A stretch of 44,778 bases of DNA from Candidatus Taylorbacteria bacterium RIFCSPLOWO2_01_FULL_45_34b (GTDB lineage: Bacteria; Patescibacteriota; Minisyncoccia; Phycocordibacterales; DSPV01), in contig MHRY01000048.1 in the NCBI GenBank assembly GCA_001822675.1, positions 1 through 44,778 of the forward strand, given 5' to 3'. A program made the position numbers and the translations under genes. Within the stretch, counting starts at the first letter, position 1. Every line of letters begins with the position of its first letter. Positions 1 to 44,778 of this stretch are shown here, piece after piece. Under the pieces are notes generated by a model. The model was not told the origin of the DNA. It did not search any database and saw only the letters and a list, made by a program, of their open reading frames with translations.

Positions 1-7346: not shown

Positions 7347-9134
7347 CTACACTCCCCTTTTGTCCATATACTCCTGCCACAATGTGGCCAGTTTAGGACA
7401 AGACCGGAGCAACTCGGCAAGCGTGCCAGATCCAATAATCCTTCCCTTTTCGAATACGTAAATACAATCGAAAAGTGCTAAAAGATGGAGCCGGTGAACC
7501 GAGGAGATGATGACCTTGCCTTCGAACCCTCTAAAGATGTTTCGGTAGATCTGCATCTCTGTTTTCATATCGACACTGCTCGTCGGCTCATCGAGAAGGA
7601 CGATGTCCTTGTCGTGGCATGTGAGCAGTCCACGTGAGAGCGCGAGACGTTGTTGCTGGCCCCCGCTCAAATTCACTCCCCGCTCTCTGATTGAGGAGTC
7701 AAACTTTTTTGGAAGCTTTTCGACGACATCAGTAAAACATGCCATATCGGTAAACCGCCGTATGAATGCCATGTCATAATCAGCACCGATTGTAATATTG
7801 TCCCTAATCGTCGTTGCGAAGATTTCTGGACTTTGCGGCACCAGCGCGATCGCTCGCGCGATACCTCTAAACCCTTCTTTAATTTCCTTACCGTCCACAA
7901 AGAGATTTCCTCTTCGAGGATGATAGAGATCTCGTATGAGTTTGAGTAGCGTCGTCTTGCCGTCGCCACTGTCCCCAACGAAAGCAATTTTTGCCCCGCG
8001 AGTGATAGAGAGCGAAATGTCAGTTAAATGCTGATCCCCGCTTCTATCGCTGTGGTACGAGAAATCTAAACCTTTTACCTCAAATGTTTTCCAACCAGAA
8101 GGAAGAACATGGTTTGTGAAGCTTTCGGGCTTGAAATCTTTTGCCAACTCCTCGGCATTCATCACCTTCGATTTATGTTGGAGAATCTCGCCATACATTT
8201 CTGTGAAGCGGAAAAATAACTGGCTAATTTTGTTTAGATACTGGATGAGAAGATAAACACTGCCCACGAGTACCCCTTGTGTTGTTCCCAAGTGTTGCCA
8301 GAAATAGATGCCCAAAACGAGCACCGTCATGACGTTACAACACATGTTGGTCAGAAACCATTTGAACTCATCGAGACGAATGTTCACCCGAAAGAGCTCG
8401 AGCGGCTTCTCAAGTTTGTGGACAATGGCTTTGAAGATCCGTTGCTCCACGCGCAAGATGATGACCGTCATGATGTTAGTAATCGAATCAAGCACTTTTT
8501 CTGAAATTTTATTTTCAGCGTGGTTGAGCTCCTTGTATTGACCTAACAGCACCCGATCGAATCGCATCGTTATCCATACCGTAACAAGAATCATGGCCGT
8601 GACAATAATCGCGGCTGGGGAACTGAAATAGACAAGCATCGCGAAGCTCCCGACAAGTTCTACAAAACAGTAGATGATCGTGAATGTGCCTTCCGAGAAG
8701 CGATATAAAGCACCCGCGCCTTTTTCCACTTTGTCATTGGTATCGCCCGAATGATGATCAACGTGCCATTCAACCGGCAGTGTCATGATGCCTTTAAGCA
8801 GATACTTTCGGTAATTGATCCGCGCCTTGAATGCGTTCATACGCTCCAAGATCCGCGCCGGACCGTGAAAAGACCAGAACACAAGATCAGTCACAAAGGT
8901 GAGGACGAGAAGTCCAAAAAGCGTTTTGAGACTACTGGCCATAATTCCCTGCTTCTGAATAACATCCATGATGTTCGCCCAGAGGATTGGTAAACAGAAA
9001 AGATCGATGAGACGGGCGACGATAAACATGACCACGAACCAGCCGATTTTTTTCCGATTACCCACCGAATACTCCCACATTTTAGCGAACAGGTAGAACA
9101 GCGGATTGCGCTTCTCTTTTTCATTAACTGGCAT
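7347..9134 (-). CDS. ABC exporter, fused permease and ATPase (MsbA/ABCB-like)
   Basis: 595 aa. N-terminal 6-TM domain, Walker A GDSGDGKTT, signature LSGGQQQR and Walker B IVLLDEPTS. Confidence 0.9.
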   Translation of the reverse strand: MPVNEKEKRNPLFYLFAKMWEYSVGNRKKIGWFVVMFIVARLIDLFCLPILWANIMDVIQKQGIMASSLKTLFGLLVLTFVTDLVFWSFHGPARILERMNAFKARINYRKYLLKGIMTLPVEWHVDHHSGDTNDKVEKGAGALYRFSEGTFTIIYCFVELVGSFAMLVYFSSPAAIIVTAMILVTVWITMRFDRVLLGQYKELNHAENKISEKVLDSITNIMTVIILRVEQRIFKAIVHKLEKPLELFRVNIRLDEFKWFLTNMCCNVMTVLVLGIYFWQHLGTTQGVLVGSVYLLIQYLNKISQLFFRFTEMYGEILQHKSKVMNAEELAKDFKPESFTNHVLPSGWKTFEVKGLDFSYHSDRSGDQHLTDISLSITRGAKIAFVGDSGDGKTTLLKLIRDLYHPRRGNLFVDGKEIKEGFRGIARAIALVPQSPEIFATTIRDNITIGADYDMAFIRRFTDMACFTDVVEKLPKKFDSSIRERGVNLSGGQQQRLALSRGLLTCHDKDIVLLDEPTSSVDMKTEMQIYRNIFRGFEGKVIISSVHRLHLLALFDCIYVFEKGRIIGSGTLAELLRSCPKLATLWQEYMDKRGV

Positions 9135-9190
9135 ACGGACTCCTTCTTTTCAGGGTTGTAGTTTAATTTGTGAAAGAACCAAAAAAACTA

Positions 9191-9216
9191 AAAACACCGC
9201 TTTTACGCGGTGTTTT
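9191..9216. terminator. Terminator-like hairpin
   Basis: AAAACACCGC-TTTTAC-GCGGTGTTTT sits in the ABC/typA divergent intergenic region. Confidence 0.5.
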
Positions 9217-9352
9217 AGATATTCAAACAAAATAGTTTAAATATACGGAACACAGCGTAACAAGACCTGCTTTGGAGCAAGGTTTGGCTTACTATTTGGT
9301 TTTGGGGGTGTATTTATCATTACAAACACAGACTAATTCGGGTTGATGAAAA

Positions 9353-9528
9353 AGTCAAATAATCGCTCGGATTCATTTTTTGAAATGTACGGATATTTTT
9401 CTGCTGAAAAATTCCTCGTGCTCGCGCCAGTCGCGCTCACAAGTCATTTCAAAAAAGAATCCTCGCTTAGAGGATAAGGAATTAGGGTTCTAAAGTCTTT
9501 CAAAATGAATCCGAGCGGCTATTTGACT
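9353..9528. repeat. MITE-like element or long stem: ~31-bp imperfect terminal inverted repeats around a ~113-bp core
   Basis: The left arm is AGTCAAATAATCGCTCGGATTCATTTTTTGAAA. The reverse complement of the right arm is AGTCAAATAGCCGCTCGGATTCATTTTGAAA (27 of 31 positions match). Confidence 0.5.
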
Positions 9529-9584
9529 TATCTATGTTTTTTTGTTTAAATAGAGTCACCTAGAGCTGCGGCTCTTTTTCATTT

Positions 9585-11384
9585 ATGGAATCGAAAGAAA
9601 TACGAAATATTGCAATAATTGCCCACGTTGACCACGGCAAAACGACCCTGACGGACGCGCTTATGCGCCAAACCGGCATGGTCACGGATACGTCAGTTAG
9701 CATGGATTCAAACGCGCTCGAGCAGGAGCGTGGTATTACCATATACGCCAAAAACGCTTCACTTTTTTGGAAAGGCACGAAAATCAATATTGTTGACACT
9801 CCAGGTCACGCGGACTTCGGTTCTGAAGTTGAACGGGTGCTCCGATCGATTGACACCGTTCTTCTTCTGGTTGACGCCCAAGAAGGTCCGATGCCCCAAA
9901 CCCGTTTCGTTCTTAAGAAATCACTGGAACTTGGACTGAAACCAATTGTCATCGTAAACAAAATTGATAAACCCGCCGCGCGACCAGACGAAGTCCATGA
10001 AGAAATTCTCGAGCTTTTTGTGGAGCTCGGCGCCTCAAACGACCAAATTGATTTCCATACCATCTACGCCATCAGCCGCAACGGCATTGCCAAACGAAAA
10101 TTAACGGACGAATCGAAAGATCTCTCGCCGCTTCTTGACGCTATTTTGGAATTGGTGCCGCCAGCTAAAGGCGACACCGCGCTCCCCTTCCGCATGCAAC
10201 CGTTCAATCTTGCGTATGATAATTTTCTCGGCCGCCTTGCCATCGGCCGCATGTACGAAGGCGTGCTCAAAATCGGCGCGAATGTTATCGTAAAAAAACC
10301 CGACGGTAGTTCGCATAAAGGCAAAATTACCAAACTCTACACCTTTGAAGGAATCAGCCGAAAAGAAGTCGAGGAAGTGCGAGCCGGAGACATCGTGATG
10401 ATTGCCGGACTACCGGATATTTACATCGGCGACACAGTTTGTGAAAAAGAAGATCAGCCGCCACTCCCCGCCATCGCCATTGATGAACCGACTATTTCGC
10501 TCAATTTCTTGGTTAATGATTCGCCGTTCGCTGGCCGGGAAGGAAAATTCGTTACGACTCGCCAAATCAAAGAACGACTCGAAAAAGAACTCGAAGTCAA
10601 CGTCGGTTTGAAAGTTGATTTCTCGGGCAGTGATTCATACAAAGTGTTCGGCCGCGGCGAACTCCATATCTCCATCCTGCTTGAAAACATGCGCCGTGAG
10701 GGTTATGAACTGCAAGTCTCCCAACCACAAGTCATCATAAAAGAAATTGACGGCCAAAAAATGGAGCCGTACGAAGAGACTATTGTGGACGTGCCAAGCG
10801 TTTCCGCTGGCGACGTTATTAAAAAACTGGGATCGAGACGCGGCATTCTTATGTCCCAGAAAGATCACGAAAATCAAACGCGGCTCATTTTCGAAATCCC
10901 GACTCGCGGCCTGTTGGGTTATCGGGGTGAATTCGTTATTAACACTAAAGGCGAAGGCATTTTGTCATCTCGTTTTATAGAATTCCGCGCATGGGCTGGC
11001 GAAATTAGAAAGCATGCGTTTGGCTCCATGATTTCCATGGAAAATGGCACGGCACTCGCCTACTCGCTGTTCAACCTGCAAGAACGCGGCACCATTTATA
11101 TTGATCCCGCCATTCCCGTCTACGAAGGTATGATTCTTGGAAATACTTCAAAAGGGGAGGACTTGGACGTAAACCCAACTAAAAACAAACTTTTGACTAA
11201 TTACCGAAACACCAATACCGGCGATGCTATTATGCTCATTCCGCCGTTTCGACTCACGATCGAACGTGGTTTGGAAATTATGAAAGAAGACGAATATTTG
11301 GAAATCACGCCAAAATCAGTCCGGCTTCGGAAACAATTCCTCTCCAAAACTGATCGAGCGCGAAATTCTCGAAAATCATCCTAG
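9585..11384 (+). CDS. typA: Translational GTPase TypA/BipA
   Basis: 599 aa. G1 AHVDHGKTT, G3 DTPGHADF and G4 NKID motifs, with the TypA-type C-terminal domain architecture. Confidence 0.95.
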   Translation: MESKEIRNIAIIAHVDHGKTTLTDALMRQTGMVTDTSVSMDSNALEQERGITIYAKNASLFWKGTKINIVDTPGHADFGSEVERVLRSIDTVLLLVDAQEGPMPQTRFVLKKSLELGLKPIVIVNKIDKPAARPDEVHEEILELFVELGASNDQIDFHTIYAISRNGIAKRKLTDESKDLSPLLDAILELVPPAKGDTALPFRMQPFNLAYDNFLGRLAIGRMYEGVLKIGANVIVKKPDGSSHKGKITKLYTFEGISRKEVEEVRAGDIVMIAGLPDIYIGDTVCEKEDQPPLPAIAIDEPTISLNFLVNDSPFAGREGKFVTTRQIKERLEKELEVNVGLKVDFSGSDSYKVFGRGELHISILLENMRREGYELQVSQPQVIIKEIDGQKMEPYEETIVDVPSVSAGDVIKKLGSRRGILMSQKDHENQTRLIFEIPTRGLLGYRGEFVINTKGEGILSSRFIEFRAWAGEIRKHAFGSMISMENGTALAYSLFNLQERGTIYIDPAIPVYEGMILGNTSKGEDLDVNPTKNKLLTNYRNTNTGDAIMLIPPFRLTIERGLEIMKEDEYLEITPKSVRLRKQFLSKTDRARNSRKSS

Positions 11385-11391
11385 CTCCACA

Positions 11392-11431
11392 AATTTAGCA
11401 AATACCAGTGATAGCAAGCATATGCTAAATT
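11392..11431 (+). repeat. Conserved-loop hairpin, copy 2 (AATTTAGCA-22 nt-TGCTAAATT)
   Basis: It lies 8 nt after the typA stop. See the match to 1219..1260. Confidence 0.6.
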
Positions 11432-11527
11432 TTAATTTCTAGATTTTTAAAAAATCATACACAACAATTATTTACGGTCGGAGTGGATTGTTGTGGTGTG
11501 TGAAAAAAGAAATAAAGATTGAATGAG

Positions 11528-12087
11528 AAAAAAGCCTCGTCCTCGAGCAGACTCGGGACGGGGCAAGGTGGTAATGAACTGTTTCACCTTAATAGGAACC
11601 TCTCTCACCAAAATTCCTCTTCAGAAATGAGAAATTCATTCCAACATCTGAAAAAGAGGGTATGGTGTGTGGACATCTCAAGTTGATCTGATCATCTCCA
11701 TACCCTCTCGAGTCAACCGAAGCTGACTCAAAGCGTTTGTCTGTAGAGGTCTGACCTCTACAGATTTGAAAGAGCTACGGGTGGGGTGAAAAAACTTCCA
11801 AATATGGTTCTCATTTCTCCCCGCCCGTTTTCCTGTCTCTGTTAGACAAAGACAAGAAAGTGACAGCAGCAGAAGACTAGCGAGAAAGCTTCCAAAACTG
11901 AGGAAGCTTATAGCTTCTGGGACGGAAAAGTGTCCTCCGCCTAAGGCGGAGGAAGTGTGAGTTAGTGGTAATTTCAAGTTAATTGACAATATCTCTCACA
12001 CAAAATCGTGGTGGGTAATGGACTTACTCAGTTTAATCGAGCTTCTCTCCCACCACTCCCCCGTCTTAAACGGGAGAAAAATCGTCT
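11528..12087 (-). ncRNA. Unclassified large structured RNA, paralog 3 of 3 (about 560 nt)
   Basis: On the minus strand: promoter TTGACC (12117..12122)-17-TAAGTT (12094..12099) and terminator CCCCGTCCCGAG-TCTG-CTCGAGGACGAGG plus T6 (11528..11568). Blocks shared with paralog 1 are 11951..11965 = 1515..1529 (15 of 15), 11743..11772 ~ 1795..1824, 11698..11729 ~ 1847..1879 and 11611..11627 = 1950..1966. Confidence 0.7.
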
Positions 12088-12122
12088 GGCTAAAACTTAC
12101 CACGTCAATTGATTAAGGTCAA

Positions 12123-12158
12123 CAAAACCCTTCTCGACAAAAGTCGAGAAGGGTTTTG
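12123..12158. terminator. Bidirectional intrinsic terminator
   Basis: CAAAACCCTTCTCGAC-AAAA-GTCGAGAAGGGTTTTG is a perfect 16-bp stem downstream of the RRM gene. Confidence 0.8.
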
Positions 12159-12208
12159 TTCGTGACTTTTAATTCCAGAATCTACATTCTAGAATCTAAA
12201 ATCTACTT

Positions 12209-12517
12209 TTAGAAACTTCTTCGGTCACTGCCACCTCGATCGAAACCACCGTTTCGTCTTGGAGGTCGCTCGGCCATCGGCCGTGCTTCGTTGACGGTAA
12301 TTTTCCGTCCTTCGATCTCTTTGCCGTTTAGAGTTTCCACTGCCTTATCAGCATCTGCATCTTCCATTTCCACGAAACCAAAGCCTCGTGAACGACCGTT
12401 CATTTTATCCAAAAGAACGTTTGCGGAGATAACAGCGCCAACACCGGCAAAAATGTCTTTCAGACCATCAGAGGTGGTGCTGTAAGACAAATTTCCAACA
12501 TACAATTTCTTTGCCAT
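12209..12517 (-). CDS. RRM-type RNA-binding protein with an RG-rich tail
   Basis: RNP-2 LYVGNL and RNP-1 RGFGFVEM. The start is chosen at MAKKLYVGNL (12517) rather than the longer ORF reaching 12583. Confidence 0.9.
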   Translation of the reverse strand: MAKKLYVGNLSYSTTSDGLKDIFAGVGAVISANVLLDKMNGRSRGFGFVEMEDADADKAVETLNGKEIEGRKITVNEARPMAERPPRRNGGFDRGGSDRRSF

Positions 12518-12691
12518 ATTGAGATACGCTAACTTACTAAATCCCGACCTCGTCTCAATATGGCTGACGCGAAACGCAATCAAAAACCTCTTGAGAAAAC
12601 GAATGGCACTAGCATACAGGATGCCACGGAAGTGTCAAGGGGACTACGTCGCTGTTTGTTAAAAGTAAGGTTTTTGGCTACAATATTAGCA

Positions 12692-14008
12692 ATGAGTGAA
12701 GAAAAGAAACAAAAACTCTCTACGGATTCCTACAAGGGCGTCAGGGACTTCTATCCGGCGGATATGGCCATCCAAAACTATATTTTCGGCGTGATTAAAA
12801 AAGTAGTCGAAAGCTATGGCTACCTTGAATATAGTGCCTCTATACTGGAATCAGCCGATCTCTACAAAGCAAAAACTGGCGAAGAAATTGTGAATGAACA
12901 AACCTACACCTTCACTGATCGAGGTGGGCGCGAGGTGACGCTTCGGCCAGAAATGACGCCGACGGTCGCCCGCATGGTAGCCAAAAATCAAAAAGCTCTT
13001 CTCTTCCCGCTTCGTTGGTATTCAATCCCCAATCTCTTTCGCTATGAACAGCCACAGCGAGGCCGGCTTCGCGAACACTGGCAACTGAACGCCGACATTT
13101 TTGGTGAGAAAAGCCTTCACGCTGAAGTGGAAATTATTTCGCTTGCTTCGAGCATCATGCGAGCGTTTGGCGTCAAAGACAATCAATTTGAAATCCGAAT
13201 AAACAGTCGAAAAATCATAAACTACATTTTTGGGGAGCTTTTTGCTTTTCCCGAAGAGACGCGCTCCGAGTTAGCAAAACTCATTGATAAAAAAGAGAAG
13301 ATGGGGGCGGCAGTTTTTAAAGCCGCTTTAAAAACTGCCGCCGGAGAAAAAACCGACAAACTTCTCACCCTTCTCAACTCCAAAAACTTCGAGGAATTCG
13401 CGAAATCGCTCGGCGAAACTGCAGGCGAAAAAGCTGGCATGGACGAAATCAAAACGGTCATCGCTTCACTTGAAAAACTCGGTATTACGAACGTGGTATT
13501 CGACCAGACCTTGATGCGCGGCTTCGATTACTACACTGGCGTCGTGTTTGAAATATTCGATCAAAACCCTGACAACCGCCGCTCACTTTTCGGCGGTGGC
13601 CGGTATGACGATCTCCTTGAAATTTTCGGCAAAGAAAAAGTGCCGGCGGTGGGCTTTGGCATGGGAGATGTGACAATCCGCGATGTTTTGGAGACCTACA
13701 GCCTCCTACCCTCACCCACTTCAAAAATTAAGCTGGCGCTCTGCACCATCGACGAAAACGGCATTGGCTATGCCGAGGAAGTGGCGCAAGAACTCCGCGC
13801 GCAAGACATTTCAGTTATCGTGAACTATTCTGACAAGAAAGTGGGGGATCAAATTAAAAGCGTGGTTCGTCAATCAATCCCCTATGTCATTTGTATTGGT
13901 TCTGATGAAATAAAAAGCGGGAAATTAAAACTAAAAGAACTCGCGAGTGGCAAAGAAACAGAATTGGAATCTTCAAATGTAGCGATGCACATCAAGAATC
14001 AGAAATAG
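12692..14008 (+). CDS. hisS: Histidine--tRNA ligase
   Basis: Class II aaRS motifs (..LRPEMTP.., ..FRYE.PQ.GR.REF/HWQ.., ..GGGRYD..). The start is at MSEEKKQK (12692); the upstream 44 codons do not resemble HisRS. Confidence 0.9.
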   Translation: MSEEKKQKLSTDSYKGVRDFYPADMAIQNYIFGVIKKVVESYGYLEYSASILESADLYKAKTGEEIVNEQTYTFTDRGGREVTLRPEMTPTVARMVAKNQKALLFPLRWYSIPNLFRYEQPQRGRLREHWQLNADIFGEKSLHAEVEIISLASSIMRAFGVKDNQFEIRINSRKIINYIFGELFAFPEETRSELAKLIDKKEKMGAAVFKAALKTAAGEKTDKLLTLLNSKNFEEFAKSLGETAGEKAGMDEIKTVIASLEKLGITNVVFDQTLMRGFDYYTGVVFEIFDQNPDNRRSLFGGGRYDDLLEIFGKEKVPAVGFGMGDVTIRDVLETYSLLPSPTSKIKLALCTIDENGIGYAEEVAQELRAQDISVIVNYSDKKVGDQIKSVVRQSIPYVICIGSDEIKSGKLKLKELASGKETELESSNVAMHIKNQK

Positions 14009-14059
14009 CTTTTTATTCGTGTTATTCGCTCTTTATTCGTAGATTTGTGTCGAGCCCAT

Positions 14060-14635
14060 ATGCGGAAAATTGTGTTTGATATTGAAACCAGAAATTTTTT
14101 TGATGAAACGGGGTCGAATGACCCCGCCTCTCTAGATATTGCCGTCGTCTGCACGCATGATAGTGAAACAAACCTCTACCAAAGTTTTTTTGAAGAAGAA
14201 CTGTCTAAATTGTGGCCGATTCTGGAAAAAGCCGACATGCTTGTCGGTTTTAATTCTGACCATTTCGACATTCCGCTTCTCAATAAATATTACCCGGGTG
14301 ATCTGACCAAGATAAAAAGTCTTGATCTTTTGAAAGAAGTCCGACTGTCACTCGGACGAAGAATTAAACTCGACACCTTAGCCGAAGCGACGCTCGGCCG
14401 AAACAAAACTGCAAATGGCTTAGTCGCCTCGACATGGTGGAAAAAAGGTGAAAAAGAAAAAGTCAGAGAATACTGTATTGAAGACGTGCGGATTACCAAA
14501 GATATTTATGACTTTGCCCGCGCAAACGGCCACCTCAAATACAAAGACGCTGGCGTGCTCAAAGAAATAAAACTCGACACCTCAAACTGGGAAAAGGCTG
14601 GCGGCCAATCAATGACGTTCACGTTGCCTTTTTAA
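14060..14635 (+). CDS. RNase H-like/DEDD 3'-5' exonuclease domain protein (PolB-exo-like)
   Basis: FDIET (ExoI), GFNSDHFDIPLL (ExoII) and YCIEDVRITKDIY (ExoIII). The start is at ATG 14060. Confidence 0.75.
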   Translation: MRKIVFDIETRNFFDETGSNDPASLDIAVVCTHDSETNLYQSFFEEELSKLWPILEKADMLVGFNSDHFDIPLLNKYYPGDLTKIKSLDLLKEVRLSLGRRIKLDTLAEATLGRNKTANGLVASTWWKKGEKEKVREYCIEDVRITKDIYDFARANGHLKYKDAGVLKEIKLDTSNWEKAGGQSMTFTLPF

Positions 14636-14723
14636 CCTAAAACTAGACGAGTAAGAAAAGTGATCTAGGGTAGGCCTATATAGGCCAGTGTCCAAACATG
14701 AATAAAGAGCGTGCTGATTCCAT

Positions 14724-14761
14724 ATACACTTAATTTCAGCGACCGCGTAAATTAAGTGTAT
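14724..14761. repeat. AT-rich hairpin with a GCGACCGC loop, abutting the -35 box of the next gene
   Basis: ATACACTTAATTT-CAGCGACCGCGT-AAATTAAGTGTAT, followed by TTGACT-17-TAATGT. Confidence 0.55.
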
Positions 14762-14812
14762 GTTGACTTTTTGTGAGTATTTCAGTAATGTACGCTAAGA
14801 TACCGGGGGGAA

Positions 14813-15226
14813 ATGATTCCTCGGCAAACCATAGGAGGATGTGTGTTTTTTGTATTGACCATCGTATGCTCGGTTATCGGAATTGTCTTTTACAGTATTG
14901 CCGTTCACTGTGCAAAAAAACAAACCACGTTTGAAGACTTCGAAACGGGTGCATTCATAGCTGTCATTTTGGCAATAGCTTTTCATTTACTAAGTGGCCA
15001 AGACGGCAATGCAAAGTCACATTGGCGGTTGTGGAACACCAACATCAAGGTGACTGCGGCAATAACGAATGGGAACAATGTTGTCGTAACAGTAATCATC
15101 CCTAATGGCAAAATTAACCTCTATTCGTTCCCGAAAAACGAAGTCGAGAGCCTCGAGGTTGGAAAATATCACACTGTGGCAGGAAAAAACATATTGGCCA
15201 AACCAACTTTGGTTGTCTCTGAATAA
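14813..15226 (+). CDS. Hypothetical membrane protein
   Basis: 137 aa with two N-terminal hydrophobic helices. GGGGGG lies upstream of the ATG, and there is a promoter-like site and a strong downstream terminator. Confidence 0.55.
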   Translation: MIPRQTIGGCVFFVLTIVCSVIGIVFYSIAVHCAKKQTTFEDFETGAFIAVILAIAFHLLSGQDGNAKSHWRLWNTNIKVTAAITNGNNVVVTVIIPNGKINLYSFPKNEVESLEVGKYHTVAGKNILAKPTLVVSE

Positions 15227-15248
15227 ATCGGCGGGGACAGAGACTTTC

Positions 15249-15285
15249 AACCCGCATTCGCCTTAGGTGAATGCGGGTTTTATTA
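15249..15285 (+). terminator. Intrinsic terminator
   Basis: CCCGCATTC-GCCTTAGGT-GAATGCGGG followed by TTTTATTATTTT. Confidence 0.8.
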
Positions 15286-15356
15286 TTTTAATCTTTCATC
15301 CCAACACCAAATTAACGACTTGAAATTAACGACTTGCGATGTCGTTAATTTTTAGT

Positions 15357-16076
15357 TTATATCCCCGCAAGTCTGATAAAAGCGTAAAGAGTGGCGACAC
15401 CGAGAACAGTCATGAATGTTGTCCAATAGGTTGGATGAGCATGATGGCTCTCCGGCAATAAATCGCTTGCGCCGATGTAGAGGAAAAAGCCAGTGAAAAT
15501 GGCGAGAAGCATACCGAGCGTTGCATTTGTGACAGTTATAAATAAAGTAGCGAGAATTCCAAGAACCGGAGCCAGTGCGTCAACAATGAGCCATTTGAAC
15601 GCCATCTTTTTCCCTCCGCCGGATTTCAAAATAAGACCGACAGTGTTGATACCGTCAGAAAAATCATGTGCCAAAACCGCAAGCGCCACCACGATACCAA
15701 CCGCTGGGGAAACTTGAAAAGCAAACCCGACCGCCAAACCATCCAAAAAACTGTGGACAGAAAGACTGCCAGCGCCGAGCACGCCACGGTGTGTTTTATT
15801 TTCACAATTGACATCATCGTGACCATGACCGATGACTGCCCGATCCAAAATCATAAAAAGGACGAAACCGAGTGCGGCAAGCGAAGTGGTTAAAGAGATA
15901 TCGGATGTGCCGCTCATAAGCTCGAGACTCTCGGGCAGTAAATCAAAAAAAGCCACACCGATAACCGCGCCAGCGCTAAAACCCAAAACAAGATGTAATT
16001 TGTCCTTGAAACGTAGCGCGAATACCCCGCCTAAAAACGTGGCAAGAAAAGCGGCCACACCAATAAGAAAAATCAT
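15357..16076 (-). CDS. ZIP-family divalent metal transporter (ZupT-like)
   Basis: 239 aa and polytopic. It has the HSFLDGLAVG and AHDFSDGINT signatures and a histidine-rich loop (GHGHDD). Confidence 0.85.
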   Translation of the reverse strand: MIFLIGVAAFLATFLGGVFALRFKDKLHLVLGFSAGAVIGVAFFDLLPESLELMSGTSDISLTTSLAALGFVLFMILDRAVIGHGHDDVNCENKTHRGVLGAGSLSVHSFLDGLAVGFAFQVSPAVGIVVALAVLAHDFSDGINTVGLILKSGGGKKMAFKWLIVDALAPVLGILATLFITVTNATLGMLLAIFTGFFLYIGASDLLPESHHAHPTYWTTFMTVLGVATLYAFIRLAGI

Positions 16077-16170
16077 ACGCTAAACTATAGCACAAAAAAG
16101 TAATCTAGTAGACACTTGCTTTTTGGAAAATAATGCTATACTTTTTCAAACAATACATAATATATTTAAC

Positions 16171-16893
16171 ATGGAAAATATGGAAGGTCCAAAACAGAGC
16201 AGTTTAGCAGTGCCAATTGCCATTGTCATCGCCGGGATAATTGTGGGCGGCGCGATTATTTTCGGAAACAAAATACCGGTCGGAAATCAAGGAGCGGAAA
16301 AACCGACGGCTAAACCAGCCGAAGTGGGCGAGATGAGGCCAATCTCTTCGAGCGACCATATGCTCGGCAATCCATCCGCTCCTGTCGTCATCGTCGAGTA
16401 TTCGGACACCGAGTGTCCCTTCTGCAAAGTCTTCCATCGGACAATGAAAATTATTCTGAATGATTACGGAAAGACTGGCTCCGTGGCCTGGGTGTACCGC
16501 CACTTCCCTATTCCCGAACTTCACCCAAAAGCCAAACATGAAGCGGAAGCAACTGAATGTGCTTGGGAAATTGGTGGTAACACAAAATTCTTTGAGTACC
16601 TCGACCGTATTTTTACCATTACACCATCAAACAACGGACTAGATCCGGCAGAACTTCCAGTTATCGCCGAAGAAATTGGTTTGGATAAAGCGAAATTTAA
16701 CGCTTGCCTCGCAAGTGGTAAATACGCGGCAAAAATCGAAAATGATGTCGCGGATGCCCTTAAAGCAGGAGCCCGCGGCACTCCGCATAGCATTATTATC
16801 ACCAAAGATGGAACAAAAATTCCGATCGAAGGCGCCCAGCCGTACGAAATAGTCAAAGCAATGATTGACAGTGCTCTCGCGGAAATAAAGTAG
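16171..16893 (+). CDS. DsbA-family thiol:disulfide oxidoreductase, membrane-anchored
   Basis: N-terminal TM helix and a thioredoxin-fold CPFC active site. The start is taken at ATG 16171; the track ORF begins at TTG 16123. Confidence 0.85.
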   Translation: MENMEGPKQSSLAVPIAIVIAGIIVGGAIIFGNKIPVGNQGAEKPTAKPAEVGEMRPISSSDHMLGNPSAPVVIVEYSDTECPFCKVFHRTMKIILNDYGKTGSVAWVYRHFPIPELHPKAKHEAEATECAWEIGGNTKFFEYLDRIFTITPSNNGLDPAELPVIAEEIGLDKAKFNACLASGKYAAKIENDVADALKAGARGTPHSIIITKDGTKIPIEGAQPYEIVKAMIDSALAEIK

Positions 16894-16908
16894 ACAAACA
16901 GAAGAAGC

Positions 16909-16939
16909 GGGGTCGGCCAAAGGCCGACCCCTGTTTTTT
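16909..16939 (+). terminator. Intrinsic terminator
   Basis: GGGGTCGGCC-AAA-GGCCGACCCC followed by TGTTTTTT. Confidence 0.85.
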
Positions 16940-16942
16940 ACT

Positions 16943-16978
16943 TTACGAATTAACTTCCGGTCGGAAGTTAATTCGTAA
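16943..16978. repeat. Perfect 17-bp-arm palindrome, centre CCG-GT-CGG
   Basis: TTACGAATTAACTTCCG-GT-CGGAAGTTAATTCGTAA lies between convergent genes, immediately after a normal terminator. Confidence 0.7.
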
Positions 16979-17001
16979 TAACATCATAACGTAAGCCGCT
17001 T

Positions 17002-19923
17002 TTACTCACTCATCCGTTTTAATCCGCACCACTCACACTTTTTATCATCACAAGTTTCAGTCAAAATCTTCCCACTCCAAACACTCTCGATAAGCAACTC
17101 AATTTCATCCCTCACCTTTTGAATATCGGCGTTGACGATAGAAAGGGTCACGGTCGGACATCTACCTTTTTGATCTGGCGTGACGAATACCAGAGATAGC
17201 GTAATCGGTCGACCTTTGAAACGATGGCCTCGGCTGAGCAAAAGTTCGTAAAAAACCAATTGGCGGAAATAACTGCCATCGCTTGATTTGGTCTGGCCTT
17301 TTATGGCGGCCGCACTCATCGCCTGCCGCGTCTTGTAATCAAAAACAAAAACTTCTTTGCCAGTATCAATAATGGCGTCCAATTTGCCGTGGATAGGAAC
17401 GGAAAGAGACTCTTTCTGAAAAATCCCCTCAAAAACACTTTCACTCCACTCTTCAGCAAAAATTTTTCCTTGGAGGGCGAAGTGCGGAGCAAGAGCTTTC
17501 GCCACAACTTCGGCACTTTCCTCAAGTTCAGCTTCGACCGCTTCTTTTTCAAATAATGGAAGGCGCGAATGTGCTTTAAAAAAAGCAACGGCTTCAAGAA
17601 TAGATTTTTCAATGTTTTTTTGATCTCGACTCTTCATTTTCCAAACACGCGAGAAGGCATCGTGCATGACCGTTCCTTTTTCGGCGGAAGGCGCGGGAGC
17701 TTGTGGTAGTTTCAAAATACTTTGATACAGAAACTCGCTCGGGCAATTTATAAAATGATTGAGCGCTGTGACAGACAACCCCTTTTGAAGGATGGCTTGT
17801 TTTGCATACTCTTGCAGTTTGGTGTGGCTGCCCTTTTTAGAGACAAAAAGACTTTCCGACTCCAAGGTTTTCTTTTTTTCAACCACCATTCTCTCAACAG
17901 ATTTCTGATCAATTTCCGAGATAAAACGGAGTGGCGAAAGCGCCCTCCCGCCAGATTCTTCTTCCGCGAAGAGAATCGTTACGTGCTTGCGAGCGCGAGT
18001 GAGCGCCACATAAAAAAGTCTCCGCGCGTCAGAAACATCATCTCCCTCCGTCTTTGTTTTTGGCAATAGAAAATAACTTCCGCGGCTACGCCCCATCCAT
18101 GATTCTTCACTGGCGTAGGGAATAAACACATAGTCAAACTCAAGCCCCTTACTTCCGTGCGCCGTCATCGCGCGAATGGGATAGTCGGACACACCGACAC
18201 TTACTTTAACACTACGAGTTTCCGCCGACGTCCGGTATAAAAGAAGTGAGGTAATGAGTTCTAGCGGTGAGCTGACATTGCTCTCTTTCTGAACTGATTC
18301 AGCAAGTTCCACAATCCCCCGCCACACCTCGACAAAAGACGGGTCGTGCGAAACCAGCGTCCTGTAGCCCGATAGCTCGGCGAGCTTAATAAGAAACTGC
18401 ACCGGTGCGTCTTCCAAAAGACATTTTCGAATTTCCCGCAAAACCGGAATGCTTTTCTCCACCTCACCTACGTTGCCACTTCGAAGTTTTTGGATATGAC
18501 TAATCGCTTCGGAGAATTCCAAATCCCACAGTCCTGCCACGAGCGTTTTGGCTAACGCCTCTCTTTTTGTTGGATCAGCGAGGTATTCAATAAGATTAAA
18601 AAATAAGATGCCGGCCGGATGCGAAAAAACATCAATTTTCCGCTCCGATGAAACCGGAATATCTTGTGTTTCTAGAAGTGTCAATACTTGATTAAGTTCG
18701 CGATTACGCCGAACAATAATGGCCACTTCTGCCTTCGGCTCTTTTTTTGCTATTTTTTTAATCTCTTCTACCAAATGAGACTCAAGCGAAGTTTCATCAG
18801 GTGCGATAACAAACGAAAGTGGCTGTTTTTTATGCGGCGCGACCGACTGGAGTTTCACTCGAAGATTTGTATGCTCCCCATCGGTATAATTTTTCTCAAT
18901 CATGGCAAAACTAGCGTCGAGAATGGCTTGATGCGAGCGATAATTCTTTTGGAGTAGGACAATTTTCATGTCCTTCCATAGATGCTCAAATTTCAAAAAA
19001 TTTTGTACCGAAGCGCCTTGAAAGCGATAGATGGCCTGCTTCTCATCGCCAACAATAAAGACATTCGGCGTTTCAAAAAAATCCGCGAGCATAGAAATCA
19101 ACAAGTTCTGGGAATCATTAGTATCTTGATGCTCATCTACGTGGATGTAGAGGAATCGCTCTTGAATAAGCCGGAGCAAGAGTTCGTCTTTTTTGAAAGC
19201 AACCAGAAGTTCAATGATGAGATCGTCGTAGTCCATTTGTTGCTGTTCTTTCTTTTTGGCTTCATAGCGCGTATAGACGTCTGCAAAAAGCAGTGTCCGT
19301 TTGCACTTCTCAATGTCTTTTTTTGCTTCGGCTTTCAGTTCGCCTTTGCTTTTGCCACGCGTGGAAATGGAACTCTCTTCGGTAGAAATTTTCTTCTCTT
19401 CTTTTTTTGCATACGCTCGGACATCTTCTGCCGTCCACGCCTCACGCTTGGCCTGACTTATTGCCGAAATAACACTCGAAATATAAAAATCCGGTTTGCC
19501 GATCGGCCGAAGATCCCCGAAAGCTTGGTCTTTAAGAATGTCACGGATAAAACTTTCAATTTCAACATCGCTTAATTGCGTCGCGCCTTGGAGATGTGGA
19601 AAATGCTCACCAAGTTCTCCAATGATCGAAGCGGCAAAACTGTGAAAAGTATGAATCCTCACTTCGTGTGCGCGCTCGCCAATGACTTCGAGAAGCTGGT
19701 TTCGCATCGCCTTGACGCCAGCATCCGTGTAGGTAATCGCCAAAATACCCGATGGCGGTGTATCGGTTTTTTGGAGAATGTTCGCGATGCGAAGGGTCAA
19801 AATAGTGGTCTTGCCGGTACCCGGGCCAGCAATAACCATAACCGGCCCTTCGATAGTATTAACTGCCTCACGTTGCTCCGCATTCAGTTTTTTGTATCGG
19901 ACATCGAATTCAGACGTTTTCAT
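17002..19923 (-). CDS. UvrD/PcrA-type superfamily 1 helicase fused to a C-terminal PD-(D/E)XK (AddB/Cas4-like) nuclease with Fe-S cysteines
   Basis: 973 aa. Walker A AGPGTGKT, motif II VDEHQD and motif VI VALTRAR. The C-terminal nuclease has GKLDAII...VFDYKT, and its cysteines are NCPSEF ... C-x5-C-x2-C at the end. Confidence 0.9.
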   Translation of the reverse strand: MKTSEFDVRYKKLNAEQREAVNTIEGPVMVIAGPGTGKTTILTLRIANILQKTDTPPSGILAITYTDAGVKAMRNQLLEVIGERAHEVRIHTFHSFAASIIGELGEHFPHLQGATQLSDVEIESFIRDILKDQAFGDLRPIGKPDFYISSVISAISQAKREAWTAEDVRAYAKKEEKKISTEESSISTRGKSKGELKAEAKKDIEKCKRTLLFADVYTRYEAKKKEQQQMDYDDLIIELLVAFKKDELLLRLIQERFLYIHVDEHQDTNDSQNLLISMLADFFETPNVFIVGDEKQAIYRFQGASVQNFLKFEHLWKDMKIVLLQKNYRSHQAILDASFAMIEKNYTDGEHTNLRVKLQSVAPHKKQPLSFVIAPDETSLESHLVEEIKKIAKKEPKAEVAIIVRRNRELNQVLTLLETQDIPVSSERKIDVFSHPAGILFFNLIEYLADPTKREALAKTLVAGLWDLEFSEAISHIQKLRSGNVGEVEKSIPVLREIRKCLLEDAPVQFLIKLAELSGYRTLVSHDPSFVEVWRGIVELAESVQKESNVSSPLELITSLLLYRTSAETRSVKVSVGVSDYPIRAMTAHGSKGLEFDYVFIPYASEESWMGRSRGSYFLLPKTKTEGDDVSDARRLFYVALTRARKHVTILFAEEESGGRALSPLRFISEIDQKSVERMVVEKKKTLESESLFVSKKGSHTKLQEYAKQAILQKGLSVTALNHFINCPSEFLYQSILKLPQAPAPSAEKGTVMHDAFSRVWKMKSRDQKNIEKSILEAVAFFKAHSRLPLFEKEAVEAELEESAEVVAKALAPHFALQGKIFAEEWSESVFEGIFQKESLSVPIHGKLDAIIDTGKEVFVFDYKTRQAMSAAAIKGQTKSSDGSYFRQLVFYELLLSRGHRFKGRPITLSLVFVTPDQKGRCPTVTLSIVNADIQKVRDEIELLIESVWSGKILTETCDDKKCEWCGLKRMSE

Positions 19924-20007
19924 GTGGGAGTGATTATAGCATGTGATTTTTAACCTAGACCGCCCTCGTTTGCATAATATTGCAAAAGGTGCTTAAATAA
20001 GCGTTAG

Positions 20008-20220
20008 ATGAAAACTACAACCAATTGTAACTTAACGTTCGAACAGATAGGTATCGGGGGCAAGTTCGTATCATACGTCGAGGAGGACGACGAAGACCCT
20101 GTTGTCTTCAAGAAAACAACTCCGAGACAAGCTGTCGCCGAAACGGGCCAGGTTGTCGAGTTTGGAAGGGTCGACTCAATATTCCCCTACACCCCCGCAC
20201 TCCTCCAAAAGTGCGCCTGA
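20008..20220 (+). CDS. Hypothetical small acidic protein
   Basis: 70 aa. Promoter TTGCAT-17-TTAAAT lies upstream and a terminator downstream. I recognise no family. Confidence 0.45.
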   Translation: MKTTTNCNLTFEQIGIGGKFVSYVEEDDEDPVVFKKTTPRQAVAETGQVVEFGRVDSIFPYTPALLQKCA

Positions 20221-20246
20221 AAAAAATCCGAACGGCGCACCCAAAA

Positions 20247-20323
20247 GGCCGTCCCCGACTCTCATCCGGGCCGGCTTTTTTTAATAGCGAAGTCGCAAAT
20301 GGCGAGGTTGAACCTCGCCATTT
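20247..20323 (+). repeat. Two-part module, copy 1: terminator with a CCCGACTCTCATCCGGG core, then hairpin AAATGGCGAGGTT-G-AACCTCGCCATTT
   Basis: It is paralogous to 21062..21131. The second hairpin differs by a compensatory G-C to A-T change. Confidence 0.6.
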
Positions 20324-20421
20324 CTAACATCCAGTTATCAAACCTAAAAATATTTGCAGTGTTCTAAAAACAATGCTAGATTGAAAACAGATACGAACAA
20401 CCACAAACGTTAGGAAGAGCT

Positions 20422-20949
20422 ATGACAAATATTCTACAGACTGTGGGTAATTTAAACCCCTCTCAACAGAACCTTATCAGCATGTCAGTACTAACACTGC
20501 TTGCAGTCGTTATTTTCATTTTGGGAGTGCTCATTCGAGCAGAATGGGAGAAGAGACGAAGATTTCGGATTGCCGGAAAAACAAAGGTAGAAGGAATCCG
20601 AGACAAACTCGAACTACTTAGAGGGGGGCGTGCGGGAGATTACGAGAAGTGGGTGTTAGAAATAATTACACTTCCAAGCGAAGGACTTTTTCTCTCCGAC
20701 TTCGCAACGAGCAAAAAGGAAATGCGAGATTTAAGGAAATGCAACGCTCTATATCAAGCCCGGTATATTCTGTTCGATATTTTGAGTGGGAGAAGAGAAT
20801 CAGCCTATGATGAACTCGTTGTTAAGCTCCGCAAAGAACTTGAGAAGGCGGATGTGAGCCTTAAGTATTTTGAGGTAAGTGAGAGTCAGTTAGCCGGATT
20901 TAAACCTCGCGAAAAGGTTCCCGCAAGTTCTTCCGTGGTATCTACCTGA
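20422..20949 (+). CDS. Hypothetical protein with one N-terminal TM helix
   Basis: 175 aa. Promoter TTGCAG-17-TAGATT, RBS AGGAAGAG, and terminator CCCGCGACC..GGTCGCGGG downstream. Confidence 0.6.
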   Translation: MTNILQTVGNLNPSQQNLISMSVLTLLAVVIFILGVLIRAEWEKRRRFRIAGKTKVEGIRDKLELLRGGRAGDYEKWVLEIITLPSEGLFLSDFATSKKEMRDLRKCNALYQARYILFDILSGRRESAYDELVVKLRKELEKADVSLKYFEVSESQLAGFKPREKVPASSSVVST

Positions 20950-21061
20950 CATCGGACAACTAATGATCTTTGTACGCCCCGCGACCATCCTCGGTCGCGG
21001 GATTTCTTAAGGCTGTAAGGCTGAGCCTTACGGGGCTTAGTCGATATGGACGCCAACGTCC

Positions 21062-21131
21062 AAAAAACCGCACCCGATTCTCATCTGGTGCGGTTTTTTC
21101 TTTTTAATGGCAAGGTTCAACCTTGCCATTA
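21062..21131 (+). repeat. Two-part module, copy 2: terminator with an ACCCGATTCTCATCTGGT core, then hairpin TAATGGCAAGGTT-C-AACCTTGCCATTA
   Basis: See 20247..20323. Confidence 0.6.
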
Positions 21132-21370
21132 GATATCATGTTATATTTTTTGTAGCTTTTTAATTTCTTCGGCTAAAAGTTTCTCAAAAGTAATAACTTT
21201 TCGTTTATCTAAATTTTTGTAATTCCCTCGAATATAACTTGAAAAAGAAAGTAGTCTGTTGTCCAATTCAGAATCAAGAGTACTTGGAGGCGAGGCCTCC
21301 AAGTAGAGATGCCCCTCTTATTTCTTGAAGCTCCTGAAGCTAGTGAAGCTAGTGAAGCTAAAAGCTCATC

Positions 21371-22600
21371 TTAGTAGCTCTTGAGCCGAGCGGCTTTTTC
21401 GTGTTGGCGGATTTTTTCGTGAGCTTTGGCTTCGATTTGGCGAATACGTTCGCGGGTCACGCCGAACTTCTGACCGACTTCTTCAAGCGTGTGAGTGATA
21501 CCATCATTTAGACCATGTCGCATTTCAAGAATGCGACGTTCTTTCTCAGAAAGATCGCCGAGCACCTCCTTAACTTGATCAGCTAAAATGCGACGCGAGG
21601 CTTCTTGATCTGGCGAAAGAATCTTATCATCGGCCAGAAAATCACCAAGCGTTGATTTGCCATCGTCAGAATCTTCACCGACCGGACTTTCAAGCGACAC
21701 GGTGTCTTGATCTATTTTTTCAATATTATAAATTTTTTCAACTTCAAGCCCCATTTCAATAGCAATTTCTTCCGGAAGCGGATCACGGCCCAAGTCTTGG
21801 GAAAGTCGTCGAACTACCTGCTTGTATTTGGCAATCGTCTCCACCATATGCACCGGCACGCGAATAGTGCGAGATTGATCGGCAAGGGCGCGAGTGATAG
21901 CCTGCCGAATCCACCATGTCGCATAAGTTGAAAACTTGTAGCCTTTTGTCCAATCAAATTTATCTACCGCCTTAAAAAGCCCGAGGTTGCCTTCCTGAAT
22001 GAGGTCGAGCAAGGTTAAATCGGGGCTGCGTCCCACATATTTTTTGGCAATAGAGACAACCAAACGCAAGTTGGCCTTGGCCAAAAGATTTTTGGCTTCC
22101 ATATCTCCCGCTTGAATGCGCTTGGCCAACTCTTTTTCTTCGGCAGCGTGAATAAGCGGATACTGGCCGATTTCTTTCAAATACATTTGAATAGAATCGT
22201 AGGATGATTCGCTTTTGTTGTACTGACTCTTGATTTCTTCAGGATTCAAATCGAGCACTCCCCCGCCTTCCAAAACGTCAATGCCGGCGGTGGCAAGTTT
22301 AGCGTACAATTCTTCAAGAAAGATGATGTTGTCTTCAATTGTCGGAAACTCTTTGAGAATTTCATCATAGGTTATGAAACCGCGCTCCTTGCCTTTAGAG
22401 AGAAGCTTGCCAGCCTTATGTTCCTGATCTCTGACTTTTTTAGCGAGCGGGGAGAGCGCCTTACCTTCGGCCTTTTTAGAAACACTCGATTTCCGCAATT
22501 TGGCATCGGAAAAACGCTTCCGGCGAATTTCCTTTTTGATCCGCTTTGGCTTCGAAACTTTTTTCACCTTTCTTTTTTTATTGGCCGACTTTTTCACCAT
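21371..22600 (-). CDS. rpoD: Primary RNA polymerase sigma factor RpoD
   Basis: Lys-rich N-terminus, region 2 ([34 protein letters not shown]), region 3 and region 4 ([20 protein letters not shown]). Confidence 0.95.
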
Positions 22601-22648
22601 ATGCGTAAATCTATATTATTTAGTAAAGTACATAGTAAACCAAAACGC

Positions 22649-24376
22649 TTATTTTGCAACGGAAAGCTCGTTCATTTGTTTTGAAAGTTCTTGACACCGC
22701 TTCAAGAGCTCCATAGCCCGCACCGTGTCTTTCATTTTTTCAGCCTCTTGAAGTTCGCGCATCGCCTTTCCAAATTCCTCTTTGACATGATCCCGATTCA
22801 AATTTTTGAGCAAATCCGCAAGTTCATGCTCAAAACCTTCCGCTCCGCCGAAGTATGCTTCCGCTTCAAATAAGAGCTCATTTTTAAAAGGTGCCAGCTC
22901 CGCCACAAGATTCTCGAGCTGTTCTTCACCAATAATTTCTCTAACCCTCTTTCTAATATTCTCCACAATCATGGGATCGCCCCCAAGATGCTCCTGCCAA
23001 AAGACCAAAGAGGTAAGACGACGTTCAATATATCCGCGGTGTGTTTTTTTATCTCCCCCTTCCCCTTTCTCCGCCCGATCGGGAGTAAATCCTTTTTGAT
23101 TGTCTGGCAGATCACCGAAACTTCTCGCTTTTTTTAATTCTTCCCAAATGGCATCGTGATGTACCGACATACGCTCGGCAATTTTGGCGACAAACTGCGA
23201 CTGCTCGATCTTGCTTTCAAGCGAAGAGACGAATGGTAGGACGGTACGGCTCACGCCTTCGGCCAATTTCCGCGCCGACGGTTTTTCCTTAAAAAGTGAT
23301 TCGAGCAGGAAATCAATGATATGACGCGAATGGGCTATGGCTTTTTTCCAATCTTCGGGATTGTCTTTGACCAAGTCAGCCGGATCTTTTCCTCCCGGCA
23401 AATCCGCGATCTTAACCTCGATACCCATCCGGAGCGCGATTTCGGCGCTTTTGACGGCGGCGCGGAAGCCGGCACTATCCGAATCAAAAGCCAGAATGGC
23501 GCGATTGCAGATTTTCCGAAGAATGGTGAGGTGGCTTCGGGTTAAGGCTGTGCCGGAAACCGCCACGGTATTTGTAAAACCGGCTTGATGAGAAAGAATG
23601 AGATCCATCTGCCCTTCGACCAAAATGCAAAAATTGTTTTTGCGAATCGAGAGTTTAGCTTTGTCCAAACCGTAAAGCGTCTCGGATTTGTTAAAGAGCG
23701 GAGTCTCCGGACTATTTAAGTACTTTGCGTCACTGTCGTCTTTGCCAAAAATTCGGCCGGAGAAAGCAATGACGCGTCCGGAAGTGTCAGCGATTGGAAA
23801 CATGATGCGGGAGCGGAAGCGGTCATAGTAGCCTTTGTCGCTTTTTTTAATAAGACCAGCCGCCTCGAGCTCCCCTTCACCCCACCCTTTCTTTTTCATG
23901 TGATCAAAGAGATCGCGCCATGAATCTGACGCAAAACCAATCCTCCAGTTGGAAATAGTTTCTTTTGTCACCCCGCGCTTCCCGAGGTATTCAAATGCCT
24001 CGGTGTTTCCTTGAAGTTTCGACTCGAAAAAAAGCGTGGCTTCCTCCATTTCACGAAAAAGCCGGTCTCTCGAATCACGCTCACCTTTTTCTTCCCGAAT
24101 AATTGGAACGCCCGCGCGCTCGGCCAAAACCTTAAGCGCTCCCATAAAATCTAAACCTTCAAATTTTTCGACAAATGTGAAAATGTCGCCCTTCTCCCCG
24201 CAACCAAAACAATAGAAGGTGTTGCGGACCGGCGAGAGGAAAAAAGAAGGCGTCTTTTCGTTGTGGAACGGACATTTGGCCTTAAAATTCTGCCCGGCTT
24301 TTTCGAGTTTAAGGTATGAACCAACCACATCCACAATAGAAAGTTTTTCTTTGATTGTATCTACGGTTCGAGACAT
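22649..24376 (-). CDS. dnaG: DNA primase DnaG
   Basis: N-terminal zinc ribbon (CPFHNEKTPSF...CFGCG) and a TOPRIM domain (LVEGQMD...FDSDSAG). Confidence 0.95.
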   Translation of the reverse strand: MSRTVDTIKEKLSIVDVVGSYLKLEKAGQNFKAKCPFHNEKTPSFFLSPVRNTFYCFGCGEKGDIFTFVEKFEGLDFMGALKVLAERAGVPIIREEKGERDSRDRLFREMEEATLFFESKLQGNTEAFEYLGKRGVTKETISNWRIGFASDSWRDLFDHMKKKGWGEGELEAAGLIKKSDKGYYDRFRSRIMFPIADTSGRVIAFSGRIFGKDDSDAKYLNSPETPLFNKSETLYGLDKAKLSIRKNNFCILVEGQMDLILSHQAGFTNTVAVSGTALTRSHLTILRKICNRAILAFDSDSAGFRAAVKSAEIALRMGIEVKIADLPGGKDPADLVKDNPEDWKKAIAHSRHIIDFLLESLFKEKPSARKLAEGVSRTVLPFVSSLESKIEQSQFVAKIAERMSVHHDAIWEELKKARSFGDLPDNQKGFTPDRAEKGEGGDKKTHRGYIERRLTSLVFWQEHLGGDPMIVENIRKRVREIIGEEQLENLVAELAPFKNELLFEAEAYFGGAEGFEHELADLLKNLNRDHVKEEFGKAMRELQEAEKMKDTVRAMELLKRCQELSKQMNELSVAK

Positions 24377-24473
24377 AGCTTTTGTTCAAAAAAGAACGGG
24401 TAACAACCCCAAAAAAGTTGCTAGGACCACCACCTACACCAAAACGAAGAGTTAGAAAGACGAGGAGAGGTGT

Positions 24474-27400
24474 TTAGGCCAACTCTTTTCCCACAATATC
24501 GCTCTCCAGTAGCGCTTGTCTCTCTTTCTCATGCAACTGCCTGATGAGTTCGTGTTTTGGACTGCCCGGGAATCCTGTACCAGCCGGAATGAGACGGCCG
24601 ATGATGACGTTTTCTTTAAGACCAACAAGGTGGTCAACATAGCCGCGGACCGAGGCGTTGATAAGCACGCGAGTCGTGTGTTGGAAGGAAGCGGCAGACA
24701 GAAAGCTCTTTCGCGAGAGCGACACTTCAGTAATGCCCATGACGGAGAGATCCACTTTCGCCTCCTCAAGATCTTTTTCTTTCGCTTTGCTGTTTGCGAC
24801 ATCAAGCTGGAATAGATCCACCACATCGCCCGCCGAAAGTTCCGTTCCACCAGCATCTTTGACGCGGCGGCGAGAGAACATCTGGCGAACAATAATTTCA
24901 ATATGCTTTCTGGCTACGGTCTCTCCTTGAAGTTCATAGAGCTTGCTCACTTCGTCAATAATATAATTTTGCGTCCGCTCTTTGCCGGCAAACTTGAAGT
25001 ACTCATCAATATCCGCCGAACCGTCGGTAATAAGATCGCCTTTCTTAACCGCATCGCCCACCTTAAAAAGCGGGGTTCTGCTGAAACTTACCGCGTATTC
25101 AATCTCGGCTTTCTTACCTTTACCCTTCTCTCCTAACTCTGGCAGGACGGTAATAACTTTTTCTTTACCAAGATCTTTAATGCCGGTAATAACACCATCA
25201 GTATGAGATACAGCCGCGGGATTCTTCGGCTTTCTCTTTTCAAACACTTCTTCAACGCGAGGTAAACCTTGAGTGATGTCGCCACCAACAGAGGCGGTAC
25301 CACCGGCGTGGAACGTACGCATCGTAAGCTGGGTGCCCGGCTCTCCGATCGCTTGCGCCGCAACCGTGCCAACCGCTTCACCCAAATCCACTTTCCGATC
25401 TTTGCCCGGGTCAAAACCATAGCACGTAGCGCATACCCCTTGAAGCGTTTTGCAATTCAAAGGTGAACGCACTTTAAGAGAGACCACGCCTGATTTTTCG
25501 AGTGAAAGTGCTTCAGCTTTGGAGAGCAAGTGTCCTTTTTTGAAAAGCACTTTGCCTGTTTTTTCCAAAACAACGTCTTCCGCGACAGTCCGCCCGCGAA
25601 CGCTCTTCGCGATTGAGATATCCATACCGGTCACGCTCTTGTTGGTAATAAACACCGACTCTTTCGTACCGCAATCTTGTTCAGTCACAATCGCGTCTTG
25701 GGCGACGTCGAAGAGACGGCGGGTCAAATATCCGGCCTTGGCAGTGTTGAGCGCGGTGTCGGTCAAGCCCTTACGTGAACCGTGGGTGGTAATAAAGTAT
25801 TCGATCGGCGTCAATCCTTCTTTCATAGACGAAAGAATCGGAAATTCAATCGTGTCTCCGGCAGTAGTAGCGATAAGACCTTTCATACCAACCATCTGGG
25901 TAATTTGGGAGAGTGAACCTCGAGCGCCGGATTTCCACAAATCGTAAACGGAACCGGCCGGATCGAGCGCTTCAGGAATCAATTTCTCAACGTCGTTTTT
26001 AGCGCCATGCCACACTTCGATATTTTTGCGAATTCGTTCATCAACAGACAGGAGTCCTTGATCATATTGGGAAGTAATCTGCTCTGATTTCACCTTGGCC
26101 TCTTTAATAGTCTCGTATTTGCCTTTTGGCACCACCACATCATCAATACCCCACGTCGTGCCAGAGTAGGTCGCGTACTTGAAACCAAAAACCTTGACCC
26201 GATCCAGAATGTCCGGAATATTTTCAATGCCGTAGCGAGAAATCAAATCATCAACAATACCCGACATTGTTTTCTTGTCTATTTCTTTATTAATGTAGGG
26301 ATAATCCGACGGCAAAACATTGTTGAAAAGTAATCGTCCAGCAGTCGTTTCAAACACTTTGCCCTCAAATTCCTTATACTTGGAAACGTCCGTGCCAATC
26401 ACTTTGATCTTGGCGCGAAAATCAATAGCGCCGAAATCAACCGCGGTAATAGCGCTGTTCGGATCGGCAAAATATTTTCCTTCACCGAGGCGGCCCGGAA
26501 TAAGTTTGGTCATCCAATAGCAACCCAGAATAATATCGAGGAGTTTGGCGGAAACAATCGGATCCCCGCTTCCCGGTTTGAGTACATTCTTGTCCGATGC
26601 CATGACCAATCGCGCTTCAAGTTGAGCTTCCTCGCCAAGCGGCACGTGTACTGCCATCTGATCGCCGTCGAAGTCCGCGTTAAACGCGGTACAAACAAGC
26701 GGATGGACTTGGATCGCGTCTCCTTCAATCAAAACCGGCTGGAACGCCTGAATACCGAGGCGGTGAAGGGTCGGCGCGCGGTTTAAGAGTACATACTTTC
26801 CAGTAATCACTTCTTCCAAAATAGCCCAGACTTCCGGAATTCCTTCTTCGATAAGACGGCCGGCGCCACGGATGTTGTAGGCCAATTCGCGTTCCAGCAG
26901 TTTTGAAATGACAAACGGTCGGAAAAGTTCAAGCGCCATATGCTTCGGCATGCCACATTCGTGCAATTTAAGATTCGGGCCGACGACAATAACGGAACGG
27001 CCGGAATAATCCACGCGCTTACCAAGCAAGTTCGAACGGAAAAGGCCGCGCTTGCCTTTGAGGTTATCAGAGAGAGACTTGAGCGGCCGGCGCTGGGCTT
27101 GGCTAATTGCGCCAGCTGATGCGTTGCCGTGGCGGATTGAGTTATCAATAAGAGAGTCCACCGCTTCCTGCAAAATTCTTTTTTCATTTCGAAGAATGAC
27201 ATCTGGCGCTTTGATTTCGAGCAGTTTGCGGAGACGGTTGTTGCGGTTAATAACACGACGATACAAATCGTTGACGTCCGAGGTCGCGTAACGGCCACCA
27301 TCGAGCGGAACCATCGGCCGGAGCGCTGGCGGAATAACGGGAATACGCGTCAAAAACATCCACTCGGGACGAAGTGTGTTTTGGTTCATTGAACGAACCA

Positions 27401-28181
27401 GACTTAAACGCTTAGTGATTTTCTCACGATCAAGCGCGCCGGCCTTTTCTAAATCAACTTCAAGATTCTCGATTAGTTTTTTGAGATCGAGGGTTTTGAA
27501 AATATCATAGATAGCTTCAGCGCCGATACCCGCCTCAAAAAGCGAGCCGTATTTAATCGAATAGGTATGATATTCAACTTCGTCCAAAACACGTCCTTCA
27601 TGGATAGATTCGATATCACGCTTGGCGTTTAGCATGAGCTCTTTGAGCGCATCCTTGGTCTTATCGTCAGCTGATGATTTCAGTTTTGTTTTATATTCCG
27701 AATCAATGTCCTTCAAAATCCGACCACGCTCTTCTTCAAAAACGCGCGTGACAATGTAACCGGCAAAATAGATGACTTTTTCCAAATCCGCGGCCGGCAT
27801 GCCAAGAATAAGACCCATGCGAGACGGGGTGCTGCGCAAGTGCCAAATGTGAGAGACGGGCGTGGCGAGTTCGATATGTCCCATCCGCTCTCGACGAACA
27901 ATGGCGCGGGTGATTTCAACCCCGCACTTCTCACAGATGATTCCTTTATAACGGATGCCTCGATATTTGCCGCAATAACATTCGAAATCTTTTTCCGGGC
28001 CGAATATTTTTTCGTCAAAGAGACCGTTTTTCTCGCTTCGTTGGGTGCGATAATTGATAGTCTCCGGTTTGGTCACTTCGCCTGAAGACCACTCCAAAAT
28101 ACGGTCTGGCGAGGCAAGGCGAAGCACGATCGAATCAAAATTATTTACGTTAACCGATGTTTTTTGTTTGTTGTATATCAT
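24474..28181 (-). CDS. rpoC: DNA-directed RNA polymerase subunit beta'
   Basis: 1235 aa, with the catalytic NADFDGDQM motif and zinc-binding cysteines. Confidence 0.98.
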   Translation of the reverse strand: MIYNKQKTSVNVNNFDSIVLRLASPDRILEWSSGEVTKPETINYRTQRSEKNGLFDEKIFGPEKDFECYCGKYRGIRYKGIICEKCGVEITRAIVRRERMGHIELATPVSHIWHLRSTPSRMGLILGMPAADLEKVIYFAGYIVTRVFEEERGRILKDIDSEYKTKLKSSADDKTKDALKELMLNAKRDIESIHEGRVLDEVEYHTYSIKYGSLFEAGIGAEAIYDIFKTLDLKKLIENLEVDLEKAGALDREKITKRLSLVRSMNQNTLRPEWMFLTRIPVIPPALRPMVPLDGGRYATSDVNDLYRRVINRNNRLRKLLEIKAPDVILRNEKRILQEAVDSLIDNSIRHGNASAGAISQAQRRPLKSLSDNLKGKRGLFRSNLLGKRVDYSGRSVIVVGPNLKLHECGMPKHMALELFRPFVISKLLERELAYNIRGAGRLIEEGIPEVWAILEEVITGKYVLLNRAPTLHRLGIQAFQPVLIEGDAIQVHPLVCTAFNADFDGDQMAVHVPLGEEAQLEARLVMASDKNVLKPGSGDPIVSAKLLDIILGCYWMTKLIPGRLGEGKYFADPNSAITAVDFGAIDFRAKIKVIGTDVSKYKEFEGKVFETTAGRLLFNNVLPSDYPYINKEIDKKTMSGIVDDLISRYGIENIPDILDRVKVFGFKYATYSGTTWGIDDVVVPKGKYETIKEAKVKSEQITSQYDQGLLSVDERIRKNIEVWHGAKNDVEKLIPEALDPAGSVYDLWKSGARGSLSQITQMVGMKGLIATTAGDTIEFPILSSMKEGLTPIEYFITTHGSRKGLTDTALNTAKAGYLTRRLFDVAQDAIVTEQDCGTKESVFITNKSVTGMDISIAKSVRGRTVAEDVVLEKTGKVLFKKGHLLSKAEALSLEKSGVVSLKVRSPLNCKTLQGVCATCYGFDPGKDRKVDLGEAVGTVAAQAIGEPGTQLTMRTFHAGGTASVGGDITQGLPRVEEVFEKRKPKNPAAVSHTDGVITGIKDLGKEKVITVLPELGEKGKGKKAEIEYAVSFSRTPLFKVGDAVKKGDLITDGSADIDEYFKFAGKERTQNYIIDEVSKLYELQGETVARKHIEIIVRQMFSRRRVKDAGGTELSAGDVVDLFQLDVANSKAKEKDLEEAKVDLSVMGITEVSLSRKSFLSAASFQHTTRVLINASVRGYVDHLVGLKENVIIGRLIPAGTGFPGSPKHELIRQLHEKERQALLESDIVGKELA

Positions 28182-28202
28182 GTTTTTTGAGATAGGATAT
28201 TA

Positions 28203-31200
28203 TTATTTTGATTCTTTATCCTGACTCGCCTGCCCATTAATTTTCTTGTCCATTTGAAGTTCGACATCCAAAGCCAAACCGCGCAAGTTGTTGAGAAGTA
28301 CATTAAAGGAAGCTGGCGCGTTTGATTGCGTGATTTTTTCGCCTTTAACAATCGCATCGAAAGCGGCCGAGCGGCCGACGATATCATCCGATTTAATAGT
28401 GAGCATTTCACGAAGCGTGTACGCCGCGCCATGGCCCAAAAGCGCCCAGACCTCCATTTCACCAAAGCGCTGACCACCGCCTTGGGCTTTTCCGCCAAGC
28501 GGCTGTTGAGTGATGAGTGAGTATGGACCAATGGAACGCATGTGGATCTTGTCTTCCACCATGTGATGCAATTTCAAAATATACATGTAACCGACGGCGA
28601 TTTTCTGATCAAACGAATCCCCTGTTCTACCGTCAAACAATTTCATCTTGCCACTTCTGTCAAAACCGGCTTTTTCAAGCTCGACTTTAATTTCCTCATC
28701 CGAGGCTCCGGCAAACGGCGGCACGATCGCTTGATAATTTAAAGTATGTGCCGCAAGTCCCAAGTGAAGCTCAAGAATCTGTCCTAAGTTCATACGCGAT
28801 GGCACGCCAAGCGGAGTCAAAATGACATCAACTGGCGTACCATCCTCGAGATATGGCATGTCTTCCATCGGCAAAATCCGCGAAATGACACCCTTATTCC
28901 CGTGACGACCGGCCAACTTGTCTCCAACAGAAACATTGCGGAGCTGCGCTACTTCAATATGAATGCGTTTGATGATGCCGCTTTCAAGCTTGTCGCCTTT
29001 TTCTCGTGAAAATACTTTGACTCCGATAACACGGCCGCGCTTACCGTTCTCCATTCTCTTTGATGTGTCCTTGACGTCGCGGGCCTTCTCACCGAAAAGA
29101 CTGCGGAGCAACCGCTCTTCGGGAGTGAGCTGTGTTTCGCCCTTTGGCGTAATCTTGCCAACCAAAATATCTCCCGGTCGAACTTCCGCGCCAATTCTAA
29201 CCACGCCGTCTTCATCGAGATTTTTGAGTTTCGCTTCACCGACGTTTGGAATATCGTGAGTGGTCACTTCAGGACCAAGTTTGGTGTCGCGGACGTTGAC
29301 GACAAATTCCTCAATATGAATGGAAGTGAATTTGCTGTTTCGAACCAACCGTTCGGAAATAATGATCGCGTCTTCGTAGTTCGCGCCAGACCATGACATG
29401 AAAGCGACAAGCGCGTTGTGCCCAAGCGCCATCTGGCCGCGGTCGCTCGAAGAAGTGTCCGCCAAAACCGCGCCGCGCTTAACCTTCTCTCCCACCACGA
29501 CTGCTGGTCGCTGATGGAAAGCGGTGAAGCCGTTGGTGCGGACAAAATTAACCAAACGATATTCTTTTTCCTTTCCTTTCGATCCTTTTACTTTTATTTT
29601 AGTGGCGTCAACAAACGAAATAGTGCCTTCTTCCTCGGCCATGACAATTCTGCCGCTGTCCGCCGCCGCCTCTTCCTCAATGCCGGTTGCCACAAGCGGC
29701 GCTTCGGGCACGAGACACGGCGTCGCTTGTTTCTGCATGTTCGAACCCATAAGAGCGCGGTTGGCATCGTCGTGATTCAAAAATGGAATCATCGAAGTCG
29801 CGATCGAAAATGCTTGGCTGGTGGCGACATCTGTATAGTCAACTTTTTCTTTCTTGACAAGCCCCGGTTTGCCGTTGATGCGAACCTCAACTTCTTCGTC
29901 CGAAATTTTGCCGTCCGTATCGTAGTTAATGGCGGCGTGTGCAATATTATAATTTTCCTCCTCGAGCGCATTTAAATACACAACTTCTTTAGTGATAACG
30001 CCCTTGTTCACTTTGGCGTACGGCGTTTCAATCATGCCGAAATCATTGATGCGGGCGTAGGTTGAAAGACGAAGAATAAGACCGATGTTCGGGCCTTCCG
30101 GCGTGTGGATGGGACAGACGCGGCCGTAATGCGACGGATGAACGTCGCGAACTTCAAAACCGGCGCGTTCTCTGGTCAATCCGCCGGGACCCAAGGCTGA
30201 AAAAGTGCGCAAATGCTCGAGTTCAGCCAAAATATTTTCCTGCGCCATAAACTGTGAGAGCTGGTTGGTAGTGAAAAATTCCTTAATGCGGGCTTGGAGC
30301 GGCTTCGGAGAAATAAATTGCACCGGCATGGTCACGTCAGATTCAATGGTTGACATACGGTCTTGGATATTGCGTTTGATTTGCGACATACCGACGCGGA
30401 TTTTTTGCTGGAGGAGCTCTCCCACATAACGCACGCGCCGCGATCCCAAGTGGTCAATGTCATCTTCGGCAGCATCGGCAGTGGTATTTAAATGAATGAC
30501 ATGGGAAATAATGGTGACCAAATCTTCCTGTGAAATCGTCTTTCGAGTTGCTTCTTTTCCTTCAAGACTTTTCTTAAAACGTTTATTAAATTTGAATCGG
30601 CCGACTTTGGAAAGATCATAACGCTCCTCGCTAAAAATATTCTTGATAAATTCCTTGGCGTTCTCAACCGTGCCAAGATCGCCATCGCGAAGACGTTTGT
30701 GAATTTCTAAAAATGATTCATCTTTGGTTTTAGCGTGATCTTTAAGCAGTGACGCTTCGAGGAATGGTTTCGCGCCCGAAACTTTGCTAAAGGCTTCAAA
30801 AATCTGCGCGTCAGTTTCAAATCCAAACACCCGAATAAGTGAGGTCACGGCGAACTTTCGCTTGCGGTCAATTCGCACATAGATGGCGCCATCGGCTTCA
30901 GCGTCAATTTCGATCCAAACACCTCGGGACGGTATAATCTTGGCCCCAAAATAGCGCTTACCCTTCATTTCATTCGAGGTGAAAAAGACACCGAACGAAC
31001 GAGCAAGTTGCGGCACTATAACGCGCTCAATACCGCTTATCACAAAGGTGCCGTGCGGAGTCATGAGCGGAAAATCAGCCATGAAAATTTCCTGCTCCTT
31101 TGTGGTGCCAAACGTTTTGTTTTTGAGTTTGATGGTCGCTTTGAGCGTGCCTTCGTATGAAAGTTTGTTTTCCTTGGCGTGATGCTCATCGTACTTGGCT

Positions 31201-31460
31201 TCGGAGAGTTTGAAGCCGGTAAAATCCAATTCGAACTTTTTTCCGGAATGATCTTTGAGCGACACAAATTCACTCATGACTTCACCGAGACCTTTTTCAA
31301 TGAGCCACTTGAACGAAGTTATTTGCGACTCCACCAAATTAGGCATTCGAATGAGCGGCGGCTTGAAACGGCTAAAATATTTTTTCGGGCGGGTAGCCGT
31401 ACTGATCTCGTCTTGCGAGCGAAGCTTCATCCTCATCAATGGCATAATTTCTTTACTCAT
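28203..31460 (-). CDS. rpoB: DNA-directed RNA polymerase subunit beta
   Basis: 1085 aa, with conserved beta-subunit blocks (GRHGNKGVIS, MNLGQILE, LKLHHMVEDKIH). Confidence 0.98.
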   Translation of the reverse strand: MSKEIMPLMRMKLRSQDEISTATRPKKYFSRFKPPLIRMPNLVESQITSFKWLIEKGLGEVMSEFVSLKDHSGKKFELDFTGFKLSEAKYDEHHAKENKLSYEGTLKATIKLKNKTFGTTKEQEIFMADFPLMTPHGTFVISGIERVIVPQLARSFGVFFTSNEMKGKRYFGAKIIPSRGVWIEIDAEADGAIYVRIDRKRKFAVTSLIRVFGFETDAQIFEAFSKVSGAKPFLEASLLKDHAKTKDESFLEIHKRLRDGDLGTVENAKEFIKNIFSEERYDLSKVGRFKFNKRFKKSLEGKEATRKTISQEDLVTIISHVIHLNTTADAAEDDIDHLGSRRVRYVGELLQQKIRVGMSQIKRNIQDRMSTIESDVTMPVQFISPKPLQARIKEFFTTNQLSQFMAQENILAELEHLRTFSALGPGGLTRERAGFEVRDVHPSHYGRVCPIHTPEGPNIGLILRLSTYARINDFGMIETPYAKVNKGVITKEVVYLNALEEENYNIAHAAINYDTDGKISDEEVEVRINGKPGLVKKEKVDYTDVATSQAFSIATSMIPFLNHDDANRALMGSNMQKQATPCLVPEAPLVATGIEEEAAADSGRIVMAEEEGTISFVDATKIKVKGSKGKEKEYRLVNFVRTNGFTAFHQRPAVVVGEKVKRGAVLADTSSSDRGQMALGHNALVAFMSWSGANYEDAIIISERLVRNSKFTSIHIEEFVVNVRDTKLGPEVTTHDIPNVGEAKLKNLDEDGVVRIGAEVRPGDILVGKITPKGETQLTPEERLLRSLFGEKARDVKDTSKRMENGKRGRVIGVKVFSREKGDKLESGIIKRIHIEVAQLRNVSVGDKLAGRHGNKGVISRILPMEDMPYLEDGTPVDVILTPLGVPSRMNLGQILELHLGLAAHTLNYQAIVPPFAGASDEEIKVELEKAGFDRSGKMKLFDGRTGDSFDQKIAVGYMYILKLHHMVEDKIHMRSIGPYSLITQQPLGGKAQGGGQRFGEMEVWALLGHGAAYTLREMLTIKSDDIVGRSAAFDAIVKGEKITQSNAPASFNVLLNNLRGLALDVELQMDKKINGQASQDKESK

Positions 31461-31649
31461 GGTTTTGAATGCTCTAAAAAAGAGTTCTTAGCAAGTGAAT
31501 AATTAATGAAGATGCCAAAAATTTCAACACAAACAACAAAAAGCCACCTCTCCCGAAGGTAACTTCTTTTAAGTTTGGTTCAAGCTATTCTCTTTTGGCC
31601 AAGAAAGGTTAATAACTTGTTAAAGGGTCGCGACTCAATCTTGTGGAGT

Positions 31650-31678
31650 AGTATACACGACCACATTTTCTGTGTCAA
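31650..31678 (-). promoter_or_regulatory. Near-consensus sigma-70 promoter (TTGACA-17-TATACT) about 190 nt upstream of rpoB
   Basis: Read directly on the minus strand. Confidence 0.6.
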
Positions 31679-31730
31679 CTCCTCACTATCATTCAATACC
31701 AAAATGTGGATAACTGCGTTCCCAATGTTG

Positions 31731-32225
31731 TTATTTCTTTGTCCGCAAAATATATGCCGGTGCAATAGCAAGTTTTTGATATTTCTCTTGAATATCATTC
31801 GGAAGATACTTGTAATCTCTAATTTTCTTCCGGCATAATTTTGACCCACAGCAACAATCCATCTCCCACTCATCTTCGTCCATGGTAGTAGAATAATCCC
31901 ATGTAATCTCTTCACCCACTCCTATATCTCTTATAGCAACAAGAAATATGCCGGGGTTATAGATTTTTACACCACAACTAGGTTCACATGAATGATTTAC
32001 AAAATCATCAACCCCTCCCGATGGTCCCATGTATTCGTCTTTTTCTATTTGAACATAGTGATCCTCGACCGCATCATATGGATTTGGTAAATTATTCTTC
32101 GTGAAAATTTTACCGCGAAACTCAAGTACAGTTTCCCCTTTCTTAAAAACATTATTAGCAAAAACACCTTGTCCATTTTTTGCTCTCTTGATGGATAAAA
32201 AATCTGTAGATGCCCTGTCTCTCAT
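31731..32225 (-). CDS. SET-domain protein (putative protein lysine methyltransferase)
   Basis: VNHSCEPSC, EEITWDY and a post-SET-like C-C-C-G-x3-C cluster. The start is at MRDRAST (32225) because the longer ORF would overlap trmD. Confidence 0.8.
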   Translation of the reverse strand: MRDRASTDFLSIKRAKNGQGVFANNVFKKGETVLEFRGKIFTKNNLPNPYDAVEDHYVQIEKDEYMGPSGGVDDFVNHSCEPSCGVKIYNPGIFLVAIRDIGVGEEITWDYSTTMDEDEWEMDCCCGSKLCRKKIRDYKYLPNDIQEKYQKLAIAPAYILRTKK

Positions 32226-32262
32226 ATTTTCTTCTTCTTTTTTATACTTAATACCTGATACG

Positions 32263-32997
32263 TCATACTTTATACTTCTTCTTCCACTCCTCAATTTTTT
32301 TGTGGTGGCCGGAGAGGAGAATTTTTGGCACGCGATACTTCTTTTTTTTGTATTCAAAAACTTCGGGGCGGGTGTACACATCCGAGGAAGCGACACGGCT
32401 TTCTTCAAGTGAATTGAAGTCGCCGAGCACGCCTTGAACTTGCCGTGAAATTGCATCAATAATAATCATCGCTGGTAATTCTCCACCGGTTAAGACAAAT
32501 GGTCCGACTGAAATTTCTTCAACTCTTATTCGTGTTATTCGTTCCCCATTCGTAATTGGTGTCGAGTTTAAAACTTTTTTGACTCTGGCATCAATGCCCT
32601 CATACCGGCCACAGATAATAATGACATGCTCGTATTTTTTTGCGACAGTTCGTGCGGAATCGTTCGTGAATTGCGTGCCACTTGGAGTAAGCCAAATGAT
32701 CTTCACCTCCCGCCCGTACCGAGCGGACTCTGGTACGTTCGGGCGGGTCGACTTTACGGACTTTATAGACTTTATGGACTTCTCTATCGCTCTAATAACC
32801 GGCAGAGCTTGAATGACCATACCAGGACCACCGCCAAAAGGTTTGCGGTCAACTCTATCGTGTTTGTTGTCAGCAAAATCCCGCGGGTTATAAAACTTCA
32901 CCTTTATCTTTTTATCTTCGATGGAGCGCTTCAAAATCGACTCCCCTAAATAGGAGTCGAAGGCGCCCGGAAATAAGGTGATGAGGTGGAAAGTCAT
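32263..32997 (-). CDS. trmD: tRNA (guanine37-N1)-methyltransferase TrmD
   Basis: MTFHLITLFPGAFDSYL...ICGRYEGIDARV...SVGPFVLTGGELPAM. It contains a low-complexity KSIKSIKSVKS insertion. Confidence 0.92.
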   Translation of the reverse strand: MTFHLITLFPGAFDSYLGESILKRSIEDKKIKVKFYNPRDFADNKHDRVDRKPFGGGPGMVIQALPVIRAIEKSIKSIKSVKSTRPNVPESARYGREVKIIWLTPSGTQFTNDSARTVAKKYEHVIIICGRYEGIDARVKKVLNSTPITNGERITRIRVEEISVGPFVLTGGELPAMIIIDAISRQVQGVLGDFNSLEESRVASSDVYTRPEVFEYKKKKYRVPKILLSGHHKKIEEWKKKYKV

Positions 32998-33087
32998 TTG
33001 AGTAGCTGTTAGCTTCAGGAGCTTCCAAAGCTTATAGCGAAGAGAAGAAAAAGACAAGAAAAAACCACGAATGTTCCATTCGAGGTT

Positions 33088-33393
33088 TTAAATTTTGGCT
33101 TTCCCCCAGTTTGGCAACTTTGACAAGAATTTCGTCACTGTAGTAAAACCAACATGGTTACAAAATTTTTGACCGCACTTCGGACACTCAAAAATAATGA
33201 TACCGGCACATTCGGAAGAATCATTGTAAGTCGTCTCTCTCGAAAACCCTACGATAGATTCCGTCCAAGAACCTCTTACCCACTTGAAAAGATCCGCGAC
33301 TGAAAAATCATTGCAACCCGGGCAATGAGTACATCCTGCCGCTGGGTATATTTCGAATTTGTATGTTTCTCCCCACGCTTTTAGTTCATCCAT
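33088..33393 (-). CDS. Hypothetical Cys-rich (zinc-ribbon-like) protein
   Basis: 101 aa with CTHCPGC ... CPKCGQKFC. I recognise no family. Confidence 0.5.
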   Translation of the reverse strand: MDELKAWGETYKFEIYPAAGCTHCPGCNDFSVADLFKWVRGSWTESIVGFSRETTYNDSSECAGIIIFECPKCGQKFCNHVGFTTVTKFLSKLPNWGKAKI

Positions 33394-33487
33394 AGATACC
33401 TCCTAAAAAGAGGTTACTACTTATAAACTTTTAGTCAAAGAAAAAGCGCTCTCTTGGAAAAGAGAACGCGCTGATTCAAAAAGACAC

Positions 33488-34609
33488 TTAGAAACTATGA
33501 GTTAGGCGAAGAGACCAGAACAGTCTCGGGGCGTCATTTCGATTGATGATCACTTTCTCAACATGGTTGCTTCCAGCGTAGCTTTTTGACGTACGCCAGC
33601 CACGGTCAAGCTCTTCATAACAAAGAAGTTCGTAAGATATTCCGGAGAAGCCGTACCAGGAAAGAACGACATTGTCGCCATCGAGCTGTGATTGCAGATC
33701 CAGTTGCGGATCAAGCCGGAGAAGCACCGGCAGCACACGCCACGCCATGATCTCGTAGCCTTTGTCATTTGGATGGACTAGGTCACTTGAGTAGGTGAAA
33801 TGTCCGACAATTTCCCGAAGAATGTTCGGCACGTAGGCGCACTTTGTTTCTTCAAACAACTGCCGCCAGCGCAAATTGAAATCGTCGGTAAAAATACCAC
33901 CTTGAACCCCAAGCAGAATGGCAATACTCCCCTTCTCATGAATGCGGTTAATGATCTGCCGAAGATTGTTGAATGTGATATCCGCGGCAACACGATCAAT
34001 AAAATCCTTGCCGCCAAGACACAGGATCACAATCTTTGGATCTTTTGGAAGGACATCGGCTTCAAGCCGCAAAGGTGCATCCGAGGTCGACAATCCAATT
34101 GTTCCAACATTCACAATCGCTTTTCCTGAAAGGCGTGAGAGGACTGACACCATGTCATTCCCTGCTGTTGCTCCTTCTCCAGCAATGAGACTGTCTCCGA
34201 AGGCGACAATAGTGGCTCCGGCCGATGGGAAATTTCGAATGGTTGTCGGGTCAGCCGCAGGTTCTTCAACCCTGACTTCATTGCTCGTGGCAAAGAGCGT
34301 GTTGTCCCAGTTGAAATAACGGAAGTTATAAACGCCGGGCTGGTTCAAAACAAAATCGGTGTCGCCGTTTCGAAACGTAACATATTTCCATGTAATCCAA
34401 TCGCCATTTGAAGCCAAGACCGCAAAGACACCGAGCCAGTCAAAAAAATTGACAGAGAAAGGCGGAGTTTCCCAACGGGCGATGATTTGCTCACCGGTCA
34501 GGGCATTTGTGGGAGCGGCCGCAACACTGTAACCATTTTGTTGTGAGTTTGTTTTCTCGATCGCAATGAGCGCGAGAAGGTAGAAGAAAAGTGCTCGTAT
34601 ATTTTTCAT
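33488..34609 (-). CDS. Secreted SGNH/GDSL hydrolase with extra N- and C-terminal domains
   Basis: A signal-peptide-like N-terminus starts at MKNIRALFF (34609). Block I is AFGDSLIAGEG and block V is DLVHPNDKGY. Confidence 0.8.
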   Translation of the reverse strand: MKNIRALFFYLLALIAIEKTNSQQNGYSVAAAPTNALTGEQIIARWETPPFSVNFFDWLGVFAVLASNGDWITWKYVTFRNGDTDFVLNQPGVYNFRYFNWDNTLFATSNEVRVEEPAADPTTIRNFPSAGATIVAFGDSLIAGEGATAGNDMVSVLSRLSGKAIVNVGTIGLSTSDAPLRLEADVLPKDPKIVILCLGGKDFIDRVAADITFNNLRQIINRIHEKGSIAILLGVQGGIFTDDFNLRWRQLFEETKCAYVPNILREIVGHFTYSSDLVHPNDKGYEIMAWRVLPVLLRLDPQLDLQSQLDGDNVVLSWYGFSGISYELLCYEELDRGWRTSKSYAGSNHVEKVIINRNDAPRLFWSLRLTHSF

Positions 34610-34732
34610 TCGAAAAACAGGTGTTCGGAATTGAGGGTTTGCAAGGTTCAAAGACGCCAGAAGCGCCTTCCAAGCTCAATCATACGACAAAAGGAGTGGA
34701 AATGAAATGAATTTTGAATTGGATAGATTTTG

Positions 34733-34787
34733 AAAATAGAGAAAGCCCCGCTCTCGACAAAGTCGGAGCGGGGCTTTCTCTATTTTC
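34733..34787. terminator. Bidirectional intrinsic terminator
   Basis: ATAGAGAAAGCCCCGCTC-loop-GAGCGGGGCTTTCTCTAT is flanked by A- and T-runs. Confidence 0.8.
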
Positions 34788-34798
34788 AGAATGAAATC

Positions 34799-35110
34799 CT
34801 AGAGTTTCAAATCAGCCATCGCTTCATCCACTGTCTTTGAAGCTTTTTCCGGTCGGACACTGCCTTCCGGTTCATTGATCTTCAAATTGACCCGTGCGTT
34901 GTTCTTCATGCCAACGACGCGAAGAAGTGTGCGAATCGCTTTTGCGGTGTTGCCCATCCGGCCGATGATCTTACCCATATCCGCTGGATTGACGGCGAGT
35001 GTCAAAAGGACACCCATCTCATCAACCGTGCGGTTGATTTTGACATCGTTCGGAGCATCAACAAGCGCTTTGACAACATATTCCAGAAACTGTGTGTCTC
35101 TGTCTTGCAT
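34799..35110 (-). CDS. KH-domain RNA-binding protein (YlqC/KhpA-like)
   Basis: It has the GKIIGRMGNTAKAIRTLL GxxG motif and lies in the usual rpsP-KH-trmD neighbourhood. Confidence 0.85.
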   Translation of the reverse strand: MQDRDTQFLEYVVKALVDAPNDVKINRTVDEMGVLLTLAVNPADMGKIIGRMGNTAKAIRTLLRVVGMKNNARVNLKINEPEGSVRPEKASKTVDEAMADLKL

Positions 35111-35287
35111 GTTCGTATCTGTTTATCTTTCTTTTTGTAACGGCAGTAGCTTCGACCACTCTTGCACTGCACTAAAAATTATAGCAAAAATGCCTGAAAA
35201 AGCAAAGTGGATTCGGGAATCGAATCGTACCGAAGTCCGATTCGGTACGGGCGAGCCCGAATCTGGATTCAGGATTAAAGATGTCAA

Positions 35288-35363
35288 GCCCGAGGTTGAA
35301 CCTTGCCTGCCCGTCCGAAGTCGGACGCAGGCGGGGATCGGAAGAAAGGTTCAACTTCAGGGC
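35288..35363 (-). repeat. GGTTGAACC-core nested hairpin, long form (copy a)
   Basis: The minus strand reads CCCTGAAGTTGAACCTTTCTTCCGATCCCCGCCTGCGTCCGACTTCGGACGGGCAGGCAAGGTTCAACCTCGGGC. About 54 of 62 core positions match 40111..40180. Confidence 0.65.
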
Positions 35364-35574
35364 TTCTTCGTCTAAATGGAAAACAACATCCTTAAAAACT
35401 CCAGTTTTTAAGGATGTCATTGGACATCCAATGTCCAAGTCCCATCTCTTACGATACCCGCCTGAATGTAGTCGGGCAGGTATCGTAAGAGATGGAAAAT
35501 TAGAAAAGAAAAAAAGCGAGGGGTCAAAAGACCGCTCGCTTCCGTGTAAACTTTTGAAAGAACTGGAACTGACT

Positions 35575-36375
35575 TCAGAACCCTCCAAAGCGTGAGGAAC
35601 CCGAATCCGGGACTTTTCTGCCCGAAGCGCACTCCATTGCGACCATGAGTAGTGTCCAGTTATTCTTGACGCCAAACTCCACGTTGCCGGCCGCGACATC
35701 ACCGACAACCGCCGAGTCAGTTTGAGAATACTCTGGGTACGGTTCTCGAATGGCTGCTACGATCGGCAAAACTTTATCCGCGTACGGTCCCTTTCTCGGA
35801 ATGTACTCGGTGTCGGCAAATGGCGAACGATTGAGCGCCGCAGAGAGTATCACGACCTCCGCGCCCGTCAAGGCAATCTGCTCGAGCGTATTGTCAGTAT
35901 TTTGCAGATTGTTGATCACGTCTTCGACGACCAGCAGTCTTTCCTTTTGAGCAAACGCAAACTGGGACAAATCCCACGTGTACTCCTGCTTCTTTCCTTG
36001 CTCGGTTGGCTTTGGTACCTTGGTCGCGTACACAAAACGTTTCCCAAGTATCCGAGCAAGCGGCTGTGCCAAGCTCCTACCCCCTTCAGGAATGCCACAG
36101 ACAGTGTCGAGGGTGTCGGCAATGTGCGCTCCAATGATTTTTTCCGCAACCACTTCAGCAAACTGCTCGACAACTAAGGGGTGGCATTCGATGCGTCGGA
36201 AGTTGAAGTAAATATCGCCGATGAGATTTTTTCCGTCAGGACTTTTACCGGCGTAGGCCACCATAGGACCCAAACGCTTTCCGACATGATCCTTTGGGCA
36301 AATGTAGAGAGCGTCGCAAAGCCTTGCAAGAGCTTTGAGATCGTCTCCTCGTTGAGGAACAATTACTTTACTCAT
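35575..36375 (-). CDS. Type I phosphoribosyltransferase, orotate-PRT-like, with an atypical PRPP loop
   Basis: CGIPEGG and LLVVEDVINNLQNT, where TTGGT is expected. There is a 4-nt overlap with the upstream pyrF stop. Confidence 0.65.
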   Translation of the reverse strand: MSKVIVPQRGDDLKALARLCDALYICPKDHVGKRLGPMVAYAGKSPDGKNLIGDIYFNFRRIECHPLVVEQFAEVVAEKIIGAHIADTLDTVCGIPEGGRSLAQPLARILGKRFVYATKVPKPTEQGKKQEYTWDLSQFAFAQKERLLVVEDVINNLQNTDNTLEQIALTGAEVVILSAALNRSPFADTEYIPRKGPYADKVLPIVAAIREPYPEYSQTDSAVVGDVAAGNVEFGVKNNWTLLMVAMECASGRKVPDSGSSRFGGF

Positions 36376-37172
36376 ACTGCTACCGCTCCTTTCAGTTTTT
36401 CTTCAAGGGCTTTCGCTATCCGCACATTGAGAGCGTCAGCAGCTGCTGCCGGATTTTTCGCTCCATTTATTTCACTGCCAATGACAAGCCAGTCGGCACC
36501 GTTTGCGATTGCCACTTCCTGTGTCAGCACATTCTTCTGGTCCTGATGATCGGCGCCGGGCGATCGAGTGCCGGGGATTACTTTGATTAACCGTTCGATT
36601 TGTATCTCCGGATTTTCCTTACGCTTGTAGAATTTCGCCAGAAACTGAAGTTCTTCGGGCGAACAGATGAGGCCGTCACAGCCAGCGTATGAAGCCGTGC
36701 GAGCATAGTAGAGAACTTGAGCCTTTCGAGAGCGACCAAACTCAATCTCCACTTCTTCGGTCAAAATACTTGTTAGGGCCGATACGGCAAGGATCTGGGC
36801 GTTGCCCTTGTTGGCAACTGCAGCCATCATTCCTTCAACTGTTGCGTTGGCATGAACGTTGATGAACTTTACTCCGCGTGCCGCCGCTTCCTTGACTGCT
36901 TTGCCAATAGTTCGAGGCACATCGTCTGGTTTGCCATCCCAAAAGACGTGGAAACCTCGTCTTATCGCACATGTCGCGACTTCTCCAGCAATTTGAGCAG
37001 TGATCAACTCCAACCCAACCTTAACCACTCCAATCCTTTCCACCCCCACTTCGTCCATAAGTTCACATGCCCTTCCAATAGTGTTTACGTCAAGCGCAAG
37101 AATTATCTTGCTTTTGTTTTCTTGAGGAGGACTCATAATTAACAGAGTATTGATTTGTGTCGTGTACATCAT
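36372..37172 (-). CDS. pyrF: Orotidine 5'-phosphate decarboxylase
   Basis: LALD, KVG, DGKPDDVPRT (D-x-K-x-x-D), LTS, PGTR...DQ and LVIGSEI..A.NP. The start may instead be ATG 37136. Confidence 0.85.
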   Translation of the reverse strand: MMYTTQINTLLIMSPPQENKSKIILALDVNTIGRACELMDEVGVERIGVVKVGLELITAQIAGEVATCAIRRGFHVFWDGKPDDVPRTIGKAVKEAAARGVKFINVHANATVEGMMAAVANKGNAQILAVSALTSILTEEVEIEFGRSRKAQVLYYARTASYAGCDGLICSPEELQFLAKFYKRKENPEIQIERLIKVIPGTRSPGADHQDQKNVLTQEVAIANGADWLVIGSEINGAKNPAAAADALNVRIAKALEEKLKGAVAV

Positions 37173-37225
37173 GACCTACTTCCAAAAGGAAGTGATCAAA
37201 CTGGAAAGTAGACTACAGGAGAGCA

Positions 37226-37272
37226 GGAGAAAAGACAATGCCCCCGTCCCGAGGCTTCTCGAGGACGGGGGC
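37226..37272 (-). terminator. Intrinsic terminator of rpsP (CCCCGTCC-CGAG module)
   Basis: The minus strand reads GCCCCCGTCCTCGAGAAGCCTCGGGACGGGGGC followed by ATTGTCTTTTCT. Confidence 0.7.
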
Positions 37273-37286
37273 AGTTTGTTTAAATT

Positions 37287-37673
37287 TTAGGCTTTTGGAG
37301 TTTCGGGGACTGGCTCTTCTTTCTTTTCTTCAACCTTTACCTCTTCCGAAGCTTTTGAAGCTTCGGAAGCTCCTGAAGCTGGTTCCTTGTTCTTCGGCGG
37401 GCTCTTTCGGGGCAAAACATTTATTTTTTTGCCGGTGATAATCTTTTCACTCAAAAGAAGATTGTGCATGGTATCCGTTACTTTCGCGCCCATAGACATA
37501 AGGTGCTTAATCCGGTCAGCAGAAAACTGTTTAATGCCATTCTTGCGAGGGTCATAGGCGCCGAGGGCCTCCAAATACTTGCCGCTTTTGGTTGAATTTC
37601 GCTTATCAGTCAAAACCACGCGGAAAATGGGTACATTCTTTCGGCCAACGCGCTGTAATCGAATCATTAACAT
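37287..37673 (-). CDS. rpsP: 30S ribosomal protein S16 with a low-complexity acidic/Lys C-terminal extension
   Basis: MLMIRLQRVGRKNVPIFRVVLTD. The start is at 37673; the upstream part of the track ORF is not S16-like. Confidence 0.92.
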   Translation of the reverse strand: MLMIRLQRVGRKNVPIFRVVLTDKRNSTKSGKYLEALGAYDPRKNGIKQFSADRIKHLMSMGAKVTDTMHNLLLSEKIITGKKINVLPRKSPPKNKEPASGASEASKASEEVKVEEKKEEPVPETPKA

Positions 37674-37889
37674 CCGCAAAATGTAGCATAAAAAGGCGCA
37701 TTTTTGCAAGCTCCAGTAAACAAGAAACAATAATCAAACAAATTTCAAACATCAATATTCAAAAAATTCCCTTCGATGTTTGAAGATTGGTTATTGGGTA
37801 TTGTTTGGTGTTTGTATCTTGCCCGCCCGACTGAACGATAGTAGTCGTTCGGGCGGGGTGTTTGGTTATTATGCCTGAATTTTGCTACT

Positions 37890-39851
37890 ATGCTCTCTAT
37901 GAAACAACCCCGCCGGAAAGAAAAAGAAAGAAACACAAATAAACCCCTGGAAAGCATCATAAGTGTCAACTCAAAAGGGGTTGGTTTTGTTGAGCATCCG
38001 GATTTTGAAGATGATATTCGAATCGAGGAAGACAACATGAACACTGCCTTGCACGGCGACACAGTCCGCGTTTCGTATAAAAAAGAAGGACGAGAAGTGA
38101 GGGGTACAGTAACAGACATTATCAAACGCGCTCGAACTCGTTTTGTTGGAAGTGTTGAAAAAAATGACGATCAGTTCACTCTTGTCACCGACGATAAAAG
38201 AGTGTACGTGACCATGCGAATTGTTGGCGGCAATGATGAGATGATTGGCAAAAAAGTGCAGGTTGAAATGGAACCATGGAGTAATCCGAGAGAAAGTCCA
38301 AGAGCCGTGGTACGAAAAATCATTGGCCAAAAAGGCAACAATGATGCCGAAATGGAATCAATCGTGCTCGAGAAAGGACTCGCCATTGATTTTCCGGAAG
38401 AGGTGAAAGCTGAGGCAGATAGAATTGGGAGGGAGGCCGCGATTTCTGCCACAGAAATCGCGGCCCGACGTGACTTCCGCCACACTCCAACCTTCACCAT
38501 CGATCCCGCCGACGCCAAAGACTTCGACGACGCCCTCTCCCTTCGAAAAATATCGGAAGACACCTATGAGGTCGGCGTACACATCGCCGATGTCTCTCAC
38601 TATGTCCGAGAAAACACCCCGCTCGATCGCGAAGCCAGCGCGCGCGGCTGTTCGATTTATCTTGTCGACCGAACCATTCCCATGCTTCCTCCAATACTGT
38701 CAGACAACCTCTGCAGTCTTCTTGAAGGAAAAGACAAGCTGACCTTCTCTGCTGTTTTTACTATGAAACGAACTTCTCGCGGCTGGATTGTGACAGAGCG
38801 CTGGTTTGGAAAAACAATTATCAACTCAAGCAAACGATTCAGCTACGAAGACGCCCAAAAAATCCTCAACGAAAAAACGGGGCGATACTATGAAGAGCTC
38901 AATATTCTAGATGGAATCAGCAAGCAACTGCGCGCCGAAAAATTCAAAAAAGGTGCCATTGATTTTGAGCAAGATGAAGTAAAATTCGTGCTCGACGCCA
39001 CCGGTCGACCGCTCCGAGTCTACAAAAAAGAGCGCCTCGACACGCATAAACTTGTCGAAGAGTTGATGCTTCTTGCCAACCGTGAAGTGGCGGAATACAT
39101 TTATCGTAAAGAAAAAGAAAGCGGCATGCGTAAACCTTTTATCTACCGTATTCATGATCTGCCAAAAGAAGATCGCATCACCGAACTCGCGCTTTTTGTT
39201 AAAGCTTTGGGACACGACCTTCCCATCGGCAAAGAAAAACTGAAAGCCAAAGACTTCAGCGTGCTTTTTGAAAGAATCCGCGGCAAGGGCGAAGAATCCC
39301 TCGTCAAAACCGCCGCCATCCGTTCCATGGCCAAAGCAATCTACTCAACAAAAAATATCGGGCACTTCGGCCTGGCCTTCCCCTACTACACTCATTTCAC
39401 TTCGCCCATTCGCCGCTATCCGGATACGCTAGTACACCGACTCCTCGATGCATATCTTTCAAATAAAAAAATGAGCGCAGAAACAATCCAAAAACTTGAA
39501 GGAAATGCCGCGGCAAGTACCGATCGCGAAATCGACGCGGCCGAAGCAGAACGCCAGTCCGTTAAATTGAAACAAGTCGAGTACATGAAAGAGCGAGTTG
39601 GTCAGACTTTTGACGGAGTTGTTTCAGGTGTTACCGAATGGGGTATTTACGTTGAAGATCGCGAAACAAAATCCGAAGGATTAGTCCGCCTCAAAGACCT
39701 CGAGAATGACTACTACGAAATTGACCAGAAAAACTACCGCGTCATTGGCAAAAAAACCAAAAAGAAATACACGCTCGGTGATCCCGTACGCTTCACAGTC
39801 ATGGGAGCAGACATTGAAAGAAAAACCTTGGATTTCAAGTTAAATTTGTAG
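37890..39851 (+). CDS. rnr: Ribonuclease R
   Basis: Cold-shock-like N-terminus, RNB catalytic domain (TIDPADAKDFDDAL, HIADVSHYV, HFGL..YTHFTSPIRRYPD) and a C-terminal S1 domain. Confidence 0.93.
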   Translation: MLSMKQPRRKEKERNTNKPLESIISVNSKGVGFVEHPDFEDDIRIEEDNMNTALHGDTVRVSYKKEGREVRGTVTDIIKRARTRFVGSVEKNDDQFTLVTDDKRVYVTMRIVGGNDEMIGKKVQVEMEPWSNPRESPRAVVRKIIGQKGNNDAEMESIVLEKGLAIDFPEEVKAEADRIGREAAISATEIAARRDFRHTPTFTIDPADAKDFDDALSLRKISEDTYEVGVHIADVSHYVRENTPLDREASARGCSIYLVDRTIPMLPPILSDNLCSLLEGKDKLTFSAVFTMKRTSRGWIVTERWFGKTIINSSKRFSYEDAQKILNEKTGRYYEELNILDGISKQLRAEKFKKGAIDFEQDEVKFVLDATGRPLRVYKKERLDTHKLVEELMLLANREVAEYIYRKEKESGMRKPFIYRIHDLPKEDRITELALFVKALGHDLPIGKEKLKAKDFSVLFERIRGKGEESLVKTAAIRSMAKAIYSTKNIGHFGLAFPYYTHFTSPIRRYPDTLVHRLLDAYLSNKKMSAETIQKLEGNAAASTDREIDAAEAERQSVKLKQVEYMKERVGQTFDGVVSGVTEWGIYVEDRETKSEGLVRLKDLENDYYEIDQKNYRVIGKKTKKKYTLGDPVRFTVMGADIERKTLDFKLNL

Positions 39852-39870
39852 TGTTTAATTACTACAAAAA

Positions 39871-39920
39871 CCCCGAGGTTGAACCTTTCTGTAGATCCAA
39901 GGTTCAACCTCGGGGTTTTT
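39871..39920 (+). terminator. rnr terminator; short form of the GGTTGAACC-core hairpin (copy c)
   Basis: CCCCGAGGTTGAACCTT-TCTGTAGATCC-AAGGTTCAACCTCGGGG plus T5. Confidence 0.85.
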
Positions 39921-39950
39921 GTAAGTGTCCAGTCTATGCAGATAACGCCT

Positions 39951-39983
39951 GGCCGTCTTCCGTTCACGGGAAGCGGCCTTTTT
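39951..39983 (+). terminator. Second intrinsic terminator, 30 nt after the rnr terminator
   Basis: GGCCGTCTTCCG-TTCA-CGGGAAGCGGCC plus T5. Confidence 0.7.
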
Positions 39984-40110
39984 GATTTCAATATTGGATT
40001 TTGCATTTACTTAAAATATGCTATTCTAAACAATAGATGCACAACGAACAGGCTCGCTCCCGACACGCGGCCACCCAGCAAAACTTGGGCGGCCTCTTTA
40101 CATAACCACT

Positions 40111-40180
40111 AAGGCTAAACCTTTCTGTAGATCCCCGCCTGCGTCCGACTTCAAACGGGCAGGCAAGGTTTAGCCTCGGA
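40111..40180 (+). repeat. GGTTGAACC-core nested hairpin, long form (copy b)
   Basis: It shares the exact 17-mer AACCTTTCTGTAGATCC with 39882..39898. Relative to the short form it carries a ~29-nt inner hairpin insertion. Confidence 0.65.
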
Positions 40181-40228
40181 GCTTTTAGAATTCTTTACTT
40201 ATTTTGCCCATTATGCTATACAAGAAGT

Positions 40229-40324
40229 GCGGCTTAAGAGCTAGCCCGCAAGATAAGAGATGCGTGACAAGGTCTCGAGTCTTCAGAGTGGCCTCCAACT
40301 GCTCCTTGGACGGCCACTTTTTTC
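40229..40324 (+). ncRNA. Putative small RNA, unit a of a tandem array
   Basis: TTTACT-17-TATACA (40194..40222), a 5' hairpin TGCGGCT..AGCCCGCA, and terminator GTGGCC..GGCCAC plus T7. Confidence 0.45.
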
Positions 40325-40359
40325 TTGCATAAAAATTTGATTCTTGATAACCTAACTTC

Positions 40360-40439
40360 GTGGAGGTTTGACCAACTCCACAACGCTGAAGGGCCACGGT
40401 AGCCGGATTCCCTAGAGGATTGGGGGATCCGGCTTTTTT
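40360..40439 (+). ncRNA. Putative small RNA, unit b
   Basis: TTGCAT (40325..40330)-17-TAACCT, a 5' hairpin GTGGAG..CTCCAC, and terminator GCCGGAT..ATCCGGC plus T6. Confidence 0.5.
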
Positions 40440-40489
40440 CTTTGCATAATTACTTGCATAAAAATGAAAGTTCGATATGATAATTCCTG

Positions 40490-40550
40490 TGGACATTGGA
40501 ATGTTCACATCGCATAATCCGGACTCTTCGCTTAGGGGAGTCCGGTTTTT
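40490..40550 (+). ncRNA. Putative small RNA, unit c
   Basis: TTGCAT (40454..40459) with an AT-rich -10 (ATGATAAT), a 5' hairpin TGTGGACAT..ATGTTCACA, and terminator CCGGACTC..GGAGTCCGG plus T5. Confidence 0.5.
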
Positions 40551-40601
40551 CTATTATGTAAATCACTTGCAGAAAAAACGGCGATTGGGTATCCTAGGAC
40601 G

Positions 40602-40684
40602 TGTGGCACCCGTTGTGTCCACATGGAACAGCTACCGGACCCTCCTTTCAACACTCCTCGTGAAAAGGAAGGGTCCGGTTTTTC
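40602..40684 (+). ncRNA. Putative small RNA, unit d
   Basis: TTGCAG (40567..40572)-17-TATCCT (40590..40595), a 5' hairpin GTGG..CCAC, and terminator CCGGACCCTCCTTT..AAAAGGAAGGGTCCGG plus T5. Confidence 0.5.
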
Positions 40685-40766
40685 TTTTATAAAAAGAGAC
40701 ACAAGAAAAACCGCTCCAAGCATGTACTCGGGGCGGCTTTTTTAATAAAACTCTTTATTTTTCTTT

Positions 40767-41819
40767 TCAAACCTCAAAAATCTTGGTCTGAATCCACTTT
40801 GAGACAAGACTAACAACTTCTTCTGTCGTCTCTTCGATCATCCAAACGCCAAGATCGAGGGTCAAATTGCCTCCGCCAATTCCCCTTCCATCAGAGGAAA
40901 GTTTGGCTCCACAAGATGATGATGGCAGACGCTCACGGAGAAAAATGTCGAGCGGATTGGTGATATCCGCGTTCCGAGCACTAATCCGGACCATCTTATC
41001 GATGATACCCCACACAACGACGAGCGTGACCCCGCTCATGCGAATAAGATCATCAGCAATGCTTGAGAGATCATCGCCATCAGATGAGCTGATCTTGCCT
41101 ATGTGCGTCACCAATTTACCACCCTGGACGACTTTATTTCGAAGTGCCCGTTCCACATTCACAAAATGGCTTTGCGGGAGCGGGTACCGGAAAAGTTGCG
41201 TCAAGTCCTGATTCGAGACCGCCGATGTCAGAACATTGTAGGCCAAGCGGTCGCGCTCGAAGCAGTCGGTGAGACTGCCTGTATCGGTGTGAATGCCGAG
41301 AGCAAGAAGCAAGGCGACAGTCTGATTGGTGTCTCCAAAACCAAAACCGAGCGACTGAATAAGTTCAGTGAGTATTGTCGAGGCCGAACCAACGTCCTCA
41401 ATCCAAACAAAGGTCTCATCCCTCTCCTTTATTTCACTGCCACGATGGTGGTCGATGACAATGAATGGATCGATTCTCTGGTCTGTCTGTGCCAGTAACC
41501 GGCCATCAGTGACTGAAGATGAATCAACAAGGATAACATTGTGGTTATCGCAGACACTGAACGATTTCATCGGCTTCATCCTTTTGAGGAGATCAAACCG
41601 ATTCACAATCGCTTGATTTTGAGGATGGCTTATTGACCCAGCGTAGAAGGTATTCACTTCGAGACCATTTTTCGGCCTAAGTTGGTTTACGAGCCATGCG
41701 ATGCCGCGGGCCGCTCCAAGCGCGTCGGGGTCAACCTGCGCGATAACGATTGAAATGTTCCCAGTCGCATTTTCGATAAGGCCACGAAATTTGGTAATTC
41801 TGTCTTCTGTTAGATTCAT
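40767..41819 (-). CDS. DHH-family phosphoesterase (NrnA-like nanoRNase/pAp phosphatase)
   Basis: DPDALG, VDSS, VIDHHRG, HTDTG and a DHHA1-type GGGN motif. Confidence 0.85.
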   Translation of the reverse strand: MNLTEDRITKFRGLIENATGNISIVIAQVDPDALGAARGIAWLVNQLRPKNGLEVNTFYAGSISHPQNQAIVNRFDLLKRMKPMKSFSVCDNHNVILVDSSSVTDGRLLAQTDQRIDPFIVIDHHRGSEIKERDETFVWIEDVGSASTILTELIQSLGFGFGDTNQTVALLLALGIHTDTGSLTDCFERDRLAYNVLTSAVSNQDLTQLFRYPLPQSHFVNVERALRNKVVQGGKLVTHIGKISSSDGDDLSSIADDLIRMSGVTLVVVWGIIDKMVRISARNADITNPLDIFLRERLPSSSCGAKLSSDGRGIGGGNLTLDLGVWMIEETTEEVVSLVSKWIQTKIFEV

Positions 41820-42022
41820 AAGGTCTTTCGATGTTCTGCGTTGTAGAGCCTTTGTTTATGGCCATGGTTTTAACTTCCGATCTGGTAAGATAATACCATC
41901 TTATTTATTTTAGTCAATACCTTCATCAATTTGGCACCTCCTATACCTTTATTAATGGAAAAGCTCGGGGGATCCCATCCTCTATCCGGGCTAATCTAAA
42001 CGTGGCGAGAAATCGCCATGAA

Positions 42023-42059
42023 CCACCGAATTACAGTTTACGCTGTCGGTGGTTTTTTT
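42023..42059 (+). terminator. Intrinsic terminator with no annotated upstream gene
   Basis: CCACCGA-loop-TCGGTGG plus T7, preceded by the hairpin TGGCGA-GAAA-TCGCCA. Confidence 0.6.
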
Positions 42060-42118
42060 ATGTGCTTGTATAGGAAGCGAAAAAAGAGCGCGAGCACTTT
42101 CGTCGCTGCATGATATTA

Positions 42119-42156
42119 AATTAGCAAATAGAAGCGATCGCTTCTATTTGCTAATT
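42119..42156. repeat. Perfect 38-bp palindrome, centre GCGA-TCGC
   Basis: AATTAGCAAATAGAAGCGA|TCGCTTCTATTTGCTAATT overlaps the stop codon of the 42155..42718 gene. Confidence 0.7.
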
Positions 42157-42718
42157 ATTTCACTTTATGAACAATATTCTTTAAGGACTCGGTTTTTAGT
42201 TCGGAGAAAGGAACAACTCTCGCAAAATCCCGCATTTGAAGCGTAAGTTCGATTGGAAATTCACCGCCACGGATGAGTTCTTTGATTCCAACCAAGGCTT
42301 TCGCTCCTTTCTTTTCTTGGAAATTCCAATTCATGTAACCCATCTCCGTGAACACTCCCGACGAAAGACCGACACAAAGAACAACGTCCGTTTTTGTAAT
42401 CAGTGTCCACAAAAGTTCATGCCAATCTTTTGTTTCAAGCTGGATGTCCGCGAACGCGAGATTCGAAAGATACGGTACGGTCTCCCAATCGAAGTCGTTT
42501 CTGGTGTAAAGCATCCGCAATTTCCCTCCGGCCTTACGGTAAGCATCCCCCGCAACCTTAAGCATCCCGCCGTAATTGTACATGGTGGTGAGTTCATGCC
42601 CCCCTATAGCAAGTTCTCGCCCAATTTCGGCAGCGAGTGTTTCAATTTCGGCAACAGATCGGCCTGTCGCTTTAGAAAGATTGTCGATGTTGGTGGGACC
42701 AATAAGACTTATTTTCAT
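42155..42718 (-). CDS. LOG/TIGR00725-like Rossmann-fold protein
   Basis: 187 aa. YGGMLKVAGDAY and GLSSGVFTEMGY resemble the GGxxGxM and PGGxGTxxE motifs of the LOG family. The assignment is tentative. Confidence 0.55.
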   Translation of the reverse strand: MKISLIGPTNIDNLSKATGRSVAEIETLAAEIGRELAIGGHELTTMYNYGGMLKVAGDAYRKAGGKLRMLYTRNDFDWETVPYLSNLAFADIQLETKDWHELLWTLITKTDVVLCVGLSSGVFTEMGYMNWNFQEKKGAKALVGIKELIRGGEFPIELTLQMRDFARVVPFSELKTESLKNIVHKVK

Positions 42719-42939
42719 AACTATATTTAATACTGCTCTAACTTTTAGCAGATGTCAACGCTTGCTACTCATTCGTCCTCTTTATATCCCGACGCTATTT
42801 AAAAACAGGTCGGGACTCCGACTTCTCGCCGCGAGAACGTCGGAGCTTAATACATTATATCCCGATTTTTGTGAGCAAAAATCGAGGATCCTCGACATTA
42901 CGAAGTAGTTGTCGGGACGTAATACTTTATACTTATTCG

Positions 42940-44778
42940 TTATTTCGCCACTCTCGCCGCTTCTTCAAACTGAATGGAAAGCAACTTGGAAACGCCGCCT
43001 CCCCCCATAGTCACTCCATAGAGCACACCGGCGTGAGACATGGTCTCTCTGTTGTGCGTAATTAAAATAAGTTGCGAGTATTTTGAAAGATTTTCAATCA
43101 TATTGCCATACTTCCGCGAGTTGGCTTCATCAAGCGCCGCGTCAGTTTCATCGAGAACAATAAACGGCGGCGGATTCACTTGGGAAATCGCGAATAAAAG
43201 CGCGATGGAAGTCAGCGCCCGTTCGCCGCCCGAGAGCATCTCAAGCCCGCGAACCCGCTTGTTTGGCAAACTAACAGTGATATTAATTCCCTCTTTGTCT
43301 TGTTCCTCCTCTTCCAAAGATTCGCTCTCCCTTGCGGCAGAAAGCATCTCTTCCATATCGTCCACACTGGCTTTCTTTCTTTTCTTTTCGCGGATAACTT
43401 CCAAAGAGGCATCACCGCCGCCAAACATAAGTTTGAAAAAATTGCCAAATTCGGCATTGATTTTCCGCACTCCTTCTTTAAACTCGACATCAAGTCTCGT
43501 CTCAAGTTCAACAATAAGAAACTGGAGGGATTCGGCAGTTCTTTCTAAATCACCAATTTCTCGCTCCAAAAACTGGTCTCGCTCTTCGGCTTCTTTGTAT
43601 TCCTTGAGAATGTCCGCGCCTCCTCCACCGCCAAGCTCCTCGATCCGAATTTTTAATTTTTCAATAGCCCGCCGCTTTTCTACTTGAACGCTTCGTGGTT
43701 CAGCCACAATTTGCTCCGCGGTCAGAATCGCACCAACGCTGTCCCGCAAAACAACAACGTCGTAATCAAGCGCGCTTCGGCCGATAAGCGCGGCAGCCTC
43801 TGCAAGTTCGCGCTTGAAATCTGCCTCTTCAAGTTTTAATTTCTCATCCAAACCACGAAGCTCATGCAATCGCCCAGAATACTCCTGCTCTTTGGCCATG
43901 ATGCGGAAAAGCTCTTTTTCGGCATCGCGACTGGTATCTTTTTCCTTTTCGATTTCATCCTTAAGCTCAACATACGATTTGTAAAGCTTATCTTCCTCGA
44001 TTTTCGCCGTCTCAATATTCTTCTCCAGCGTCACCCTTTCTTTCGTCAGTTTTTGGACAGTTTCTTCCGCTTCTTTGGTCAGAAGATTTTCCTGACCACC
44101 AAAGCGATTTTTTGAAATAAATTCAGACAAAGCTTCACGAATGAAACGCAAAATCTCCCGCAACTTCGGAAGACTTTCTTCTCTTTCGGCTTTTCTGATT
44201 TCCGTTTCGAAACTATCTTGAAGCGATTCAACTTCTTTAAGTAGCACAGTTTTGTGAAGGTTCATCGCCGTCTGCTCCTTGAATTTAAGAATTCGCCTAT
44301 TCTCTGAAGAAATCTCGCCTTCAAGCCTCCCAAGATCGCGAAGTAATGAATCTTTTCTCTCCCGAATCGCACGGAGTTTCTCTTCAAATTCTATCACTCC
44401 CCGACTTTTCTTGTCACTCGCGTTCGAATCCGAGAGCAGGCTTTTGGTTTTCGTCAGTTCCCGCTCGAGCTTGGCCAGTTCTTCCTTAGGAATTTTCTGC
44501 TCCTTTTCGATGAAAGCGCGCTGGCCTTTCAAATAACTATCCTCGCGTTTGAAATAATCACAATAGTGCGCGGTCAACTCTTTTTTGAGAAGAGCGCTTC
44601 GCTCCACCTTCTCAACTTGCTTTTTCAAAAACTTGAGATGCGGCGCGATTTCCCGCCGGAGCGAATGGACTGAATTGATATTCTCTTTAGTTTTTTCGAG
44701 TTTGCGTTCGCTTTCCTGTTTTTTATATTGATAGAGCTTCAAGCCAAGCGCGTCTTCCACTATTACTCGGCGCTCTTT
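42940..44778 (-). CDS. smc: Chromosome segregation protein SMC, C-terminal part (the gene continues beyond the window edge)
   Basis: Long coiled-coil region, signature LSGGERALTSIALLFAI and Walker B FIVLDETDAALD. The reading frame stays open to position 44778. Confidence 0.9.
   Translation of the reverse strand, partial: KERRVIVEDALGLKLYQYKKQESERKLEKTKENINSVHSLRREIAPHLKFLKKQVEKVERSALLKKELTAHYCDYFKREDSYLKGQRAFIEKEQKIPKEELAKLERELTKTKSLLSDSNASDKKSRGVIEFEEKLRAIRERKDSLLRDLGRLEGEISSENRRILKFKEQTAMNLHKTVLLKEVESLQDSFETEIRKAEREESLPKLREILRFIREALSEFISKNRFGGQENLLTKEAEETVQKLTKERVTLEKNIETAKIEEDKLYKSYVELKDEIEKEKDTSRDAEKELFRIMAKEQEYSGRLHELRGLDEKLKLEEADFKRELAEAAALIGRSALDYDVVVLRDSVGAILTAEQIVAEPRSVQVEKRRAIEKLKIRIEELGGGGGADILKEYKEAEERDQFLEREIGDLERTAESLQFLIVELETRLDVEFKEGVRKINAEFGNFFKLMFGGGDASLEVIREKKRKKASVDDMEEMLSAARESESLEEEEQDKEGINITVSLPNKRVRGLEMLSGGERALTSIALLFAISQVNPPPFIVLDETDAALDEANSRKYGNMIENLSKYSQLILITHNRETMSHAGVLYGVTMGGGGVSKLLSIQFEEAARVAK

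Follow-up and report, generated by a model that had tools for sequence, protein, structure and literature searches.

The RNA locus on the minus strand at positions 11528-12122 of the window (the whole stretch of DNA analysed, 44,778 nucleotides) is very probably, with a probability of about 85%, one of three stem-loop TIGR arrays present in the window and a precursor of dual-spacer guides for a presumably nuclease-dead, DNA-binding TasR. The element is a further example of a system first described in 2025 and represents no new RNA class; moderately new are the tas-distal, dispersed location of the arrays and the combination of a conserved scaffold with randomised spacers. The present analysis established how the unit is built, that it is specific to these loci, and that it is linked to TasR-like genes in six lineages, that of this genome among them. 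The window lies within the 88.8-kb Rifle groundwater scaffold ANAN16-1 scaffold_687, which with tasR, tas-proximal units, and three distal arrays seems to carry a complete TIGR-Tas system, located in a chromosome and not in a virus.

Organization of array 3 and its two paralogues

The coordinates of the three arrays are summarized in Table 1. Array 3 has five hairpin units, placed between a promoter-like sequence and a terminator-like hairpin. Both the promoter TTGACC-17-TAAGTT and the T6 run, which an earlier note on this DNA had assigned to the minus strand, are present there. The promoter was missed by the consensus scanner because its -10 hexamer has 3/6 matches only; the diverged homologue L210 from another organism has TTGACC-18-TAATGT at the same relative position. 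A terminator hairpin with a T run was read in all three copies; the scanner calls that of array 2 only, and it missed that of array 3, the stem of which is imperfect. The leader hairpin is swapped between the copies, with CUC-GCAA-GAG in copies 1 and 2 and CUCCAGC-UUCG-GCGGGGGA in L210. In the long linker between units 3b and 3c no unit was identified by the covariance model of the unit, R1, while copy 1 has its units c and d there. A degenerate pattern made from the conserved linker between units 3c and 3e fits all three copies. In L210, the stem of unit 3e is changed to GGGGUGUGG/CCACACCCC, with two compensatory pairs, and the UUCAGA...UCUGAA linker hairpin has a compensated counterpart, CCAGAA/UUCUGG, in copy 2.

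Table 1. Features of array 3, of the paralogous arrays 1 and 2, and of neighbouring genes (positions in the window; R1, score with the covariance model of the unit)
Feature	Position	Strand	Details
Array 3: promoter-like TTGACC-17-TAAGTT	12094..12122	-	TTGACC 12122-12117, TAAGTT 12099-12094; read from sequence
Array 3: leader hairpin CUCCCGU-UUAA-GACGGGGGA	12057..12077	-	sequence and folding
Unit 3a, tigRNA-like	12008..12056	-	stem GUGGUGGG/CCCACCAC, covaries with copy 1; AGA GAAGCUCGA UUA AAC UGA GUAAGUCCA UUA; R1 43.3 bits, E = 3e-8
Unit 3b	11955..12001	-	stem GUGUGAG/CUCACAC; AGA UAUUGUCAA UUA ACU UGA AAUUACCAC UAA; R1 40.9 bits
Linker, unit-free	11826..11952	-	three ordinary hairpins (CCUCCGCC-UUA-GGCGGAGG and others); sequence, folding, alignment
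Unit 3c	11781..11824	-	boxes degenerate; R1 27.9 bits
Conserved linker	11710..11780	-	CUUUCAAAUC, hairpin CUGUAGAGG-UCAGA-CCUCUACAG, hairpin GAGUCAGC-UUCG-GUUGACUC
Unit 3e	11657..11706	-	stem AGGGUAUGG/CCAUACCCU; AGA UGAUCAGAU CAA CU UGA GAUGUCCAC ACA; R1 33.4 bits
Linker hairpin UUCAGA...UCUGAA, then conserved GAGGAAUUU	11610..11656	-	read from sequence
Unit 3f	11567..11609	-	AGA GAGGUUCCUA UUA AGG UGA AACAGUUCA UUA; R1 23.4 bits
Array 3: intrinsic-terminator-like element	11528..11564	-	imperfect G+C-rich hairpin (11564-11534) and T6 (11533-11528); sequence and folding
Array 1	1260..2048	+	promoter-like TTGACT-17-TAGTTT (1260-1288), 7 units, terminator
Array 1 units	1311-1355, 1426-1469, 1480-1524, 1586-1629, 1648-1692, 1873-1918, 1967-2011	+	R1 27.7-37.6 bits
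Array 2	6686..7174	+	promoter-like TTGACT-17-AATTAT; units 6732-6775, 6844-6888, 7092-7136; terminator 7139-7174
Array 2: degenerate unit	6897-6941	+	recognised by eye only
TypA gene	9585-11384	+	
RRM gene	12209-12517	-	directly upstream of copy 3

Copy 1 begins farther upstream than had been assumed, and its first unit and promoter-like element are additions to the earlier description. Among the neighbouring genes, TypA has its best relatives in Patescibacteria/CPR MAGs, with 81-64% identity. A rho-independent terminator and a separate promoter sit between the RRM gene (rbp) and array 3. Whether typA, the RRM protein, and an ECF sigma factor recur as neighbours of the element had been raised as a check in the earlier note. 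Of 80 typA loci fetched, the 29 CPR-like ones (L001-L029) hold no copy, searched both with nhmmer and for clusters of units, and these genes are therefore no recurrent neighbours. Contigs of the same species from other samples differ too little to be informative, with 99.94-100% identity. A group I intron at 92-375 on the minus strand is the sole Rfam match in the window.

Architecture, conservation, and covariation of the hairpin unit

Every copy is a chain of hairpin units, each about 45 nt long and built on a two-fold internal pattern. The unit reads stem, AGA, 9 variable nt, UUA(A), short linker, UGA, 9 variable nt, UnA, and stem. Its stem has 6-9 bp and encloses a loop of about 33 nt, and the linker between both spacers is 2-4 nt long. 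When aligned with MAFFT alone, 27 units align nearly without gaps to GGTGGGAGA-N9-TTAA-NN-TGA-N9-TnA-CCCACC. In 50 units, the information per column is 1.2, 2.0, and 2.0 bits for AGA; 1.3, 0.7, 0.9, and 0.7 bits for UUAA; 1.2, 1.35, and 1.6 bits for UGA; and 1.55, 0.36, and 1.29 bits for U-n-A, the middle position of which is free. Spacers A and B (9 nt each) carry 0-0.4 and 0-0.24 bits per column, respectively. The same contrast was obtained from positionally equivalent units across arrays and organisms, where stems are 89% and boxes 79% identical, but the 9-nt segments only 28-30%, where chance alone gives 26%.

For the 6-bp closing stem, 96.9% of cells are paired, all six pairs have two-sided changes, and the covariation score is 0.76 against 0.21 in shuffled alignments; the unit alignments were selected or fitted for this stem, the pairing percentages are thus partly given by construction, and independent support comes from the alignment of whole copies. 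Bases for the possible pairs A9/U38 and U19/A28 are present in 43/46 and 39/50 units, respectively, and as both are nearly invariant, they provide no test of pairing. A CUU motif is present close to the 3' base of the stem, at a distance of up to about 10 nt, in 9/15 window units and in 17/41 units overall.

Whole copies are also strongly structured, with minimum free energy z-scores against shuffled sequence of -9.1 for copy 3, -10.9 for copy 1, and -10.5 for copy 2. In the alignment of copy 3, copy 1, and L210, eight local helices with 80 pairs are paired in 95.3% of cells. Two-sided changes were counted in 12 pairs, against 4.4 +/- 1.6 in shuffled alignments (none of 500 reached 12) and 1-2 in slid controls, and the observation of compensatory change made in the earlier note is therefore right. 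This covariation backs the hairpin stems in a supportive manner and not as a formal test, as there are three sequences and the structure was derived from those same three. The long-range pairings proposed by RNAalifold are G-U-rich and uncompensated, and nothing indicates a global fold in the copies. Between the paralogues and L210, the hairpins follow one another in the same order, and several linkers have kept their sequence.

The individual changes of helices reported between copies 1 and 3 are visible in the sequences: GTGGCGGG/CCCGCCAC becomes GTGGTGGG/CCCACCAC, the GAGGTCAGACCTC and GAGTCAGC hairpins change on both sides, and CTC-GCAA-GAG is replaced by CTCCCGT-TTAA-GACGGGGGA. The conserved blocks were recovered too, and every feature listed in the earlier note was present at the position given there. 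The block CTAACTCACACTTCC is exact in copy 1 (1515-1529, plus strand) and copy 3 (11951-11965, minus strand), with 0.01 chance matches expected, and TTTCTGAAGAGGAATTT is shared without change by copies 1 and 3, and with two mismatches by copy 2, with 0.02 expected. The first block had been regarded as single-stranded, which proved largely incorrect: it falls within unit 3b and is mostly the 3' half of the stem, where CTCACAC pairs with GTGTGAG. The copies form a non-coding RNA gene family, neither coding nor a simple repeat, with stems kept by compensatory changes. Of the large structured RNA family proposed earlier, the structured family with compensated stems stands; one large fold does not, since the copies consist of repeated units of about 45 nt and long-range pairs are unsupported. 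Nor did the copies turn out to be a recently duplicated mobile element with identical flanks.

Several other structures and element types were considered and dropped. A K-turn in the unit has no 3' GA. For a UAA/GAN internal loop, a T-loop, or a T-box-like platform for the tRNA elbow, there is no consistent pairing in the interior, and conservation is better explained by the two-fold boxes. The small ORFs at 1503-2093 (plus) and 11678-11989 (minus) inside the arrays have frames which are not kept between copies. A CsrA-type GGA sponge and a MITE or REP repeat were also considered and dropped.

Homologous arrays and the TasR-like partner

The covariance model R1 recognised 15 units in the window, with 7, 3, and 5 in arrays 1, 2, and 3, respectively, and no convincing unit outside these arrays. 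In the control loci L001-L050 (764 kb), it gave two weak matches only, of at most 20.9 bits. When the degenerate pattern of the shared linker was searched in a metagenome collection, it retrieved one diverged homologue, the array L210:11487-12005 used above; no tas gene was found within the 12.3 kb examined around it. Two further arrays, of a third organism, were located among loci with DUF2914 homologues, at L215:~4190-5010 and ~6940-7430, and no array is present in the loci L214 and L216 of the same set. Window copies 1 and 3 match the L215 arrays in nhmmer with E = 4.6e-11 and 1.4e-7 to 1.6e-7, by which homology of the window arrays to arrays flanking tas genes is demonstrated. The linker pattern CTTNNAAANNNNTNGANGTCAGACNTCNA and the unit model R1 are usable as probes for orthologous arrays.

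Other searches gave no relatives. The RNA pattern TTCTGRARAGGAATTT...GKGRGRGA has 0 matches in GTDB species genomes, and the species of the window is therefore not represented there. No match to copy 3 was obtained by blastn against phage records. In viral contigs, about 1-2 chance matches are expected per 18-mer, and a 17-mer scan returned at least 120 chance matches; with such saturation, short patterns are useless there.

The two L215 arrays flank an ORF of 541 aa without a Pfam match. Its product matches PDB 9MTY_A in phmmer with E = 2.5e-5. An AlphaFold2 model of the protein (mean pLDDT 67) has 9MTY, "TIGR-TasR in complex with tigRNA and target DNA", as its best PDB match (E = 1.2e-7), followed by IS621/IS110 recombinases and TasH. 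Homologues of this protein are 533-547 aa long and come from CPR, one of them from a Taylorbacteria MAG. In L218/L220, L222/L223, L224, and L226, units of this architecture lie before or after the homologues, on the strand of the gene. R1 identified units on the tas strand beside TasR-like genes in these loci and in L215, and its seed contained none of L218-L226. Tas-linked units thus occur in five other CPR lineages besides the present genome. A solitary unit with a terminator lies 3' of tasR at L215:6763-6806 and L218:11653-11698.

No TasR homologue was found by the family search among the genes inside the window, and one is located on its own scaffold, at L227:<1-1303 on the plus strand. 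This gene matches the family profile with E = 3e-179 and is 47-53% identical to members. Its stop codon is 5.3 kb before window position 1, and the distances to arrays 1, 2, and 3 are 6.6 kb, 12 kb, and about 17 kb, respectively, array 3 being on the opposite strand. Directly 3' of the gene, a solitary unit with its terminator is followed by a short array, as in L215 and L218. The gene corresponds to protein P0130 (573 aa), with one residue different over 433 compared, and P0130 matches PDB 9MTY_A by sequence with E = 9.4e-5. The N-terminus of P0130 reads ...AGRLIAF, with GRL as residues 8-10, and has Arg where the first RuvC catalytic Asp is expected. R8 is invariant in nine TasR-like homologues at the same position as this Arg. 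In CsTasR, R8 and V126 replace catalytic residues (Xu et al., bioRxiv 2026, 10.64898/2026.09.09.750476). The recurring partner of the arrays is a TasR-like gene.

Predicted function, alternative readings, and related systems

Array 3 would be transcribed from its own promoter to the intrinsic terminator, giving a precursor of about 570 nt with five hairpin units. Judging from published work on CsTasR and TaTasR, the precursor would be cut in the linkers into single-unit hairpin guides. One unit would then be held by a TasR dimer, in which the Nop-like C-terminal domain may grip the box motifs, and spacers A and B would pair with opposite strands of an 18-bp DNA site, as in the published systems. 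By analogy, AGA and UGA could be considered box C-like and U(U)A and U(n)A box D-like. As Arg occupies the first RuvC catalytic position, binding of DNA is expected instead of cutting, and the complex with its presumably dead RuvC-like domain would block transcription. A search of the 45-kb window for tandem DNA targets of spacer pairs gave one non-self match with two mismatches, against 0-2 with shuffled spacers, which does not exceed chance.

Units with this layout could also serve as box C/D-sRNA-like guides for modification of rRNA or tRNA, without binding of DNA, an idea raised in 2025 for the CPR TasR clade (Faure et al., PMC12045711). The layout is identical to that of C/D sRNAs, the protein partner has a Nop-like domain, and the CPR TasR clade has been proposed as a possible intermediate (Faure et al., PMC12045711). 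However, the 3' boxes are U-n-A with no GA for tandem sheared pairs, which makes a K-turn impossible, and no fibrillarin, L7Ae, or Nop5 match was found among the window ORFs scanned. CsTasR, moreover, binds 18-bp dsDNA and represses transcription (10.64898/2026.09.09.750476), and RNA modification is very improbable as the function of these units. Even less probable is a single large structured ncRNA in the manner of OLE, GOLLD, or ROOL, with a whole fold acting as one particle. The very strong z-scores (-9 to -11), the order of hairpins and several linkers kept across paralogues and L210, and the existence of compensatory changes would all suit such an RNA, but no long-range helix is supported, the two from RNAalifold being G-U-rich without clear compensation. 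The number of units varies (7, 3-4, and 5), and a unit also occurs singly with a terminator 3' of tasR in L215 and L218. Loops are randomised and stems 89% identical, which is the reverse of the conservation of a tertiary fold. In Rfam 15, no family reaches the gathering score on any copy, no relevant match appears even at E <= 5 in window positions 1-13000, and no copy matches the models of known large bacterial ncRNAs (OLE, GOLLD, HEARO, ROOL, raiA, and others in Rfam 15).

The least probable reading, and a very remote one, is that the RNA acts as a decoy or sponge with multiple sites for an RNA-binding protein, for instance the RRM protein encoded next to it. It would agree with the position of copy 3 directly downstream of the RRM gene and with many repeated hairpins with purine-rich motifs. 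Adjacency is not kept, however, as the arrays in L210 and L215 are flanked by different genes and neither copy 1 nor copy 2 lies beside an RRM gene. The terminator and separate promoter divide rbp from the array, and it is TasR that recurs as partner.

As a stem-loop TIGR array, the element resembles most closely those described from CPR. Published stem-loop arrays are tandem hairpins with variable palindromic stems, a loop pattern occurring twice with a linker, and a terminator at the end, and a CPR clade of inactive-RuvC TasR is associated with them (Faure et al., Science 2025, PMC12045711). CsTasR, a CPR protein of 547 aa, was resolved by cryo-EM with 9-nt pairing per spacer and an 18-bp DNA target; it has no cleavage activity and carries out RNA-guided transcriptional repression, and a CUU motif was reported at processing sites (Xu et al., 10.64898/2026.09.09.750476). 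The arrays in both reports (PMC12045711; 10.64898/2026.09.09.750476) and those of the window have in common that hairpin units with variable palindromic stems stand in tandem, that each loop holds twice the pattern of a spacer of about 9 nt enclosed by short conserved boxes, with a loop of some 9 nt separating the two spacers, that a terminator closes the array, and that the host belongs to CPR. The partner is similar too, with 533-573 aa, a presumably dead RuvC-like domain with Arg at the first catalytic position, and an IS110/Nop-like C-terminal domain. The boxes differ, being GA and U-A here and CCA/UG (TaTasR) or CUU/UG (PateTasR) in the published systems, and CsTasR tigRNAs have a 5-bp stem between the spacers, whereas the units here have a loop of 9-10 nt only. 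Published arrays adjoin tas or lie inside it, whereas those of the window are 6.6-17 kb off with housekeeping genes between and one on the opposite strand. Unlike the published CPR stem-loop arrays, each array here is equipped with a promoter and a terminator of its own, and the order of units and the sequences of their stems are common to paralogous arrays and other organisms. The long conserved unit-free linkers with ordinary hairpins are absent from the published description.

More distant similarity was recognised with four other systems. Dual-repeat TIGR arrays (TaTasR and SpTasH, with 36-nt tigRNAs) also have dual 9-nt spacers, box C before and box D after them, and a terminator; they have constant edge and loop repeats, whereas the units here have individual closing stems and linkers between them. 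By analogy, the partner here would differ from that of dual-repeat systems in having no nuclease activity and, according to the preprint (10.64898/2026.09.09.750476), no Y/H processing loop. Archaeal and eukaryotic box C/D s(no)RNAs share the order box, guide, box, linker, box, guide, box within a terminal stem and the Nop-domain partner, but have K-turn boxes C (RUGAUGA) and D (CUGA) and guides of 10-12 nt, whereas the units here are without such boxes, have 9-nt segments, and probably target DNA. The bridge RNA of IS110/IS621 has a structurally related partner protein and split guides in internal loops of hairpins; it is a single two-loop RNA, in contrast to the multi-unit arrays here, which lie outside any transposon context and whose partner probably lacks an active DEDD/RuvC site. 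CRISPR arrays are likewise multi-guide precursors with variable guide segments between conserved parts. They have identical direct repeats and single spacers, whereas stems here vary per unit, with two 9-nt segments each, and there is no sign of polarised spacer addition. A CRISPR array was dropped as a candidate, near-identical direct repeats with single spacers being absent, and the window ORFs scanned include no member of a cas family.

A scaffold common to paralogues and organisms, together with randomised spacers, suggests that spacers are replaced in place within existing units, and unconstrained drift of the loop segments would yield the same identities. In the literature, arrays are catalogued around tas genes, and natural targets and spacer acquisition are unknown (Xu et al., 10.64898/2026.09.09.750476); arrays in which, between paralogues and between organisms, the scaffold is conserved and the spacers agree only at the random level provide a concrete data set on spacer replacement. 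It can be proposed only tentatively, and is rather doubtful, that CPR genomes carry tas-distal, independently transcribed tigRNA arrays among housekeeping genes, as paralogues of one fixed scaffold with every 9-nt spacer replaced. If this were true, spacers would turn over inside existing units and not via new units, and a dead-RuvC TasR with dispersed chromosomal guides would constitute an RNA-guided repressor regulon acting on the bacterium's genes, its host, or its phages. As the arrays are 6.6-17 kb from tas, searches centred on tas may undercount guides. At least 16 guides from one genome make a search for 18-bp targets in the MAG and in co-occurring host and phage genomes feasible. The three arrays account for three conspicuous gene-free and highly structured regions of 0.5-0.8 kb in a small CPR genome, regions which gene callers leave blank or fill with spurious ORFs.

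A second conserved non-coding element beside the array

A second non-coding element, roughly 110 nt long and likewise conserved, is located directly 3' of array 1, the stem-loop TIGR array at 1260-2048 (+) of the window, and also directly 3' of the homologous array in L210, a locus from another organism. In it, the two arms of a long A/U-rich stem enclose a pair of small hairpins, with CCUCUAAGCGAG ahead of the first arm and UUCGAGCG after the second. When the three copies were compared, 13 of the 39 predicted pairs were changed on both sides. The element has no match in Rfam. A 43-aa ORF was called over its second copy in the window, but the reading frame is not kept.

L210:11735-12171 matches window positions 1786-2181 and 11606-11790 with 66-74% identity (blastn, E < 1e-20). 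At this threshold, matches between L210 and the window were confined to the array and the downstream element, with none among the protein-coding genes compared. The block of array and downstream non-coding element is either under more constraint than the genes or was transferred.

Coordinates of the features described. L227 is the upstream extension of the window's own scaffold; L215, L218, L222, and L223 are loci with tasR-like genes from other organisms.
Feature	Location	Strand	Remarks
Conserved non-coding element	window 2075-2185	+	adjoins array 1
Conserved non-coding element, copy 2	window ~9358-9487	opposite to the 2075-2185 copy	
Conserved non-coding element, L210 copy	L210:12055-12175		
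196-aa ORF	window 1503-2093 = L227:8128-8718	+	public gene call; no Pfam match; overlies array 1
120-aa ORF	L227:1444-1806	-	public gene call; no Pfam match; overlies tas-proximal array
Single tigRNA-like unit and terminator	L215:6763-6830		immediately 3' of tasR-like stop codon
Single tigRNA-like unit and terminator	L218:11653-11698		immediately 3' of tasR-like stop codon
Single tigRNA-like unit and terminator	L227:~1325-1425		immediately 3' of tasR-like stop codon
Nine co-oriented genes	L222:11677-20220 and L223:4477-13020		no Pfam family; downstream of one tasR-like gene
Group I intron	window 92-375	-	Rfam, 84 bits
181-aa ORF	window 225-770	-	starts upstream of the intron, extends into it

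Gene calls and unit matches

The 196-aa and 120-aa ORFs called over arrays look spurious; elsewhere the arrays carry no gene calls and show up as gaps some 0.8 kb long. In the control loci (764 kb), a single match to the covariance model of the unit, R1, exceeded 20 bits; it scored 20.9 bits (E = 0.12) and is at 96-141 (+) of the CPR-like typA locus L024. This match falls right where that stretch of a CPR contig begins and could represent the margin of a further array.

Surroundings and variants of tasR-like genes

A tasR-like stop codon followed by a lone unit and terminator was found in three lineages, the window's own genome included, and the lone unit looks like a conserved part of the tasR 3' UTR. 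The nine-gene run of L222 and L223, with products of 557, 219, 557, 242, 182, 177, 280, 229, and 312 aa, could be a module that is mobile or of viral origin. The protein collection also holds P0131 (517 aa), a shorter variant of the TasR-like protein of the window's genome, P0130 (573 aa). Internal deletions in P0131 take out the IKGFGP helix-hairpin-helix region, and it may represent an assembly or population variant.

Group I intron near the window start

Neither a tRNA (ARAGORN) nor an rRNA (Rfam) was found as a host gene for the group I intron. The sole family match of the 181-aa ORF is a weak one to HNH.

Follow-up and report, generated by a model that had tools for sequence, protein, structure and literature searches.

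Tandem sibling small RNAs (sRNAs) include LhrC1-4 in Listeria, OmrA/OmrB in E. coli and PrrF1/PrrF2 in Pseudomonas, with AbcR1/AbcR2 of Rhizobiales and NgncR_162/163 of Neisseria as further sibling examples, and in the 5′-seed sRNAs RybB, OmrA/B and MicC it is the extreme 5′ end that forms the conserved functional part. Patescibacteria have genomes of about 1 Mb, and our literature search for regulatory RNAs of this group (CPR) found no description. Sibling (multi-copy) sRNAs have been reviewed (PMC4211561), and TIGR-Tas loci, some of them in the form of tandem stem-loops with units of ~36 nt within one transcript, have been reported in CPR bacteria (PMC12045711). Here we describe a 915-nt, gene-free gap between rnr and a DHH phosphoesterase gene in a groundwater patescibacterium with a tiny genome (contig MHRY01000048.1; the whole stretch of 44,778 nt that was analysed is hereinafter the window). 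Judging from sequence and comparative evidence, this gap probably comprises five candidate genes for small non-coding RNAs (u0, ua, ub, uc and ud); all lie on the + strand, and each has a predicted sigma-70-type promoter and an intrinsic terminator of its own. The features of the locus are as follows:

37890-39851, + strand: rnr
39863..39923, + strand: rnr terminator, a perfect 25-bp hairpin with arms 100% complementary (-42.6 kcal/mol; folding z -11.6 against shuffles)
39951..39983, + strand: orphan terminator GGCCGTCTTCC..GGAAGCGGCC + T5, without a promoter in front
40001..40027, + strand: u0 promoter-like site, TTGCAT (40001-06), 15-nt spacer including TGc, TATTCT (40022-27), an extended -10 form
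40035..40070, + strand: u0 conserved 5′-terminal module AGATGCACAACGAACAGGCTCGCTCCCGACACGC (nhmmer E = 5e-8)
40069..40099, + strand: u0 internal hairpin GGCCACCCAG/CTTGGGCGGCC, then TCTTT
40099..40186, + strand: u0 3′ nested hairpin + T4, second copy of the rnr-terminator repeat, carrying an inserted inner hairpin of 29 nt
40194..40323, + strand: candidate unit ua, TTTACT (40194-99), 17-nt spacer, TGcTATACA (40214-22)
40324..40439, + strand: candidate unit ub, CTTGCATAAAAAT (40324-36), TGaTAACCT (40345-53), 5′ hairpin 40360-40381, terminator 40402-40439
40453..40550, + strand: candidate unit uc, CTTGCATAAAAAT (40453-65), TATGAT (40476-81), 5′ hairpin 40488-40509, terminator 40519-40550
40566..40683, + strand: candidate unit ud, CTTGCAGAAAAAA (40566-78), TATCCT (40590-95), 5′ hairpin 40600-40625, long terminator 40635-40683
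40706..40743, - strand: DHH-gene terminator CCGCCCCGAG..CTTGGAGCGG + T5, with a T-run also beyond it on the + strand
40767-41819, - strand: DHH phosphoesterase gene, convergent to rnr

The product of rnr, RNase R, has 653 aa; the same gene is annotated three codons shorter in the protein collection.

The gap holds eight hairpin-plus-T-run elements, of which the DHH-gene terminator alone does not face the + strand, and five promoter-like units of 65-160 nt each (u0, ua, ub, uc and ud) are closed by such hairpins. This hairpin and terminator architecture is present where the earlier note on this DNA had placed it; the orphan terminator is real, as is the TTGCAT-led unit (u0) ending in a nested GGCTAAACC/GGTTTAGCC hairpin. 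Sites of this kind on the + strand number 7 in the 915 nt of the gap versus ~0.8 per kb elsewhere in the window (~9-fold); a generic scan of the gap recovered 5 terminator-like sites versus 1.6 ± 1.3 in shuffles, and at looser settings the only strong - strand sites were the two bidirectional hairpins at the gap ends. Folding z-scores against shuffles are -3.4 for u0, -2.8 for ua, -4.5 for ub, -5.0 for uc, -5.5 for ud and -2.5 for the orphan terminator. The rnr terminator, which can act both ways because an A-run and a T-run flank the hairpin, is copy 1 of a hairpin repeat whose two copies (direct repeats D3 and D6) show 81-83% identity, have in common an exact 17-mer (AACCTTTCTGTAGATCC) found only at these two sites, and differ by two compensatory pair changes (T-A to C-G and G-C to A-T) that keep the pairing. 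As this terminator is very strong and should stop read-through, each unit would have to start its own transcript.

The earlier note had seen no credible ORF in the gap, and Pfam, coding scores and homologue searches all agree. Pfam returned nothing for the gap, the dicodon coding scores of its ORFs range from -0.38 to +0.10 compared with ~0.25-0.6 for most genes, and the 71-aa and 107-aa gap ORFs had no homologue beyond themselves among 5.8 and 1.8 billion proteins, respectively. ORF calls in the gap differ among pipelines, even in strand, and every such ORF contains a terminator. A type I toxin-antitoxin or small-protein locus finds no counterpart here: no short ORF is conserved among the window, its sister lineage (L090) and the Verrucomicrobiota copies described below.

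Nor could the region be assigned to a known RNA family, a point on which the Rfam scan bears out the earlier note. The sole gathering-level match in the window was a group I intron; within the island (the gap and its units) no family, including LhrC/rli, RsaE, 6S, SRP, tmRNA, T-box and riboswitches, reached its gathering threshold, and at permissive E-values the best island matches (0.02-0.03), of long hairpins to plant miRNA models, lay far below threshold. A tmRNA gene is often found near rnr-smpB; ARAGORN detected no tRNA or tmRNA in the window. Searches of the island against phages and plasmids gave no match. What follows each terminator is the next promoter-like block and finally a convergent gene, an arrangement that does not fit a cis-regulatory leader.

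Three of the units form a coherent group. Their alignment from the -35 element through the T-run marks ub, uc and ud as true paralogues over the whole span from predicted promoter to predicted terminator (local alignment z 6.7 for ub-uc and 4.5 for uc-ud), and their scores under a covariance model are 64-72 bits. They have in common a near-identical CTTGCAkAAAAA -35 block, a 5′ stem of GUGG/CCAC and a terminator of CCGGA/UCCGG; identity falls to ~50% in the transcribed bodies, the -35 block being better conserved, and the 5′ stem persists although its inner pairs differ among the three (GUGGAG/CUCCAC, GUGGACAU/AUGUUCAC and GUGGCAC/GUGUCCAC). The v3 unit of the sister lineage has a comparable stem, GUGGGU/ACCCAC. 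The predicted ua transcript (~40229 to 40323) has three hairpins, with a GCGGCU/AGCCCGC 5′ stem and a GTGGCC..GGCCAC terminator + T6 (40288-40323). Thus, the framework of TTGCAT/G plus A-run, GTGGA..TCCAC and CCGGA..TCCGG that had been proposed for units a to d stands for b, c and d and fails for a, which has TTTACT-17-TGcTATACA and stems of its own; likewise, the proposed single sRNA family of four or five copies reduces to three siblings, with u0 and ua as two unrelated units. The sibling covariance model recovered its training sequences alone, with no further copies in 379 kb of related DNA; an extra match (L026; E = 0.005) was rejected as an ordinary bidirectional terminator.

While the terminators of the individual units are clear, their promoters are weak consensus matches that do not rise above chance in generic scans. 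A strict sigma-70 scan of the window called none of the promoters of the earlier note, and in the sister lineage it called only a site in the v4 promoter region (TTGACT-16-TAGTAT); its counts were not above shuffles in either island, and the loose TTGNNN-N15-19-TANNNT pattern is no denser in the gap than in the other intergenic DNA of the window. Since the generic scans fail, the promoter calls rest on position, on comparative evidence for u0, and on the 13-mer CTTGCATAAAAAT, which is exact in ub and uc, matches at 11/13 positions in ud, and has no other exact copy in the window. In uc, the spacer to TATGAT is 16 nt and an additional TTGCAT lies at 40442-47. TTGCAT agrees with the usual -35 of this genome (TTGACT) at 4/6 positions, and the TGnTAnnnT form of the u0 -10 element is also seen upstream of the genes at 16116, 19970 and 20354.

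A conserved array had been worth seeking in related genomes, and a similar multi-unit island indeed occurs at the same locus in the nearest sequenced relative (the L090/L092/L096 lineage), whose RNase R is 64% identical and which has the same S16-rnr-...-SMC synteny. There, five units (v0 and others) occupy a 738-nt gap with seven + strand terminators and better predicted promoters (TTGCAT-17-TATAAT and TTGACT-17-TACTGT). The gene after the island is convergent in both lineages; in the sister lineage v0 is not preceded by a separate rnr terminator, and the 187-aa gene neighbouring the window's island is lacking. The orphan terminator resembles the terminators of v0 and v4 (local alignment z 3.3 and 4.4). 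Of the units, u0 alone is recognisably conserved between the lineages, being orthologous to v0 (local alignment z 14.2); the homology begins at the predicted +1, with non-homologous promoters in front. In ~30 other patescibacterial loci, the gaps downstream of rnr are mostly <350 nt, with 0-2 terminators and no island. When the island was compared by BLAST with 80 RNase R loci from GTDB genomes, no homologous island emerged and one match (L025) was obtained, and a 710-nt gap after rnr in another locus (L001) proved not to be an island of this kind. Among strains, one has lost 243 bp by recombination between the duplicated hairpin copies; strain L088 lacks u0, which is therefore dispensable at least there. 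A further variant, A40073G, turns an A*C mismatch of the u0 internal hairpin, which may be a weak terminator, into a G-C pair.

The conservation of u0/v0 is confined to the first 35-40 nt, followed by a variable body and terminator, and its reach extends beyond the phylum: counted from the predicted +1, the first 40 nt of u0 match the 5′ end of an mRNA for a secreted P-domain protein in soil Verrucomicrobiota at 39/40 positions, and the module aligns from its first base with v0 and with three Verrucomicrobiota leaders (L094, L095 and L097). By this comparison, the 40-nt module of u0 is under strong constraint, and its 5′-terminal 35-40 nt are probably single-stranded. An nhmmer profile of the motif found no further copies in the other loci examined and none in viral contigs; more distant Verrucomicrobiota lepB loci (L099-L102) have neither the motif nor the synteny, Rfam gave no match on the Verrucomicrobiota leaders, and no target complementary to the module was found in the window. 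An operator or palindrome reading of the 40-mer was rejected, as the window copy has not retained GAACATGTAC. It would be a long shot that the functional 5′ end of u0/v0 is the Verrucomicrobiota leader module itself, acquired by cross-phylum exchange of a regulatory RNA module or serving a reduced-genome, probably symbiotic patescibacterium as a decoy or mimic of the mRNA leader of another organism; in that case, some widely distributed factor or RNA would bind the module, and the rnr-linked island would be where such modules are taken up and gain promoters and terminators.

The reading we prefer is that of a cluster of lineage-specific, fast-evolving, independently transcribed candidate small RNAs, of the kind already known as sibling sRNAs. 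In such a scenario ub, uc and ud would have arisen by tandem duplication, and their common promoter block suggests common control; the GUGG/CCAC 5′ stem and the CCGGA/UCCGG terminator stem would be a retained scaffold, with the diverged loops and inter-stem linker as the specificity-determining parts. The u0 unit, defined by its 5′-terminal 35-40 nt and common to the sister lineage, would be older than the siblings, and recombination between terminator hairpins could drive rapid turnover of the cluster. The RNAs may act in trans, either base-pairing via variable or 5′-terminal single-stranded segments or using their conserved stems to titrate an RNA-binding protein. Target prediction from the unit segments, which the earlier note had suggested, did not single out targets: against 38 translation-initiation regions in the window, RNAduplex pairings did not improve on those of shuffled RNAs. 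Genes in the window mostly lack Shine-Dalgarno sequences, so the usual anti-Shine-Dalgarno mode cannot be assumed; CCUCC-like tracts occur in ud, ua and v0, and as a main mechanism this mode was dropped because few genes here have the target.

An unlikely though credible alternative is that the gap is a non-functional by-product, a spacer prone to recombination, where duplicated terminator hairpins and adjoining AT-rich DNA are decaying, the promoter hexamers arising by chance. The hairpin copies duplicated inside the island (D3/D6), the 243-bp loss between them, the lack of recognisable conservation in 4/5 units and the absence of promoter enrichment all agree with this, and units other than u0 could be evolving neutrally. 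Against it, an island of 740-915 nt persists across 36% RNase R divergence in a compact genome whose ~30 relatives have short gaps, stems are kept via compensatory changes, conservation among the siblings is higher in the -35 block than in the bodies, and the 40-nt module of u0 is strongly constrained. We regard as less probable still that the gap is a cis-acting stack of rnr terminators insulating the DHH and SMC genes, or a long structured rnr 3′ UTR protecting its mRNA. All the hairpins do face the direction of rnr, both lineages have a convergent gene next, and v0 has no separate rnr terminator before it; yet the first hairpin, with its perfect stem and T5, makes six more terminators superfluous, other Patescibacteria manage with 0-2, and neither the repeated promoter block nor the start of the u0 homology at the predicted +1 is explained by a stack.

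That the units instead encode very small proteins from leaderless or near-leaderless mRNAs is highly improbable, although leaderless starts seem common in this genome (in many genes the ATG follows the -10 box by 6-10 nt), an AUG at +3 of u0 opens a frame of 22 codons in the window (13 in the sister lineage), and a GUG lies near +1 in uc and in ud. The u0 frame is shifted in the window relative to the sister lineage and the Verrucomicrobiota copies, and in L097 it ends at codon 4, with the nucleotides conserved in both cases; the ub ORF has three codons, that of uc would need read-through of a strong terminator, and the gap ORFs as a whole have the low scores and lack of homologues given above. 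With neither frame nor length conserved, we rejected the idea. As an explanation, an array of CRISPR- or TIGR-type guide RNAs is next to negligible: TIGR stem-loop arrays do occur in Patescibacteria and the sibling 5′ stem contains UG...CCA, but there is no tandem periodicity (TRF gave 0 rows, and a repeat finder returned promoter and terminator blocks only), and the units lie 113-133 nt apart with a terminator each. None of the five neighbouring proteins scanned with Pfam (OMP decarboxylase, RNase R, the DHH protein, the 187-aa unknown encoded at 42155-42718 and SMC) matched Nop, the 187-aa protein has neither a Pfam match nor an informative PDB sequence match, and the sister island does without its gene.

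If the sibling-sRNA reading holds, even minimal cells would spend nearly 1 kb on riboregulators, and the locus would be a natural case in which sRNAs are born by tandem duplication and lost through inter-terminator recombination. The cluster is dense and conserved in place, which makes the five candidate genes concrete, short targets; the Verrucomicrobiota-shared module is a separate, directly testable puzzle: what would recognise an RNA 5′ end that is conserved across phyla?

Compared with known systems, the island resembles TIGR arrays in being a set of tandem hairpin-containing non-coding units in Patescibacteria; unlike them, it has a terminator after every unit, no regular repeats (neither ~36-nt units nor 25-36-nt repeats), and no Tas/Nop gene or other adjacent Tas/Cas effector that we could find. 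As in 5′-seed sRNAs, u0/v0 are conserved only over the first 35-40 nt from +1; unlike in those, the same 40 nt also head a protein-coding mRNA in a different phylum, and we know of no classical seed sRNA whose 5′ end does so. The units have no sequence or Rfam relationship to LhrC, OmrA/B, PrrF, AbcR or NgncR, and differ from known sibling sRNAs in that three siblings sit among two unrelated units, in being candidates predicted from sequence, and in a host genome largely without Shine-Dalgarno sequences, where the usual target site may not apply. Taking a sibling cluster to be at least two homologous small non-coding genes, ub, uc and ud would belong to one, and ua and u0 would not. Like sibling sRNAs, these are homologous small genes arranged head-to-tail, each with its own predicted promoter and intrinsic terminator, in which promoter and scaffold stems are conserved, the other segments have diverged, and the whole is restricted to a lineage.

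The island, the 915-nt gap 3′ of rnr, is bounded by rnr itself (37890-39851, +; RNB, CSD2 and S1 domains) and a convergent DHH-family gene (40767-41819, −) in a Patescibacteria genome of Parcubacteria/Paceibacterota-like affinity. Identical DNA occurs in GCA_001820985.1 (MHRP01000004.1) and several aquifer metagenome scaffolds, and the closest RNase R proteins among named genomes (52-56% identity) come from MAGs of Parcubacteria, Taylorbacteria and Paceibacterota. Sequence reading and piecewise folding recovered the tandem hairpin-terminator units proposed in an earlier note, in the order below and on the plus strand, with u0 and ua to ud denoting candidate sRNA units:

39863-39923, + strand, rnr terminator (perfect 25-bp hairpin, bidirectional)
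39951-39983, + strand, orphan terminator
40001-40027, + strand, promoter-like site of unit u0, with its RNA at about 40035-40186
40194-40323, + strand, unit ua
40324-40439, + strand, unit ub
40453-40550, + strand, unit uc
40566-40683, + strand, unit ud
40706-40743, − strand, DHH terminator

The hairpin-terminator architecture of the island is strong and one-stranded. The units fold with z-scores of −2.8 to −5.5 against dinucleotide shuffles; a generic scan finds five terminator-like sites versus 1.6 ± 1.3 expected; and hairpins with T-runs on the plus strand number seven in these 915 nt versus about 0.8 per kb in the rest of the window. On the minus strand, looser scan settings gave no strong site other than the two bidirectional hairpins at either end of the island. 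Separately, in a Taylorbacteria contig (L025, 930-969), 40 nt within the coding sequence of rnr match the rnr terminator hairpin at 85% identity, probably by chance or through a shared palindrome.

The common frame that the earlier note gave to four units holds for ub, uc and ud, which can be aligned over their whole length (local alignment z of 6.7 for ub-uc and 4.5 for uc-ud), and not for ua, which has its own −35 box, 5′ stem and terminator. The three share a 5′ stem, GUGG/CCAC, whose inner pairs differ yet stay complementary (AG/CU in ub, ACAU/AUGU in uc, CAC/GUG in ud), and a terminator base, CCGGA/UCCGG, with divergent loops and inter-stem linker; they are paralogues. A covariance model trained on the three and on unit v3 of a sister-lineage locus (L090) recovered no extra member in 379 kb of the window and related loci.

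Promoters are the weak point in reading the island as an sRNA cluster. A strict sigma-70 scan called none of those proposed, the loose pattern TTGNNN-N15-19-TANNNT is similarly frequent in the island and in the window's other intergenic DNA, and the usual −35 box of this genome, as surveyed by that loose pattern, is TTGACT, of which TTGCAT is a 4/6 variant. Support for real promoters comes from the extended −10 (TGnTAnnnT) of u0 and ua, likewise present upstream of the genes at 16116, 19970 and 20354; from the siblings' −35 block, with the 13-mer CTTGCATAAAAAT exact in ub and uc, matched at 11/13 positions in ud and without a further exact copy in the window; and from the better promoters of sister-lineage units (TTGCAT-17-TATAAT, TTGCTT-17-TAAAGT, TTGACT-17-TACTGT). 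Since the transcribed bodies of ub, uc and ud are only about half identical, the −35 block is their best-conserved part. Across the window, most genes lack a Shine-Dalgarno sequence, and many have a −10-like box just 6-10 nt ahead of the start codon (e.g., 37890, 19923, 16076, 20008), that of rnr abutting and overlapping its ATG; this suggests that leaderless or very short-leader mRNAs are widespread in this genome.

A search of 5.8 billion proteins yielded just two clusters of RNase R above 58% identity to that of the window, P0002 (64%) and P0003 (63%). The P0002 lineage (L090, L091, L092, L096) retains the gene order OMP decarboxylase-S16-rnr-...-SMC, has neither the DHH gene nor the 187-aa gene, and carries a 738-nt ORF-free gap 3′ of rnr with units v0-v4 and seven plus-strand terminators. 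The search of related genomes suggested earlier returned a multi-unit island at the same locus in P0002, and none in P0003 or in some 30 further RNase R loci of Patescibacteria, where the gap is mostly <350 nt with 0-2 terminators; the one large gap inspected among these (L001) is of a different nature. The island is held in place in the sister lineage, and we infer that it is confined to a small clade and kept over considerable divergence. Clear orthology between the window and L090 is limited to u0/v0 (z 14.2), with faint similarity of v2 to the siblings' terminators and of v3 to their 5′ stem; the island's content turns over fast.

A metagenome scan with the 5′ motif of u0/v0 as query matched the L090 lineage and two soil contigs (L094, L095), whose signal peptidase groups with Verrucomicrobiota (Limisphaerales-like); a third related contig (L097), found via the signal peptidase, also has the motif. 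Copies of the 40-nt module lie at:

40035-40070, window
8010-8049, L090
1292-1253, − strand, L094
1008-1047, L095
5640-5679, L097

L090 v0 and L094 are identical at 39 of 40 positions, and u0 is a diverged copy with TGTA replaced by GG and one C added. All pairwise local alignments start at the first A and stop after 34-40 nt; the homology begins exactly at the predicted +1, with unrelated upstream promoters in the two phyla, which supports a real u0 promoter. In all three Verrucomicrobiota contigs AGATGCACAACGAACATGTACTCGCTCCGACACGCAAACA lies 6 nt past a TTGCCA-17-TATTCC-type promoter and leads into the start codon (ATG) for a secreted protein bearing a proprotein-convertase P-domain; third-codon-position changes between L094 and L097 mark the sequence after it as coding. 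An AUG at module +3 opens short ORFs; as the window copy is frameshifted and a stop closes the L097 frame at codon 4, constraint on the module looks nucleotide-level. The 40-mer is absent from Rfam, from viral contigs and from the lepB loci of more distant Verrucomicrobiota. This 5′ module is conserved in u0 and is the strongest single argument for transcription from the predicted start and a functional 5′ end of u0/v0; shared across phyla, it is also the part of the case most worth pursuing.

Mechanical ORFs of 63-107 aa span the island on both strands, and micro-ORFs are a very improbable account of it. The earlier view that no credible ORF exists is borne out by zero Pfam matches; by dicodon scores of −0.38 to +0.10, versus 0.25-0.6 for most window genes; by strong terminators within the ORFs; by calls that disagree between pipelines (71 aa, +, in ENA/JGI; 63 and 103 aa, −, in NCBI); and by homologue searches, in which the 71-aa ORF matched only itself among 5.8 billion proteins and the 107-aa ORF had no homologue among 1.84 billion representatives, bar one weak multi-stretch match (E = 1.6e-4). 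The island is non-coding. A guide array is scarcely credible. Tandem repeat and tRNA/tmRNA searches returned none, the island has no similarity to phage and plasmid records, and the Rfam scan that the first reading proposed fits no known family to it at threshold. The sole real Rfam match in the window is a complete group I intron (92-375, −; 84 bits), whose 5′ part is overlapped by a 181-aa ORF (225-770, −) that weakly matches an HNH endonuclease; around the intron, neither an rRNA nor a tRNA gene was detected as host. Other ORF-poor gaps contain a repeated structured element (1380-1478, +; 6808-6895, +; 11778-11831, +; 12056-12002, −) of sequence …CAAACAAAATTTTTmCTCGCAAGAGGArGTGGCGGGGGAAGTA…CCCrCCAC plus a T-run, one copy lying directly 5′ of ORF 1503-2093; the element resembles a T-box or an attenuator, with no T-box match in Rfam at E ≤ 0.5. 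Further long ORF-free gaps have several hairpin and T-run units (6536-7346, 11385-12208, 20950-21370), and small-RNA-like genes may extend beyond the rnr-DHH island in this genome.

The island varies among strains. On two scaffolds (L084/L086) A40073G gives the u0 hairpin a G-C pair in place of its sole A·C mismatch. Contig L088 lacks 39921-40163, so that the rnr terminator continues straight into the end of the u0 3′ hairpin, and the orphan terminator and the greater part of u0 are missing. The hairpins that meet there are diverged copies of each other (81-83% identical), which differ at two base pairs, both by compensatory change, and by the insertion of an inner hairpin; together with the L088 junction, this implies that units are gained or lost by recombination between terminator hairpins. 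Such copies could also belong to decaying duplicated terminators, which we consider unlikely beside the complementary 5′ stems and shared −35 block of the siblings. A terminator stack for rnr, with its run of plus-strand sites, is more doubtful still. All four rival readings are less likely than an sRNA cluster.

We somewhat favor that cluster as the best available reading, putatively one of tandem sibling sRNAs and unrelated neighbors, which corrects the single family first envisaged to three paralogues beside unrelated units. Each unit would be transcribed independently and its RNA would act in trans; the RNAs could equally serve as sponges, binding protein at their conserved stems. An anti-Shine-Dalgarno mode, prompted by CCUCC-like tracts in ud, ua and L090 v0, is not relied on, given the scarcity of Shine-Dalgarno sequences and the many leaderless-looking genes. 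Target prediction, also proposed earlier, fared poorly, with no duplex at the 38 available start regions above shuffles. We found no sRNAs of Patescibacteria described in the literature searched. Sibling sRNAs are expected to combine a common scaffold with divergent loops and linker, and ub, uc and ud match this pattern.
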